DNA of 64,000 bases. It comes from a virus. Its lineage: Duplodnaviria; Heunggongvirae; Uroviricota; Caudoviricetes. Below the pieces are notes generated by a model. It was given only the letters and a program-made list of their open reading frames with translations, ran no database searches and was not told where the DNA came from. Position numbers and translations under genes: made by a program. This document shows positions 1-64,000 of the stretch, piece by piece. Location: the IMG/VR virus record IMGVR_UViG_2617270980_000003; one strand, given 5' to 3'. Position 1 is the stretch's first letter, and every line of letters starts with the position of its first letter.

Positions 1-164
1 GCTTTCTGCCAGCATAACCACCCCAAAAATCATGGCGGGTCCATTATCTTTCTTCTTTATTCCGGTTGAACGTATATCCAGACTTACCCCTCTGTGCGTG
101 CTGCCATCAGAGTTTTTGCAGATAACATCTTCCTTGTATTCGAAAATAATGCGTACGACTTTAC

Positions 165-446
165 TCATCCTCTGGTCCTCGTTCTGTTTGGATAACTGAC
201 CCGGCGTCTAACCTCACGGCAGAACCGAATCATGGCATTAAAGGCTTCTTCCTCCGTCACCGCTTCCGGTATCCCCGGAACCAGTAACTGCTCCTGTTCA
301 TCACGTCCATGACGCGCCATAACCTCAATCACATGCCGTACCGTGGCAGGCTTTCCGGCAACTATCGGCAATGCACCTTCCGGCAGGACGTAACCAAACT
401 CAATAAGACCACTCGACCACGCCCATGCAATGAGATTTTTTTTCAC
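165..446 (-). CDS. hypothetical protein, Mu-like early region
   Basis: 93-aa ORF downstream of the B-like gene on the same strand; no family recognised. Confidence 0.4.
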   Translation of the reverse strand: MKKNLIAWAWSSGLIEFGYVLPEGALPIVAGKPATVRHVIEVMARHGRDEQEQLLVPGIPEAVTEEEAFNAMIRFCREVRRRVSYPNRTRTRG

Positions 447-447
447 C

Positions 448-714
448 TCACACCTCCCAGTAAACCGTGCAGCCGCTGATGCGGGTGGCCTTCACACGGC
501 GGCGCAGGCCGTTGGTCTGTATGGTGATTTCAATTTCACCGGTTCCCTGCACGTTGCCTACCGGCGGCGTGGTTTTCAGTGCAAAACGTTGCGGATAGCG
601 CTTACTGCGTTCCAGTACCGCACCGGCAAGTTCGGTCAGACGGCGCGCGCTGTTCAGGGAGTCGAATAAATTCATTTTGTTACCGCAGGATTGCATATTC
701 ATATAACACCTCAT
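448..714 (-). CDS. hypothetical protein, Mu-like early region (start may be internal)
   Basis: 88-aa ORF tightly packed with neighbours on the same strand; no family recognised. Confidence 0.35.
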   Translation of the reverse strand: MRCYMNMQSCGNKMNLFDSLNSARRLTELAGAVLERSKRYPQRFALKTTPPVGNVQGTGEIEITIQTNGLRRRVKATRISGCTVYWEV

Positions 715-942
715 TTAGCTGACTTGTTTCGCACCAACAGAACGGCATATTCCGCTGTAAACTTCTGTCGCACCTTCGCGATCAAGTCCGGCAGATATCA
801 CCATTCGTGTGCGGTCATTAAATTCAAAAAGTAAATCGCCACATTCTTTATTTTCGGCCAGTGAAATCACCTTCACGTTATCGAAATTAACCAGGTAAAA
901 GCGTCCGTAAATATCAGGAATATTAAATACCGCCATAATCAC
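715..942 (-). CDS. hypothetical protein, Mu-like early region
   Basis: 75-aa ORF immediately downstream of B with 4-nt overlap, operon-like packing. Confidence 0.4.
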   Translation of the reverse strand: MIMAVFNIPDIYGRFYLVNFDNVKVISLAENKECGDLLFEFNDRTRMVISAGLDREGATEVYSGICRSVGAKQVS

Positions 943-1880
943 ACCTGTGAGAGTAATTCAGGGTTGGTATAAACCTCTTTAAAGGCCGCATTAATATGTT
1001 TTTCTGTCAGCGCCGCGCCTTCACCGCTGGCGGTGAGCCACGCCTGGTTAAGCGTATGTGTCAGAACGCGTAACGCTCCCGGCTTTTCAGCGATAGCCTG
1101 CATGACGGCCAGCTCGGCCTCACCACTGATCCCCCACGCCATGGCAATGGCCAGCACATCCGCCTTTTTGGCCTTGCGAAGTTGTTTTGTACGGGCAAGA
1201 CGGCTGAACAGGCGCGATAAATCACCAAAGGCGCGGCGTCCACCTTTAAACAATCCGCGCGGGTTACCAATAAGCACCATCCCGATCCCCGTGGCGTCCT
1301 GAATTGCCCGGAGTTGCTCCAGACCGTCAATACCAAGATGATCCGCCTCATCCACAATCACCAGTCCACGCGTTCCCATCAGGCGACGGCGGATGGCGCG
1401 GGATAATGCCCCTTTGTTCGCGCGGGTGTAATCAATCCCCAGCGCATCGGCCAGCTCCAGCAGACACTCCGTGACGCTGGAGTGCGCGGGTGACAGGGTG
1501 ATCATCCAGGTGTTTGGTTGCTCCTGGCAGTAATTACGGGCAGTGGCCGTTTTACCCACACCCGGTACGCCCACAATAACGTTAATACAGCCCATCAGGC
1601 GAACCGCCTGAAACAGTGCGCGCAGCTCCTGGACTGTCTGAGTTTCCACAAACTGCGGCGGTTCCGGCAGTGCGCTTTGTTTATTCCAGTTCTCATACCA
1701 GGAGCGCAGGGAAGCAGCCACAGCAGCGTTATCGCCTTTATATTTTCCCTTACGGAAAGCCGATAATGTGCCGTCGGAAATTCCCGCCTCTCTGGCGATG
1801 GCATACTGCGTCAGTACGCCGCCATCAATAAGTTCATCAATGGTCTTGATTACATCGTTAATATCGGTCATATTATTCAC
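939..1880 (-). CDS. Mu B-like transposition/target-DNA activator ATPase (AAA+)
   Basis: 313 aa; Walker A GVPGVGKT and Walker B VIVDEADHL; collinear similarity to phage Mu B as recalled (PEPPxFVETQTV, KPGALR motifs). Confidence 0.9.
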   Translation of the reverse strand: MNNMTDINDVIKTIDELIDGGVLTQYAIAREAGISDGTLSAFRKGKYKGDNAAVAASLRSWYENWNKQSALPEPPQFVETQTVQELRALFQAVRLMGCINVIVGVPGVGKTATARNYCQEQPNTWMITLSPAHSSVTECLLELADALGIDYTRANKGALSRAIRRRLMGTRGLVIVDEADHLGIDGLEQLRAIQDATGIGMVLIGNPRGLFKGGRRAFGDLSRLFSRLARTKQLRKAKKADVLAIAMAWGISGEAELAVMQAIAEKPGALRVLTHTLNQAWLTASGEGAALTEKHINAAFKEVYTNPELLSQV

Positions 1881-1953
1881 CTCGCTTGAGACAGCATTCT
1901 CCGAGACTGAAACCTCAAATAACCTGAGTCACCCCTCGGGTTATTTTTTTATT

Positions 1954-4041
1954 TCAGGCCAGCGGATCACTTTCTTTTAATTTCGCTTCGAGCAGTTGCA
2001 ATCCCCGCTGGAAATTACGCTCGTATTCTTCATCAGGTTCATCGTCAGCGACCGGTTGCTGAACGGTCACCGTATTACCCACAGGGCGGTATATGTTTTC
2101 CAGCCAGGGCTCCTGCGGCTTGTGCTCCAGCACGTTGACAACCTCATCCTCGGCATCACGGATTTTTTCCTCTGCGCGTTTACGCATGCCTTTAAGGCGC
2201 TGCTGCTGTTTGTAGTATTCCGCGCTGACAGGGAAGGCTTCGCGTTTATTGCCGTCCCATACCGCCTCGCAAATCACGCTGCCATCCGGGCGGCGCACGG
2301 TAATTCGTTCGGCATCATGAATGTCATAGCTGATAAGTACCTTACGGCCATGCTCGTCACGCAGCTCGGGCGCGTAGTAAATATTATTCAGCCAGCGTAT
2401 TTCACAGCGTCTTACAGGGCGCTCCACCATCGGCCGGAACATATCCCGCAGTTCAACATCGGACAGCCATTCAATTTCCGTGTCCTCTTCCGCCAGGCGT
2501 TTTTTTCTGAACTCCGCCGGGCTGTAATGTTTACCGTTCGGCTTCATGGGTAATTCATCGTGCGGCCGGTTGTTGTACCACTCAACACCGTCACGAATGG
2601 CATCAATCAGTTCAGACCAGGACGGTAAATCACGCATCGCTGACTGCTGCCGGGCGTTCAGCCGTTTGCCCTGTTGCAGGGCACTGAATGCCGAGCGTAA
2701 ATCGCGGTTGGTTTTACGTAACGTCTCGCGATCTGCTCCTTTCCCGAAATAGGTGCGGTATTTACGGGCTATGCGCATCGGTAATGTGCGGTTAAGCCGT
2801 TCGATAATGCCCCGTCCCTGCGGATTACCGGCAATCCCTGTCGGGTGATTAATCCCCAGTCGTGGCAGTATCCCCACAATCTCCTTATCCAGGACGTCGG
2901 CGGTTTCCCCGGAGCCATTATCCGAGTAATACAGAAACGGTTTGCCATGATGGCGAATACCGTGCTGTATGGCACCGGCTACGGCGAAAACATTTTCAGC
3001 CAGGTCAAGGCTCCAGCCCACCACAAAGCGCGTGCCACCGTCGATAACAAAGGTCACTTCCGGTGCGAATGGCCGCCCGTGAACCGGGTGCGCGCATTTC
3101 AGCTTCATGCCGTGACCGTCACCAATCCAGACATAATTCACCGGCATTTTTGACCAGTCGCGGCGCGTGAATCCCTCAAGCTGGCGGTATTCACTGCCGG
3201 TAACCCGTCCTTTTTGTTTCACCACTTCCGGCAGTTTCTTCATTGCGCGGCGAATGGTGTCATAAGACGGCATGATATCGAGCATATAAGGCTCATCAGC
3301 GTGCCGGTGCTGCCATTCGGCAACAAAATCCTCGTAAGCCTCGGTCATTGGTCGGCCGTTTGACTGGCGATACTGCGCCAGAAATTCGGGCAACCAGTTA
3401 ATATCTTCGGCTTTTATTTCCTGGCGTTTACCTGGTGCCAGCAAAAGCAGGCGTTCAGCAGCGTTCTGTGCCTTATTAAAGGCCGCAATCCAGCGTTTCA
3501 GCGTGATTTCACTCAACACGCGACTGTTTCCCTTTCTGGCGTTCGCTATCTCAACCATTGCCACAATGCGCTCATCCAGTTGCGAGTGTGACAGGCGGTC
3601 AACGATGAACCGGATAGCTTTAGCGCAGCTGAAACCGGGTTGTTGCGTGAATTTCAGCACCTCACTGACGATCGCAATGCGTGCGTCTGCCACCTGGCGC
3701 TGGTTTTCAGTCAGGGCATTGAGGCGTTCGACCATCAGTTGTGGTGATCCGCGATATGCCTCCACCGCATCAACCACGGCAGACGAGCGTCTGGCCTTTG
3801 TCACCACCGGAGCCGGTGATTCATCGGCTTTTTGCGTCATCAGTTGCAGGGCATAACGTTCGCGTAATGCCTGCTGTGTCACTTCAGGTAAACAGTCAAT
3901 GCTGTATTCAAAACCTTTAGCGCCTTTCTTGCGGCGTCTGCTGGTTTCGCTGGTTGCATACTTCCTGATTGAATAGCGAACGCCTTGCTCCGTTCCCGGC
4001 ATCCCCGGTAATCCAACCAGTTCTTTGACTGAAGCAAACAT
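1954..4041 (-). CDS. Mu A-like DDE transposase
   Basis: 695 aa, directly upstream of the B-like gene and downstream of ner; Mu-transposase-like core region; position as in Mu. Confidence 0.88.
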   Translation of the reverse strand: MFASVKELVGLPGMPGTEQGVRYSIRKYATSETSRRRKKGAKGFEYSIDCLPEVTQQALRERYALQLMTQKADESPAPVVTKARRSSAVVDAVEAYRGSPQLMVERLNALTENQRQVADARIAIVSEVLKFTQQPGFSCAKAIRFIVDRLSHSQLDERIVAMVEIANARKGNSRVLSEITLKRWIAAFNKAQNAAERLLLLAPGKRQEIKAEDINWLPEFLAQYRQSNGRPMTEAYEDFVAEWQHRHADEPYMLDIMPSYDTIRRAMKKLPEVVKQKGRVTGSEYRQLEGFTRRDWSKMPVNYVWIGDGHGMKLKCAHPVHGRPFAPEVTFVIDGGTRFVVGWSLDLAENVFAVAGAIQHGIRHHGKPFLYYSDNGSGETADVLDKEIVGILPRLGINHPTGIAGNPQGRGIIERLNRTLPMRIARKYRTYFGKGADRETLRKTNRDLRSAFSALQQGKRLNARQQSAMRDLPSWSELIDAIRDGVEWYNNRPHDELPMKPNGKHYSPAEFRKKRLAEEDTEIEWLSDVELRDMFRPMVERPVRRCEIRWLNNIYYAPELRDEHGRKVLISYDIHDAERITVRRPDGSVICEAVWDGNKREAFPVSAEYYKQQQRLKGMRKRAEEKIRDAEDEVVNVLEHKPQEPWLENIYRPVGNTVTVQQPVADDEPDEEYERNFQRGLQLLEAKLKESDPLA

Positions 4042-4043
4042 AA

Positions 4044-4274
4044 TTACGCGACCTTACGAATGTAGCGGCTGGGCCAAATCTCCTCGGGCGGCACCCCCAG
4101 GCATTCCGCGATAATCCCCTCATACTTGGGAACATGGCGGTATACCGCGTTGTACAGATTGTTCTGACCCACGCCAGCTTTACGGGCCAGCGCCCTCATG
4201 CTTCCTTCTCTGGCTCTGACTTCCCCCAAAATTCTTTGAGGATGCCAATCAGGCTTAACTTCATTTCTCGCCAT
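4044..4274 (-). CDS. ner: Ner-like DNA-binding regulator (Ner/Nlp family)
   Basis: 76 aa; DWHPxxI...EEIWPSRY pattern matches Mu Ner / E. coli Nlp as recalled; divergent from repressor gene. Confidence 0.85.
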   Translation of the reverse strand: MARNEVKPDWHPQRILGEVRAREGSMRALARKAGVGQNNLYNAVYRHVPKYEGIIAECLGVPPEEIWPSRYIRKVA

Positions 4275-4458
4275 GATTCATCTATCCTAAAAAGTTACGA
4301 AATTTGATAACTAAACTTAGTTATCAAGTTTGATATAAGTATTGATCCACCTCTGCTTCATGTAAAGCAAAAAAACATCTTTCTTTTGTCTATTGTGGAT
4401 CAATGGTTGCTGACAACACTAAAAGTTAATAATTTCAAATTGATAGGAAGAAAAGAAA
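4275..4458. promoter_or_regulatory. divergent early promoter/operator region between ner and repressor; near-perfect 24-bp palindrome TTGATAACTAAACTTAGTTATCAA at 4304-4327 plus further TTGATA half-sites
   Basis: Palindrome and TTGATA repeats read directly; location between divergently transcribed regulator genes. Confidence 0.5.
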
Positions 4459-5004
4459 ATGAACAAGCAAACAACAACATCTCTTTCTTTTCCTGGTGGT
4501 AGAAAAGAAAGCATTGCTGAGCGTCTGAAAAGGCTGATTGGCTCCCGCAGCGTCAGAGCTGCAGCAAGAGATTGGGGGCTTTCATTTTCAACACTAAACA
4601 ATTATCTGTCTCGTGGCACTGAGCCATCCTTAAGTGTCGCCCTTCAGATTGCGTCTATCGAAGGAGTAAGTGTTGAGTGGCTATGTGGATTCAGTGATGC
4701 ATCACAAGTGAATCGGTGTGAGATCAAGGAAAATCAAGATGAAAGCAAGAAGATAATTATGACGATTATCAGCGCACTTGATGAAAAAGACTTAGAGCAG
4801 CTATCGAAAAATTTGGTTCTGAATGGAGCCAAGTACTTAGCTCGGTTGTTAGAGCCTGAAAATCAAGATCTAATCCGCTTAGAAGGAAGGAAAAGAATAG
4901 CTGCATTACAGCTTGAAGGTATGTCTGACGAACGCGTCAGAGAGATTTTGGAAGAAACTGAGAGAAGTCGCAAATCTAACGCGGTAGAACCAAAAGCGGG
5001 TTAA
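4459..5004 (+). CDS. prophage repressor (HTH; not similar to Mu c itself)
   Basis: 181 aa at the Mu c position, transcribed toward the prophage end; N-terminal HTH-like segment (WGLSFSTLNNYLSRG). Confidence 0.65.
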   Translation: MNKQTTTSLSFPGGRKESIAERLKRLIGSRSVRAAARDWGLSFSTLNNYLSRGTEPSLSVALQIASIEGVSVEWLCGFSDASQVNRCEIKENQDESKKIIMTIISALDEKDLEQLSKNLVLNGAKYLARLLEPENQDLIRLEGRKRIAALQLEGMSDERVREILEETERSRKSNAVEPKAG

Positions 5005-5069
5005 TAGCATTAGCCCGCATTTTGCACTATATCGAGTATTTCGCATTGTTTGGAACGCCTTAAAAGACT

Positions 5070-5249
5070 AAAACCACAGTATCAAATGAGTTGCCGATTT
5101 TATAATAAATGACTAATTATTGCACAATCGGTATCAAATAGACCTTATCCGCACATCTAGCCATCACCTGTTTTATTTCAGTATCTTACAGGTGATTTCA
5201 CCTCCTTTCACTAAAACCCTTGTCGGTATCAAATGATTCACCTGGTTAT
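5070..5249. repeat. Mu-like prophage left terminal region with three copies of a GTATCAAAT(G/A) motif (candidate transposase-binding sites)
   Basis: Motif copies near 5077-5087, 5131-5141 and 5227-5237, between the repressor stop and the J junction. Confidence 0.45.
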
Positions 5250-6977
5250 AATACTCACGCAGCGGAACAGGCGCTGGCGCAGCGTCGGCAGCTTCAGCCC
5301 CCACACGCTGTATCCGGCAACGCCGTCAGGAACACGGCTAACTTTCACCTTCACGCCGTCGGTGACGGACTGAACCTCCACGCTGACCGGATTGCCACTT
5401 CCGTCAACCAGGCTTATCAGCCTGGTGCCGGAGGATGGCAGCGTGATTTCACGGTCGAGCGTCAGCGTCCGGGTCTGGCTGTTTACCGCCAGCACGCGCC
5501 CGCCGATGCTGATACCGGCATAGTCATCATCACAGATTTCAATGACATCACCCGGCACATGGCGAAGCCCTTCTGCGCCCACGCTGAAGTCCACGGTCTG
5601 CGTTTCCAGCAGTTCTGTTTTAATCAGCCACAGCCCGGCGCGGTGTGCCTGCCCCCGGCTGGTACAGCCAAAAGCATCCATCTTCGTGACGTTACGACCG
5701 TAACGGGCAATGGCCTGCGTATCCTCCACAAGCTCTGTTGCCGTCTCCCAGCCGTTGTTCGGGTCAATCCAGTTCACCTCAACGGCATTATGGCGGTCTT
5801 TCAGGGCGCTAAAGCTGTAGCGGAACGGCGCGCCATCATCCGGCATCACCACATTACTGCGGTTATAGGTCCACACCTTATCCGACGGTCGGTCCTGCAC
5901 GAACGTCAGCGTCTGCCCGTTCCATACCGGCATACAGCGCATCGCCGAGCAGAAATCACTGAGCACATCCCACGCCTTGCGCTGTGTGGTCAGGTACGCA
6001 TTACAGGTGATGCGCGGCTCCGTACCGCCAAAACCGTCCGGCACTGACTGGTCGCAGTACTGGCCGATGACATACAGCGCCCATTTATCCACATCCGCCA
6101 CACCAAGACGTTTCCCCATGCCGTAGCGTGGATGGGTCAGCATATCCCACAGACACCAGGCCATGTTATTGCTGTATGCTGGCTTAAACGTTCCGTCCCA
6201 GATACCGCTGTATTGCCGCGTCTGCGGGTTATAGTTCGACGGCACCTGCAGAATACGCCCGCGCAGATGATAATTACGGCTCACCTGCTGGCTGCCGAAC
6301 TGCTCCGAATCCACCTGCACGCCGACCAGTGCCGTGTTCGGGTAGCACTGTTTCACATCGATGATTTCGGTGTATGACGACCAGAGCGTTTTGTTCTGCA
6401 GCTGGTCTGTGGTGCTGTCCGGTGTCATCCTGCGCATCCGGATATTGAACGGGCGCGGCGGCAGGTTATCCACCACCACCGAGGCCAGATACTGCGACGT
6501 GGTTTTGCCCTTAATGGTGATGTCTTTTTCTGTCACCCAGCCACCGTTACGTTGTATCTGAACCAGCAGGCGGACTTCCGACGGATTCCGGTCACCCTTT
6601 GAGGTGGTTTCCACCAGTGCCTGCACACCGAAGGTAAAGCGCAGACGGTCGATGTTTGCAGACGTGATGGTCCGGGTGATCGGCGTGTCGTATTTCACTT
6701 CCGTACCCAGCACCGTCTCGGAACCGGAGGATTCAAATCCCTCCGGCGGTGTCTGCTCCTGCTCACCTGCCCGGAACACCACCGTGACACCGGAGATGTT
6801 GGTATTCCCCTCACTGTCCAGCACCGGTGTACTGTTCAGCAGCACGCTTTTTAATCCATCCACCGGACCTTCAACCGGCCCTTCGCTGATGGCATCGATC
6901 ACACTCAGTAACTGCGTGGATTTCAGGTTATCCTTCGCTTCGCGCGGGGTATGCCCCTTACTGCTGCCTTTACCCAT
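5250..6977 (-). pseudogene. J: lambda J-like tail tip/host specificity protein, 3'-truncated by the Mu-like insertion
   Basis: N-terminal ~576 aa near-identical to lambda J as recalled (MGKGSSKGHTPREAKDNLKSTQLL... LFRCVSI); similarity ends and a stop follows within 3 codons at the Mu-like end. Confidence 0.9.
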
Positions 6978-7036
6978 TCGTCATGCTCCATAAACGACAA
7001 AACCGCCCGGAGGCGGTTTCACATAAACGTTTTTCA

Positions 7037-7684
7037 TCAGCGACCAATCACCACAACCTGACCACCATCCCCTTCGTCTGCCGTGCTGATCTCCTGAGAG
7101 ACCACCCGCGACCCCACGCGCATTTCACCGTACAGAACGGGCAGAACATTGCCCTGGGCAACCATGTTATCCAGTGAGGAGAAATAGGTGTTCTGTTTGC
7201 CGTTATCTGTACTTGCTGCCGTGGGCGTCCTGGCTTTCGGTGCCAGCATCTGCGCCACTCCGCCCAGGATCATACTGGCCCCTGCCGCATACATGCCCGA
7301 TACAGCCGCGGCACCCAGCCAGCCCACAGGGTTCCACCATGCCACCGCAATCAGCGCCGCCCCCAGCACCACCTGAAACACACCGCCACTTTTAGCTCCC
7401 GCCAGACGCGGCACGATGTGGATCACGGCACCATTTGCCAGCGGCTCATTAAGACGGGCAGACAATTCGGTTTCACCTGCATCACGCCCGGCAATGCGTA
7501 CCTGGTACCAGCCGTCGCTCAGTTTCTGACGAAACGCCGGGATCTGCATGGCCAGCGCCCGGATGGCTTCGGACCCCGTTTTCACTCGAAGGTCGATGCG
7601 GCGGCCAAATCGTTGTAAATCCCCGTAAAGGCAGATGCGTGCCATGCCCGGTGACGCCAGAGGGAGTGTGTGCGTCGCTGCCAT
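7037..7684 (-). CDS. I: lambda I-like tail tip assembly protein
   Basis: 215 aa, MAATHTLPLASPGMARICLYGDLQRFGRR... matches lambda gpI as recalled. Confidence 0.9.
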   Translation of the reverse strand: MAATHTLPLASPGMARICLYGDLQRFGRRIDLRVKTGSEAIRALAMQIPAFRQKLSDGWYQVRIAGRDAGETELSARLNEPLANGAVIHIVPRLAGAKSGGVFQVVLGAALIAVAWWNPVGWLGAAAVSGMYAAGASMILGGVAQMLAPKARTPTAASTDNGKQNTYFSSLDNMVAQGNVLPVLYGEMRVGSRVVSQEISTADEGDGGQVVVIGR

Positions 7685-8334
7685 TTGTCGGTGTACCTCT
7701 CTCGTTTGCTCAGTTGTTCAGGAATATGGTGCAGCAGCTCGCCGTCACCACAGTAAATGGCGGCATGATTCGGCACCGATGAACCAAAACAGCACAGCAG
7801 CACATCGCCCGGCTGCGCCGCTGACAACGGCACCTGATACAGCCCTGTGGCCTCCAGATTATCCAGATAGAGATTCTGACCGTTACGCCACCAGTCATCC
7901 TCGCGATGAAAATCCGGCATCTCAATCCCCGCCAGATGGTAAGCATCCCGGAACAGCGTGTAACAGTCCGTCACCCCGTGCTCAAAGCGCCGCCCGGAAA
8001 GATGTGGCACACAGCGGAACTTGTGAATCGCCCCCCGGCAAACCAGCCACCACGGCAAATCACTCTGCACCTGCAGCCGCCGGTCGGTCTCACTCAGCCA
8101 GGGCAGACCACCGGGGTGGCTGTGGACCAGCGCCACAATCTCACCCTGCATCTCTGCCCGCAGCCAGTCCTCCGGCGACATCCGGAAATACTCCTCCGGC
8201 TCACCGGAGATATTCACGCAGGGAAAATATCTTTCCCCCTCCGGTGTTCTCACCACGAAGCCGCACGACTCCGCTGGCGCACATCGCCGGGCGTGCGCCA
8301 GAATCGCTGATTCTGTCTCTGTCATGGGATTCAC
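7582..8334 (-). CDS. K: lambda K-like tail tip assembly protein (start may be internal)
   Basis: Matches lambda gpK as recalled (HSHPGG JAMM-like motif, C-terminal cysteine peptidase-like region); overlaps I as in lambda. Confidence 0.85.
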   Translation of the reverse strand: MNPMTETESAILAHARRCAPAESCGFVVRTPEGERYFPCVNISGEPEEYFRMSPEDWLRAEMQGEIVALVHSHPGGLPWLSETDRRLQVQSDLPWWLVCRGAIHKFRCVPHLSGRRFEHGVTDCYTLFRDAYHLAGIEMPDFHREDDWWRNGQNLYLDNLEATGLYQVPLSAAQPGDVLLCCFGSSVPNHAAIYCGDGELLHHIPEQLSKRERYTDKWQRRTHSLWRHRAWHASAFTGIYNDLAAASTFE

Positions 8335-9029
8335 TGCGAAAGTTTGTTAATGGAAAGGAAGCCGCCAAAGTTGCCGACGTTATTGCGAAACTTACAGCCG
8401 CTCAGGCATTTGCTGCATTTATCCTTCGTGATATCGGAGGTCGGCTGGTCATATTCATCCGCGACCGCCGGACCGTGATAACCGCACTCATCACCGCGAT
8501 AGGTCCAGGTGCAGGTATTAGCCAGCATGATGCGCCCCGGAAAAACAGCGCCGTCCGTTTCCGTCGGCGTGGACAGTACAAAAGAGGCACTCACCGCGCT
8601 CAGTTCGCTGCACTGCTCGATGCGCCAGCGGCTGATCACCTCCTGCTCCGGATCGGCGTCACTGTTTCCGTTGACGAAGTTCACCGCATCCAGAAAACGG
8701 GCGTAAACCTTACGCCGGACCACCGTTCCTCCGACCAGACTCTGCAGGTCTTCCGCCATCCCGGTGACCATGCCGTGCAGGTTAGAAACCGTCAGTGTCG
8801 GACGGGCAGCACTGCCTTTGCCGTTCAGTTCAAATCCCGTCCCCTGAATGGGATACGCCTGATACTGTCGCCTCTGCCAGGTGACCGGCTCACCTTTATC
8901 GTTCTGCTCATTACAGAAAAAATAACGTTCTCCACCGACCACTGTCAGATCGATTTCCCAGAGCACCACCTGGGCTGACTGAGTGAGGAGTGTCGTCTCA
9001 TGATGTGTTTCCTGTGGAATATCCTGCAT
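8331..9029 (-). CDS. L: lambda L-like minor tail protein
   Basis: 232 aa, same length and position as lambda gpL; C-terminal Cys cluster. Confidence 0.9.
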   Translation of the reverse strand: MQDIPQETHHETTLLTQSAQVVLWEIDLTVVGGERYFFCNEQNDKGEPVTWQRRQYQAYPIQGTGFELNGKGSAARPTLTVSNLHGMVTGMAEDLQSLVGGTVVRRKVYARFLDAVNFVNGNSDADPEQEVISRWRIEQCSELSAVSASFVLSTPTETDGAVFPGRIMLANTCTWTYRGDECGYHGPAVADEYDQPTSDITKDKCSKCLSGCKFRNNVGNFGGFLSINKLSQ

Positions 9030-9038
9030 CAGAGACTC

Positions 9039-9368
9039 CTATGCCACGACCTGTTCAAAATCTGCCGTTATGGTTACCCACAACGCCCCCACGCTTGCCG
9101 ACCATTTACGACAAACCACCCTGATCGGCTTCCAGTCATAAGGTGGCGTCCACTGAAATGCGCGGACGCCACCGTGCCGTTCCAGAAAGGCTTTTAAAGA
9201 TGGGTGTTCACATTTACGAACACGTATCGTCACGCTGTAAATCGACAACTGGTTATTCAGTCCCGCCGCACGACGCTGTTCATAACCATCGCCCAGCTTC
9301 ACTGTCACCACTTTCGGCTCTGATACCACATTCATATCCGGGCGCACTTTCCAGTGAAACGTCTCCAT
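9039..9368 (-). CDS. M: lambda M-like minor tail protein
   Basis: 109 aa between H and L, lambda gpM-like. Confidence 0.88.
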   Translation of the reverse strand: METFHWKVRPDMNVVSEPKVVTVKLGDGYEQRRAAGLNNQLSIYSVTIRVRKCEHPSLKAFLERHGGVRAFQWTPPYDWKPIRVVCRKWSASVGALWVTITADFEQVVA

Positions 9369-12300
9369 TACCGATATGCTCCACTTAACCGACCACCATC
9401 ACGGGCCTGCTGTTGCATAAAGTCCGCTGCCGCTTTTTTCCCAAGGTCATAAACCACCTTCAGGGCAGCCGGACCTATCTGCCCGTTCGTGCCATCGTTA
9501 TTGATCTCGATGTTGTACTGCGGGGCAAACATCGCCATACCTGAACCACCAATATCCGCCACAACCCCCAGCTTACCGTCAGCACCACGACGCAGTGGCA
9601 GAATGGCTTCAGGTCCAGCTTCCCCCATCACACCCGCGCCTTTTGCAAAAGCAAAAAACGTCGGACGGTTAACCACCGTGCCACTGTAACGACTCAAATC
9701 AGCAGACTGATAAATCCCCCCATTGGCATTCAGGGAAAGGCTGCTGAGATCAAATCCCAGTACACTGCCAATCCCTTTTATCGATTTCATCATGGTTGCC
9801 TGCGCCAGGATTTTCGCCATATCTGACAGCACCGAAGAGGTGAAGGATTTGAAGTTGAGTTTGCCGGTAGTGACAAAAGTTGCCAGGCCATTTCCCATGT
9901 TGCTGAAGGCTGATGAGAACCCCTGTTCTGCTGTTCCTGCCGTATTGTCTGCATCCACGGTAAAATCCTGAAATGCACGCAGGACTCCGTTTTTCCAGTT
10001 ACCCTGCACAACTTCAAGCTGTTGCCAGTAACGGCGATTCTCATTCAGTTGTCGGTTCAGGCTCTCCGTCAGCGCCTGCTCGGCCTTTCTGTAGTCATCC
10101 GTGTTATATGTCCCTTTCTGCTCACTATCCCGCCTCAACTGCTCCAGCTGTTGCTGGTATTTCTGGCGAAGACTCAGTTGTACCTGATATCGCTGCCGCT
10201 GCTGATCACCCATACCCACCGTGGCGATATCCAGGTCATGTTGCTGACGCTGAGCGCGCTCTTCTTCAGCCAGTTGACTGGTCAGCTGAATTGTTTTTTT
10301 CTTCAGATCGTTGAGTGCCGTTTGTTTCTGAAGCTCCTGCTGTTTTACATCCAGCAGCGTCAGTGCCTGAATCAGTTCATCTTTACGGGCCAGCACACTC
10401 TTTTCATCTGCCGTCAGTTTTTTCCCGTCCAGATCGCTGATGCGCTGCTGCAGAGCCAGAAGCTGTTTATGCGCTTCTGTCATCTTTTCAGTGGCAATGC
10501 CTGCTGACTGTCTTGCAGCAGCAATCTGTCCTTCCACCTGTGCCTGTTGCTGACTGTACTGCAGCAATAACCGGGTGGCCTCATCATTACGGGTTTCGCG
10601 TGTTTTTTTCTTACCGGATGCCAGGGCTTTCTCGTAACGTTCATTTTCACGTTGTATCGCCGCATCCCTGACAGCCTGGTCGGCGTACTGCATGGCATTA
10701 ATACGCGCAATTTCACGCTGATGTCGTGCTGCTTCCGTTTCATTCATCCGGTTCAGTGCAGCATTTTCAGCATTACGTCGTTTCTGTTGCTCCTGATAAT
10801 TCCGCTCTGCCTGCTCTTTTGCATCCTGCAAATCCTTCTGGCGTTTTTTCTCCTGAAGATCGTTAAGACGCTGCTGATCGTATTCAACCTGAGAAGATGA
10901 TGCCGTCCAGGGGAGTCTTTTCGCCCGCGACACTTTCTCCTGTAAAGCGGTAATCTGTTCATCCAGCGAGTCTTCACGACCAATATTCATGGCCGCATCC
11001 CAGAAACGACTCCACAAATCAGACAGATACTTCAGCGTACTGCCAAGCGCATTGAGGTTATTATCAATATCCGCAGTACGCCGACCGGTTTCCTCTGCCA
11101 GTGCAGACATGGCTATCCGTGCAGCATCACTGGACCGTCCCTGATCCCCAAGGACACGTATCTGCTCAAGCTGAGTGGCAGTAAGAAAATGCAGCTCATT
11201 GTCCAGAGCCTTCGCGGCATTTACAGGATCATCCTTCAGCCGCTTAAACTGATTTATGGTATCGCTGACCGACTGGCCAACCGATCGCTCCATCTGTGCG
11301 GCAGCTCTCGCCACCATACCGATATCGTTTCCACGAAATGCACCACTCCCCACCACCTGCGCCAACGCACCGGCTGCAGCATGTTGCGTGATACCATTCC
11401 CGGAAATAGCACGACTGAGCGTCCACAGCTGCCCGGCAGTGACTCCGGCATAATGCCCCGTCAGCGACAACTGGCGGTTAAATTCTTCCCCCTCCTTCTG
11501 ACCGTCATACCAGGCTTTACCCAGACCATAGACGGCCGCGGCAATACCGCCAATAACCCCGCCAAGCATCATGCCTTTCGGTGACATCAGTGTGTCTATC
11601 CATCCGGCACGGTTAGCCAGCGTTATCCCGGATCCCCTCAGCGCCCCTAAATTGCCGCGGGCCAGTTCACCTATCAGAACGCCTATCTCCTGGCGGGCTG
11701 CTGCACTTTTCAGACCCAGCGAATGCGTGGCTTTTCCTGCCTGCTCCATTTTGCGGATATACACTTCTGCAGCACTGCTTACCCCCAGCTGGGCTGCCTT
11801 GGCACGAAGCAACTCAGAAGATGAAAGATTCTGGCGGGTTGCCTGCTCTTTAAGCTGACGGATAAACGCCACTTTCTGTCGGGTAGCCTCTTCCTCAGCC
11901 TGTGTAAGAACACGGGTTTTCGCAGTAACCTCAGAAATCAGCGCCAGATAATCCTGCTGACCAATCCCGCCACTGTTTCTGGCCTGTCGGATCTGCTGCT
12001 GAATACGCTGTAATTCCTGCAGCCCCGCACTGGCCTGTTTCACACTGTCAATCTGACGATAAAACGCAGCAGCCGCTTTATCCTGAGCCTCCGCCAGAGC
12101 CATGGCCTGCGCCTGTTCCTCGCGCATTTTCTGGCTCAGCGCCTCCATGCGCTGGCGGGTTTTCTCCACCTCGCGGGCCATGCGTTCATGAGCCTGTGCG
12201 TTCTTCTCCACCGTCTGCGCATGGACGGATGCGGCTGTTGCAGCCGAAGAAGCCGCCTGCGTTGTCTGCCGGGCGGCCTGAGTCTGACGCTCCATAAAAC

Positions 12301-12433
12301 GCTGCATACGGGCAGAAGACCGTTCTGCATCGCTGGCTGCACCATTCAGAAGGTTTTTGATACGGGGAATTTCATTTTTAAACTCTGCCGCATCAATCCC
12401 CAAATCAATGACCAGGTTGGCTATCTGGTCCAT
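9368..12433 (-). CDS. H: tail tape measure protein (lambda H-like)
   Basis: About 1020 aa, coiled-coil/Ala-Gln rich, position between G/T and M; ATG at 12433 preceded by GGAGGTG, whereas the ORF-track start at 12463 is TTG. Confidence 0.85.
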   Translation of the reverse strand: MDQIANLVIDLGIDAAEFKNEIPRIKNLLNGAASDAERSSARMQRFMERQTQAARQTTQAASSAATAASVHAQTVEKNAQAHERMAREVEKTRQRMEALSQKMREEQAQAMALAEAQDKAAAAFYRQIDSVKQASAGLQELQRIQQQIRQARNSGGIGQQDYLALISEVTAKTRVLTQAEEEATRQKVAFIRQLKEQATRQNLSSSELLRAKAAQLGVSSAAEVYIRKMEQAGKATHSLGLKSAAARQEIGVLIGELARGNLGALRGSGITLANRAGWIDTLMSPKGMMLGGVIGGIAAAVYGLGKAWYDGQKEGEEFNRQLSLTGHYAGVTAGQLWTLSRAISGNGITQHAAAGALAQVVGSGAFRGNDIGMVARAAAQMERSVGQSVSDTINQFKRLKDDPVNAAKALDNELHFLTATQLEQIRVLGDQGRSSDAARIAMSALAEETGRRTADIDNNLNALGSTLKYLSDLWSRFWDAAMNIGREDSLDEQITALQEKVSRAKRLPWTASSSQVEYDQQRLNDLQEKKRQKDLQDAKEQAERNYQEQQKRRNAENAALNRMNETEAARHQREIARINAMQYADQAVRDAAIQRENERYEKALASGKKKTRETRNDEATRLLLQYSQQQAQVEGQIAAARQSAGIATEKMTEAHKQLLALQQRISDLDGKKLTADEKSVLARKDELIQALTLLDVKQQELQKQTALNDLKKKTIQLTSQLAEEERAQRQQHDLDIATVGMGDQQRQRYQVQLSLRQKYQQQLEQLRRDSEQKGTYNTDDYRKAEQALTESLNRQLNENRRYWQQLEVVQGNWKNGVLRAFQDFTVDADNTAGTAEQGFSSAFSNMGNGLATFVTTGKLNFKSFTSSVLSDMAKILAQATMMKSIKGIGSVLGFDLSSLSLNANGGIYQSADLSRYSGTVVNRPTFFAFAKGAGVMGEAGPEAILPLRRGADGKLGVVADIGGSGMAMFAPQYNIEINNDGTNGQIGPAALKVVYDLGKKAAADFMQQQARDGGRLSGAYR

Positions 12434-12734
12434 AACGCACACCTCCGGAAATACCTTCCCCAAGATGCATCAGTTCTTCGTCCGTTCGCTCCGGTATCCC
12501 GTTCTCTTCCGGTAAAAGGCTGAAATCAGCCACCGCAGCATCACTGCTGCCGGACACCATTCTCACGATCAATGCCTTCAGCGAGGCAAACTGCGCATCC
12601 ATCCACACATCACTGAAGCTCTGCATCCGGAAATAATCGCCCCACTCACCAAGCTCAGTGGCCGACATTTCCGACAGCATCCGCCGCCAGTCTGCCCGCC
12701 TGAACTCCCGGGCAAGCCGCATGACAAACTGCAT
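12405..12734 (-). CDS. T: T portion of tail assembly chaperone G-T, reached by -1 frameshift from G
   Basis: ORF in -1 frame relative to G, open from 12767, overlapping the G 3' end; position identical to lambda G/GT. Confidence 0.6.
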   Translation of the reverse strand: MQFVMRLAREFRRADWRRMLSEMSATELGEWGDYFRMQSFSDVWMDAQFASLKALIVRMVSGSSDAAVADFSLLPEENGIPERTDEELMHLGEGISGGVRYGPDSQPGH

Positions 12735-12742
12735 TTCCCGCG

Positions 12743-13132
12743 TCAGGACTTTTCCGGCGTCAGCACCTCATGCTCCAAATCCCCGGCATTCTCAATGGCT
12801 CCCATACCGCTCAGCGACAGAACCATCTCCGCCCCCGCTCCCAGGGCATCATACGACCATGTTGTAATAACGGATGCGCAAAGCGTCTCAACATCCTGAG
12901 ACTGTTCCGCATTCCACAGTGAGCGGGAAACCAGCCAGGCATTGATATCCATCCCCATCCGTAGAAAAGCAATCTGTCGTTCAGCCTCCGGCAGTTCTCC
13001 CTCTTCGGCATCAAACTTTGCCGCTCGCTGCTGAACAAACGCCAGATATTCAATTCTCTGCAGCCCGGACAGCTCACTGAGCACCACGGACTGCTTTTCA
13101 TAATTAAACGTGCCCTGTTTCAGAAACATCAT
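12743..13132 (-). CDS. G: tail assembly chaperone G
   Basis: MFLKQGTFNYEKQSVVLSELSGLQRIEYLA matches lambda gpG N-terminus as recalled; upstream of T ORF. Confidence 0.8.
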   Translation of the reverse strand: MMFLKQGTFNYEKQSVVLSELSGLQRIEYLAFVQQRAAKFDAEEGELPEAERQIAFLRMGMDINAWLVSRSLWNAEQSQDVETLCASVITTWSYDALGAGAEMVLSLSGMGAIENAGDLEHEVLTPEKS

Positions 13133-13189
13133 GTTCTCCACCTGCAAAAAAGCCCCGGATAACCGGGGCAAATGATGAGTATCGTCCTG

Positions 13190-13932
13190 TTAACCTGCGG
13201 CGCTGACAGCCACCGTAGCCACTGCCACAAAATCGCCGTCAGAAGTCATGCCCACAATGCTGACACTGCCCTGCTTCACGCCTTTCACCGTGGCCACAAG
13301 CCCGTTCAGGGTCACCGTGGCAGTCTGTGGATCTGTCGAATGCACACTGATCGCTTTGTCACTGGCTCCGTCAGGTTTTACTGTAAAGGTCAGCGTGGTG
13401 GTTGCTCCCACTTTTACACTGGCAGATGCCGGTGCCACCGTCAGCCCGGTAACGCCCACGATTTCAGTGCCTTCCTCTGCCAGATACGGACGCCCCACAC
13501 CGCTGATTTTCACTGTGCGGGTCATCACGTCTTTTGAGGCAATGGTTTTACCCAGTGAACTCAGCCAGCCACGGAAAACATCAACAGTACCGTTGGGATA
13601 TTTGATACGAAAAGCGCAGACTTCACCGGAGTCGAACAACTGAACCAGTTTTTTCTGCCCGCTGTCCCCCGGACGCCAGGCCAGCGTCGCCGAAGTATCA
13701 CCGACTGATTTCTGCCCCTGGGTTGTCGTTTTCCAGTCTGCATTTTCATCATCGAGATAAGTGTCATCTTCTGCATCAGCGGTCATTTCGCCAGGTTGCA
13801 GATCCTTCACCATCGCAAGACGCAGCCAGTCAGTGTCCGATAAAGGGTTCGCAAACGCATCGCCCTTGCCGGTATACATCCAGAACGTCGTTCCCGCACC
13901 TTTCGTTTTTGCCAGTGGATTTGGTGTGTCAT
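13190..13932 (-). CDS. V: major tail protein V with C-terminal Ig-like domain; apparent frameshift at codon 2
   Basis: Body matches lambda gpV as recalled; AAGGAGGT-ATG at 13930-13932 is out of frame with the body, and conserved N-terminal residues lie upstream of the first in-frame ATG (13877-13879). Confidence 0.7.
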
Positions 13933-13942
13933 TACCACCTCC

Positions 13943-14356
13943 TTAATTCGTGTACGTGATCTGGTACGTGATTTCCGCCATCGCCCAGGTGGCCATCTCA
14001 TTATCACGTTGATAGTTAAAACCGAGTGGGATCAGGGTGTCGATGAGTCCGGAAAGTGCTGGTACATCATTCAGGGCCGGGAAAATGGTGCTCTCCATCC
14101 ACATATCCAGCTCTGAATCCGGTGCCTGTGCCCGGATGAAGACAGCAATATGCAGAACAGCCTGCCAGTCATCTTCATCCGTCATTTTTCCGGTGTACTG
14201 AGCATCACTCAGCCACACCGCCACGGCAGGCAGTTCCTGCGCATCAACAAATGCCGGAAGCCCGTCAAAAAACGTGGCGCTGTCTCCACACTGTTCCCGA
14301 AGGCGTGCCAGTACGACCTGGCGGATTTGTGTATGTCGGTTCATCGGGTCAGCCAT
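13943..14356 (-). CDS. U: tail terminator protein U
   Basis: 137 aa; ATFFDG...FPAVAVWL...DSELD.WMES motifs match lambda gpU as recalled. Confidence 0.85.
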   Translation of the reverse strand: MADPMNRHTQIRQVVLARLREQCGDSATFFDGLPAFVDAQELPAVAVWLSDAQYTGKMTDEDDWQAVLHIAVFIRAQAPDSELDMWMESTIFPALNDVPALSGLIDTLIPLGFNYQRDNEMATWAMAEITYQITYTN

Positions 14357-14919
14357 AACCTCAGTTGTTGTTTCAGTGCATACCCCAGCTGTTTCGGCAT
14401 TTCCGCAGCAATGATGCGGTCGCGGGCATCTTCAAATGTCTGTGTCAGCGGTCCGGACAGCGGGATTTTCACCACATCAATGGGGTAACGATTTTTGCCA
14501 TCAATACGCCGCATCACATGCCAGCGACCATTCGCCAGTTGCTGAATAAACGCATCCCGGAAAAGATATTTACCCACCTTCAGCACACTGCCACGGTACT
14601 GCAGTTTTCCACCACGCCGGGCCAGTCTGACCCGGGCTGTCCCCAGCTTAATGGCAGGCAGATTGCCCCGGTTAACGCGGATCCTGGCCGTCATTTTTCC
14701 TGACGGACTGGCTTTAAACACCCGGACACGCTGACGTACCAGTTTCAGGGGGATCCCTTTCACCTGGTTATCTCCCGCAACGGTATTCCCGGCAACCTGC
14801 CGGGTGGCAACCGAGACCGCTTTCTGTGCCACACGGTTTATCGCCCATGCGCTGGCCTGTGGCACCATACGGGTATCAAGGCTGTTCAGATTGCGGATGG
14901 CATTCTCAAGCCCCTTCAT
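14341..14919 (-). CDS. Z: tail completion protein Z
   Basis: 192 aa; KGLENAI...NRYPIDVVKIP...LGYALKQQLR matches lambda gpZ as recalled. Confidence 0.85.
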   Translation of the reverse strand: MKGLENAIRNLNSLDTRMVPQASAWAINRVAQKAVSVATRQVAGNTVAGDNQVKGIPLKLVRQRVRVFKASPSGKMTARIRVNRGNLPAIKLGTARVRLARRGGKLQYRGSVLKVGKYLFRDAFIQQLANGRWHVMRRIDGKNRYPIDVVKIPLSGPLTQTFEDARDRIIAAEMPKQLGYALKQQLRLWLTR

Positions 14920-14930
14920 CCCACACCTCT

Positions 14931-15206
14931 TTACTCAATAAAGATCATTGGCTTACCGTTAAAGCGTTCATGCCGTGTGACCGTCCATTGTTGTCCGTCA
15001 TAAACAACGCGATCACCGCGCCGTGGGCGGTATCCCGAAGAAAACACCACCAGAGAGACCGCAGGTCCGGACAGAGCATTCAGCTCTGCCAGTGTTTCTC
15101 CCGGGATCACAGTCATATCGACATCATTAATCGAGGCTGTCTTTCCCATCTTTCTGACCGTGATAGCATCCATACGCGCTGCCAGCCGGGAAAAGGGATC
15201 AGACAT
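14931..15206 (-). CDS. head-tail joining protein (lambda FII-like)
   Basis: 91 aa at the FII position; RRGD...W.V.R motif resembles lambda gpFII. Confidence 0.65.
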   Translation of the reverse strand: MSDPFSRLAARMDAITVRKMGKTASINDVDMTVIPGETLAELNALSGPAVSLVVFSSGYRPRRGDRVVYDGQQWTVTRHERFNGKPMIFIE

Positions 15207-15522
15207 TGAGTTTTACCGGCACTTCTTCTGCACTGGTTCCGGCATCTGCCCAGACAACCCCGACCAGCGGATCAGAGCCGCTGTTAGTCAGCTGAATTTT
15301 TCCGGACTTCAGATAAACCTTCTTACCCGTTTTCATGTCATCCGTTTTCAGCTTAGGCAGCATAAACACACCTTCGGTCATGCCGTCGCCTGTTTCACCC
15401 TGTGGAATATCGGTCAGCGCCACCGCAAAAACATCGCCCACCTGCACCAGATCTCCGCTGCTGATGGCTGCACTGGCAACAATCGCCACCGTTTTTCCTT
15501 CTTCTACAAAATTCTTTGCCAT
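15199..15522 (-). CDS. DUF2190-like small head-associated protein
   Basis: About 108 aa immediately downstream of the capsid gene; resembles the small protein found next to capsid genes in many enterobacterial prophages. Confidence 0.5.
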   Translation of the reverse strand: MAKNFVEEGKTVAIVASAAISSGDLVQVGDVFAVALTDIPQGETGDGMTEGVFMLPKLKTDDMKTGKKVYLKSGKIQLTNSGSDPLVGVVWADAGTSAEEVPVKLNV

Positions 15523-15608
15523 AACTGTCTCCGCACAGCCCCGTTCAGGGGCTGATTTCAGGTACAAAAAAAGCCCTTACGGGCCATCAGAGTTGTTGTC
15601 TGCGACGT

Positions 15609-17567
15609 TTACGCCGTACATTTAACCAGACCGCGGTGATCAACTGGCGCGACACCGGCGTCAATACGCACTTTCGTTGTCACGCCATCCACACTGAAGC
15701 CCTCCATCTGATCAATATATGGCGTATCCACACCGTTAAGATAAGCCACTTCAATCGTATCGGAGCCTTTTGACGCAGCCAGGTAGAAGGTGATCTGGCT
15801 GTTATCATCAAGACGAGGCTCTGCAATAACGGTCGCAAAATCTTTCACCGGGTTAATAATACCGGCGTTAATGTCAGCCCCCTTGACACTTGAGGAGCGA
15901 ATGACCTGGTTAGCAACAGACTCCATCGCCGTCGGTACCAGTACGAACGCAGGACGAATATTCAGATGACGCTCCCCCTCTTTCTGAACGCGCATCAACT
16001 GGCGGGCTTTATCCAGCGATGCCACGTCCATTGCAGCGCTCTCCAGTACGTTTGCATGTTTCGCTTTATCGAACAGACTTACATTATCTGTGGAGATTTT
16101 CGGGTTAGACGTCAGAATGGCATAAACCAGATCGGCAATAGTGGATTTCGCCGCACGGCCCAGTTTCATCGGGACATCGGTCAGCATATTCAGATCATCA
16201 TTGATAATGGCCTGACGGGTGATACTGAACAGCTCGCCATAGGTCGCCAGTGCAATAGTGGCCTGTTTATCTCCGGTGGTGACGTATTTATATTCCGCCC
16301 CTTCACGCACCTGACGCAGAGCACTGAAGCCCCCCATACCCACACGATGGGCAATTTTAAAATCAGACAACTGACCTTTCCGCGTCCACTGTTCATAGGT
16401 TTCAGGGGCATCTTCCCAGCCCTGCAGAATGGCTTTGTTCGCAACATCCAGCAGAATATTACCGAAGTCAGACGTACTGTGTGTGAACGCCGCACCGACC
16501 ATCTGCATCGGGTTATAACCGGAAACCCCAATACCCCGTTCAGTTAGTGACATACGGGCATATTCACGCAGGGTCATCCCGTTGTAGACATTATCACGTT
16601 CGGTTTTTTCAAATCCGGCACGCGCCATCAGCGCCTGGCGAATCCCGTCCCCCACAAAATTACCGTTACCGGCATAAATATGAGCCGGGGTATTTTTATT
16701 GGATGGCGTGGACTCGCGCCCCATCTCGTTCAACAGCTTTTCACGGGCCTGCTCCAGCGAACATTCAGGATCGGCAAGACACTGAGCCTGCAGCGTCTGA
16801 TAACGCCCGCCAAACATGGCAAACAGATCACTAATACCGTTTACACGCGCTTTTTGCTCTGCCAGTACCTGCGCACGGATGCTGTTTTCATCCACCACGG
16901 GTGCTGCTGCCTGCACTGGCGTCCGGGAGGCTTCAGATTCATTATCCTGTACGCGTGGAGCACTGTTGCGTGGCGGAGTAATCATGTTTCGAATGGATTC
17001 CGGCATCTTTTTAAATTCCTCTGTACGTTTTGACTGAATACATGCCATTGCCTTAACGGCTGGCGTTACCTGATCAGCAAATCCATGTGCCAGACATTCG
17101 GCACCGGACATCCAGGTCTCATCCGCCAGCATGGCAGCAATTTCATCGGTGGTTTTCCCGGTTTTCTGTGCATAAGCGGGTAACAGAACCGCCTCAACTT
17201 TATCGAGTAGGTCGGCATAGGTGCGCATGTCCTCCGCATCACCGCCCGTAAAGCCAAATGGTTTATGAATCATCATGAAGGTGTTTTCCGGCATAATGAC
17301 CGGGTTTCCTACCATCGCAATGACCGACGCCATTGACGCCGCCACACCGTCGACATAAACGGTAATGGACGCACCATGTGTTTTCAGCGCATTAAAAATG
17401 GCGATGCCTTCAAAGACATCGCCACCCGGTGAATTAATATGGAGATTAATGTGGGTGATATCGCCCAGTGCATTCAGATCACTGATAAACTGCTTCGCTG
17501 TAACACCCCAGAAACCAATCTCGTCATAAATATAAATATCCGCGTCACTCTGGTGACCAGCCTGCAT
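15609..17567 (-). CDS. prohead protease (ClpP/S14-like) fused to scaffold-like linker and HK97-fold major capsid protein
   Basis: N-terminal ClpP-like block (IYIYDEIGFWG...INSPGGDVFEG...SMASVIAMVG), long C-terminal capsid-like region; ATG at 17567 just after portal stop (ORF track extends further into portal). Confidence 0.75.
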   Translation of the reverse strand: MQAGHQSDADIYIYDEIGFWGVTAKQFISDLNALGDITHINLHINSPGGDVFEGIAIFNALKTHGASITVYVDGVAASMASVIAMVGNPVIMPENTFMMIHKPFGFTGGDAEDMRTYADLLDKVEAVLLPAYAQKTGKTTDEIAAMLADETWMSGAECLAHGFADQVTPAVKAMACIQSKRTEEFKKMPESIRNMITPPRNSAPRVQDNESEASRTPVQAAAPVVDENSIRAQVLAEQKARVNGISDLFAMFGGRYQTLQAQCLADPECSLEQAREKLLNEMGRESTPSNKNTPAHIYAGNGNFVGDGIRQALMARAGFEKTERDNVYNGMTLREYARMSLTERGIGVSGYNPMQMVGAAFTHSTSDFGNILLDVANKAILQGWEDAPETYEQWTRKGQLSDFKIAHRVGMGGFSALRQVREGAEYKYVTTGDKQATIALATYGELFSITRQAIINDDLNMLTDVPMKLGRAAKSTIADLVYAILTSNPKISTDNVSLFDKAKHANVLESAAMDVASLDKARQLMRVQKEGERHLNIRPAFVLVPTAMESVANQVIRSSSVKGADINAGIINPVKDFATVIAEPRLDDNSQITFYLAASKGSDTIEVAYLNGVDTPYIDQMEGFSVDGVTTKVRIDAGVAPVDHRGLVKCTA

Positions 17568-17580
17568 CCTGAACCAGGAA

Positions 17581-19089
17581 TTATTCTTCGGGCTGGTCGT
17601 CGGTGTGCTGCGGCTCCTGTCGTTTCGTTGCGGCACTACTGCCTCCTTTATCACTGGCCGGATCGGTATCAAATACCAGATCCAGCTTGCGGTTTTCATC
17701 AATTTCGGCCTTGCGCCGACGTTTGACATCATCCGGATTACGACCACCAGCACGTACCCAGTCTGATTCTGTCGCCGCTCCACCACGAATCTGGATTTTC
17801 CAGGCCTCAGCCTCCTTAACAGGGTCAATCCACGGCATCACTGGTCCGGAATACACCGCGGTATACAGTGAAGAACGGTCAAGATCGCGGGGTAGCCTGA
17901 TAACACCGGATGCCACAGCCTGTTTCAGCCATGCACGATACATCGGGCGGGTGACGGCACCAATAAACCAGTCCTGCAGGATCAGGTAGCCATCAGTGGA
18001 TTCAACCAGCTCCTGACGCTGGGCGCTGTAAGTGCCGTTATAGTTGCGCGCTGTACTGGAAAAACTCAGACGACTGCCCGCCGCCACGGCACGCAACTGA
18101 CCATTACGAAAAGTTTCAAGGTTAGGATTGGGGCGATCCGACTTCACCATTCCGATTTCTTCGCCGGGTTTCAGATCGTCGTAAATAATGCCCGGCTGAA
18201 TGGTAAGCTCACGTTCATTCTCCTTTCTGCCATTACCATCCGGTTCATAGCTCTGCCCGTCGCCTTTCCGGATGTACATCCCCAGAGCAGCGGCGATCCT
18301 TGCTGCAGTCAGCTCAGAATCTTCATATTCTTTCAGGGCACTGAGGCGGATCAGCACACCGGACAACAAAGACGTCCCGCGCATCTGGTGCAGACGGCGA
18401 ACAAATTTAAGATGCAGCATTCGCTCTGCATCCACTTCTTTGGTTTCCATCTGCCGTCCGGATACGGGACGGCTTTTATACACCAGATATTTTTCGGGAC
18501 GCCCCCAGTCATCAACAAACACGCCCTGATTCAGCCTGTTGCTCTCATCACTGGTCATGGGAATAAAGTCCGGCTCGAGCGCCTCCAGCCAGAAATGAAC
18601 ACCGGCAGAAGGCGCCAGGCTGTTTATGCGCCCGGAAACCATCTGGGCAAACACCTCACCATCGCGCAGCCAGGTACGAAGCATCAGACGTTCCAGCATC
18701 GGACGGGTAAACTGCCCGGTGACTTCCGGGCTGACAGACCATTCACTCCATCGGGTGCGAATCTCCGCAGCCAGGTCACGGGCAATGGCCCCATTGCGTA
18801 ATACCGGATGTGGCTCGACAATAATCCCGTTTTTCCCCACCACCCGTTCTTCCAGCTTATCAAATACACCAATAACCAGATCGTGGTTGTTATCAAGGTA
18901 ACGGGCCTGCTCACGTAACGACACGGCCCCGTACTGGCTTAACTGGTCGGCAGTTCGGTTCTCCCGTCGGGCTTTGTGTGTCCGCGTCGTTTTTACGGCC
19001 TCATAAGCCTGGATCACCGCACGGGAACGCAGCCTTGCCGCTTTCCATCCTGGTGAAAAAACGCCAATCACATCATCAAGAATTGCCAT
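17581..19089 (-). CDS. portal protein (lambda B-like)
   Basis: About 500 aa between gpW-like gene and protease-capsid gene; start MAILDD overlaps W stop. Confidence 0.8.
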   Translation of the reverse strand: MAILDDVIGVFSPGWKAARLRSRAVIQAYEAVKTTRTHKARRENRTADQLSQYGAVSLREQARYLDNNHDLVIGVFDKLEERVVGKNGIIVEPHPVLRNGAIARDLAAEIRTRWSEWSVSPEVTGQFTRPMLERLMLRTWLRDGEVFAQMVSGRINSLAPSAGVHFWLEALEPDFIPMTSDESNRLNQGVFVDDWGRPEKYLVYKSRPVSGRQMETKEVDAERMLHLKFVRRLHQMRGTSLLSGVLIRLSALKEYEDSELTAARIAAALGMYIRKGDGQSYEPDGNGRKENERELTIQPGIIYDDLKPGEEIGMVKSDRPNPNLETFRNGQLRAVAAGSRLSFSSTARNYNGTYSAQRQELVESTDGYLILQDWFIGAVTRPMYRAWLKQAVASGVIRLPRDLDRSSLYTAVYSGPVMPWIDPVKEAEAWKIQIRGGAATESDWVRAGGRNPDDVKRRRKAEIDENRKLDLVFDTDPASDKGGSSAATKRQEPQHTDDQPEE

Positions 19090-19307
19090 CAGAACCTCGC
19101 CAGCCGGTACCCGGGATGCCCCCGTCGTCGTGTAATCAGAGCCGCAAGGCGGCGCTCCCACTCCTGCCGTCCCTGCCGGATCTCAGATAAGTTTTCCATG
19201 GTCATCTGCTGACCATTAAAGGTGACGGATTTTCCGTCCAGCACCGCCATTTCAGCTTCCGTATAACGCTGAATCATGGCTTCGATATCATTCTGGTTCA
19301 TAACCAT
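19089..19307 (-). CDS. head-tail joining protein (lambda W-like)
   Basis: 72 aa between terminase large subunit and portal, as in lambda. Confidence 0.6.
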   Translation of the reverse strand: MVMNQNDIEAMIQRYTEAEMAVLDGKSVTFNGQQMTMENLSEIRQGRQEWERRLAALITRRRGHPGYRLARF

Positions 19308-21397
19308 CCTCCGGAAGTCAGCCAGGGGTTAACATCGTCAGTTACTGTTTTCTTCCGTTTTTGTTTTTTAACAGGCGTGGATACCGGTTCCGGTGAGGAT
19401 GACGGTTCGGTACTGTCCTGGACACACTCCAGCCAGGTCTCCCGGCTCGCCCACTCCGGTGCATCCGGCCAGCGGATCTTTTCGTATCCATGCAGAATGA
19501 CCAGAGCCTCGGCATACACCATCAGGTCAAAAGCTTCGTTGGCACCGCGACCCGGCTTACTCCATTTCCCGTCACTGCTCCGCTCTTCATACGTCAGTTC
19601 GTCGTAAAACCAGCTCCCCAGCCAGTCAGGGAAATGCACATAGCCTGGACCTGGCGAGTCACGCCATAACGCGTTATTCACCCGGTCTTTCAGGGCATCC
19701 GTCTGAAGAAGCCAGAGCGGCACATCACCTGCGGCCTGCGCCCGGCGGCCCGTTCGTCCGGTGTTATCAGGGAATGTACGGCTGATCAGTTTTGCGCGCC
19801 GGATGCTGTCACCCTTAAACAGGTAAATACGTTTACCAAGGCCATCACGACGGCAACGACGCCAGAATTTATAGGCATTATCAGTGACCCCGTCTTCACC
19901 GCCGGAGTCCACCGCCATTGCCATCAGTCGCATTTGTTGAGAAGGATCGGAGGCCAGCGGCCAGCTTTTATGAAAAACATCCGTCAGCAGGACATCCCAG
20001 TCTTCCGGATAGCTGGCCGGATCAATTCGCTGGCTCTCCCCGTCGCAGTCACTGCGCAATGACTGCGTGATGTTGTAACGATCAATAATCCAGCGTTCGC
20101 CACGACTGCCATAGCCCGTTACCTGAACCACAAAACGGCGATGACGTCCCGCCTGCACATCCACTGTCGCCACAAGGAAATTAACGCCATCCGGCACACT
20201 GCGGGAAGGAACTAGCTCTGCCCGCTGCTCAAGCAGTTCACTTTTTCGTTGCTCCATGCTGGCACGAGGAAGATAAGGCAATCCCCAGTCGGTGTTGATA
20301 ACCGCCCTGAGTGTTTCTTCGCTTCCTGTCGCTTCATACTCCTGTTCTGCAGTCAGTAATTTGTAAACCAGTTGCGCCCAGGTCTGATACGCAGCAGCTG
20401 GCCCTTCCATCCAGAAACTGGCGATACGGGAGCGGCGCGGTTCACCGGAAACGTTGCCGTTACGATCAATAACCTGACCTTCACGCAACCAGACTCCTGC
20501 ACTATTGAGCTCACGCTTTTTCTCCGCAGTGATAATGCCGCTGCAGTGCGGGCAAAGTAGATACGCCGCCTCACTGGCTTTAAAGGGATCCGGTTCATTA
20601 CGGTAGCCGGTCATGGCATCCATGGCTGGCTGAAAATATTCACCGCAGTGCGGACATGACCAGTACCAGCGGCGGCGGTCACCACGATTGTAAAGGGAAA
20701 GAATACCAGTCGTCGGTGGCGCTTCATGAGGCGACTTACGTCGCCATTTGCTGTCGCAGATGTCACGTCCCGGCGAGCTCTCCACCAGAGTCATCCCGGC
20801 GGACATAAATGTGGTGGTACGTTTTGAGGCCAGGGAGAAACCATCACCCTCGCTGTCGATATTCTCCGGAAAACGGTCGTAATCGGTTAAGGCGACAAAC
20901 CGGTAATCCGACGACGACATAATGTTGACCGAGGGCCAACCAATTTTAAGGAACGAGCCATCCCTGAACGTCTTATCATGGACATTATTGTCGTTACGAC
21001 GTGGACTCATTCTTTTCTTTACCGCCGCACTGCTTCTGAACGTTCTGTCGAGGCGCTTTTTAGAATGCTCGCGGGCCTTATCTTCGGTCATCTGCACAAC
21101 GAGCATGTCCGAAGGATCGCAAACGATGGTATAGACAATCCATCCATCGATCAGACCAATGGTCTTCCCTGTTCGCGCAGGACCAACAAAAATCACCGCA
21201 TCGTATTCACGCGATGCCAGGCAGTTCATGGGCTCAATGATGTAGGGTGTCAGTTCAGGATCCCATGGCACCGAGTTACCAGCCCCCTTGGGAACACGCA
21301 TGAATTTTTTAACAGCCTCCGAAATCGGCATGCGACGTGGTGGGGAAAATCCTGCCGATATGTCCCTTCCCAAATTTCGGGCTGATGAAAAACCCAT
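19298..21397 (-). CDS. terminase large subunit (lambda A-like)
   Basis: 699 aa; CPHCGEYF motif region resembles lambda gpA; follows Nu1-like gene. Confidence 0.88.
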   Translation of the reverse strand: MGFSSARNLGRDISAGFSPPRRMPISEAVKKFMRVPKGAGNSVPWDPELTPYIIEPMNCLASREYDAVIFVGPARTGKTIGLIDGWIVYTIVCDPSDMLVVQMTEDKAREHSKKRLDRTFRSSAAVKKRMSPRRNDNNVHDKTFRDGSFLKIGWPSVNIMSSSDYRFVALTDYDRFPENIDSEGDGFSLASKRTTTFMSAGMTLVESSPGRDICDSKWRRKSPHEAPPTTGILSLYNRGDRRRWYWSCPHCGEYFQPAMDAMTGYRNEPDPFKASEAAYLLCPHCSGIITAEKKRELNSAGVWLREGQVIDRNGNVSGEPRRSRIASFWMEGPAAAYQTWAQLVYKLLTAEQEYEATGSEETLRAVINTDWGLPYLPRASMEQRKSELLEQRAELVPSRSVPDGVNFLVATVDVQAGRHRRFVVQVTGYGSRGERWIIDRYNITQSLRSDCDGESQRIDPASYPEDWDVLLTDVFHKSWPLASDPSQQMRLMAMAVDSGGEDGVTDNAYKFWRRCRRDGLGKRIYLFKGDSIRRAKLISRTFPDNTGRTGRRAQAAGDVPLWLLQTDALKDRVNNALWRDSPGPGYVHFPDWLGSWFYDELTYEERSSDGKWSKPGRGANEAFDLMVYAEALVILHGYEKIRWPDAPEWASRETWLECVQDSTEPSSSPEPVSTPVKKQKRKKTVTDDVNPWLTSGGWL

Positions 21398-21405
21398 TAT
21401 TCCTC

Positions 21406-21963
21406 CTAGAGACTCTCTCCTTCCTCATCAGGAATTAATTCAGCAGCACAAGCCTCGTAGGATTTTTCCTGAAGAGTGTATCGCAGGTCATCAATGGCCT
21501 GCTGTACAACGCCGACGGCCTGAGGAGTCAGGGCGCAATCGCGTTCAAGAACATCCGGAATTGTCTCCAGAACCTGGACGACAGCCTTTCTCATGGACGA
21601 ATAGACGATGACTACTTCATCAACGGGGATGAGTTTTCGCTGCTCCTTTTCCAGCTTGATCCTTTCATTTTCAGATTGGTACCAGTCCTTTCTCTCTTTC
21701 GGCTCCATACGGGATGGATCATGAACAGAGTCTGCTGCCTCATGCTTCACACTAAACAGGGCTGGCCCGACATGCTGCAGGGCGTAAACGGGGTTCCCCC
21801 TGATAGTCGCAGCCACAGGAGTGTTGGCCGCGAGGAGCCGTTTTTTTACTGTGTCCCGGTGAAGCCCAAAGGCCTCAGCGATTTTAAAAACACTCCAGTA
21901 ATAAGCATCACCGATCCCGCTCACATTTGACATAAGCAACTCCATCTGGCAGGTGAAAATCAT
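21406..21963 (-). CDS. terminase small subunit (Nu1-like, N-terminal HTH); start uncertain
   Basis: HTH segment FKIAEAFGLHRDTVKKRL near N-terminus; directly upstream of the large subunit. Confidence 0.7.
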   Translation of the reverse strand: MIFTCQMELLMSNVSGIGDAYYWSVFKIAEAFGLHRDTVKKRLLAANTPVAATIRGNPVYALQHVGPALFSVKHEAADSVHDPSRMEPKERKDWYQSENERIKLEKEQRKLIPVDEVVIVYSSMRKAVVQVLETIPDVLERDCALTPQAVGVVQQAIDDLRYTLQEKSYEACAAELIPDEEGESL

Positions 21964-22495
21964 GTTTATTTATATATTTCAATTAATTGCAAACTGGTCT
22001 AATGACAGGGAGAAAAAAATATTGTACAGGTGAAAAGAGAAATAACTTTTAATTATCAATAAATTACCAAACATGCTGCCGCCGCCATGGAAATGCAAAA
22101 ACTAGCCTTTTTCCGCGACGCTCCCGCCCCGTGGCAGGGACCCCCACTGGGAGGACCCGACAGCCTGACAACCGTGACGAGCATCTGAAACAGAGCTTTA
22201 CATAATGGCATGGGGATAATTCAGAAGGACATCACAGCATGCCCACACAAATTAGTGTGAGTGTCCTGTTTCTTACTACGCGCAGGACTGACGAGCATGA
22301 GGGGAAAATACGAGAACCGAAATGCCTTATCTTCAGAAATGCAGCCGGCATCCGAACTGGACGATATTGTAAATTCACCTAAATACGAGGCATTGCTGTA
22401 GTTGAATTGCATTGCTGTATTAGCCTGACAGTGACAGAATACGATATTGACTCTGTCACTTGTGAAATGGTCAGAATGGTTAGCAGTTATGGTGA

Positions 22496-22702
22496 TCAGT
22501 CAACCACCAGGGAATAATCCTTCGTATTCTTATCGTGCTTTACTAACGCGGCCTCAATTGCCCTGAATGCTTCCAGAGACACTTGATGTTCTATACATGC
22601 AATTACAACATCCGGGTAACCCATCGAAATGGTGCTATTAAGCATAGTTTTTACACGAACCTGCTCCTGGGAGGGGGCATCAGTGTATTGTTCTTTATGC
22701 AT
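22496..22702 (-). CDS. hypothetical small protein (lambdoid cargo region)
   Basis: 68-aa ORF in AT-rich region between cos-proximal region and the gns-like gene. Confidence 0.3.
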
Positions 22703-22995
22703 TTTGTCGCTCCATGCGTTTGCTCTTCACTTACGGCTAAAAATATAACGTCAAATCACTCAGCATGAAAGAGTTAAAGATTCAGCGCGTTTCCCTTACA
22801 TAATCTGTCGTTTGTATTCTCTTCAGGCATACCGGAAAGACTAGGTATTGTCACACAACCAATACCATCGACAATCGAGATTTATACCTATTCGGTAATG
22901 TTTAAATATAACAAAACCCCGTAAAAACGAGGTTTATGGGTAATTTGTATTGTTGAATAGCATCTGATGAGAAATTGATGCTAATACTAAACAGA

Positions 22996-23172
22996 CTAGA
23001 TTAAATCAATCTTGATATCATAGCTTTCAAGACCAGTCATTTTTTCCCGTGCAGTAAACTGGATACTGGTAACTTCTTTCCCGGTCTTTTTCTTAAGCTC
23101 AATGATTTTTTTTGTTATATATTCAGAAATATCTGCTTCTGTTTTTGTTTTTAACTCTTCAATGTTCATCAT
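22996..23172 (-). CDS. GnsA/GnsB-family protein
   Basis: MNIEELKTK...KKTGKEVTSIQFTAREKMTGLESYDIKI matches E. coli GnsA/GnsB as recalled; ORF-track N-terminal extension unlikely. Confidence 0.75.
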   Translation of the reverse strand: MMNIEELKTKTEADISEYITKKIIELKKKTGKEVTSIQFTAREKMTGLESYDIKIDLI

Positions 23173-23341
23173 TTCCTCTTTTAGTCTGTTATGACTTTCC
23201 TGGTACACAGTAGTGTCAATTATATGGAGCAAACGTATAAAAGATAAGATGAAACATCGCAATAATCAACATACGACGGTCTAAATTTCACACAAACAGA
23301 TAAAGATGATTATCATTTATTATCAATGCATTAGAATCAAA

Positions 23342-23572
23342 TCAATTCAAGAGTCTCATTGCTGCTTCCAGAATTTCTTCTGAAGTTACATGTCGATCCG
23401 CTGCTACATAAATGACTTTATGATCTCCGGTCAGAGATGGAAACCCTGCAGCCATTACAGTGAGGTGTGTTGTTTCGCCATTTGGATATTCACGCATGAT
23501 GGTGTTAACTCCGGTCATCACTGGCACTACCATTGCTGGTTCAGAGTTAAAAAAAACTATTATTTTTTTCAT
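23342..23572 (-). CDS. hypothetical small protein (position of ynfN in Qin-like prophages)
   Basis: ORF with likely start MKKIIVF; family not recognised. Confidence 0.3.
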   Translation of the reverse strand: MKKIIVFFNSEPAMVVPVMTGVNTIMREYPNGETTHLTVMAAGFPSLTGDHKVIYVAADRHVTSEEILEAAMRLLN

Positions 23573-23605
23573 AATGTTACCGTAATATGTGAGTATCCAT
23601 CGACT

Positions 23606-23635
23606 AGACACTAAGCAAAAAAGCTCCCGAAGGGG
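23606..23635. terminator. bidirectional intrinsic terminator (hairpin flanked by A6 and T8)
   Basis: AAAAAAGCTCCCGAAGGGGCTTTTTTTT read directly. Confidence 0.5.
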
Positions 23636-23701
23636 CTTTTTTTTAAGATTTAACCAAATGAAATAAAAGGATTTATTTCAGGTCATGTCCACTTACCGAC
23701 C

Positions 23702-23726
23702 ACATCTATTCAAAAGCCCCGCAATG
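23702..23726. terminator. intrinsic terminator downstream of ogr (hairpin GCCCCGC-AAT-GCGGGGC with flanking A/T runs)
   Basis: Read directly from sequence. Confidence 0.5.
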
Positions 23727-23737
23727 CGGGGCTTTTA

Positions 23738-23986
23738 TCATATAGTCAAACTTAACTGATCGCGTCCATAGTGCGAAGCGGGAAAGACACCTGCGGGAAT
23801 AAAGTCAGGCGCTAATTTATCGCGCCGCTCACGCTTGGTGACAATTTTTTCAACACTGTTAAGCGTTGTGAATGACAAGCCGCATTCCATATTCTGGCAC
23901 TGATGGTATTGGCGAATCGTTACTTCACTAAGAGGCTTACTGGTGCGAGTGCGGGCCGTAGCGCCGCAGTGTGGGCATTTGAACAT
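23738..23986 (-). CDS. ogr: Ogr/Delta-family zinc-finger late transcription activator
   Basis: MFKCPHCG...RTS...RQYHQCQNMECGLSF matches P2 Ogr as recalled (four-Cys zinc finger). Confidence 0.9.
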   Translation of the reverse strand: MFKCPHCGATARTRTSKPLSEVTIRQYHQCQNMECGLSFTTLNSVEKIVTKRERRDKLAPDFIPAGVFPASHYGRDQLSLTI

Positions 23987-24024
23987 AATGGTGACTCCCC
24001 TGGGGAGTTGAACTCATCACCATT

Positions 24025-25158
24025 CTATTCAGTTTCTGCGATCCAGTCAGATATTTTTGCTTCAAAGTTAAGCTGTGTTGTGAATCCATTACTATCAACA
24101 TCATGCTGTACCTTGCTGATTATCCAGTCCTGGGCGTCAATATCAGCTTTAAAACCGGTTACCGTTGCGTGCATTTCCGGGTACAACTCCGCGCGCCCGC
24201 GCGCCAGGGTGATCGAAAACTCCGCCGCGCCGCGCTGTAACTGCTGCCACTTTGCCGCCGCTGCGCGCCTGGCGGCTTCTTCGTTCTGGAAGGTTTTACG
24301 CATAATAAAAACGTTACCTTCAGCGCCTTCAATATAGTCACCTTCCCTGCTGCTGCTCTTATCCGCTTTTTTAGTTGTGGCACGACGACGGACACTGACC
24401 TTTTTCTTTTTCCCGTAATTCAGATCAAGCCAGTACGCGCGGACGCCGGTATAAGCGTCACGATCAGCAACGCGGAAGCGGTGCCGGTCGCCACTGCTGC
24501 GCGTGATGGCAATCGACGGAATAGCCTTCCCTGATGCTGTGAAACCACCACCCGGCACGATAAATAACAGACTGCCATTTTTTACCGTGGCGATGGCCCC
24601 TAACATTTCCGCCATTCTGGTCAGAAATGACATATCGCTTTCCTGAGTCTGATCGGCGTGGTCAATTTCCACATCCATCAACAGATCGCTGATTTGCGGC
24701 GTCAGGTCATACCGTTTTGCGATAGCGGACACAACCCGCTCCACAGTCACATCATGCCAGGAGACTTCACGCTTCACGTTAAACTCTTCTCTGAAATCTG
24801 CACTCCTGGCGGTCACCGTGATACGGTCTGGCGGCCCGTCATGCGCGACTTCATCAACCGTGTACACGCCCTTATAAACCAGCGCTTCACCCATCCACCC
24901 CAGCCAGAAAGACAACTCAGCACCGCGCAGCGGAAGGGCAACGCCTCCATCAGTATCATCCAGCTCTAATGTCAGCTGATCGGCGTCAAATCCCCTGTTG
25001 TCCGTCAGGCTGATGGATATCACGCGATCTGATAATTCTGTTAACACCTTTCCGCCCTGCCGGACGCTGAATGCCGGTATTTTTAACGCCTCCGTCAGGA
25101 TGTCATCGACACCGCCAGCCGCGCCCGAAATCATACTGCTGATCACTGAAACACTCAT
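24025..25158 (-). CDS. D: P2 gpD-like tail protein (late control D family)
   Basis: About 378 aa, gpD-like; ATG at 25158 preceded by GGGAGGG; ORF-track start at 25272 is TTG. Confidence 0.85.
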   Translation of the reverse strand: MSVSVISSMISGAAGGVDDILTEALKIPAFSVRQGGKVLTELSDRVISISLTDNRGFDADQLTLELDDTDGGVALPLRGAELSFWLGWMGEALVYKGVYTVDEVAHDGPPDRITVTARSADFREEFNVKREVSWHDVTVERVVSAIAKRYDLTPQISDLLMDVEIDHADQTQESDMSFLTRMAEMLGAIATVKNGSLLFIVPGGGFTASGKAIPSIAITRSSGDRHRFRVADRDAYTGVRAYWLDLNYGKKKKVSVRRRATTKKADKSSSREGDYIEGAEGNVFIMRKTFQNEEAARRAAAAKWQQLQRGAAEFSITLARGRAELYPEMHATVTGFKADIDAQDWIISKVQHDVDSNGFTTQLNFEAKISDWIAETE

Positions 25159-25218
25159 ACACCCTCCCGTTTTGCTGAATAATTCCACGCGGGCGCGCGT
25201 GGGAGAATTCGTTTTAGT

Positions 25219-25236
25219 TGTCAGAGAGATAGCACA
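25219..25236. promoter_or_regulatory. Ogr-type late promoter element TGT-N12-ACA in the D/FI divergent intergenic region (putative P_F)
   Basis: TGTCAGAGAGATAGCACA; 18-bp stretch CGTTTTAGTTGTCAGAGA identical to the one upstream of P at 42381. Confidence 0.5.
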
Positions 25237-25311
25237 ACCAGAAAGGCGTGAAGCTGTTACGTCAATCAGCAATCATGGTGGCGAACTCAACAAAACGTAA
25301 TGGTGACAAAC

Positions 25312-26502
25312 ATGTCTGAGACACGTTTTCACGGTGCTCGCACCAAAGAAGAAACCGACATCACGAAGGTAATTAACGACATTGACTCCAGCGTCATTGG
25401 CGTAATTGTCATCGCTGATGACGCGGACGAAGACGCATTTCCACTCAACACCCCAACGCTTATCACGCGGCCTCAGTCGATGCTGGGCAAGGCGGGGAAA
25501 ACAGGGACGCTGTACAAAACGCTGAAAGCCATTTCAGACCAGGCAAGCGCGAAAGTCATTGTTGTTCGTGTCGCCGCAGCCAAGCCGCTGGAAGGCGACG
25601 CAGAAGCGGAAACGCAAGTGCAACTGATTATCGGTGGCTCTGATGCTGAAGGTAACTACACCGGCATGTATGCGCTTCTGACTGCCGAACAGAAGACACA
25701 GTATCGACCGCGCATCCTGGCGGTTCCTGAATACGACACCGAAGAAGTGACGGCACAGCTTTGTGTGATCGCCAAACAGCTTCGCGCCTATGTTTATGCA
25801 AGCTGTAACGGCTGCAAGACGCTGGCGGAAGCCCTCGCGTATCGTAAAACCTTCGCATCACGCGAACTCACGCTGATCTGGCCTGACTACATCGCATATA
25901 ACCAGGTGTCCGGGGAAAATGAAGTATTCCCGGCCCCGGCCTATGCGGTAGGGCTGCGCGCGTTTATTGATAACCAGTACGGCTGGCACCGCTCGCTATC
26001 TAACATTGCCGTCAGCAATGCGCTTGGCATTTCGAAGGATGTTTTCTGGGCGCTTCAGGCTGAAGACAGTGACGCACAGACGCTGAACAACGCCGAAATC
26101 ACCACCATCATCAAGCGTAATGGCTTCCGTTTCTGGGGTAACCGCACCACAGACACCAATGAATTTGTGTTTGAGGTGTACACCCGCACGGCGCAAATCC
26201 TGGCGGACACCATCGCAGAGGCGCAATTTGAAACCATTGACGGGCCACTCACCCCGACCAACGTGAAAGACGTGGTGAGCGCGATTAACAAGAAACTCAG
26301 TGCACTGGTCACAGCTGGCAAGTTGCTTGGCGCGGAAGCCTGGTTTGACATCGTGGACAACGGAACCGCAAACCTGATTCAGGGCAAAGTGGCGATCCGC
26401 TACAAGTACACGCCGGTGCCACCGATGGAAGATTTGACGCTGATCCAGACGTTCACCGATGAATATTTTGAAGGCGCGTTTTCGTCTCTGGGGAGTAACT
26501 AA
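25312..26502 (+). CDS. FI: tail sheath protein (P2 FI-like)
   Basis: About 396 aa; strong collinear match to P2 FI as recalled (FPLN.P.LIT, GFRFWGNRT, YTRTAQ, YKYTPVPP). Confidence 0.92.
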   Translation: MSETRFHGARTKEETDITKVINDIDSSVIGVIVIADDADEDAFPLNTPTLITRPQSMLGKAGKTGTLYKTLKAISDQASAKVIVVRVAAAKPLEGDAEAETQVQLIIGGSDAEGNYTGMYALLTAEQKTQYRPRILAVPEYDTEEVTAQLCVIAKQLRAYVYASCNGCKTLAEALAYRKTFASRELTLIWPDYIAYNQVSGENEVFPAPAYAVGLRAFIDNQYGWHRSLSNIAVSNALGISKDVFWALQAEDSDAQTLNNAEITTIIKRNGFRFWGNRTTDTNEFVFEVYTRTAQILADTIAEAQFETIDGPLTPTNVKDVVSAINKKLSALVTAGKLLGAEAWFDIVDNGTANLIQGKVAIRYKYTPVPPMEDLTLIQTFTDEYFEGAFSSLGSN

Positions 26503-27015
26503 ATGGCGATTCCACCAAAACTACGGCTGTTCACCTGCTTTGTGAACAGCGTGAACAATATCGGCAAAGTGACATCTGTCACGCTGCCAAAACTGACCCG
26601 CAAAACTGACGACTATCAGGGCGGCGGGATGATTGGCTCTGTTGCTGTCGATCTCGGACTGGATAGCGGCGCGCTTGATGCCACGATGGTTGTAGGCGGC
26701 CTGGTTCAGGCTCTGCTACTGGAATACGGCGGCGATCTGGACGGAACGCTTATCCGATTCACCGGGGAATATTACACATCCGGCGAGAGTCAGATCGTTG
26801 ACGTGGAAATGCGCGGCAAATTCACCGAAATCGACGGCGGCGAAAGCAAGCAGGGCGAAGATACGTCCGTAACCTACGCCATTAAAAACACGTACTACAA
26901 GCTGTCAATTGACGATAAGCCCATCTGGGAAATTGACCTGCTGAACTTCGTGTACAAACGCAACGACGAAAATATTTACCCTTCCCGCGTAATGTCTGCG
27001 CTGGGCATGGGATAA
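26503..27015 (+). CDS. FII: tail tube protein (P2 FII-like)
   Basis: 170 aa immediately after sheath gene. Confidence 0.9.
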   Translation: MAIPPKLRLFTCFVNSVNNIGKVTSVTLPKLTRKTDDYQGGGMIGSVAVDLGLDSGALDATMVVGGLVQALLLEYGGDLDGTLIRFTGEYYTSGESQIVDVEMRGKFTEIDGGESKQGEDTSVTYAIKNTYYKLSIDDKPIWEIDLLNFVYKRNDENIYPSRVMSALGMG

Positions 27016-27068
27016 CTAACAACCACTACAGGCGCGGCATCGGGTGATGCCGCCCGGAGATTAAAACG

Positions 27069-27380
27069 ATGACCGAAGAAAACACCGTAACACTGACACG
27101 CCCGATTAAACGCGACGGCAACGAAATCAAAACCATCACGATCACTGACGAAGTGAAACAGGCTGGTACCCTGCGCGGCCTTCGCCTGGTGAACGTGATG
27201 AATATGGACGTGGACAGCATCAGCACCCTGCTAACCCGCTGCACTTCCCCGCGCCTGAAGCTCAAAGAAATCAGCGAAATGGCAACATCTGACTTTGTTG
27301 AACTTTGCGAGGCGCTCACGCCTTTTTTAGCGCCGAAGGAGCCTGGCACGAAGAACGAGACGGAGACGGAGAGCGAGTAA
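27069..27380 (+). CDS. E: tail assembly chaperone E
   Basis: 103 aa between tube and tape measure; contains slippery heptamer. Confidence 0.85.
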   Translation: MTEENTVTLTRPIKRDGNEIKTITITDEVKQAGTLRGLRLVNVMNMDVDSISTLLTRCTSPRLKLKEISEMATSDFVELCEALTPFLAPKEPGTKNETETESE

Positions 27381-27541
27381 ACGCGCCCCACTTTGACCTG
27401 ATCGATGATCTGGTTGCTGATATAGCAGTTATTTTCAACTGGCCGCCCTCAGAGGTTTTCACTATGTCCCTGAGTGAGGTGATAGCCTGGCGTGAACGGG
27501 CGGCTATCCGAAGCGGAAACAGTGAAGATGAAAGACCTTAA
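27069..27541 (+). CDS. tail assembly chaperone E+E' (product of -1 programmed frameshift at T_TTT_TTA, 27323-27329)
   Basis: Heptamer TTTTTTA in E frame; -1 frame continues open to 27541 (FFSAEGAWHEE...), as in P2 E/E'. Confidence 0.75.
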
Positions 27542-30500
27542 TATCCGTGTCGCCTTCAGTGCGATTGATAAGTTAACCCGCCCGGTAAATGCCGCCCGCA
27601 ACTCAGTGGGCGGCTTATCTGAATCCCTCAAAAAAACACAATCGTCTATCAAAGATCTGGAAACGCAATCCCAGGCATTCAACCGCCTGAATGAGCGCGT
27701 TAAAAAGACATCCCAGCAACTCACCACAACACAGCGAGCCTTTGACGGCCTGAATAAAGCACAGAAAAACGGCACGGTACTAACCGACGCACAGCGCGAG
27801 CGCATGACGGCACTGGCAGCGAAACTTGATCGCCTGAATGCCAGCCGGTCACAGGAGACAGCAAAACTCCAGCAAGCGTCCCAGGCGCTGCGCGCGCACG
27901 GCGTTTCACTGGCGGGCGGCGATCGCACAATTCAAAGCGCTATCAGACGCACTGAGCAATACAACCAGACGCTTGAGAGAGAACGGCGACAACTTGCCGC
28001 AGTCACCAACGCGCGCGCCCGTTATGACCGTCTGAGCGCCACAGCGGGCAAATTGCGCACCGGCGGCGCGGTGGCGATTGGCGCAAGCGCGGGAGCGGGC
28101 TACGCTGCCGGACGCTTCCTGGCCCCTGCCGTGGGTTTTGATGAGGAAATGTCGCGCGTAGGCGCACTGACCCGCCTGGATAAAGGCGATGAACAGTTTG
28201 CCGCCCTGCGCGCCCAGGCCAAAAAACTTGGCGCTGAAACCGCATTTACCACGCGAGACGCCGCCAGCGGGCAAGCCTTCCTGGCAATGGCTGGCTTTAC
28301 ACCACAGTCAATTCAGGCTGCGCTGCCTGGCGTTCTGAATATGGCGCTAGCCGGTGGCATGGATCTGGGTGAGTCCGCTGATATCGGTTCAAACATCCTG
28401 ACGCAATTCAAGCTGTCATCAGATCAGATGGACAGGGTTGGCGATACGCTAACAGCCGCATTTACCCGTACCAATACCGACCTGCGCGCCCTGGGCGACA
28501 CAATGAAATACGCGGGGCCAGTGGCGGCTAATCTGGGTATTAGCCTGGAAGAGGCATCCGCTATGGCGGGGATGCTTGCCAATAACGGTCTGCGCGGCAG
28601 TGACGCGGGTACAGCATTACGTTCCAGTCTATCCCGCCTTGCTTCACCACCAAAAGCCGCGGCTGATGCTCTGAAAGAGCTAGGCGTGTCGGTTGCCGAC
28701 GCCAACGGGAAAATGCGCCCGATGGAAACGGTACTGTTAGACCTTTTCAAAGCCACACAGAAATACGGGCAGGTTGATCAGGTATCTTTCTTCAAAAATA
28801 TCGCCGGTGAAGAGGCCTTTGTGGGCCTCCAGACGCTGGTACAGGCGGCAGGCTCGGGAGAACTACAAAAGCTCACAAAAGAACTTCAGGGCGCTGCCGG
28901 TGAATCCGCTACCGTCGCAAAAAAAATGGCGGACAACCTGGGCGGGGATCTAAAAGAACTCGATAGCGCCTGGGAAGCATTCCGTATCCAGATTGAAGAA
29001 CTGGCGGACGGCGCACTGCGAAAACTCACCCAGGCACTGACCGGCACGATCGGCGTGATGACTGAATGGGCGAATAAGAATCCGCAGCTATCAAAAACCC
29101 TTCTGGCTGTTGGCGGCAGTGTGCTGGCCCTCACCGCCGGGATTGGCGCAACGTCCCTGGCTATTGGCTTACTTCTGGGGCCACTGGCAAAACTTCAACT
29201 CGGCTTTGCCCTGCTAACCAGCGGGAGCGGGCTGGGTGGCGCGGTGACACTGTTCAGCCGCCTGGCTGGCGTTATTTCCGGGCCGCTTGGCGGCATCCGT
29301 GGCTGGGGTGTCGTCTTCAGTAGAATGACCGGCAACGCCGGGAAACTGGCTGGCGCGCTTGCCCCATTGAGAGGACTGCTTGCCGCCGCGTTTATCTCAC
29401 CAGGTGCCGCCCTGGGCGGAATTGTAAAAGGGCTTGGTAGTCTCCTGCTTCGCCTGACCGGCATACCTGCAATCATGGGGATCGCTAGCTCGGCCCTCTC
29501 GATGCTCGGCGGCGCGCTGTCATTGCTGTTAAGCCCGATCGGGCTGATTGGCGCGGCCTTCATTGCCACAGGGTTGCTTATCTGGCGATTCTGGGAGCCG
29601 ATCAAAGCCTTCTTTGCGGGCTTCTTTGCCGGTGTAATGCAGGCGCTTACGCCGTTCCGTGATGCCTTCGCCGGACTGGCCCCCGTCTTTGATGTGATCT
29701 CAAATGCCGTTTCTCAGTTGTGGCAGTGGTTCAGCAACCTGCTTTCACCAATGACGACCAGCAAAGAGACATTGGATAAATGCGCAAGCGCTGGGGAGAC
29801 GTTCGGCAAAGTGTTTGGCCTGGCAATTCAGGGGCTAATGTTACCTCTGACTGGATTGGCCAAAATGGTTGGCTGGATACTTGAAAAGCTGGGGCTGATT
29901 CCGTCCGGGATTGAAGCGGCGAAAGCAAAAGCGGAGAAAGTGCAGAAGGAACTCACACCGGCAGGATTGGCTATGCTGCAGGACAAGGTTGGCACGCTCA
30001 CTGTCGATATGAAAGCAGTAACCGCGCCACCTATCGCCCCACCATCACCAGTGATTGCTGTTGATACGGGAACTCAACGGCGGTTACAGAAAATTGCGGA
30101 CAATACCGGCGGGATGCTGGATGCAACCAAAAAGCGGATCGGCCCTGGCGATATCGTGTTTAAGAATCTGCCCCGCGCATTAGCCGTCCACGGCGCATGG
30201 CAGGAAGCACAATCACCCCCAGGCGCAAACCTGGCCCAACTTAGCGCGCGCCCGGTTATCGCGGCGGCATCAGCACCGATTAAACCGGCAGTTGAAGTAC
30301 AGGCTATTAGCGGGCAATCCAGTAAACAAGCCAGCAAACCGGCGCAAAACACCGCTCCTGATGAAATACATATTCACATTCATATGCACGGCGATCTCAG
30401 CAACGACGCCCGCGACATTGCACGGATGGTGACTGATGCAGTTGGGGCAGAACTTAACAAGCGTTCCCGCTCTGGTAGCAGTTTCAGAGACAAAGATTAG
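27528..30500 (+). CDS. T: tail tape measure protein (P2 T-like)
   Basis: About 990 aa, Ala/Gly-rich with hydrophobic central segments, between E' and U; ORF-track start at 27492 is GTG, ATG at 27528 chosen. Confidence 0.85.
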   Translation: MKDLNIRVAFSAIDKLTRPVNAARNSVGGLSESLKKTQSSIKDLETQSQAFNRLNERVKKTSQQLTTTQRAFDGLNKAQKNGTVLTDAQRERMTALAAKLDRLNASRSQETAKLQQASQALRAHGVSLAGGDRTIQSAIRRTEQYNQTLERERRQLAAVTNARARYDRLSATAGKLRTGGAVAIGASAGAGYAAGRFLAPAVGFDEEMSRVGALTRLDKGDEQFAALRAQAKKLGAETAFTTRDAASGQAFLAMAGFTPQSIQAALPGVLNMALAGGMDLGESADIGSNILTQFKLSSDQMDRVGDTLTAAFTRTNTDLRALGDTMKYAGPVAANLGISLEEASAMAGMLANNGLRGSDAGTALRSSLSRLASPPKAAADALKELGVSVADANGKMRPMETVLLDLFKATQKYGQVDQVSFFKNIAGEEAFVGLQTLVQAAGSGELQKLTKELQGAAGESATVAKKMADNLGGDLKELDSAWEAFRIQIEELADGALRKLTQALTGTIGVMTEWANKNPQLSKTLLAVGGSVLALTAGIGATSLAIGLLLGPLAKLQLGFALLTSGSGLGGAVTLFSRLAGVISGPLGGIRGWGVVFSRMTGNAGKLAGALAPLRGLLAAAFISPGAALGGIVKGLGSLLLRLTGIPAIMGIASSALSMLGGALSLLLSPIGLIGAAFIATGLLIWRFWEPIKAFFAGFFAGVMQALTPFRDAFAGLAPVFDVISNAVSQLWQWFSNLLSPMTTSKETLDKCASAGETFGKVFGLAIQGLMLPLTGLAKMVGWILEKLGLIPSGIEAAKAKAEKVQKELTPAGLAMLQDKVGTLTVDMKAVTAPPIAPPSPVIAVDTGTQRRLQKIADNTGGMLDATKKRIGPGDIVFKNLPRALAVHGAWQEAQSPPGANLAQLSARPVIAAASAPIKPAVEVQAISGQSSKQASKPAQNTAPDEIHIHIHMHGDLSNDARDIARMVTDAVGAELNKRSRSGSSFRDKD

Positions 30501-30512
30501 GAGAGCAAAACA

Positions 30513-31001
30513 ATGATGATGGTTTACGGAATGTTCGTCTTTGAGTTAAAAACCATTCCCCACCAACAATTACAGCAGTCAAAGACATGGCGGCATGTAA
30601 AGAACGAGCGCATAAACCGATCGGCAAAGTGGCAATACATTGGTGCAGGTGACGATCAGATTACCTTATCCGGTGTTTTGTACCCATCAGTGACCGGCGG
30701 TAAGGTGAGTCTAACTGTGCTCGATACACAGGCCTACACCGGACGCCCCTGGCCTCTTATCAGCGGCACCGGGCGGATCTATGGCATGTATTCGATAACG
30801 CAGCTTCAGACCACCGATACTGAATTTGACCAGTATGGGGAGCCGAAGAAAATAGAATTTACGATCACGTTTCAAAGGCAGGATGAAGACCTGCGCGAAA
30901 GCCTCCAGTCTTCATCAGTGAGTGATTTACTCGGCAACCTGCAAAACACAGCCAACTCAGCGCTGAATAATATCAGCGCCGCCGCATCCAGTCTGTTTTA
31001 A
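30513..31001 (+). CDS. U: tail protein U (P2 gpU-like)
   Basis: 162 aa immediately after tape measure. Confidence 0.85.
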   Translation: MMMVYGMFVFELKTIPHQQLQQSKTWRHVKNERINRSAKWQYIGAGDDQITLSGVLYPSVTGGKVSLTVLDTQAYTGRPWPLISGTGRIYGMYSITQLQTTDTEFDQYGEPKKIEFTITFQRQDEDLRESLQSSSVSDLLGNLQNTANSALNNISAAASSLF

Positions 31002-31167
31002 ACAAGTAAAAATATACCCCTCGGATTGGTTTTCACCGAGGGGAGCAACAAGAGACCTAGCTCTAATTTTGTTCAATCATGTGTAAATTGTGCAGACTAA
31101 ATGATTGTCCTTAGAATTTTTGTAAGTAAAATAACCACAATTTTTCCTAATTGCGCGACTAGACTCT

Positions 31168-32138
31168 ATATGAAAAACCTTTCCTCAATTGATTACGCAA
31201 AACTTTTCTTTGCGTTTTGTATCATTTTTATACACACAGACATTTTAGGCGGCAACAGTAATTATATAGGATATGTTACTTGCCAGGGACTGCTAAGGAT
31301 TGCAGTGCCATTCTTTTTCATTACTAGTGGATATTTTTATTTTTCTGTAATGCAAAAAAATAAAATTAAAAAATGGTTTTCTCACAATATAAAAACCTAT
31401 GCTCTATGGACGCTTCTTTACTTACCAATAATACTAGGATTAGTTGGTTTTATTAGGGCGGGTAAGCCTTTAGCGACAGACCTTACATATTTATCTCTAA
31501 ATGCAGTATTTGGATTTTGGCACTTATGGTTTTTCCCTGCCCTGATAGTATCGGCATTATTAACATTACTTTTAGCTAAGCTAAAAGATCGCACATTAAT
31601 AATCATATGCTGCATACTTTATACGTGCGGCACGTTACTTCAATATCGCGCAAATTATTCCATTGACATAAATCGTGACATATGGTCTCTCGCTACAGTT
31701 TTCTTTTCCAGAAACGGTCTTTTCATGGGTTTTCCATTGTTTATGCTTGGATACCTTATAAATAAAAATAACATAAGAAATAACAATACATATTTACTCA
31801 TTGGTTCCATTATTTTGGTCATCATTGAGGCATCCGTAAATTATTCATATGGCACATATACCTTTGATATGCTTTTTTCACTTCCATTCGCTGGTGTTTT
31901 TGTTTTTTTAAAAGTTCTAGATATCACCCTGAAAACAAAAAACACCTTCACAATTCGCGAGCACTCAAAAAACATATATCTTATACAAATCTATGCCATT
32001 CAGTTTGCAAAACAATTTGCATCTGATTGGTTAGTCATAACAACAATCGCATGCACTATTTGCATTAGCTATTCAATAGCTAATATCATTAAAGATAATT
32101 TAATTGCAAACTTTAGACTAAAAAGCCTATCAAATTAA
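31168..32138 (+). CDS. membrane acyltransferase (acyltransferase-3 family, Oac-like), AT-rich cargo at the P2 Z/fun position
   Basis: About 323 aa, multiple hydrophobic helices, low GC versus neighbours; located between tail fibre assembly gene and the sheath block. Confidence 0.75.
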
Positions 32139-32566
32139 TCCTCAGGGATATCAGGCCAGATAATGTCGGGGGCTTTTGATGTGTCAATACGCATTAATAG
32201 CACCCGATATTTCTTCCACTTCGCAAGCTGAATAACTTCATCATCGGTTGAAATACCAGCTTCAATCGCATCCTGCCGCCACGCAATTTCTGTACCTGCA
32301 TTTTCAGCCAAGTCTTTTTTTTGCTGTATAGCTAACGCAATTAACTGATCGGCTGTAGGCTCTGATACATCAACCCATACAGGCTGACCGGAAGCGTCGC
32401 CTCCTCTACCTTTTCCTTCTGGCGGCCTTCCTGTGTATTTCTGATAAATATCAGATTCAACTTCAACAATGTCATCAGGCCATGTATTCGTTTTTTCATA
32501 GTCTGATTTCATTGACTCAAAAAAGAATGAGTTATTCTTAGCACTGAAATATATATTACTAAACAT
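32135..32566 (-). CDS. G: tail fibre assembly protein (P2 G-like)
   Basis: About 143 aa directly downstream of tail fibre gene; C-terminal conserved WPD motif region. Confidence 0.75.
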   Translation of the reverse strand: MFSNIYFSAKNNSFFFESMKSDYEKTNTWPDDIVEVESDIYQKYTGRPPEGKGRGGDASGQPVWVDVSEPTADQLIALAIQQKKDLAENAGTEIAWRQDAIEAGISTDDEVIQLAKWKKYRVLLMRIDTSKAPDIIWPDIPED

Positions 32567-32568
32567 AA

Positions 32569-33855
32569 TTAACACCCCACACCAAAGCAAAAGAATGGTT
32601 TTGACGCAGCGACGCCTGTTCTTTCTAATAAAGAAACCTGCATATCTCGATCGCTTAATCTTTTAACTCCAGCAATCGCCGACGCTGCTGCATCACCAGC
32701 CACATTGCATGGCAAAATACCAAAACAGCGAACAGGCCAACCAATAGGAAAAGGGGCTGAAGCCCAGCCGCCACCATCAGTATTCCCCCAACACCACTGT
32801 AAAATTATTCCATTTGGAAAACGCACCCAACCGGCATCAGCCATTACCTGAGTAAAGTCTGTATTTTTCACATACCCCTGAATGCCCCAATCATTCTGAA
32901 AAATCAATTTTTTCACATCAGCATTCATTGTGAATGCATTAACTCGACGATCGGAGATCTCCCCTGATGGAGATAAAGCAAAATCAATATAGTTCGCGCC
33001 GTTTCCCATTATGCCGCAAATAATCGACGACATAATTGCTCCACCAAATGAAAAATCCAAACCACATGCACTTCCATTTTCACTGCTTTTATTTTTGATA
33101 TGAATACCTGAAAAACCACTCTCTTTTTCCACGATCATTTCGTGTCCGACTGCTGAGATAATACCTTCAACAATCACATCACCAGTAACCCTCCCACCAG
33201 AAGCAGGTAACGCATCGGCTGCTAATTGAACTGTTTTATCCAAACCAAGGTTTTTGATAGCCTCTCCAACCAACCCGGCCTTAATCAATTCTTTAAGAGC
33301 ATTTTCAATCAACAGGTACTGGCTATGCGGATTAGCGGTGTCAACGTGCTTTTTTATCGCGTTGTCTGTATAGGTTTTCACCTCAATTACAGCACTATCA
33401 ACATACTGCCGGGTTGCCAGCACAACGGACGGATCAACTTTCAGGGTAACGGCATCAGTGCTCGATACCGTGAGCATCATCCTTATAACCTGCGTACGGC
33501 CTGATCCTTCCTCTGTTGTGGCCTTGTACGTCTCCGGGCAGTTAGCCACAGCAATCAAGATACCATCAGCATCAAAGAGTCCTATTTCACGAATCCACCA
33601 CCCGCCAACGGATTCAGGAATAATCTGTTCCGCAATAATCTGGCTGTCGTTTTTATCGTCCACTGACAGCGAGTTAAGCTGGGCGCGGCGCACCTCGTTA
33701 ACCAGCGCTGTCTGTGCCTGGCTTGGTGTTGGTGATTTGCCGCCGCCGTCGCCAACTGCGAGCGAGGTGATTTCTAACTTCTCACCCAGCGCAGCCATAT
33801 TTGATAATTTTGCCGCCCCCTGAGCAGTCAGCAGGGCAAAGAATTTAGCCGCCAT
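32569..33855 (-). CDS. H: tail fibre protein (P2 H-like)
   Basis: 428 aa; N-terminus MAAKFFALLTAQGAAKLSNMAALG typical of P2-family tail fibres. Confidence 0.85.
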   Translation of the reverse strand: MAAKFFALLTAQGAAKLSNMAALGEKLEITSLAVGDGGGKSPTPSQAQTALVNEVRRAQLNSLSVDDKNDSQIIAEQIIPESVGGWWIREIGLFDADGILIAVANCPETYKATTEEGSGRTQVIRMMLTVSSTDAVTLKVDPSVVLATRQYVDSAVIEVKTYTDNAIKKHVDTANPHSQYLLIENALKELIKAGLVGEAIKNLGLDKTVQLAADALPASGGRVTGDVIVEGIISAVGHEMIVEKESGFSGIHIKNKSSENGSACGLDFSFGGAIMSSIICGIMGNGANYIDFALSPSGEISDRRVNAFTMNADVKKLIFQNDWGIQGYVKNTDFTQVMADAGWVRFPNGIILQWCWGNTDGGGWASAPFPIGWPVRCFGILPCNVAGDAAASAIAGVKRLSDRDMQVSLLERTGVAASKPFFCFGVGC

Positions 33856-34459
33856 TTGTTACCTCTAACGTATCAATAATATGAATTGCGCCCCCGGGAA
33901 AATACCCGCCACTGACTTCTACGGCTTCAGGCATATAGGGGTAAATAGTCATCACGTCACCGCCATAACACCCGGCGTGGGCGTATACCTCTCCCTTCGC
34001 CTGCATACTGATTGCAAGGCCGGTCAGGTGGCGTGAGCATGGTTTTGCATCAGCGATCAGGCGCTCAAGCTCGAGATAGGTTTCTTCTGTAATCCCTGAG
34101 TCAGAAACACCAATTTCAAGTTGAAATGTTCCCCGCTCGCCTCCGTTCTGCCACCATTCAACGACCTTTATCAGGAAGCCGAACGGCTCAACGACACGGC
34201 GCAGCGCCGCAATAGTTCCCTTTTGCCGGTGTACCAGCCAGGCGGATTTAATCACCTGTCGCTTTGTCTGTTCTGACCAGCCTTTATCCCAGCGATCAAC
34301 CGATAACGCCCAGGCCAGATAAGGCAGTAAAGCAACCGGGCATTCATCAGGGTTCCACAGCGTTTTCAGGTCTACGGGCAAATCACTCACGCGCCAGGTT
34401 GCGGCCTCGGCACTGCGCATAAAATCACTGGCTGAAGGTGGCAACAGACTGTTATTCAT
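33845..34459 (-). CDS. I: baseplate assembly protein I
   Basis: 204 aa at the P2 I position. Confidence 0.85.
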   Translation of the reverse strand: MNNSLLPPSASDFMRSAEAATWRVSDLPVDLKTLWNPDECPVALLPYLAWALSVDRWDKGWSEQTKRQVIKSAWLVHRQKGTIAALRRVVEPFGFLIKVVEWWQNGGERGTFQLEIGVSDSGITEETYLELERLIADAKPCSRHLTGLAISMQAKGEVYAHAGCYGGDVMTIYPYMPEAVEVSGGYFPGGAIHIIDTLEVTNGG

Positions 34460-35345
34460 CGGTTCCGCCTCTCGTGATGGTGACCGAAGCGCACCGCGCC
34501 GCCTGTGTATCGCTGATAATCAGCCGTTCAGGTAAATCCAGTTCCACACGCTGCACGCCCTGCACGTGTAACGCCGCCAAAATTGCAGACCTGGCAACAT
34601 CAAGCCCGATCCGCCACTGGCTTTTGAGCCACTTCTGCAACGACGCCTCGGCAGCGTTCACAATGGGTTCTGACTCTGGGCCTGGGTAGAGATACAGCGT
34701 GGCATTGATGTCATAACTGATAATCTCAGCGCTCTGGACTGTCAGCCTGTCACCCACAGGGCGGACACTTTCATCTGATAATTTTGCGTTGACCGTTGCG
34801 ATCAGCTCGTCTGAAGCCGTTCCGTCACCTTCAGCAGAGAGCACCGAAACAACAACTTCAGCCGGCGCCGGACTTGATGCCTTAACATCAGCAACTTTCC
34901 CTGATGCGCTTTTAGCGAAGTATTCGTAAGCGCCGGTAGGCCCGGCAACACTCAATCCTTCGAATGCAGATTGCGCACGTAAGCGCAGCGCGGCGTCACT
35001 TTCCATTACCGCATCTGTTGTATCTGTCTCCTCAACAATCGTCAGTCGCTCTGTATTGTTATTTGCCGCCAGGTTATCCAGATCTCCGCCGGTGGAATGG
35101 CTTAACATGCAAGCTGCAGCACCGTCATTTATGACCTGTCGCAACATCAATTCGCGATAAGCAATCACCTGAGCGAGCACCGTCAAAGGCTCCGACTCAA
35201 GCTCCAATGCTGCTGCTATGGCCTGTTGTTGTCCCTCCGGATAAGCGGCAATAATCATCTCTTTCACATCACTCAGGATGATTTCGAAATCCAGCGTCGC
35301 GATGATTTCCGGTGGTGGAAGCTCTGATAAATCAACTGTCGCCAT
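34452..35345 (-). CDS. J: baseplate assembly protein J
   Basis: 297 aa at the P2 J position. Confidence 0.85.
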   Translation of the reverse strand: MATVDLSELPPPEIIATLDFEIILSDVKEMIIAAYPEGQQQAIAAALELESEPLTVLAQVIAYRELMLRQVINDGAAACMLSHSTGGDLDNLAANNNTERLTIVEETDTTDAVMESDAALRLRAQSAFEGLSVAGPTGAYEYFAKSASGKVADVKASSPAPAEVVVSVLSAEGDGTASDELIATVNAKLSDESVRPVGDRLTVQSAEIISYDINATLYLYPGPESEPIVNAAEASLQKWLKSQWRIGLDVARSAILAALHVQGVQRVELDLPERLIISDTQAARCASVTITRGGTDE

Positions 35346-35700
35346 TGCCTGACTCCTTCACCTTTACTGCACCGCTTACCGGCTGCATTGTTGTGGTAAC
35401 CAATCCGCCTAACTCAACCGTCACCGCCCCGGCGTCTGAATACGTAATATCAACCTGGTTAAGTGCTATCCGCGGTTCCCATTGCGTCAGCGCAATCACC
35501 GTGGCGCTCATTAGCTGAAGGCGTGTTGTTTCGTTTTTCGGGGCGTCCAGCAAATCAGGTAACAAGCTGCCGTACGACCGGCGCATTACGCGTGACCCCA
35601 ACGGCGTCAGCAGGACATCTTTCACGGACTGCCAAAGGTGATCGCTATCTGAAACCGTCCCTGTGCCGCCCTGGTTCATTCCCGTATATTTCGCCGTCAT
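35332..35700 (-). CDS. W: baseplate wedge protein W (gp25-like)
   Basis: 122 aa, P2 gpW-like. Confidence 0.85.
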   Translation of the reverse strand: MTAKYTGMNQGGTGTVSDSDHLWQSVKDVLLTPLGSRVMRRSYGSLLPDLLDAPKNETTRLQLMSATVIALTQWEPRIALNQVDITYSDAGAVTVELGGLVTTTMQPVSGAVKVKESGNGDS

Positions 35701-36278
35701 GCCGTCCCCTTAGTCCTGCTATTGCCACTCTCAACACCACCATGATCATGATCGTCAGCCTGGACGCCGTTTGACTTCAGTGCGCCGCCGCTGTGAGTTA
35801 CATCGCCGGTCATCTTTCCGCCCTCAGTGAAATCAAAGGTTTTCGCTTTCAGATGTTTTGTGCACTCCACCTCTGGCGCATCGAGCGTGATTTTTGTTGC
35901 TGCCTGGATGGTGGCGGTTTTCATTCCGCCGGCACTCAGTGCGCCCGCCTTCGCGTCATAGCTAAATTCAGCCCCATCAGGCGCGGTGATCATCATCTGC
36001 ATCAGGCTACTGGCGGGGGCGTCGTTTTCGTTGCTGTAGAGGCTGCCCAGCACAACGGCTGTTTCAGGATTGCCGCCCAGACATCCCAGCAAAACCTGTT
36101 CGCCCAGCGACGGCGCACACCAGAATTTGAAAGCACCGGCGCGCGTTGTCGTCCAGCGAAGCCATGTTGTCTGCAAATCATCGCTCTGCACCCGTACACT
36201 TTTACCGTCTTTCGATATGTCAAAAACCACGCCCACACGGAGCACGTTAGACAGGAGGCGCAACAGTTCGGCACTCAT
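35697..36278 (-). CDS. V: baseplate spike/hub protein V
   Basis: 193 aa, P2 gpV-like. Confidence 0.85.
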   Translation of the reverse strand: MSAELLRLLSNVLRVGVVFDISKDGKSVRVQSDDLQTTWLRWTTTRAGAFKFWCAPSLGEQVLLGCLGGNPETAVVLGSLYSNENDAPASSLMQMMITAPDGAEFSYDAKAGALSAGGMKTATIQAATKITLDAPEVECTKHLKAKTFDFTEGGKMTGDVTHSGGALKSNGVQADDHDHGGVESGNSRTKGTA

Positions 36279-36913
36279 GCCCCGGCACCCCCCAGGCTGT
36301 TAATCACCGCGCTACGGATCAGCGCTTCATCAGCCTTAGAAATTCCCAACAGGACACGCGGCGCATACTTCGCAAATGACCCCGGCCCTACCTGCTCACG
36401 CAATCCGTACTGATGAATGCGGGCGATACGGGCCGCCATACCGCTGTAACCCACTTCAGCCCCCTCACTGGATGCCTTCACCTTCATAAAGCGGGCGGTT
36501 CTCAGCTTCACGAACATCGGAGCCTTGACCACTTTTGGGCGCTGGCCCGCGCGGGTATTAATTTCCGTATAGCGCTCAATATCGGCACGGTAGAACGTGC
36601 GGATCTCATTGCGGTCTTCATCAAATCCGGTAATCGTCCGCCCATATTTACCGCGCCCGCTGTGCCAGTTTTTCAACCGGCGCAACTGCCCTTCCCAGAT
36701 AAAGGCGATCCCCTGCTGGGTGCGCAGCGTTTTACGGCGGCGTGACGGGTACTGGCTTCCGTCCGGGTTACGCTGTGCGCGTATGCGCTGTTGCTGGCTA
36801 ATTCGTAAAACCTTACCCACGGCGCGCGCCGTTCTGGCCCGCCCACTGGATGACGCCCCCGCCAGGATGTCTGCGAAATACTGATCCAGCGCGTGAACAT
36901 CACCGGCATTCAT
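36275..36913 (-). CDS. S: tail completion protein S
   Basis: 212 aa at the P2 S position. Confidence 0.8.
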   Translation of the reverse strand: MNAGDVHALDQYFADILAGASSSGRARTARAVGKVLRISQQQRIRAQRNPDGSQYPSRRRKTLRTQQGIAFIWEGQLRRLKNWHSGRGKYGRTITGFDEDRNEIRTFYRADIERYTEINTRAGQRPKVVKAPMFVKLRTARFMKVKASSEGAEVGYSGMAARIARIHQYGLREQVGPGSFAKYAPRVLLGISKADEALIRSAVINSLGGAGA

Positions 36914-37362
36914 GGGTTGTCACTCCCAGGTTCGCTCAACATCGCGCCCCACTCTGGCATCATGCGCGGGCGGGGTTCCGGCTTATGCTTTCCGGTCAGC
37001 TTCCCGGCTTCATCACGCGATACAATCACGCGTTCACTAATAGGCAGTTCAAAAAACAGATCGGCGGTATCGTCATTATTGATTGCCGTTGTGAACTTAA
37101 TTTCTTTGTTCTTCTCCGGGTTCAGCAACAGTTGCGGCTGTTCCTGCCACAGCCAGGCCATCAGCGGCAACGTGAAATCATCCAGATCACCGGCAAAATT
37201 CATCACAAAGAGACACAGCGTATAGGCGTAAACAAAGTCAGCCGTTTCGCCGGTCGTCTCAACATGCCCGGATTCAATAAAAACGCTGAAGGCTTCAGGG
37301 TTGGCACGACACCACGGATTAGCCCTGGTGAGCGCGCTACGTAATGAGTTAATTTTCAGCAT
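36910..37362 (-). CDS. R: tail completion protein R
   Basis: 150 aa at the P2 R position. Confidence 0.8.
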   Translation of the reverse strand: MLKINSLRSALTRANPWCRANPEAFSVFIESGHVETTGETADFVYAYTLCLFVMNFAGDLDDFTLPLMAWLWQEQPQLLLNPEKNKEIKFTTAINNDDTADLFFELPISERVIVSRDEAGKLTGKHKPEPRPRMMPEWGAMLSEPGSDNP

Positions 37363-37639
37363 GTGGTTCCCCTCCCCTCTGGCGTGCCAGGCGCAACAGA
37401 TTTAGCGCCCGGATATCACTCTTATCCGCATTGCAGGTATCAAGCGCGTCATGCAACTGATCCGCCCAAATCGCAATACCGCCCCACGTCACCGGCGTTT
37501 TCAGTTCCGGCGTGGGCGTTTCATCGGTCAGGCTTTCCGGTATCGGCTCGTGAATCAGCCGCGTTTGAACTCTTATTTTTTCTGAGCAACCCATCACTGA
37601 CAGCAACAGGAGCAAGAGCACTGGCACACGAATCATCAC
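37349..37639 (-). CDS. o-spanin (LysC-like outer-membrane lipoprotein), overlapping lysB in another frame
   Basis: Signal peptide with lipobox (LLLLSVMGCS); embedded/overlapping arrangement with i-spanin as in P2 lysB/lysC. Confidence 0.6.
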   Translation of the reverse strand: MMIRVPVLLLLLLSVMGCSEKIRVQTRLIHEPIPESLTDETPTPELKTPVTWGGIAIWADQLHDALDTCNADKSDIRALNLLRLARQRGGEPHAEN

Positions 37640-37895
37640 GCATCCCCTCAGTTATGTTTTTACGGCGTTCTTCACCCGCTAGGTTGCGTGTTTGCTCCGC
37701 TTTTTTGGCCTCAGCCAGCACCGCCCGCGCATCAGCAGACAGACCACGCATTTCACCTATCACAGCTTCACTTTCATCAAACATGCGCTGTAACTTCTGT
37801 TCGTTGTCATCCGCCACGCCGCTTGTATATCCCCGGTAATACCCGGCCCCGTAAGTAAGAGCGGTTAGCACCAAACCCCATAAAATTGTTTTCAT
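37521..37895 (-). CDS. i-spanin (LysB-like)
   Basis: N-terminal TM helix then charged/coiled-coil region; follows endolysin. Confidence 0.6.
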   Translation of the reverse strand: MKTILWGLVLTALTYGAGYYRGYTSGVADDNEQKLQRMFDESEAVIGEMRGLSADARAVLAEAKKAEQTRNLAGEERRKNITEGMRDDSCASALAPVAVSDGLLRKNKSSNAADSRADTGKPDR

Positions 37896-38440
37896 TGCGC
37901 CCCCGCATCCTTACGGCACCACGCCTGAAAATCAGTGCGCCGATTGACCAGCCCTTGCGAGCGCTTACCGGCACTGTTTACAAAGTCGGTTAGACGATCA
38001 CAGACGCCGCCCCAGTTGTGAGCCTGGGCATTTTTCCAGATGGTTGTGCGCTGTTTGCGGCCCTGTTTATCGGTAAACCACATCAGGCCCGTACAACCCA
38101 CATTCAGCCCGCCATCAACCATGCTTTCGAACACCTTTTGCGGCATCGCTTCGCCGTTGAAGTTCTGGTTTACGCAGCGTTCAGAATGCTGCATATCACT
38201 AACCCACCGGCGCGCTACTTCAGCGTTGCTGTACTCGCGTTTTTCCACACCACCGGTGGAGCCGATCCCCACGGTCAACACTCCGGCGGTACAGTAATAA
38301 GGCGTGTTTCGGCAGTCTTCCCAGGAGGCTATTTTTTGCTGTGCTTCCGGCGACGTTCTCAGCGCATCGGGCGACATTGATAAGCCCAGGGCGACAATTA
38401 CGGCGATAGAGCAACGCTTAATAACCGTCTTCATCGTCAC
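37892..38440 (-). CDS. endolysin (lysozyme family) with N-terminal signal-anchor-like segment
   Basis: 182 aa in the lysis block; hydrophobic N-terminus (CSIAVIVALGLS). Confidence 0.7.
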   Translation of the reverse strand: MTMKTVIKRCSIAVIVALGLSMSPDALRTSPEAQQKIASWEDCRNTPYYCTAGVLTVGIGSTGGVEKREYSNAEVARRWVSDMQHSERCVNQNFNGEAMPQKVFESMVDGGLNVGCTGLMWFTDKQGRKQRTTIWKNAQAHNWGGVCDRLTDFVNSAGKRSQGLVNRRTDFQAWCRKDAGAQ

Positions 38441-38714
38441 CCGCCTGGAATTGCGCCAGCTTCACCCGCTCAAAATCGGTAAGCCCCCGGCGCTCGGCCT
38501 GATCAAGAATTTGCTCAATCAGTGAGTTTCGGCGGGCCTGTGCTTTCTCCACCCGCGCACGATGTACCCAGGCGCGCCAGCCTGACAGGGCACCCAAAAC
38601 AACACCGGCAACCCCCAACTTTTCATTCCACGTCATCACACCAACACCAACGCTGATGGATGAAGAAATCCAGGTAACCCAGTCCCATAGCCGGTGAAAC
38701 GAATTTAGCTCCAT
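38418..38714 (-). CDS. holin (two predicted TM segments)
   Basis: 98 aa with two hydrophobic stretches and charged C-terminus, between X and endolysin. Confidence 0.6.
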   Translation of the reverse strand: MELNSFHRLWDWVTWISSSISVGVGVMTWNEKLGVAGVVLGALSGWRAWVHRARVEKAQARRNSLIEQILDQAERRGLTDFERVKLAQFQAGDDEDGY

Positions 38715-38911
38715 AACTGCACCATCTCTTGTGCGGGCTGGGTATCAATGTCCGGCATTTCAACCACCTGCCCTGCGTTTAAAAAAACCTGCCCACTCAG
38801 ACCCGGATTGGCGGTCAATACTTCTTCAGTAACGCCTTTGGTCTTTCCGTAGTGCCGGTGGCATAGCTGATCCAGCGTATCGCCCTGTAACGCGGTGACC
38901 TTCATCAGCAC
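38705..38911 (-). CDS. X: tail protein X (LysM-like)
   Basis: ALQGDTLDQLC..YG......VL.ANPGL matches P2 gpX as recalled. Confidence 0.8.
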   Translation of the reverse strand: MLMKVTALQGDTLDQLCHRHYGKTKGVTEEVLTANPGLSGQVFLNAGQVVEMPDIDTQPAQEMVQLWS

Positions 38912-39402
38912 AACTCCGCATAAACGCGCGGCTTGCGCTGGATGTCTGCAATACCCCAGCGCGCATCACGCCAGAGATCTTCGCGTTGCAAATCCAGCGC
39001 GGCGGCGTCTTTGTCGCCTTTTGGCGTGGTATCAACGTCCCGATAACCTTCAATCACCAGGGCACGGGCAATGGAATAAACCGCGCGACGGTAGCGGTAC
39101 ACCTTCACGCTCTCGCCGTTTATCTCCACGGCGGGCACATTCTTCAGCGCCTCATAGCCCAGCCCCTGCTGATTGATCTGCCACTCTTCAAGCTGCTCAA
39201 TGACATGTGCCACGGCCTCAGTAGTGACGTGCATCAGTCGCGAAGTGGTGACACCGCCGGTAATACGCGCGGCAAGGCGCAAATCCTTCAGGTTAATGAC
39301 AGGCCAGAAACTTCCCGCCGTTACCGTGGAATCACCGTCATCAACATCAGTTACATCACTGCCAGGCGGAAACGGCGTTTTTGTGGCAACCAGGCTACTC
39401 AT
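38905..39402 (-). CDS. L: head completion/stabilisation protein L
   Basis: 165 aa at the P2 L position. Confidence 0.8.
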   Translation of the reverse strand: MSSLVATKTPFPPGSDVTDVDDGDSTVTAGSFWPVINLKDLRLAARITGGVTTSRLMHVTTEAVAHVIEQLEEWQINQQGLGYEALKNVPAVEINGESVKVYRYRRAVYSIARALVIEGYRDVDTTPKGDKDAAALDLQREDLWRDARWGIADIQRKPRVYAELC

Positions 39403-39499
39403 GAGCGCTCCTTAAAAAGTCAGGAGGTGGACACGCGGTGAAAAGACCAGTTACGGGCAGATCTCCGCGCGTGCCTCCTGTCGGTCGGGGCCGAAGTCG

Positions 39500-40324
39500 T
39501 TAAGATTCTTTTTTATCTTTCGCCGTTTTACGCGGTGCGCGTTTTTTTGCTGCCGGTTTCTCAGCTTTATCCGCGCTCGGCTTACGTTTGGTTTTCTTCT
39601 CTGCGACAACCGGCACAGGCACCGGTTGTGCTGTCGCTTCCGGTTGCGGGGCCGCCAGCTTCTTCAGCTCGCGTGAAATAGACTGCATTTCACGTTTCAC
39701 GCCCGCTGCGGGGTTCAGTTCCGTCGCACGGCGAAACAGTTTTAGCGCTTCGCCTTTTGTCTCATTGTCAGCCGTTCCACGGCGCGAGAAGGCGCGGGCC
39801 TTGCAGAGCTTGGATTGCACTTCATCCGGCATATCAGCACCGGCGACAATCTCCGCCAGTTCATCCAGCACGGTGATATAAGCCGACATATCCGCCTCAA
39901 CGTCAGTCATCGCCACGTTCAGCGCCTGGTTACTGATTTCTTCAGTCAGCATCACCGGCGCAGTACGTTTGAAGTCGTCACGCATAGACAGGCCATGCTT
40001 CACCACATAGCGCCCAATCTTGAGCGCTTGCGGGTAGTCCTGGCAGTCAATCGCCCACAGCATCATCGTGGTGATCACTTCATCCTGTCGCCCGCTGTCG
40101 CCCTCCAGAGTCCCATCAATCCAGCCCTGGTAACCCGGCAACATGTCACGCTTCATCACTGCTTTTGTTTCAGTAGACTGCACCGCTTTAAGAGAGGCCT
40201 GATCGAGGCGTAGACGATGCAAAATTTGCTCATGCGCGGTACGCACAACGCTATGTTGCGCGGCACTGTCTCCGCGTCGATCAGCCATCACTTTCTGAAA
40301 GTGTTTTTGCGCTGGGGTTAACAT
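39500..40324 (-). CDS. M: terminase small (endonuclease) subunit M
   Basis: 274 aa at the P2 M position; Lys-rich C-terminus. Confidence 0.8.
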   Translation of the reverse strand: MLTPAQKHFQKVMADRRGDSAAQHSVVRTAHEQILHRLRLDQASLKAVQSTETKAVMKRDMLPGYQGWIDGTLEGDSGRQDEVITTMMLWAIDCQDYPQALKIGRYVVKHGLSMRDDFKRTAPVMLTEEISNQALNVAMTDVEADMSAYITVLDELAEIVAGADMPDEVQSKLCKARAFSRRGTADNETKGEALKLFRRATELNPAAGVKREMQSISRELKKLAAPQPEATAQPVPVPVVAEKKTKRKPSADKAEKPAAKKRAPRKTAKDKKES

Positions 40325-40367
40325 TTTTGTCTCCAGGTGGCGGGCGCATATGCGCCCGCAATTGCAG

Positions 40368-41453
40368 TTACGCGCCCGCGTTCTCGTCAGGCTCTACGGA
40401 TAACGATGCCGGGGCGGCCTCCGCGAAGGTGATCCCGTCAATGAATGCGCATTTGCCGTAGTCTTCTACAACGAAGTCATCGTTTGAGGACTGGTAGTTA
40501 GCCACGCGGTTATATTGCGGTTCCTCTTTGATGGTTCGACGCAGTGCGCCCAACTGGTAATACACAGAGAGGTTTTTCAGCGACGTGATCAGCACACAGT
40601 CATCAGGCATGTACGGTGCGAAGACCACCGGCAGACCGCCAACTTTTTCACTGGACACAATCAACTGTGCCGCGATCAATTCGCTGTTCGGGTTGGTCTG
40701 GCTCAGGGCGTTCAGTTTCGGGAAATAGCTACTGGTCAACAGATCAGAAGACAGGATCACAACCAGATCAGGCGCTTTGCGGTGCCACGAATCCAACAGC
40801 GTGTTTTTGGCGTCAAAAACAGCCGCGTCCAGGTTGCCGTAAGTACCTTTGGCGACGATTTTGTTGTCTTCATCGCGCGCAGTCAGCGTGACTTTGCTGA
40901 TGATGCGGTGCGGGGCGTCATTGCGGATTTTCTGAAGCCAGCCAACGCCACAATCCTGCAACAGCGGATTCGTGGCACGGTCAGACACTTCAGCGTATGA
41001 CGTACCATTAAAACCAATCATGATACGGTCCAGTGCAATCTGGCGGGCGTTTGCCGCGCTGATCAGTGACTGGAAATTAGGTTGCATAGACCAGGCATCC
41101 AGCTGTGAATAGCTGGAGCTAGAGTCGTAGTTGGTTTTACGGCAGCGGTACGTGCTCGGCTCTTTAGAGTGATTGTCTACCGGGTTGCGGCGGGGGGGGC
41201 CGTCGCTGCTGTTGTTGGTACTGGCGATCGGGCCTTTGCTACCAATCAGGATTTTTTGGCCTTCCTGGGCTTTTACCGGGAATACGTTAATTTTCTTCAG
41301 AAAATCATCGCTTTCCATTGAAGCGGCTTCCATACGCTGCTGCACAGCCGGTTCAACGCTGAAGGACTTGGCGACATCATCAGAGCGCACGCCATTTAAG
41401 TTGGCTTGGCGATCGATATAGCCGTTAAAAAGTACGCGGGTACTGTTTTCCAT
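40368..41453 (-). CDS. N: major capsid protein N
   Basis: 361 aa; collinear match to P2 gpN as recalled (FNGY..R.A.LNG, PLLQD.GVGWLQK.RN.AP.R, DLVVI, NLS.YY). Confidence 0.9.
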   Translation of the reverse strand: MENSTRVLFNGYIDRQANLNGVRSDDVAKSFSVEPAVQQRMEAASMESDDFLKKINVFPVKAQEGQKILIGSKGPIASTNNSSDGPPRRNPVDNHSKEPSTYRCRKTNYDSSSSYSQLDAWSMQPNFQSLISAANARQIALDRIMIGFNGTSYAEVSDRATNPLLQDCGVGWLQKIRNDAPHRIISKVTLTARDEDNKIVAKGTYGNLDAAVFDAKNTLLDSWHRKAPDLVVILSSDLLTSSYFPKLNALSQTNPNSELIAAQLIVSSEKVGGLPVVFAPYMPDDCVLITSLKNLSVYYQLGALRRTIKEEPQYNRVANYQSSNDDFVVEDYGKCAFIDGITFAEAAPASLSVEPDENAGA

Positions 41454-41476
41454 GTGTTTTATTCTCGCTTGCGTGG

Positions 41477-42316
41477 TTAGTAATCGGCTTGTTCGACGCC
41501 GGTGTTACCGCCCTGTGCGGGCTGGCGGCTGAAAGTGCTGGCGTCCTGCTTTGCCAGTGTGTTTTTCAGGTCGGTCAGTTCGCTGGTCAACTTCTGAATT
41601 TCCTTTGCGTCGTCAGCGCGCTGGCTTCTCAGTTCCACCACCTGATCGATAAGGCCCGCCTGAGACGTGGCGACACCTTCAACCACTTCGCGCACCTGGC
41701 TGAATTGCTCACTGTCGGTTTTATGGTTTTTGGTCAGAATTTCCTTCATGCGGCTAAACCACTTGCTGCCTTCATCACTTCGCTGCTCAGCCAGTTCGAT
41801 CACTTCCGCTTCAATGGCGTCAGAGAACATCGCGCTTTCGCCCTGCTGTTTATTGAATGCCTGCACCTGCTGGCGCTGCTGGGCCGCAAACTTCAGGCGA
41901 TCAGTACCCAGACTTGCCGGGGTATCAGTCATCGCCATGCCGACAATGTAGGCCTTACCGTTCAGTGCAAATTGCGGGTGCAATTCAATACTGGAATAGA
42001 CTTTCTTACCGGCATCTGTCAGCGCTTTCATTTGCGCTGACGGTTCAATTTCCGCATATAACGCAGTGCGCCCTGCTAGCGGACCTTCAGTAATGTCCTC
42101 AGCGCTAAGCGCCGTAACATCCCCCATCGCACCAAAATCACTGCCTGGATAAGGCGAGAGATAATGTTCAACATTCACGCGAGCGCCGTAAACGTCCTGG
42201 CTATAGCTCGCGGCAGCATCACGGAGGTGATCTGGTCGAATTTCGCGACCGTCAACGGTGGCACCGGAGACGGCAACGCGGAATTTCTTCCGGGTAGGTT
42301 TGCTGGTTTCACTCAT
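41477..42316 (-). CDS. O: capsid scaffolding protein O
   Basis: 279 aa directly upstream of N, divergent from P. Confidence 0.85.
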   Translation of the reverse strand: MSETSKPTRKKFRVAVSGATVDGREIRPDHLRDAAASYSQDVYGARVNVEHYLSPYPGSDFGAMGDVTALSAEDITEGPLAGRTALYAEIEPSAQMKALTDAGKKVYSSIELHPQFALNGKAYIVGMAMTDTPASLGTDRLKFAAQQRQQVQAFNKQQGESAMFSDAIEAEVIELAEQRSDEGSKWFSRMKEILTKNHKTDSEQFSQVREVVEGVATSQAGLIDQVVELRSQRADDAKEIQKLTSELTDLKNTLAKQDASTFSRQPAQGGNTGVEQADY

Positions 42317-42389
42317 GTTCTTTCCTGCCGGTTGGTTTCTGTTTTTCCATGATGTCAGTTGCTAAGTCATTGTCTCAACGCGTTTTAGT

Positions 42390-42407
42390 TGTCAGAGACG
42401 GCCCACA
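42390..42407. promoter_or_regulatory. Ogr-type late promoter element TGT-N12-ACA in the O/P divergent intergenic region
   Basis: TGTCAGAGACGGCCCACA; shares the 18-bp stretch CGTTTTAGTTGTCAGAGA with the D/FI region. Confidence 0.5.
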
Positions 42408-42472
42408 ACCCAAACAGCGGGAACGGCCCACGCGCGCGGGTTAATCTCTCCATCGAAACGAGAGGACACCGC

Positions 42473-44197
42473 ATGATCCAGGACGCATTTGTAAGACAGA
42501 GAGCAAAGCAGCTTTACTGGCAGGGCTACCCGCCAGCAGAGATCGCACGCCTGATGGGTATCAGTCAGAACACGGTTTATTCGTGGAAAAAGCGCGACGA
42601 ATGGGACGAAACGCCCGCGATTCAGCGCGTCACACAATCTATTGATGCCCGGTTATGCCAAATCGCGATGAAACCAACAAAGACCGGCGGCGATCTGAAG
42701 GAAATCGACGCGCTCACGCGCCAGGTGAAGAAGCTGGCAGAAGGCCAACCGGCGCAACCCTTCAAGAAAGCGCGCGCGGGCAAGAAGAAAAACCACTTCA
42801 CCGAAGCGCAGATCGCCGCGCTGCGGGAAAAAATTCAGGACTCTCTGGCCTGGCATCAGCAGGGATGGTTTGAACAGCGCCAGCAACGAAACCGCATGAT
42901 CCTGAAAAGTCGCCAGATTGGCGCAACCTGGTATTTTGCCCGCGAAGCGCTATTACAGGCGCTGCGGGATGACGTTAAGCACGGATACCAACGCAACCAG
43001 ATTTTTCTGTCAGCGTCACGCCGCCAGGCGCACCAGTTCCGGGGATTCATTCAGAAGATTGCCGAAGAGGTAGACGTAGAACTAAAGGGCGGTGACAAAA
43101 TTTTGCTGTCTAACGGGGCTGAATTGCATTTTCTCGGCACGTCTGCCGCTACTGCGCAGAGCTACACCGGCAACCTGTTTTTTGATGAATTTTTCTGGGT
43201 AGGCAACTTTGCCAACCTTCGCAAAGTGGCTGGCGCTATGGCAACCCTGAAAGGGCTTACGCGCACTTACTTTTCAACGCCATCGAGCGAAAGCCACGAA
43301 GCCTACCCCTTCTGGACGGGCAAGCGCTGGAATGAGAAGCGGGCCAAGTCCAGCAGGGTAGACTTCGACACAAGCTGGAAAACGCTAAACAGCGGCCTAT
43401 TGTGCCCGGACAAAACCTGGCGGCAGATTGTCACCCTAAAGGACGTGATCGACCACGGCTGGGAGTTCACCGACCTGGAAGAAATCCAGGACGAAAACAC
43501 CCCGGACGAATACACCAACCTGTACATGTGTGAGTTCGTCAGAGAAGGCGAGGCTGTTTTCTCACTCAATCAGCTACTGACGTGTGGCGCGGACGGCTAC
43601 GACGACTGGCAGGACTGGAAACCCTACGCACCCCGCCCGCTGGGTGATCGTGAAGTCTGGATAGGCTACGACGCCAACGGCGGCAGCGGCAACGGTGACA
43701 GCGGCGCTGTTTCCGTGGTTGCCCCTCCCCTTGTCAGTGGCGGCAAGTTCCGCACGATAGAGACGCGCCAGCTACGCGGGATGGAGTTTGAAGAACAGGC
43801 CAAAGTGATCGAAGACCTGACGATGAAATATAACGTTCGACACATCGCAATTGACGGCACCGGCATCGGTGAAGCGGTCTGGCAACTGGTCAAAAAGTTC
43901 TTCCCGGCTTCGGTCTGTTTCATAATGTCGCTGTCATCAAAGCGCACCCTGGTACTGAAAATGCAACAGGTGATCCGCGCGGGGCGCTGGGAGTATGACC
44001 GCAGTGAACAGGCGCTAGTGTCAGCATTCAACGCTGTCAGAAAGATCACCACCCCCGGCGGACAAGTCACTTATGACACCGACCGCGCGCGCGGAGTCAG
44101 TCACGGCGACTTAGCCTGGGCCAATATGCTGGCAGTCATCAACGAGCCGCTTGGACGCGAGAACGGCGGCGGCGGTAGTTTCGTTATGGAGTTTTAA
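42473..44197 (+). CDS. P: terminase large (ATPase) subunit P
   Basis: About 574 aa; ATG at 42473 with GAGAGGA upstream; ORF-track TTG start at 42389 lies inside the promoter element. Confidence 0.9.
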   Translation: MIQDAFVRQRAKQLYWQGYPPAEIARLMGISQNTVYSWKKRDEWDETPAIQRVTQSIDARLCQIAMKPTKTGGDLKEIDALTRQVKKLAEGQPAQPFKKARAGKKKNHFTEAQIAALREKIQDSLAWHQQGWFEQRQQRNRMILKSRQIGATWYFAREALLQALRDDVKHGYQRNQIFLSASRRQAHQFRGFIQKIAEEVDVELKGGDKILLSNGAELHFLGTSAATAQSYTGNLFFDEFFWVGNFANLRKVAGAMATLKGLTRTYFSTPSSESHEAYPFWTGKRWNEKRAKSSRVDFDTSWKTLNSGLLCPDKTWRQIVTLKDVIDHGWEFTDLEEIQDENTPDEYTNLYMCEFVREGEAVFSLNQLLTCGADGYDDWQDWKPYAPRPLGDREVWIGYDANGGSGNGDSGAVSVVAPPLVSGGKFRTIETRQLRGMEFEEQAKVIEDLTMKYNVRHIAIDGTGIGEAVWQLVKKFFPASVCFIMSLSSKRTLVLKMQQVIRAGRWEYDRSEQALVSAFNAVRKITTPGGQVTYDTDRARGVSHGDLAWANMLAVINEPLGRENGGGGSFVMEF

Positions 44198-45258
44198 TGA
44201 ACACAACAACACATGAAAGCGGTATGACCATGCTTACTGACGGCGCGCAACAGGCTGATATTGGCGAAGCACTAAAGCGCGATCCCGCTCTGAGCGCCTT
44301 CACCTTTGATGGGCCATACCAGGTCGCGGACGCTTACGACCTACTCGACAATATGTATTGCGCCGACAACGGCAGATATTACGAAACGCCGGTGGACTGG
44401 TACGGGCTTGCGCGTTCATTCGGCAAAGCATCCTGGCACCAGTCAGCGCTGTACTTCAAGCGCAACGCGCTGGCGGGATGCTTTATTCCACACCCGCTAC
44501 TGTCTCGCCAGACGTTCTCCGCCCTGGCGCTTGACTGGTTTGTGTTTGGCAACTTCTATCTTGAAGAACGAAAGAACCGGCTAGGCGGGCGGCTACCGCT
44601 TCGCCATTCCCCTGCGAAGTACACCCGGCGCGGCACCGACCTGGACACGTACTGGTTTATCAGGCAGTGGAAAGACGAATGCGCCTTTGAAACCGGCACA
44701 GTTTGCCACGTGCTGAACCCCGATATTCACCAGGAAATCTACGGGATGCCGGAATATATGGGCACCCTGCTGTCAGCCAGCCTGTCACACTCGGCGGACA
44801 TGTTTCGCAAAATGTACTATGAGAACGGATCTCATGCTGGCTGCATTCTTTACATCGGCACATCACAGGTAGATGACGCTGGTGTAAAACAGATACAGCA
44901 AACACTGGCAGGAGCCAGGAACAAAGGCGCATTTAAGAACGTAGTGATCCACGCACCAGGCGGCGGCAAAGATGGGGTACAACTGATGCCCTTCAGCCAG
45001 ATATCTGCAAAGGATGAGTTTTTAAATATTAAATCAGCTACGCGTGATGACATCCTTGCCGCTCACCGCGTACCACCGCAACTGATGGGGGCCATGCCGG
45101 ACGGCAACGGCTCATTCGGTGATATGGAGAAAGCCGCGCGCGTGTTTGCCATCAACGAACTGATGCCAGCAATGGAAGCACTGAAGCACGTCAACGACTG
45201 GCTTGGCGAAGAAGTGATCCGCTTTAAACCTTACGCCCTGCTTGAATCCACCAAATAA
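44197..45258 (+). CDS. Q: portal protein Q
   Basis: 353 aa immediately after P, start overlapping P stop. Confidence 0.9.
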   Translation: MNTTTHESGMTMLTDGAQQADIGEALKRDPALSAFTFDGPYQVADAYDLLDNMYCADNGRYYETPVDWYGLARSFGKASWHQSALYFKRNALAGCFIPHPLLSRQTFSALALDWFVFGNFYLEERKNRLGGRLPLRHSPAKYTRRGTDLDTYWFIRQWKDECAFETGTVCHVLNPDIHQEIYGMPEYMGTLLSASLSHSADMFRKMYYENGSHAGCILYIGTSQVDDAGVKQIQQTLAGARNKGAFKNVVIHAPGGGKDGVQLMPFSQISAKDEFLNIKSATRDDILAAHRVPPQLMGAMPDGNGSFGDMEKAARVFAINELMPAMEALKHVNDWLGEEVIRFKPYALLESTK

Positions 45259-45419
45259 CCACACCGCCGCCAGTCCGGCGGCGCTCTTAGCATCACATCA
45301 ACACACGGCGCGCCAGCGCCATTCTAAGCGCCCCATCATCTAAACACGCCATTACCCGCACACAACACACAGAACGCAGCAGCGCGCCAGAATTGCGCCA
45401 ATTTCCCTATATTTGAGGC

Positions 45420-45470
45420 ATCCCCCTACCCACCCGCCGCGCGGGCTTTCCCCCCGTCACCTGCGCGCAA
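45420..45470. other. putative P2-type cos region
   Basis: GC-rich GCGGGCTTTCCCCCCGTCACC about 180 bp beyond Q stop; its reverse complement resembles the P2 cohesive end GGCGAGGCGGGGAAAGCAC as recalled. Confidence 0.3.
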
Positions 45471-45663
45471 CGAACACTCGTGTTTTCGTGCACTTGCAGA
45501 TCCACCGCCAGCCCCCGCAGATCCTGCCTCGATAATCCCAAAAAGGGGCTGATTTTATTGTGCATTTTTGCGCACAATCGTGCATCACTTTACTCTATTG
45601 AAAAGTAACCTCATGCCTAGTTATGATGCCGTTAAATCATTAAATAAATGAGGAAAAGAAATT

Positions 45664-47013
45664 ATGCGATTGACCGCTCCTGTTAAAGCGTTCTCAGATG
45701 GTTTTAGTACAGCAGATGACATATTTGGACGTAAAAAACTTCATGACATCATCATGCGGGTAGCAACAAATGCCCCAGATAAAAGTCTTGTACTTGCGCT
45801 CAATGATGAATGGGGTAACGGAAAAACCTCATTTGTAAAAATGATGTCATCAGAAATAAATAAAAACCATGCTGACAACTTTGACGTTATTTACTTTGAC
45901 GCTTTTGAAAATGACTATCAATCAGACCCATTTGTAGCCTTAACATCAAAAATTTATTCACTCATAAAAAAAGAAGATGGAAAGCTTAAAAACCTCGGGA
46001 AAGAGTTATTATCCATTGGTAAAAAACTAGGCGCGTCATTCGCACTTAATGGTGCAAAATTTGCCGTAAGCACTTTCACAAGTGGATTAGTCTCAGGTAA
46101 CGCACTGGAGAAAGCAAGTGATGCCATCAGTGACTCTCTCACATCACCTATTGAAGAGTACATTGAAGAAAAAATAAAAACGAGCGAGAGTGAGTTAGCA
46201 ACAATTGAGCAATTTAGAGCATTGCTGACCAAGATTCACACTGAGTGTGGGAAAAAAATAATATTTATAATTGATGAGCTAGACAGGTCGCGACCTGATT
46301 TTTCCCTTGACTTGCTAGAGAAAATAAAACATATATTTTCAGTGGAAGGTTTTGTTTTCTTACTAGTAGTTAACCGTGAGCAGTTTGAAAAAAGTATAGA
46401 GTGTAGATATGGGAGCATAAATACAAGATTATATTTAAATAAATTTATTCATTATTGGTTTACTCTTCCTAAAAAAAGTATGCTCTCAGTAGGCTGCCGA
46501 GCAGGCTATGAACGTTCAACGTTAACACAATATCTCCTGTCGTTAGATCAAGGGAATGACATACTGATTCGGAATGGTTCTCTCGTAAAAACCCTCGCGT
46601 ATCTTCTAGAAATGAATAACTGTTCACTGCGAGAGGCTGAGCGTTGCTATTCAACATTCGCAATAATGAACGACCCCAGCGAAGTAAATTCCTACCGACA
46701 TGAAATATTTCATGTTGCCATCGCACTAGTTGCTTTCTTGAAAATATTCAACCAATCCTTACTCATGGAAATATTAAACAAAAAACTGACAGAAGATGAG
46801 ATATTTAAACGATTATCAATTCCTGTAAACCTTGTCGATGTTTCTGAGATTTATTATATTGCAATATTGTTAAAATACCACTTAGCCACCGATGAAGAAC
46901 TACGTTCCTCTGATATGCTCACTGAGTACGCATTCATGGCTGTAATACCTGGACAACGAGTCAAATGGTTTGAAATGATGTATGAGAAGATCGAAGGCTT
47001 TGATATTAACTGA
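45664..47013 (+). CDS. KAP-family P-loop NTPase (soluble; no TM insert evident), cargo in P2 old/tin hotspot
   Basis: Walker A LNDEWGNGKTSF and Walker B IIFIIDELDR; AT-rich; own SD (GAGGAAAAG); lies between cos/Q and gene A on the opposite strand to A. Confidence 0.8.
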   Translation: MRLTAPVKAFSDGFSTADDIFGRKKLHDIIMRVATNAPDKSLVLALNDEWGNGKTSFVKMMSSEINKNHADNFDVIYFDAFENDYQSDPFVALTSKIYSLIKKEDGKLKNLGKELLSIGKKLGASFALNGAKFAVSTFTSGLVSGNALEKASDAISDSLTSPIEEYIEEKIKTSESELATIEQFRALLTKIHTECGKKIIFIIDELDRSRPDFSLDLLEKIKHIFSVEGFVFLLVVNREQFEKSIECRYGSINTRLYLNKFIHYWFTLPKKSMLSVGCRAGYERSTLTQYLLSLDQGNDILIRNGSLVKTLAYLLEMNNCSLREAERCYSTFAIMNDPSEVNSYRHEIFHVAIALVAFLKIFNQSLLMEILNKKLTEDEIFKRLSIPVNLVDVSEIYYIAILLKYHLATDEELRSSDMLTEYAFMAVIPGQRVKWFEMMYEKIEGFDIN

Positions 47014-47292
47014 TAAGCCATATTATCTTTTATCTCTATTTTGAAGCAATAAAACTAGAAGTAAACTCTAAAAAGCCGCCAATCCCGGCGGTCTTTGAAG
47101 GGCATTACAATTTCGTGGCGCTCAGTTATACATGGATTCTTAGCAAGGACCAAGCCGCGACACACTACATTGTAGCTCCCCGCTATGTGATTTGAAGTTG
47201 CTGGCAATCAAAAAATGCTCCCTTTAGTACCACTAATTTTGTAGAGTATGGTTAACTTTGAAAAGTTGTAATACGTCAACTAAGGAACAGCG

Positions 47293-48444
47293 ATGTCATC
47301 AGAAAAAACAATAGAACGTTTCGTTGCAGCAGATGTTAGCGGTGCAATCTGGTTACGATTAAAACGATTAATGAGTGCGCAGCTCTGTAAGAAAATAATA
47401 GAAAATAATCATCCGTCATTGCAAGAGGATGTATTGATTAAAAAATCCATTGGAATGTCCTCCGCAATACGAAGTGCAATCGGATATTGGGAGACTGAAA
47501 ATGGCGGACTCAATTCAAAAATTTTATCCAGATATTATGCATTATTACAGATAAGCTTAGCTGAACAAATATCATCAGGGGATCCTAACGACGATTTAAA
47601 AAATGTTCAAAAGCATACGGTTTCAGGTCATGGGCTATTCACACAATCTGTTGAAAATGAAACATTCCCAGACAATATAAAAATAGGCTGTCTTAAAAGT
47701 GGACATTTTTATTCATATGCAAAGCATATAGGAATTGATATCAAACAGTATGCAACAGAAAGACGTCCAAAAAAAGATGAAGATTTAGACCCATCACGCA
47801 CCTATTCTTTAACTGATTTATTAAAACGAATTCCAGAATTAAGACCGCTTTTACAAGAAACTTTCGGTGAAGATCCACTTTCATTCCAAATTGGACAAGC
47901 AAGTAGAAACATGCTCTTAAGATCAAGGAATCAGTCACTCGGTGGCCTATCGCGTCCTAAACCAGAGTTCTCAGGTTTTACATATGCCGCAATTTATCCC
48001 AAAGGTAGCGATGTAACAGCAGAAGAGCTTAATTCTTACAACATTGGAATAAAAAACATTGAAATTGAGTCAGAAGAAAACCTCACAAAATATGACCAAC
48101 CATATTTTGTAGGAGAAGTCCATCACCCTGAAGATGAGCTATGGTGGGATTATGTCACGACACACAAATCTGGTTATTGTGGAACGAGTGTAATTGTCCC
48201 ATTTTGGGGAACTCAAGATCCCTTTGTATTACACTTAGTCGTATTATATACATTAAGCATTATAGTCAGGTATCTCCCTGACACTTGGTATGAGATTGAG
48301 CATGGCAAACTTGATTATATTAATTCCCTTTTGGAAAATTATTTAGCTATTTTTGATAGTGTACTGCCTAAACTTGCGGTTGAAAGATTAACGAAAGTTC
48401 ATTTGGTAGTAACAGCACCCGATAGCATGAATTCCCCTATCTAA
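47293..48444 (+). CDS. hypothetical protein, 383 aa, no recognised domain; hotspot cargo
   Basis: Long AT-rich ORF with SD (AAGGAACAG), preceded by its own AT-rich intergenic region and a hairpin after the KAP gene. Confidence 0.6.
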   Translation: MSSEKTIERFVAADVSGAIWLRLKRLMSAQLCKKIIENNHPSLQEDVLIKKSIGMSSAIRSAIGYWETENGGLNSKILSRYYALLQISLAEQISSGDPNDDLKNVQKHTVSGHGLFTQSVENETFPDNIKIGCLKSGHFYSYAKHIGIDIKQYATERRPKKDEDLDPSRTYSLTDLLKRIPELRPLLQETFGEDPLSFQIGQASRNMLLRSRNQSLGGLSRPKPEFSGFTYAAIYPKGSDVTAEELNSYNIGIKNIEIESEENLTKYDQPYFVGEVHHPEDELWWDYVTTHKSGYCGTSVIVPFWGTQDPFVLHLVVLYTLSIIVRYLPDTWYEIEHGKLDYINSLLENYLAIFDSVLPKLAVERLTKVHLVVTAPDSMNSPI

Positions 48445-48513
48445 CCACTTTCAGAATAACAAGATTTTTTACAACACCTTGTTATTCTGAAACTTATACC
48501 TTACAACACATTA

Positions 48514-48825
48514 TCAATCATCATCTTGGTCATCCCCAGTGTCGCGAACGCATGATTTTGACTCAAAGTATTTTTTTTCCGCAGCGGTAATCAGGGCTTG
48601 GTGTTCAGGGAAATCACGAAACACGTCTACTGCGGGCCATTCAATTTTCGTCACAACCAACTTAGGCCTACTTTCCACCTCAGCTTCATCCTGGCTGATA
48701 TAATGACTTTTTGACTCACGTTCCTCATGCGAAGATTCTCGATAATAGAGCCAATTTTGATAGTCAGCTTCCCGTTCATAATCATCAAAGTACTTGCCCA
48801 CGCTTCCCCCCATTAATGAGCGCAA
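48514..48825 (-). CDS. hypothetical acidic small protein downstream of gene A
   Basis: 103-aa ORF overlapping the A stop region; Asp-rich C-terminus. Confidence 0.35.
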   Translation of the reverse strand: MRSLMGGSVGKYFDDYEREADYQNWLYYRESSHEERESKSHYISQDEAEVESRPKLVVTKIEWPAVDVFRDFPEHQALITAAEKKYFESKSCVRDTGDDQDDD

Positions 48826-51364
48826 CCCTTAATCTTTCAAGGAGTACATCATTCTCCCGCTTCCTTTCCGCTTTAACTCTCTGCTTAACTTCATCGCGGC
48901 GCTGTTCGACTACTTCTACCCCCTTCAGCTTCATAGTACAAGCCAAGCAGAGCTTTTCATCGCCATAGGTTATATCATCCTGATTTAACTCCGCATTACA
49001 ATCTCTAGCCCTACAGTAAATTGCTTTGGTCTTTTCTACCAGATAGCCATCCTTCAGATAAACATGTCGATCATCAAAAGAAAGCAAAGCCCCGCGACGA
49101 AGGGCATCAATATCAGGCTTGGACTTAATTCCCCAAGAGGAAAGCTGATAGCGAAGGTGAGCAGTCATTGGTGTGGCCTCCACAACACTGCTCCGCCGGG
49201 TTGCTGATTCATCGCGGATAGCCGCCGCCACTTTCATGTAATTTTCAGCGCGCTCCTGATCTGCGCTATCGCAATCTGAAGCGGCAATAGCATTGGCAAG
49301 CGACTCAAACACATCAGCAGGTGATTTTTGCTGTTTTGGTTTGTAATTTCTGATGCTCTCATTAAGCCGTTTTTTCTGCTCTCGGCTCATTTGACCAATT
49401 TCATATTGTTCTGGATCTTCAGGCGGTGGATTTACCGCCCCTTGATTTGTATGTTTTTTGTACTCAGTACAGTTATTGACACGAGTCCAAGAGGGCGCGG
49501 GCGCGCCCTTAAGGTCAAAACCTCGATCGGCGGCGTCGTCTGCTTTTGGCTTCTTTTTGACAATGCGATAAGAATGGAGGCGGGTTTCAACCGGAGGAAC
49601 GGTCGATGCTGGCATGACCACCCCTTTAATAACCCTCTGAAACTCGCCGTAACTGCTCGGCTCATCCCGATATTGATACCAGGCGCGCAACACAAGCCTA
49701 TTCCGTGTCACGAACGGACCACCCTGCAAGGTGATGTAGTCCTGCCAGTTCCCGGCATGGGCGGCGCGGTGTAACTCACCGAAAACCGGACTGATTCGAT
49801 CTGCCATTTCCTGATTCTTCAGGCGGCGTAACTCACGCCAGACGGACACCGGCGCGCCACCCAGAAACTGAAACTGACGAATGCCCCAGCATGAAGCCCA
49901 GGCAGTAGCGTGTTTTGCTGTCTCCTTCAGTGGGCGTCCGCTTTCGTCGTCGCTTTCACCATCCAGTGCATAACCGTCGATGTTTTTAGATATGTACTTA
50001 ACGACATATCCAGTAGCGCTCCCCAAAGCCGGATCTATCGGCTTAAGTTCAAAGCGGGGCTGTTTGCCATTCTTGCCGGTGAGTTCATCAGCATCTTCAC
50101 GCGTGGCGTAGTCTTCCATCACTTCCAGCAATTCGCCGGTATGCTCTGGGGCTGTGAACAGAAGGCCATGCCAATGCGGAGTACCATCATGGTGAGACTC
50201 TGCAACACGAAGGCCAAAAACAGAAATCTCACGGCGCGCAAGCTCCGCGCGGATCAGTTGCCAGACGCGATTAAGGTAGTTTTGTGTCTTGCGGGGGCTG
50301 GCTCCGTTCCATTTGCGGTTACGATGCCCGAACGCTGTAAAGGCATGATATTTAGACGGCGCGGTCAGGGTGAAGAAACTGCCGGCAAACCCGCTTTCCG
50401 TTGCCACCTTCTCAAATCCACCAATGCGCGTCATCAACTCAACACGGCGCTTTTCAGGATTAGAAATGCTCTTATCAATCTGCTCTATCAGCGAAATGCG
50501 CTCACCAGTTACCTGATCTTCAAGTTCAAGGCGGCTCATAATTGCGCGGCTACGCTTACGGCGTGAATCCCACTGCGTAACGTGGTGTTTGCTGCAATAC
50601 GGTGAAACATCGCGGCGCACGTCACCATAGGCAATGTGCAAATGCTCGCGCCAGCGGCGGGCGTACTTGCGCAGGAGGCGTGACCAAAAGCGATCATGAA
50701 GGGTTTTTTGTATTGCTGCTGTCGCTTCATCAAGCGCCATCCGGCGCTTCTTCGCCCAGGGCGGCACTAACCTGAAATACGCAATCAGCCTGGAGCCTTC
50801 ACGCAGCATGCGTTTGGTGTATTCAGTATCGTTGAACACACTTGCACCCTCGCTCACTTCAGCCAAAACAGCATTGGCATAAATGGCTATGTCCTGAGCC
50901 AGCAAATCAATATCTTCATCCGTGCAATCCGCCAGATTATTAAAGCGGCGGACAAGTTCACGCAGATTTTCAAACGAGTGAAACAGTGGGTTTAGTTCAG
51001 AGAAAATGATCCACTCATTGTCTTCTGGCACAGCGTATTGTTTCGTGACGTTTCTGACGTGTGGAAGCTCGCGCTTAACGATGTCGCGCAACTTCAGTTT
51101 TGCGATATGGCGCCCTTTATCCTCGTGAACGGTATTTATGTAAGAGGCAATGCGGCGGCGAATGAAGATAGGCAACGGCTTGAGGGGATTTTCAACCCAG
51201 GCGAAAAACTCCTGCTCTTGACCCAATTCATATAGATCAACAGCGGGAGCCTTATCAACGAAGATGGCGGCTTTTGGCTCATTCCAGGCGTAAGCATACC
51301 GGGCTGGCTCGATAGAGCCTCCCGGCATGTTGGTCATGCTATGAGAGCGGCGAAATGAAGACAT
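48785..51364 (-). CDS. A: replication initiation protein A (rolling-circle endonuclease)
   Basis: 859 aa; TLTAPSKYH, HHDGTPHWH, GYVVKYISKNIDGYALDG, TAWAS motifs match P2 gpA as recalled. Confidence 0.9.
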   Translation of the reverse strand: MSSFRRSHSMTNMPGGSIEPARYAYAWNEPKAAIFVDKAPAVDLYELGQEQEFFAWVENPLKPLPIFIRRRIASYINTVHEDKGRHIAKLKLRDIVKRELPHVRNVTKQYAVPEDNEWIIFSELNPLFHSFENLRELVRRFNNLADCTDEDIDLLAQDIAIYANAVLAEVSEGASVFNDTEYTKRMLREGSRLIAYFRLVPPWAKKRRMALDEATAAIQKTLHDRFWSRLLRKYARRWREHLHIAYGDVRRDVSPYCSKHHVTQWDSRRKRSRAIMSRLELEDQVTGERISLIEQIDKSISNPEKRRVELMTRIGGFEKVATESGFAGSFFTLTAPSKYHAFTAFGHRNRKWNGASPRKTQNYLNRVWQLIRAELARREISVFGLRVAESHHDGTPHWHGLLFTAPEHTGELLEVMEDYATREDADELTGKNGKQPRFELKPIDPALGSATGYVVKYISKNIDGYALDGESDDESGRPLKETAKHATAWASCWGIRQFQFLGGAPVSVWRELRRLKNQEMADRISPVFGELHRAAHAGNWQDYITLQGGPFVTRNRLVLRAWYQYRDEPSSYGEFQRVIKGVVMPASTVPPVETRLHSYRIVKKKPKADDAADRGFDLKGAPAPSWTRVNNCTEYKKHTNQGAVNPPPEDPEQYEIGQMSREQKKRLNESIRNYKPKQQKSPADVFESLANAIAASDCDSADQERAENYMKVAAAIRDESATRRSSVVEATPMTAHLRYQLSSWGIKSKPDIDALRRGALLSFDDRHVYLKDGYLVEKTKAIYCRARDCNAELNQDDITYGDEKLCLACTMKLKGVEVVEQRRDEVKQRVKAERKRENDVLLERLRVALINGGKRGQVL

Positions 51365-51546
51365 TAAGCCGCCTCAGATGAAAACCGTGTCGCCTGGCTG
51401 TATCGCTCTTGCGTCACGTTCAGAGTAGGTGATCAGGTCTGTATTGCTGTAACCACCCTCGCCCAGAACTTCAACGCGAGTGATCCAATAATTACGGCGC
51501 GGGAGAACATCCAGCACCTTTGTCACTACAACCTCAACGGTATTCA

Positions 51547-52011
51547 TCAGAATGGCGCTCCATCATCAAAATCGAACGGGGGAGGCGTCGTCTTCCATGT
51601 CACCGGTTTACCTGGTTTACATTTCCGCGCGGCCTTGACTGTTGGATAGTTGAGGGAATGCCGGACAACTTCATCAGTCCACAAATCGTGCGCCTCGAAA
51701 TCAACGCGCCAGCAACCTTTGCTAATGCAGCGGCGTGAAAAAACGCGCGTAACAACGGCGCAAACCGTATGACTTTCAGGCTCGGCTTCAGCGGCAGGAT
51801 CAAAGCCAAGAAAAACAAGCTCACTACTGTGAGACTTAATCAGGGGATCAAGAACCGCCCCGAAAGACTTACGAAGCGTCTTTTCAACATCAGGGCCAGC
51901 CAAAAGACCTGCATAACCAGCGTGAATTAATGCAGCCTCTTTTGCCTTTTCTAACGCCGCTATCGCGCCTTGCAGATAGCTCACGTGATCGTTAATGGAC
52001 GGAGTAATCAT
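51547..52011 (-). CDS. hypothetical protein between dam and A
   Basis: About 154 aa from MITPSIN, start overlapping dam stop; not recognised as P2 B. Confidence 0.4.
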   Translation of the reverse strand: MITPSINDHVSYLQGAIAALEKAKEAALIHAGYAGLLAGPDVEKTLRKSFGAVLDPLIKSHSSELVFLGFDPAAEAEPESHTVCAVVTRVFSRRCISKGCWRVDFEAHDLWTDEVVRHSLNYPTVKAARKCKPGKPVTWKTTPPPFDFDDGAPF

Positions 52012-53003
52012 CAGAAGTCCTCTGCTGCTGTGTATGAATCGCAGATCTCGCAGTTGCGACAGCAAAAGGTATCGCTTCCAGATTCATAGCCATCGCCAGC
52101 AACGGCAGGGCAACAGGTAGCGCAATAACCACGCCCTACTTGCCCGCACTCGTCACAGACGAGCAGCGAACCAATCACCTCACCCGCGAGATTGCGTGTT
52201 TTTGCTCCCACAGAACGCCGGACTTCGAATGAGTTAAGGGTGAACGGGTAGTAAATTTGGCGCGTTTCCGGGGTGTCACTGCCGGAAATAACAGAGGGTA
52301 TTTTTGCCTGGTTGTAGAGGCGTGAAAGCATCGCAACCAGGGCGCGATGGTCTTCATCAGTAAAGGGCTTACCGTATGCAGTAAAATTTGCAGTCTCGCT
52401 GGCTGGCAGGTATGGAGGATCGCAATAAACCACGCAGCCTGAATGCCCGATAGATAGAGGAATTGTTTCTCTGAAATCACCATGCAGGAACATTGCCCCT
52501 TTGTCCCAAGCCCTTTTTGCAAAATGCTGAATCTCAGCCACAGGGAAAATTGGCTTCTTACGAAAACCAAAAGGAACGTTGAATTCATTCTTTAAATTAA
52601 CACGGTAAACACCGTTGTAGCAGTGACGATTCAAATAAAGAAATAGCGCTGCATATTTAACTAATTCATCATTTGTATATTGCTCTCTATGCCCTGCGTA
52701 CTCGCGATTAAAAATATTGAAGTCATCACGATTTATGTAATATGCATCTTCATTATTACCAGTCAAAAACAAGGCGGATGCATAAGTTAAAAGCGCTTCT
52801 GTGTTGCGCTTAACCATAGAGAAGAAATTAATTAGGGCTGCATTGCTATCACACAGAATATAGGTTTTATAGTCTGTATTCAGAAAGACGCTACCACTAC
52901 CCACAAAAGGCTCAACGAGGCATTCACCCTGCGGCAGAGCATCCAGTACATGAGGCATCGCGCGAGACTTGCCGCCAGCCCAGATCAGAGGGGAGTTAAT
53001 CAC
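52011..53003 (-). CDS. dam: DNA adenine methyltransferase (Dam-like, D12 class) with Cys-rich C-terminal extension
   Basis: PLIWAGGK near N-terminus, FVGSGSVF (AdoMet), DPPY catalytic motif; GTG start at 53001-53003 with AAGGAG 7 nt upstream; C-terminal ~50 aa contains about 10 Cys. Confidence 0.8.
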   Translation of the reverse strand: MINSPLIWAGGKSRAMPHVLDALPQGECLVEPFVGSGSVFLNTDYKTYILCDSNAALINFFSMVKRNTEALLTYASALFLTGNNEDAYYINRDDFNIFNREYAGHREQYTNDELVKYAALFLYLNRHCYNGVYRVNLKNEFNVPFGFRKKPIFPVAEIQHFAKRAWDKGAMFLHGDFRETIPLSIGHSGCVVYCDPPYLPASETANFTAYGKPFTDEDHRALVAMLSRLYNQAKIPSVISGSDTPETRQIYYPFTLNSFEVRRSVGAKTRNLAGEVIGSLLVCDECGQVGRGYCATCCPAVAGDGYESGSDTFCCRNCEICDSYTAAEDF

Positions 53004-53163
53004 TTTTTTGCTCCTTGATTTCTGCGGCCTGTTCTCTGTTGTCGATCCAGTTTTCCAGGCTGCGATAAATTTCATTGGTGGACAGTTTTTCTTTTTTCAG
53101 CAAGGTTAATTTGATACGTAACAATCCAAGCAGGTGCGCGCGTTCATTTGTTTGAATTGTCAT
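53001..53163 (-). CDS. small hypothetical protein (about 54 aa) translationally coupled to dam
   Basis: ATG at 53161-53163, stop overlapping the dam GTG start (GTGATTAA); not in ORF track because below its size cut-off. Confidence 0.3.
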
Positions 53164-53243
53164 AATCAACCCCCTGAAAAAAGATAAAGCGAAGCCCCGG
53201 TAAAAACGCCGTAAATAAAATGATTTAGATTGCAGTTAATTAA

Positions 53244-53525
53244 TTAGCGAGCGCCGCTATTCCAGTATTTTTCTAATTCAATACTGAAGGTGTCACATAT
53301 AGAGCCACCCGGAAGAATAGAAAATTGAATGCCCGTTTCCTTACATCGCACCTCAAAACCATTTTTCGCTATATCAGACAGTGCCATTCCCTGAACAACA
53401 TTACGCGACTTGCTGTGTTGGTGATTTGGACCATAGCCACTACGGGACGGCGTGCGGGTTCCGTCCTGCCTGGAAGCATTGACGCTCTGGCGAGCGTTCA
53501 GAATAGCTGCGGTTGAAGTAGTCAT
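53244..53525 (-). CDS. hypothetical protein
   Basis: 93-aa ORF in early operon downstream of cox. Confidence 0.3.
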   Translation of the reverse strand: MTTSTAAILNARQSVNASRQDGTRTPSRSGYGPNHQHSKSRNVVQGMALSDIAKNGFEVRCKETGIQFSILPGGSICDTFSIELEKYWNSGAR

Positions 53526-53719
53526 TATTTCCCCCGATGAAGCTGATCAATCGTCTGACGGGCCTGAGACAGACCGAAGTCCAGCCCCAGATAATTTCCG
53601 CCTTTGGTGATTTGGTAGCGCTGCCGTGAATACGGCTTTTTGCGCGGCAACTTCACGATCGTGAAGCCGCGATAAATTGCTGTTTTGCTGTTGATTTGGA
53701 TAAGCATCGCAAACTCCAT
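53525..53719 (-). CDS. hypothetical protein
   Basis: 64-aa ORF immediately downstream of cox. Confidence 0.35.
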   Translation of the reverse strand: MEFAMLIQINSKTAIYRGFTIVKLPRKKPYSRQRYQITKGGNYLGLDFGLSQARQTIDQLHRGK

Positions 53720-53723
53720 GTAG

Positions 53724-53999
53724 TTATGAACGATCGCCCAATCCTAACCACATCAACCACCCCTCTCTGATTTCCTTCGGACGGCTTTCATATGCTAGTT
53801 TCATGCCGTTGTTCCATGCCGGAAGATATACCCAGTATTCTCCCGCACGCCCAGACGTGGATTGCGGATCGGTCATTTCAATAACGGGCAACTTCCCTTT
53901 TTCGATCATTCCCTTCACGGCTGCCGGTGTTTTACCGATGAGTTTTGCAAACTCCTGGTAAGGAACCGCGTCAGTTGCACTTACAAGCTGTCTGTTCAT
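53724..53999 (-). CDS. cox: Cox regulatory protein/excisionase
   Basis: 91 aa; near-identical to P2 Cox as recalled (DAVPYQEFAKLIGK...GKLPVIEMTDPQSTSGRAGEYWVYLPAWNNGMKLAYESRPKEIREGWLMWLGLG). Confidence 0.92.
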   Translation of the reverse strand: MNRQLVSATDAVPYQEFAKLIGKTPAAVKGMIEKGKLPVIEMTDPQSTSGRAGEYWVYLPAWNNGMKLAYESRPKEIREGWLMWLGLGDRS

Positions 54000-54119
54000 C
54001 TGTTACATTCTCCTATCGTGCAACTAATTGCTCTTAATGGGCTTTAATTGCTCTGAATGAATAACCAGAAAGGGGTTAAACACACCCTTTCGAGTCAATA
54101 TTCTTAGATAGGAGTAACT

Positions 54120-54419
54120 ATGTCAACCCCGATATTTGAAAAGATAAAACTCATCCGTGAATCAGAAAGGTTAAACAAGAGGCAATTCAGCGAGTTAACG
54201 GGCATTGCCTATAGCACGTTGGGGGGCTACGAATCTGGAGTTAAAAGTCCCGGCGTAGAAGCCATAATGAAAATGCTACAGCACCCCAGATTTAGTAAAT
54301 ACACCCTGTGGTTTATGACCGATCAAATTGCTCCTGAAGCCGGTCAGATTGCACCGGCACTCGCACACTTTGGGCAAGATGTAACAACATCGCAGCACTC
54401 AGACCAAAAGACTGGTTAA
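54120..54419 (+). CDS. C: immunity repressor C
   Basis: 99 aa; matches P2 C as recalled (KYTLWFMTDQIAPEAGQIAPALAHFGQ...SQHSDQKTG); divergent from cox. Confidence 0.92.
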   Translation: MSTPIFEKIKLIRESERLNKRQFSELTGIAYSTLGGYESGVKSPGVEAIMKMLQHPRFSKYTLWFMTDQIAPEAGQIAPALAHFGQDVTTSQHSDQKTG

Positions 54420-54564
54420 CTATTCACCGTGCGTATATTTATTACAAAATTTGTTTACTTGTTGCTAAGTATGACAAATACAACAAATTTGCTGGAGATA
54501 CGCGCAAAGCCAAAGTAACAGCAGCAAAGAAAAAGCAACTTATCGCCATTCGTCCGGGGGTCTT

Positions 54565-55578
54565 ATGACAATTAAGAAACTCGATGATGGTCGTTATGAA
54601 GTGGACATTAGACCTAGCGGACGCAACGGAAAACGCATCCGCAGGAAGTTTGACAAGAAAAGTGAGGCAGTGGCCTTTGAGAAGCACACGCAATACAACC
54701 ACCACAACAAGGATTGGTTAGCGAAGCCGACCGATAAAAGGCAACTTTCCGAATTGATTCAAATCTGGTGGGAACTCAAGGCAAAGCACGAGGAATGGGG
54801 AAAGTACAATCGGGGAAAGGTCGAGAAATTCGCGGCGATAACCGGTGATCCGTGCGCGTTTCAGATTACAAAGACGGTAATTAGCCAGTATGTTGCAGCT
54901 CGGCGAGGTGAAGGCGTTAAGCCATCTACCATCAATCGGGATCTGACATGCATCAGCGGAATGTTTACCGCTCTGATTGAGGCCGAGCTATACCATGGCG
55001 AACACCCGATAAGAGGACGTAAACGACTCAAAGAGGAGAAGCCCGAAACGGGCTATTTAACCAACGAGGAAATTACCGCCCTTTTCTCGCGGCTCGATGG
55101 TGACAATAAAAAAATAGCGGTTCTTTGCCTAAGCACGGGCGCTAGGTGGGGTGAAGCGGCAAAACTGAAAGCCGAGCACATCATCCATAATCGGGTGACG
55201 TTTGTTAAAACCAAAACGAACAAACCCCGAACGGTGCCAGTATCGGCAGAAGTATGTGAAATACTCACCAGCGTGAAGCGCGGCTTCCTGTTCCCGAATG
55301 CCGATTACACGTTGTTCCGGCAGGTACTGAAAGAGGTAAAGCCCGACCTGCCAGCAGGACAGGCAACCCATGCTCTACGGCACAGTTTTGCTACGCATTT
55401 CATGATTAACGGAGGAAGCATTATCACGCTACAAAGGATACTCGGTCACGCGCGCATAGAGCAGACAATGGTCTACGCGCACTTCGCGCCAGAGTATTTA
55501 CAAGATGCCGTAACACTCAATCCGTTAAAGGGCGGCATTGAACCCGAAAACGTCCACACAGTGTCCACACTCGGGTGA
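54565..55578 (+). CDS. int: tyrosine integrase (P2 Int-like)
   Basis: 337 aa; near-identical over long stretches to P2 Int as recalled (MTIKKLDDGRYEVDIRPSGRNGKRIRRKFDKKSEAVAFEK...HALRHSFATHFMINGGSIITLQRILGH.RIEQTMVYAHFAPEYLQDA). Confidence 0.95.
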   Translation: MTIKKLDDGRYEVDIRPSGRNGKRIRRKFDKKSEAVAFEKHTQYNHHNKDWLAKPTDKRQLSELIQIWWELKAKHEEWGKYNRGKVEKFAAITGDPCAFQITKTVISQYVAARRGEGVKPSTINRDLTCISGMFTALIEAELYHGEHPIRGRKRLKEEKPETGYLTNEEITALFSRLDGDNKKIAVLCLSTGARWGEAAKLKAEHIIHNRVTFVKTKTNKPRTVPVSAEVCEILTSVKRGFLFPNADYTLFRQVLKEVKPDLPAGQATHALRHSFATHFMINGGSIITLQRILGHARIEQTMVYAHFAPEYLQDAVTLNPLKGGIEPENVHTVSTLG

Positions 55579-55882
55579 TTTATAGCGGCTTTCAGTGGCT
55601 TTATGTGGTGCTCAAACCCGCATTACACCGCTGAAAGCCCGTATATCAAAGGGCTACCAACGCCCCCGATGGAGCCTTCATTTTCACTTTCTTAAATCTA
55701 ACGATAGACGGCTAACATTTAAGTATTGTGAAATATTATCAAATGTAATCATCATTGATTTACAAAAGATACATTTTGCCCCGAAAGGATTCCTGTCAGA
55801 AACATCAAAAGATGATGTTCTATACTGAGAACCATGGCAACACGGGCATCTAAAGTGAATATGGTTTGTAATATTTTCTACC

Positions 55883-56095
55883 TCAAAGTGCCACAACATG
55901 AACAGCCGCGGGGCCTTTAGGTCCGTTCTCAATACCAAATTCGACTTCCTGATTCTCAGTTAACGTTTTGAAATCGTTGCTCTGAATAGCTGAGAAATGG
56001 ACAAACACATCTTTGCTACCATCTTTCGGCGTGATGAAACCAAAACCTTTTTCAGGGTTAAACCATTTCACTAAACCAGTCATTTTGTTAGACAT
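55883..56095 (-). CDS. CspA-family cold shock protein (prophage-borne, cspI/cspB-like)
   Basis: [37 protein letters not shown] cold-shock domain. Confidence 0.9.
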
Positions 56096-56458
56096 CATTA
56101 TTACCTTTTGAAGAAGTTAGCCCTTGGGCAGAATGGTCCGAAAAAAAATATCAGAGAGAAAAACCAACAAGGAAATCTCAAGAGGTACAAATAATAAAAT
56201 TATAACAATGACTGCTTCAGATAATTTTGTAACAAACCAGAACACCATTAACGCATGATTAACCAACCATAGCAAGGATTACTTTTGTAAAGAAAAACAC
56301 ACGAATGAAACAATAGCTTTATTTATTAATAAAACGTGTCATTCTGTCTAATGACCTTTTATCTTACCCTTAAGATTTCAAGGATTTTGACTCATGGAAG
56401 AGTCCTTTTTATTTAAATTTCACATTCAGCGCTAAAAATAATCCGATTTAATATTAAT

Positions 56459-57486
<1,028 letters not shown>

Positions 57487-57807
57487 GGATATTTATCAGG
57501 ATTTATCGGCTTCAAATCCCCGGATATGTTAAATCTTACCTCACCAGTGATGGGCACTGGCGGGAGGGGGGTGTCAATCTGATAAACACAAAGGCGACTA
57601 TGGATTACACAAAACTACCTAAACAAACTTTTGCTGATTTAATCGCACTCAGGCAAGCAGTCGTAGCTCTAATCAACTTGTTGCCGGAGAAGGAAAAGGA
57701 ATTAGTTAAAGCGCTTCTTAACAGAACTGCCGCCGATTTTTCATCATATCCACTGACAGATGACCTTGCGGACCTTCCTGAATTAATTGCAGCGTCCGCC
57801 AATAAGC

Positions 57808-58359
57808 TTACTGAAGAGATTTACCCTCCTCAAAAATCTTCACAAAATTCCTGCGAGTAACTTCAATGCAATAATCGTAAAACGCCGCAAACTGCTCATC
57901 GCGGCGTTTTTTTTCATCTTCAGAAGGAATCAGCACCGACAATTTTTTATTCAGATCAGCGACGCTGCCCTCCAGTTTTTCAATGGGCGATTCAATATCA
58001 TCTTTTTCTGACCGCAATGCCGTCGGTGGCGTCTTCAGAGAACCAGTAATTCTTCCCGGTAGCTTTCCTTTGTAGGTTATCCACACATTCTGCGCCTCTA
58101 AAATTATGGGGCGCTTTTCCGGCGACTGCTCATCCCCTTCACATAACCCGGCAGCAACATCCAGGAAGACCTGTCTGATGCTCCTTCTGGCTGCTGCCTC
58201 ATAAAACTCCAGCGCGGCACCTTCAACACGGTCCAGCGAGATGTCCAGGTCAAAAATTTCACCGTCAAAGTGTTTTTTGTCCCGTAAGGCTACAGTTACC
58301 GCCACTTTATTCTCAAAATTGCGAACTCCTTTCACAACCAGTTCATAGTCTTGAGTCAT
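57808..58359 (-). CDS. hypothetical protein between holin and endolysin (YdfR/DUF1327-like position)
   Basis: ORF MTQDYELVVKGVRNFENKV... at the ydfR position of Qin-like lysis cassettes. Confidence 0.45.
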   Translation of the reverse strand: MTQDYELVVKGVRNFENKVAVTVALRDKKHFDGEIFDLDISLDRVEGAALEFYEAAARRSIRQVFLDVAAGLCEGDEQSPEKRPIILEAQNVWITYKGKLPGRITGSLKTPPTALRSEKDDIESPIEKLEGSVADLNKKLSVLIPSEDEKKRRDEQFAAFYDYCIEVTRRNFVKIFEEGKSLQ

Positions 58360-58363
58360 TGGA

Positions 58364-58579
58364 TTACTCTCTTCTCGCAACCTTACGCCTGTCTTCTTTA
58401 ATCTTGAAATAAAGGTTTGTCAGATACGTCAGCATGCCAAATACCAGACTACCCAATACACCTATTGCCGCCCACTGTGAGGGCGTGACTTTATCGAGCA
58501 ACTGTAAAAACCAGTAGCCAGCACTGCCTGCAGAGGTGCTGTAGGCGATGCCCGTTGTTAACTTATCCATGGATTTCAT
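58364..58579 (-). CDS. pinholin (phage 21 S-like, dual-start MKSM)
   Basis: [45 protein letters not shown]... matches S21 pinholin as recalled; paired with SAR endolysin. Confidence 0.85.
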
Positions 58580-58769
58580 AGCCTCACCTCCGCAGATAAC
58601 GGATGGTGTACACGGTTTGGTTCGAAGAAGGAAAGAAGTTACATTAGCGTAAGGCCCGAACATCTATTCAAAAAGAAAAACGCCAGCAATTATTCTGGCG
58701 TAGCTAAAAATATCGTATAATCTTACACTTCAAAAAATAACTTTATAAAATGCCATCACATCATATCTT

Positions 58770-59492
58770 CTAAGAAAATCTTGATAAATATTGGTGCGGA
58801 GGCACACCAAAATATCCTCTAAAAACACTTACAAAATATGATGCATTGTCATACCCGCATATTCCCGCCACCTTGCCGACAGTATGGTTACTGTAGATCA
58901 ATAATCTTTGCGCCATCATCATTCGTTCTTCAAGAATTAATTTACTAAACGATAATCCTTCGTCTTTTAATTTTCTTTTTAACAAACTCTCGCTCATATA
59001 TAATCTTGAAGATATATCACAAAGTCTCCATGACGCTGAGATATCCGAGTGAATAATAGCCTTAACTTTACAACCTAAGCTATTAAGACTTCCGAACAAA
59101 AAACTTTGCACTATTTTCTCTGAAGATAAGACAGCAAGACATGCAAGTGATATTTGATTTCTAACTACATCCACGGTTTTGCTATCACAATTCAAGCATG
59201 CAACCAAGTTCCTTAACAATGAAAAATCTTCACATTCTACTATCAAGTATGACGGATAAAACCTTCTTACAGAAAAAGGTGAGAGTGTGTAGTTTTTAAA
59301 GAAATCATTAACTGTTTTCTCCTCAATATCTACGATCATTAGATGATCTGTATTTGACGAAAAAAGATCTTTTAAATTGTATTCAATGAGGACAGCATTT
59401 CCTTTTTTAAACAAAATATCTTCTTTACCAATTCGGACACCAAACGAGTTCAACACCAAAATGATAGAACATATGTATGGCATATTATCCAC
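58770..59492 (-). CDS. AraC-family transcriptional regulator (AT-rich cargo)
   Basis: 240 aa; C-terminal AraC-type HTH (GYDNASYFVSVFRGYFGVPP); low-GC codon usage. Confidence 0.75.
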   Translation of the reverse strand: MDNMPYICSIILVLNSFGVRIGKEDILFKKGNAVLIEYNLKDLFSSNTDHLMIVDIEEKTVNDFFKNYTLSPFSVRRFYPSYLIVECEDFSLLRNLVACLNCDSKTVDVVRNQISLACLAVLSSEKIVQSFLFGSLNSLGCKVKAIIHSDISASWRLCDISSRLYMSESLLKRKLKDEGLSFSKLILEERMMMAQRLLIYSNHTVGKVAGICGYDNASYFVSVFRGYFGVPPHQYLSRFS

Positions 59493-59889
59493 CTGATATC
59501 ATTGGGGTTACACCAGGTAAGTATAGGTGGAAAATCAATATTCGCCAGTTCAACAATAAGGAAAATCTCATTGCATCACAACTATAAAACCATGTGTTTA
59601 ACTCACAAAAAACAAATCATTAAACTAATCTGTTATATTATAATAGCTGCGTGCAATAATAATATTATATGCTCTTTATATTCACTTGAAATATCTTCAT
59701 ATAAAAACAGATTGAATAAAATCTTTTGGGGCTGGTATGTTTACCAACATTAAATTGCATCTCAATGTTTTCTTTAGCGTGAACAGGATTTTTATAAAAA
59801 CTGACACTATGAGCATCATAGCGTAGTTTTTACGATTGTAAATATCCTGCATACAGGAACTCATCACTTTCAGATGATATCGCATACAG

Positions 59890-60849
59890 TTAATTCACCA
59901 TCAGTCTTAGAGCCAGTTCTTCCGGATAGGGATCGAAGTAATTCTGTGTAAGCAAGTAATCATTAGGATACTCACCCAGATAATGCTTCAGCAGAGTCAA
60001 CGGCGCAAGAAGAGGCAATGTGCCAAAGCGATAGTTAAGTATAACCTCGCTCAACTCTTTACGCTGGCGTGTACTTAAGTAATTACTAAAATACCCCTGT
60101 ATATGCATCAGCACATTCGTGTGATTTTTACGTGATGCTGGTTTTCTGAGAATCGCCATCAGATTATCACGATACACCTCAAAGTATGATTCAAGGTCCG
60201 CCCACTCGTGTATTGCAGCCACAAATGGTCCCATATCTTTATAGCCTGCCTGGCTATGCGCCAACAACTGAAGCTTATAACGACTATGAAAAGCTAATAA
60301 CTCTCTTCTTGATAATTTCTCCTTGTAAAGGTGATTGAGCTCATGCAAAGCAAAAACTCTTTCAATAAAATTCTCACGAAGCACTGGATCATGTAATCGC
60401 CCATCCTCTTCAACCGGTAGCCAGGAAAACTTTTCCATCAAAGTGCTCGTAAATAGTCCCACTCCATCTTTACGACCTCGATTACCATTTTCATCATAGA
60501 CACGCACGCGCTCCATGCCACAGCTGGGAGATTTAGCACAAACCACAAACCCCGATACATCCTTTAATTTGTCCATATAAGAACGACTAAACTCTGTCAT
60601 TCTCTCTGTCACATCCTCATTCTGGTCGTGGCTGAAACACATCCGTATATTTCCTTGCTTCGAGCGCACAAGTCGTAGAGCAGGACGCGGAACTGGCAGC
60701 CCTATAGCCATTTCCGGACATACTGGTCTGAATGTTACCCATTCCACTAATTTGTCCATTAAAAAGTCATCTCTTTTGTGACCACCATCAAAACGAACAG
60801 CAGAACCGCCCAAACAACCGCTGATCCCAATCACAGGTTTTTTTATCAT
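59890..60849 (-). CDS. DUF523 (TudS-like) / DUF1722 fusion protein, YbgA-like
   Basis: N-terminal GISGCLGGSAVRFDGGHK... (DUF523-like Cys motif region) and long C-terminal helical part. Confidence 0.6.
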   Translation of the reverse strand: MIKKPVIGISGCLGGSAVRFDGGHKRDDFLMDKLVEWVTFRPVCPEMAIGLPVPRPALRLVRSKQGNIRMCFSHDQNEDVTERMTEFSRSYMDKLKDVSGFVVCAKSPSCGMERVRVYDENGNRGRKDGVGLFTSTLMEKFSWLPVEEDGRLHDPVLRENFIERVFALHELNHLYKEKLSRRELLAFHSRYKLQLLAHSQAGYKDMGPFVAAIHEWADLESYFEVYRDNLMAILRKPASRKNHTNVLMHIQGYFSNYLSTRQRKELSEVILNYRFGTLPLLAPLTLLKHYLGEYPNDYLLTQNYFDPYPEELALRLMVN

Positions 60850-61041
60850 TTCCTCCCCCTTGACTAATTCATTAACACATAAACTTTGTAGTGCACGGAC
60901 TAAATTGCCTTTCTGGCTTCATCACTGACAATTTTTCTGTTATTGACTATTCCTAATATAGTAGGAAAGTTCTTTAAGTGATCGGTCGTACTCATCTATC
61001 TTTCATACTTACTCTCAACTATCAAAAGTACAGGATTTATT

Positions 61042-61566
61042 ATGAAGTTATGGCCTGTGTTGACTGGCATTGCACTCTCTTTCACTCTTATAGCATGTAA
61101 GGCCCCGACACCACCTAAAGGTGTGCAGCCGATTACAAATTTTGACGCCAACCGCTACCTCGGAAAATGGTATGAAATAGCTCGCCTCGAGAACTGGTTC
61201 GAACGTGGTCTGGAACAGGTCAGCGCTACTTATGAAAAACGGAACGACGGAGGGATTCGCGTACTTAACCGTGGATACGATCCAACGAAAAACAAATGGA
61301 GCGAGAGCGAAGGTAAAGCATACTTTACTGGAGATACTAAAACTGCAGCGTTGAAAGTTTCGTTTTTTGGCCCCTTCTATGGTGGCTATAATGTAATCAA
61401 ACTGGATGATGAGTATAAGTATGCTCTTGTCAGTGGTCCGAACAGAGAATACCTATGGATTCTGGCAAGGACCCAAACTATTCCAGATAATGTAAAAGCA
61501 GACTATGTGCGTACCGCTCAAAAGTTGGGATTCAATGTCAATGAACTATTATGGGTTAAACAATAA
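61042..61566 (+). CDS. outer-membrane lipocalin (Blc-like lipoprotein)
   Basis: Lipoprotein signal (LIAC), NFDANRYLGKWYEIARLENWFERGLE, KVSFFGPFYGGYNVI matches E. coli Blc as recalled. Confidence 0.85.
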   Translation: MKLWPVLTGIALSFTLIACKAPTPPKGVQPITNFDANRYLGKWYEIARLENWFERGLEQVSATYEKRNDGGIRVLNRGYDPTKNKWSESEGKAYFTGDTKTAALKVSFFGPFYGGYNVIKLDDEYKYALVSGPNREYLWILARTQTIPDNVKADYVRTAQKLGFNVNELLWVKQ

Positions 61567-61593
61567 AATCCCCACCCGAAATGATACTTATTA

Positions 61594-61621
61594 GAAAAAA
61601 ACCAGCCTTTGGGGAGGCTGG
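61594..61621 (-). terminator. intrinsic terminator downstream of Q (candidate tR' of late promoter pR')
   Basis: Hairpin CCAGCCT-TTGGGG-AGGCTGG followed on the minus strand by T7; about 100 bp downstream of Q stop. Confidence 0.5.
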
Positions 61622-61721
61622 CTAAATCAGGAAACAAGCTGTTATATGATAATAACTACGTTGCGATTCCAACATTTAAAATGTTAGACTAATGAAAATC
61701 AGACAGCAACTTTTCCTTTAA

Positions 61722-62114
61722 TTATTTCGAACAATCAGCATCCATCTCCAATCGGAGATCCAACACCATCAGCATGCCCTCCACTACGCCCTCAGCTTTC
61801 TGGAGCATCCTGCCAACCCAACAATCAGATCGCCCATGCTTACGTGCAAGCGCCATAAAAGTCATGCCGCCGACATAATAGTCCACCAATAAATCATGTA
61901 AATCGCTGTTGTTTTTTTTCAGGCGAGCCATACATTCACAAATGATCATCGCGTCATCGTCACAGCATTGCGGACGAGATCTTACTTTTGAAGGAATTAA
62001 TCCCTTAAAACCGGCGGCAATGGACGACCAGGTCACATCTTCATGATTATTAGCCGCCCATGCCCCCCAACGCTCAAGAACCATCTGAATATCACGCATC
62101 AACTTACTCCACAA
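61722..62114 (-). CDS. late antiterminator Q (QuuQ/QuuD-like)
   Basis: [34 protein letters not shown]... matches E. coli prophage Quu proteins as recalled. Confidence 0.85.
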
Positions 62115-62116
62115 AA

Positions 62117-63166
62117 TTAGGCCAGCACACCAATTGCCAGCGCGCGATCGATAAATCGAAAAATCAGCTCCAGTTGGGAGCCATACTTCTCTTCAAATGC
62201 CACGGTATCCGTATGCAACTCGTCGTGATGCTTTCTGCACAAAGGCAACACAAAGAGATCATGTGCTTTGGTTCCCATTCCGCCCTGCCCGTGACCAATC
62301 AGATGATGCGGATCGTCGGCTGGCATACCGCAGCAAGCACACGGCTGTGTCTTAACCCAGCGTGTGTATTTCTCCTTAACCCAACGGTGACGTTTAGGCA
62401 GCTTCATGAAAGATTCCGGAGACTCTGGATCAACGGTGATGCTTACCACCGTCTTTTCCTGTGATGGGTTTTGTTGCTGGTGGGCGTGAGGCAACGGTGC
62501 AAGATTTTTTGTGCGCTGTTTCAATATGCTGGTGGCGGTCTGCTCTCCCGGTACGATGTCGCTTTCGCGGTACACCGAGCAGTTTTTTTCCGCTGGTAAT
62601 CCCAGCGAGCGACGTAATACCACTTCCGGTAGCGCGTCCGCCACCTGATTGCGGACCGCCCACCAGGATAATTCAGCCAGAGATAATTCACGCTCCTGCG
62701 TACCGCTTATTGCGTGACCGATGACGTCAATCATCCATGCTGACAGGTTTTGATGAGCAAGTTGCTCGAGTGATTCGGATGTCTGGTCACGCAGCTGGTT
62801 GTCGCAGTGCCAGCACAACACCATTGCGCCGGTACCATAACGGTGAATAACGGTTTCGCTGTGATGATAATCGCCGTGTGGCCACTGGCAGGATTTAATA
62901 TGGCGCAACAGCCAGTCAGACAATGCACCAGCACCACCAGCAGCACGAATTACCCGTGCGTTACTGAAAAACGGCAGCAATGTTTTGTCTTCCACCAGCG
63001 GCTGGCGAACGGCAGGAACGACCCCGGACGGCAGATTACGCATGCTTTTCGGTTCCGGCTCCACCAGTACCCGGGTATTGTGGAATACCGGCATGGATTC
63101 ACGGCCCGGCTTAACGACCACCAGCCCGAGTTCCGGTACCAGAACAGGTCGAAGTAATACCCGCAC
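62117..63166 (-). CDS. DUF968-family protein (YdfU-like)
   Basis: 349 aa directly upstream of Q; Cys/His cluster ([43 protein letters not shown]). Confidence 0.7.
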
Positions 63167-63167
63167 G

Positions 63168-63446
63168 TTACCTCCAGATGCGTTGCTGGAATGTACGGGA
63201 CGGACGCGGTGGGCGTTCGGAGTAAGGCAATCTGACTGAGATTATCCAGTGACGGTAGTCGAGACTAAGAGCTTTCTTAACCTCGTATCCGCGCCTGCGG
63301 TAACACTGAATTATCCATTCAGCCTGCTCTTCAGTGCATGGAGGGTGCTGGAACCATTCAGACTTGAATGCGTGAGAATACCGCTCGTGCGTGCAGGCAA
63401 GAACGGGCGAATTATCAGAATTGTAATATTTTACGTTGCGTGCCAT
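63168..63446 (-). CDS. small hypothetical protein (Rem-like position)
   Basis: 92-aa ORF upstream of the DUF968 gene. Confidence 0.45.
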   Translation of the reverse strand: MARNVKYYNSDNSPVLACTHERYSHAFKSEWFQHPPCTEEQAEWIIQCYRRRGYEVKKALSLDYRHWIISVRLPYSERPPRPSRTFQQRIWR

Positions 63447-63512
63447 CGGTTTTCTCCGGTGGCACGGTGTTACTCAGCGGGAGTTCAGCCCCGCGCAAGA
63501 TTGTAGATGAGT

Positions 63513-63710
63513 TTATTCTTCTGCAAAAGCTGAAAAGCCTGCTTTTATTCCGATCTCTTTCAGTGCCTGTAATGAAGTGACAAACTCACCTTCGCGCAAG
63601 ATAAATCCGTCTGTCACTCGACCATCCACAAAATTAATTAACGCAGCCCCATTCTTTCGCAAACACATAATGCGGTAATGACTAACAAGATTTCCATTTT
63701 CAACGCACAC
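63513..63710 (-). CDS. hypothetical ORF abutting the IS end (possible 5'-truncated gene)
   Basis: 65-aa ORF whose start lies 8 bp from the IS terminus. Confidence 0.25.
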   Translation of the reverse strand: MCVENGNLVSHYRIMCLRKNGAALINFVDGRVTDGFILREGEFVTSLQALKEIGIKAGFSAFAEE

Positions 63711-63717
63711 AGCATAG

Positions 63718-64000
63718 TGAACCGCCCCGGAAATCCTGGAGACTAAACTCCCTGAGAAAGAGGTAAACAGGATGACTAAAAATACTCGTTTTTCCCCCGA
63801 AGTCCGTCAGCGGGCGATTCGTATGGTTCTGGAAAGTCAGGATGAATATGACTCACAGTGGGCGGCAATTTGTTCCATTGCCCCAAAGATTGGCTGTACG
63901 CCGGAGACTCTGCGTGTCTGGGTTCGCCAGCATGAGCGGGATACCGGGGGCGGTGATGGTGGGCTCACCAGCGCTGAACGTCAGCGTCTGAAAGAGCTGG
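63718..64000 (+). mobile_element. IS3-family insertion sequence (IS629/IS3411-like), left end; continues beyond window
   Basis: Terminal TGAACCGCCCCGG... and OrfA N-terminus [57 protein letters not shown]. Confidence 0.85.
63772..64000 (+). CDS. IS3-family transposase OrfA (HTH), partial
   Basis: ATG at 63772 with AGAGG upstream; open to window end; matches IS3-group OrfA as recalled. Confidence 0.85.

Follow-up and report, generated by a model that had tools for sequence, protein, structure and literature searches.

The interval between the Q antiterminator and the holin in the window, as the whole 64,000-nucleotide stretch of DNA analyzed here is called, is likely an accessory moron cassette that has been fixed in one lambdoid phage lineage and consists of a captured blc-rudS pair and an AraC module. 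It extends from 58580, the first base past the holin gene essQ (start 58579), to 61720, with the stop of Q at 61722 marking its other end. On the late-operon strand (-), the order is a Q of the Q21 family, a promoter and leader, a tR'-like terminator, blc (on the opposite strand), rudS, a spacer, the AraC gene, a terminator, and the holin gene. All three cargo genes have strong family matches and are not chance open reading frames, and the identities given in the earlier note, a lipocalin, a DUF523/DUF1722 fusion and an AraC-type regulator, are borne out by domain matches, with positions exact to the base. Lodged between two conserved phage genes, as lambdoid morons are, the interval also has an atypical base composition, 28–44% GC versus 50% for the window, and a terminator of its own, composed of a hairpin and a T run. 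The AraC gene is the poorest in GC (33.5%, against 43.2% for rudS, 43.8% for blc and 50.3% for the window), in agreement with its earlier description as a low-GC gene, and the spacers range from 28% to 36%, that between rudS and the AraC gene being about 400 bp long with 31% GC. Purifying selection acts on blc, rudS and the AraC gene alike, as dN/dS lies at 0.07–0.25 between diverged alleles with dS up to 0.6. The cassette is an ordinary but well-preserved moron, in which all genes are of already known kinds, and not a new kind of system. The host element is a Qin-like cryptic E. coli prophage, itself defective in the window and interrupted there by a P2-like prophage.

The middle gene (rudS, 59890–60849, minus strand), which encodes a TudS (DUF523)–DUF1722 fusion, is by its sequence the already characterized tRNA de-modifying enzyme RudS, a tRNA 4-thiouridine (s4U) desulfidase, an identity that the earlier note had missed. 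The 2-thiour_desulf/DUF523 domain (PF04463, 5.8e-40) covers residues 7–149 and DUF1722 (PF08349, 9.4e-40) residues 192–309. TudS (6Z92) aligns with Cys12, Cys44 and Cys110 and with the CPE and SPSC motifs of the protein, and all cluster and catalytic residues are present; the same three cysteines are listed as [4Fe-4S] ligands for RudS_vir and RudS_ST (PMC11417400). RudS_vir, encoded by gp66 of Escherichia phage 1H12 (H3V29_gp66), is 92% identical to the protein in the window. When any one of six RudS genes, including that of RudS_vir, was overexpressed in E. coli, tRNA s4U decreased 4.7- to 26-fold (PMC11417400, 2024), and with RudS_KT the delay of growth under UVA fell from about 105 min to about 60 min (PMC11417400). 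Removal of s4U from tRNA, demonstrated for these homologues, RudS_vir among them, is putative for the present copy. E. coli has been said to be without RudS (PMC11417400), which is true of K-12 but not of the species, given that prophage copies occur in at least 1047 of 5426 complete genomes. Prophage rudS is consequently relevant to the reading of strain differences in near-UV growth delay, s4U levels and the stringent response.

The neighboring gene (61042–61566) encodes a Blc-like outer-membrane lipoprotein lipocalin (Lipocalin_2 in Pfam, 7.5e-43, 146 bits) and, as was noticed earlier, lies on the opposite strand, being plus against the minus-strand late operon and hence antisense to it. 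The protein scores 312.6 bits against the NCBIfam Blc subfamily model (cutoff 267) and carries a lipoprotein signal with the lipobox LIAC and Cys19 (MKLWPVLTGIALSFTLIAC followed by K), read from the sequence and aligned to the lipobox of K-12 Blc. It is 59% identical to K-12 Blc and 68–80% identical to the rudS-linked lipocalins of Enterobacter, Leclercia and Citrobacter, and by this comparison is a second, phage-borne paralogue rather than the orthologue of the chromosomal blc adjacent to ampC. In 41 of 62 non-E. coli loci, a lipocalin with this 68–80% identity lies no more than 2 kb upstream of rudS, in opposite orientation to it; none of these 41 loci has a Q or holin match, and ordinary chromosomal genes flank blc-rudS in the two loci whose neighbors were scanned. 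In Citrobacter sedlakii the two genes likewise diverge, 188 bp apart, compared with the 192 bp (60850–61041, 34% GC) that separate blc and rudS in the window; the two intergenic sequences are not alignable, so no shared operator can be read from them. In Enterobacter, a MerR gene (MlrA-like) is located between blc and rudS, whereas the phage copy is without it. Chromosomal blc-rudS is usually accompanied by such a regulator, and the C. sedlakii pair has none adjacent to it. Judged from these loci, blc and rudS are not independent morons but a divergent chromosomal pair of Enterobacter, Leclercia and Citrobacter, captured by the phage without the MlrA-like MerR regulator, a relationship that the earlier note had also missed. 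The RudS-linked lipocalin goes unmentioned in the RudS study, where the word 'lipocalin' has no occurrence (PMC11417400).

Both flanks of the cassette belong to the late region of the phage. Q (61722–62114, minus strand; RefSeq start 62099, 125 aa) is a member of the Q21/Q933W family (Phage_antitermQ, PF06530, 8e-51), matches the Q21 structures 6P18/6JNX (E 5e-9), and is annotated in RefSeq as 'antiterminator Q family protein'. Directly 3' of Q on the same strand lies a candidate late promoter (pR'-like) and leader (61624–61721), with 95% mean column identity over four cassette copies; its promoter-like hexamers are only weak, and its position agrees with the canonical layout of Q, pR', pause element and terminator (bioRxiv 10.1101/651190). 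The leader is followed by a tR'-like intrinsic terminator (61593–61623, minus strand), AGCCAGCC-loop-GGCTGG with a T run, whose 9-bp stem has five G-C pairs; it is invariant in the four copies and is directional because the plus strand has no T run. Downstream of a Q21-family Q, then, there are a conserved 155-bp region and a strong terminator, along with weak promoter-like hexamers. At the other flank, the phage-21 S-type holin gene essQ (58364–58579, minus strand; 71 aa, PF04971 8.9e-34, RefSeq annotation) is the first lysis gene, and between it and the AraC gene lies the cassette's own terminator (58669–58701, minus strand; 7-bp stem, five G-C pairs, T run), which the three cassette alleles share apart from one change that falls in its loop. 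Terminator-like sites number seven in the interval against 2.6 +/- 1.9 expected, and promoter-like sites 13 against 10.6 +/- 3.2 by chance; since the latter are no commoner than chance, every promoter assignment is provisional. In a relaxed-threshold Rfam search of 55000–64000, the only match above the gathering score was the cspA thermoregulator upstream of cspI, outside the interval, and a terminator match was sub-threshold and dismissed as chance.

The third gene (58770–59483, minus strand) encodes a 237-aa AraC/XylS regulator of the GadX/YdeO/PatE/PsrA group (HTH_18 3.1e-16, HTH_AraC 6.1e-11). Its start is the ATG at 59483, preceded by AGGTGG as Shine-Dalgarno sequence; the GTG at 59492, which would make the gene 58770–59492, was rejected, as it falls within that AGGTGG. 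Of the two circumstances that could have undone the earlier view of this regulator, the first, a pseudogene, is excluded by an intact reading frame under selection (dN/dS 0.21–0.25). Just past the rudS stop, a candidate promoter block for the AraC gene, TTTACA-16-TATGAT (59815–59842, minus strand; 10 of 12 consensus positions), is near-invariant across three alleles, whereas its flanks diverge. Closer to the gene, part of the late leader recurs in degenerate form (59614–59652, minus strand; compare 61624–61661); this second copy holds a perfect TATAAT and is without the terminator hairpin. This repeat gives a Smith-Waterman score of 41, a value that none of 500 shuffles reached (18.9 +/- 2.4, maximum 29). 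In the same spacer, a 62-aa open reading frame (59697–59885) was discarded as a gene, having no family match and a frame broken by indels between alleles. UCCACCU at 59525–59531 could pair with AGGUGGA at 59488–59494, and both arms are kept around a variable loop; a hairpin masking the AraC Shine-Dalgarno sequence counts as no more than a lead, however, because it is no stabler than in shuffles (z -0.9 to -1.2) and PatE and PsrA are without one.

The homology check called for in the earlier note places the nearest characterized relatives among prophage regulators. Over the full, colinear length, identity is 47% to the PatE candidate (Sakai ECs_0287, equated with PatE, z0321, by its position in prophage Sp1 and not by a locus-tag table), 38–39% to PsrA, 34% to GadW, 30% to AppY and 28–29% to YdeO, and the recognition-helix motifs SESLLKxKLK and SYFxxxFR are common to the protein and its relatives. 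The NCBIfam YdeO model aligns to residues 4–234, and the scores are far below both equivalog cutoffs (YdeO, 112.3 versus 348 bits; GadX, 89.8 versus 500 bits). By these comparisons the protein is not an orthologue of YdeO, GadX, GadW or AppY, and the second circumstance, a close orthologue of a core chromosomal regulator, is likewise excluded. The AlphaFold model (pLDDT 88) finds its best fold matches in CsvR, Rns, ToxT and the GadX DNA-binding domain; the first three match with probability 1.0 and a TM of about 0.45, the domains being oriented differently, and the GadX domain, 40% identical, superposes at TM 0.86–0.89 normalized to the GadX chain. In the literature on this group, PatE, PsrA/B and AppY are described as activators of gadE/AR2, activation of gadE/hdeAB promoters is on record for PatE, PsrB, AppY and YdeO, and the gadE acid-resistance network is given as the target of PatE, PsrA, AppY, YdeO and GadX/W. 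As these relatives act on the gadE network, the AraC protein most likely activates gadE/hdeAB acid resistance. Members of the group have other targets as well, namely hya, app and nhaR for AppY and type III secretion, through GadE, for PsrA; given these and an identity to PatE of 47%, target specificity cannot be assumed. Reprogramming of host genes by the regulator, as raised earlier, is suggested by its relatives PatE, PsrA/PsrB and AppY only.

The cassette is widespread in E. coli. The whole interval is present in at least 952 of 5426 complete genomes, about one in five, and the AraC region in 976; a 1.7-kb blc-rudS query matches 1151, of which 1047 at a coverage of at least 80%. Strain 127 is one of the natural carriers in which it is intact. 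The order Q-blc-rudS-AraC-holin is constant in three AraC allele classes (100%, 85% and 76% amino acid identity) and recurs in the viable lambdoid phages IdasGreatGrand and 1H12. Among database resources, PADLOC places none of the three proteins in a defence family, PHROGs assigns all of them to families of unknown function, and for the AraC and lipocalin proteins, neither a paper under their accessions nor a specific name in the databases was found.

A course of events can be proposed for this arrangement, in which we infer the promoters, expression pattern, AraC targets and benefit to phage or host, with RudS activity known only for the 92% homologue. One module would be the divergent blc-like/rudS pair, taken from an Enterobacteriaceae chromosome without its MerR regulator; RudS would act as a [4Fe-4S] desulfidase converting tRNA 4-thiouridine to uridine, and the lipocalin would be exported as an outer-membrane lipoprotein. 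The other would be the AT-rich AraC regulator with its own upstream region and terminator. In the lysogen, RNA polymerase from the late promoter would halt at the tR'-like terminator, and blc, probably also rudS and the AraC gene, would be read from presumptive promoters of their own, with the AraC-gene terminator keeping cassette transcription out of the holin. Upon induction, Q-modified polymerase would pass all terminators, so that among the late genes in sense orientation rudS and the AraC gene would come first, before lysis. Stx-like high expression, raised earlier for this slot, is not supported: the lipocalin gene runs against the late transcript, and a terminator of its own closes off the AraC gene. 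Lower tRNA s4U through RudS should blunt the cross-linking of tRNA by near-UV light, the cause of both growth delay and stringent response, and the AraC protein would most likely switch on gadE/hdeAB, like its characterized relatives.

A more ambitious reading, rather unlikely in our estimation, takes the cassette for a 'sunlight and stomach' survival kit, in which blc-rudS would be a captured near-UV stress module, rudS as the first late gene would sustain translation in prophages induced by solar UV, and the linked AraC regulator, driven by the terminator-less leader duplicate, would connect the lysogen to gadE acid resistance. Because RudS cannot reverse tRNA cross-links already formed, a benefit at UV induction is conjecture; if the reading were true, roughly one E. 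coli strain in five would gain an s4U-erasing capacity that the species reportedly lacks. It is also rather improbable that the lipocalin is a stand-alone surface protein of lysogenic conversion comparable to Bor, Lom and Cor, providing serum resistance, envelope repair or receptor masking against superinfection, with its pairing to rudS only historical. Its lipobox-bearing signal, its orientation against the late operon, like that of bor in lambda-like phages, and its place outside the known defence families of PADLOC would suit such a role, but in 41 of 62 chromosomal loci, free of phage context, rudS is linked to a lipocalin of this subgroup, which argues for a shared physiological role before capture.

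That the AraC protein is instead a local cassette regulator, standing in for the chromosomal MerR/MlrA-like control of blc-rudS and not serving host acid resistance, seems quite improbable. The missing MerR gene, the near-constant co-inheritance of the AraC gene with blc-rudS evident in the genome counts, and the position held by the gene while it diverged to 76% identity are all compatible with this idea. However, PatE and PsrA reside in prophages that have neither blc nor rudS, and their targets are distant host genes, C. sedlakii maintains the pair with no adjacent regulator, and the blc/rudS intergenic and AraC upstream regions have in common, the leader repeat aside, only short AT-rich chance matches. 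Least probable of all is that the cassette has no function and is decaying in cryptic prophages as baggage that H-NS silences, without consequence for host or phage. AT-rich DNA is a typical H-NS target, and the cassette is of this composition; the prophage in the window is itself disabled and interrupted; and IS1, IS2 or IS3 lies inside the cassette in many of the top genome matches, with rudS split by IS3 but the AraC gene intact in the E. coli B derivative B-DolR, and the AraC gene lost beside IS1 in strain GSH8M-2. Such frequent IS hits imply that the cassette is dispensable, at least in cryptic prophages. Yet the low dN/dS of all three genes, the conserved terminators and late leader, the intact cassette in plaque-forming or inducible phages, and the in vivo enzymatic activity of RudS_vir speak against decay, and an accessory moron cassette under selection is the reading retained here. 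As a widespread prophage relative of PatE, PsrA and AppY, its AraC regulator adds to the picture of prophages plugging activators into the gadE network, and is a candidate source of acid-resistance differences among commensal and environmental E. coli strains.

Compared with known systems, the cassette combines familiar parts in its own way. The moron slot between Q and holin, recognized as such earlier, carries other cargo in other lambdoid (pro)phages: cspB/cspF in K-12 Qin, nmpC in DLP12, psrA (PsrA = ECs_1087) with tRNAs in Sakai Sp4, likewise between Q and lysis genes, and a psrA-like gene with tRNAs and stx2 in an Stx2k phage. The place behind Q/pR'/tR', the atypical GC and the sense orientation of rudS and AraC are shared with the slot cargo of stx, Qin and DLP12 (pro)phages, whereas here there are three genes, one of them antisense, a conserved terminator before the holin, and no tRNA gene in the slot or anywhere else in the window, although Stx phages and Sp4 have tRNAs there. 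RudS equals RudS_vir of phage 1H12 in length (319 aa), cluster cysteines, CPE and SPSC motifs and cassette position, but this copy resides in a cryptic chromosomal prophage. The lipocalin shares with E. coli Blc the Lipocalin_2 fold family, the lipoprotein signal and a similar length (174 versus 177 aa). With AppY (DLP12), YdeO, GadX and GadW of K-12, the AraC protein has its subgroup and recognition-helix motifs in common at 26–34% identity. With PatE, PsrA and PsrB of EHEC O157:H7, it has in common the two-domain architecture, colinear over the full length, and an AT-rich, prophage-borne gene; it differs from them as a distinct allele family of at most 47% identity, found mainly in non-EHEC strains, almost always linked to blc-rudS and free of adjoining tRNA, effector or pch genes.

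Three cargo genes lie between the Q antiterminator and the holin of this prophage, as the earlier note had described, and ORF listing and Pfam and NCBIfam scans agree that they are real. On the minus strand, a DUF968/YdfU gene (62117-63166) is followed by Q (61722-62114, minus; PF06530, 8e-51), and 58580-61720 is the exact gap from the Q stop to the start of a phage-21-type holin (58364-58579, minus, in its annotated 71-aa form). Within this gap, a Blc-like lipocalin gene (61042-61566) occupies the plus strand (Lipocalin_2, 7.5e-43; NCBIfam Blc, 312.6 bits, cutoff 267), and a DUF523(TudS)-DUF1722 fusion gene, rudS (59890-60849), and an AraC-family ORF (58770-59492) are on the minus strand. The true start of the AraC gene is ATG 59483; GTG 59492 falls within its Shine-Dalgarno sequence, AGGTGG, and the RefSeq protein has 237 aa. 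The AT richness remarked upon for the regulator is borne out by its GC content of 33.5%, against 50.3% for the window; values for rudS, blc and the spacers are 43.2%, 43.8% and 28-36%, respectively. Searches of the interval for tRNA genes, Rfam families and PADLOC defence families returned none. Beyond the holin, the minus-strand late operon continues with DUF1327/YdfR, lysozyme, Rz and cspI. An 86-aa ORF (57600-57860, plus) runs antisense to the lysis cassette in the space separating DUF1327 from lysozyme; it is hypothetical in RefSeq and matches PHROG 2572, a family of unknown function (1.9e-52). Just past the lysis genes, a cspA-type RNA thermoregulator (55837-56253, minus; RF01766, 109.8 bits, gathering score 78) spans cspI and its 5' UTR.

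The DNA is a Qin-like cryptic prophage, and an identical segment occupies the K-12 Qin site, adjoining rspB, in strain 127. K-12 Qin differs in carrying another Q gene and in having the same slot filled by cspF/cspB. The Q protein belongs to the Q21/Q933W family and matches the Q21 structures 6P18 and 6JNX at E 5e-9. A P2-like prophage of ~32 kb (23634-55658), with P2-family capsid, portal and terminase and an integrase at 54565-55578, interrupts the Qin-like one where the ynfN and ynfQ regions would adjoin; an insert-free reference strain is colinear across the gap, and the junctions overlap by 14 bp (9360-9373 of the strain 127 locus, L001). The nin region of this prophage family also carries a second phage tRNA-modification gene, for the epoxyqueuosine reductase QueH, partial in strain 127 (L001 16946-17383) and full length in E. 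coli B (9722-10387 of the B-DolR locus, L079).

The middle gene is a rudS, the function of which is known by close homology. Its product aligns to TudS (6Z92) with the catalytic signature preserved (Cys12 in GISGCLGG, Cys44-Pro-Glu46 and Ser107-Pro-Ser109-Cys110). Along its full 319 residues it shares 92% identity with phage 1H12 gp66, the RudS_vir of Jamontas et al. 2024, which is listed there with the same three cysteines (PMC11417400). Overexpression of any of six RudS genes, carried out in BL21(DE3), lowered 4-thiouridine (s4U) in E. coli tRNA 4.7- to 26-fold, an effect given by neither TudS alone nor YbgA alone, and RudS_KT shortened the UVA-induced growth delay from ~105 to ~60 min (PMC11417400). 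The same study states that E. coli is without RudS (PMC11417400). This is at odds with the finding that a 1.7-kb blc-rudS query has matches in 1151 of 5426 complete E. coli genomes, 1047 of them with >=80% query coverage, and in up to three copies per genome.

When one genome per species was scanned, 62 non-E. coli RudS loci were recovered at 66-76% identity, including those of Citrobacter, Enterobacter, Leclercia, Kluyvera, Klebsiella, Pectobacterium and others. In 41 of them, rudS is preceded within 2 kb by an oppositely oriented lipocalin gene, its product 68-80% identical to that of the window, and none of these 41 loci contains a Q or holin match. In Enterobacter cloacae (L028 3021-5960), the genes divergent from blc encode, in order, a MerR-family regulator that has MlrA domains, a transthyretin/HIUase-like protein and RudS. 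In Citrobacter sedlakii, only 188 bp separate the divergent blc and rudS, the phage gap being 192 bp. At both of these loci, the two examined, the neighbours are ordinary chromosomal genes. The native Blc of E. coli shares just 59% identity with the window lipocalin, which is therefore a rudS-linked paralogue of Blc; most simply, blc and rudS would have been captured once, as a pair, leaving the MerR regulator behind. The MerR neighbour in E. cloacae has been noted in the RudS paper (PMC11417400), which makes no mention of the lipocalin at this presumed light-responsive rudS locus.

The earlier note had asked whether the AraC gene might be a pseudogene or the orthologue of a core regulator. 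Both are ruled out: the gene is intact, with dN/dS of 0.21-0.25 between alleles at dS 0.33-0.60, and its product scores far below the NCBIfam equivalog cutoffs for YdeO and GadX. The exact protein is found on 603 contigs of a public collection, under generic names throughout, and a protein search brought up relatives in E. coli only. Full-length identity is 85% to the phage IdasGreatGrand allele, 76% to the phage 1H12 allele, 47% to Sakai ECs_0287, 38-39% to PsrA (Sakai ECs_1087), 34% to GadW, 30% to AppY, 28-29% to YdeO, and 26% to both GadX and EnvY. ECs_0287 is taken by position as PatE (z0321), being the sole AraC gene in prophage Sp1. Comparison with Rns- and GadX-type regulators, suggested in the same note, gave a fold match to the former and a domain match to the latter, the nearest named relatives being ECs_0287 and PsrA. 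The AlphaFold model (pLDDT 88, pTM 0.81) gives full-length matches to CsvR, Rns and ToxT with probability 1.0 and a TM of ~0.45, low because domain orientation differs, and a close match to the GadX DNA-binding domain with a TM of 0.86-0.89 normalised to that chain, at 40% identity. The recognition-helix motifs SESLLKxKLK and SYFxxxFR are common to the subgroup. The protein is a new allele family in a known subgroup and is no orthologue of a core gene.

Those members of this subgroup that have been characterised have the gadE acid-resistance network as a common target. PatE and PsrB work at hdeA and gadE, and PsrA and PsrB influence type III secretion via GadE and YhiF (PMC10877973, PMC8565820); AppY binds gadE, slp, gadY, adiC and glsA, and confers survival at pH 2.5 that depends on gadE (PMC10057817). 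By this family resemblance, the protein is most likely another prophage input into the gadE network.

The order Q-blc-rudS-AraC-holin is the same in all three AraC allele classes and is seen both in prophages located at various chromosomal sites and in phages IdasGreatGrand and 1H12. A 3.9-kb query for the whole cassette is >=80% covered in 952 of the 5426 complete genomes and its AraC region in 976, and twelve phage records carry an AraC protein at >=76% identity. The cassette is dispensable and IS-prone, since IS1, IS2 or IS3 interrupts it in many strains; in an E. coli B derivative (NZ_CP117044.1; L079 4001-6221), IS3 splits rudS and leaves the AraC and lipocalin genes intact, and in strain GSH8M-2 the AraC gene is missing, with IS1 adjoining. 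Two short contigs (L059, L064) that carry the E. coli phage cassette, with protein identities of 92-98%, are assigned to a Candidatus Nanosynbacter (Saccharibacteria) MAG, almost certainly a binning error.

Across four cassette copies, the 155 bp 3' of Q are 95% conserved. At their far end is a strong intrinsic terminator (61593-61623; 9-bp stem), whose T run is confined to the minus strand. This agrees with the canonical arrangement in which the Q gene is followed by pR', a sigma-dependent pause element and a terminator (bioRxiv 10.1101/651190); any placing of the -35/-10 hexamers, the Q-binding element or the pause element of this putative late promoter region is tentative. A second terminator (58669-58701), in the gap between the AraC gene and the holin, is kept in all three alleles compared, with diverging flanks. 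Terminator-like sites are over-represented within the interval (7, expected 2.6 +/- 1.9) and promoter-like sites are not (13, expected 10.6 +/- 3.2); a near-invariant TTTACA-16-TATGAT block (59815-59842) is the best candidate promoter for the AraC gene. Both arms of a potential pairing of UCCACCU with the AraC Shine-Dalgarno AGGUGGA (59488-59531) are invariant in three alleles with a variable loop, and the predicted stability of this hairpin is not above that of shuffled sequences; it possibly reflects translational control.

A 39-nt late-leader stretch at 61624-61661, ACGTAGTTATTATCATATAACAGCTTGTTTCCTGATTT, whose end exactly abuts the start of the terminator hairpin, is repeated at 59614-59652, ~130-170 nt upstream of the AraC start, as ACGCAGCTATTATAATATAACAGATTAGTTTAATGATTT. 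The similarity is significant (score 41; shuffles 18.9 +/- 2.4, maximum 29, 0/500 reaching 41), and the IdasGreatGrand allele has the repeat, which 1H12 mostly lacks. The copy near the AraC gene is without the hairpin and has a perfect TATAAT in place of the leader's TATCAT. The direct-repeat copies flank tR', blc and rudS on both sides. The repeat may be a recombination scar from insertion of blc-rudS between a late promoter and a pre-existing AraC moron. Alternatively, it may be a terminator-less promoter or pause-site duplicate driving the AraC gene.

Without Q, transcription from the late promoter would stop at the tR'-like terminator. In the lysogen, rudS and the AraC gene, both in late-operon sense, could be read from local promoters, and blc, antisense to the operon, would need its own promoter, like lysogenic-conversion genes such as bor. 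Upon induction, Q-modified polymerase could also read rudS and the AraC gene ahead of the lysis genes, out of which the pre-holin terminator would keep lysogenic AraC transcription. RudS would reduce s4U in tRNA, as shown for its homologue, and this may benefit a phage induced by UV or a lysogen exposed to sunlight.

All three components are of known kinds. There is precedent for AraC regulators at this position, because psrA and a psrA-like gene of a Stx2k phage are also located between Q and the lysis genes. They are a member of the characterised RudS enzymes, of which a nearly identical phage version has been tested before, a Blc paralogue, and a PatE/PsrA/AppY-type regulator in a slot known for such regulators; what is new is how common the cassette is in E. 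coli, the chromosomal origin that blc and rudS share, and the late-leader repeat upstream of the AraC gene.
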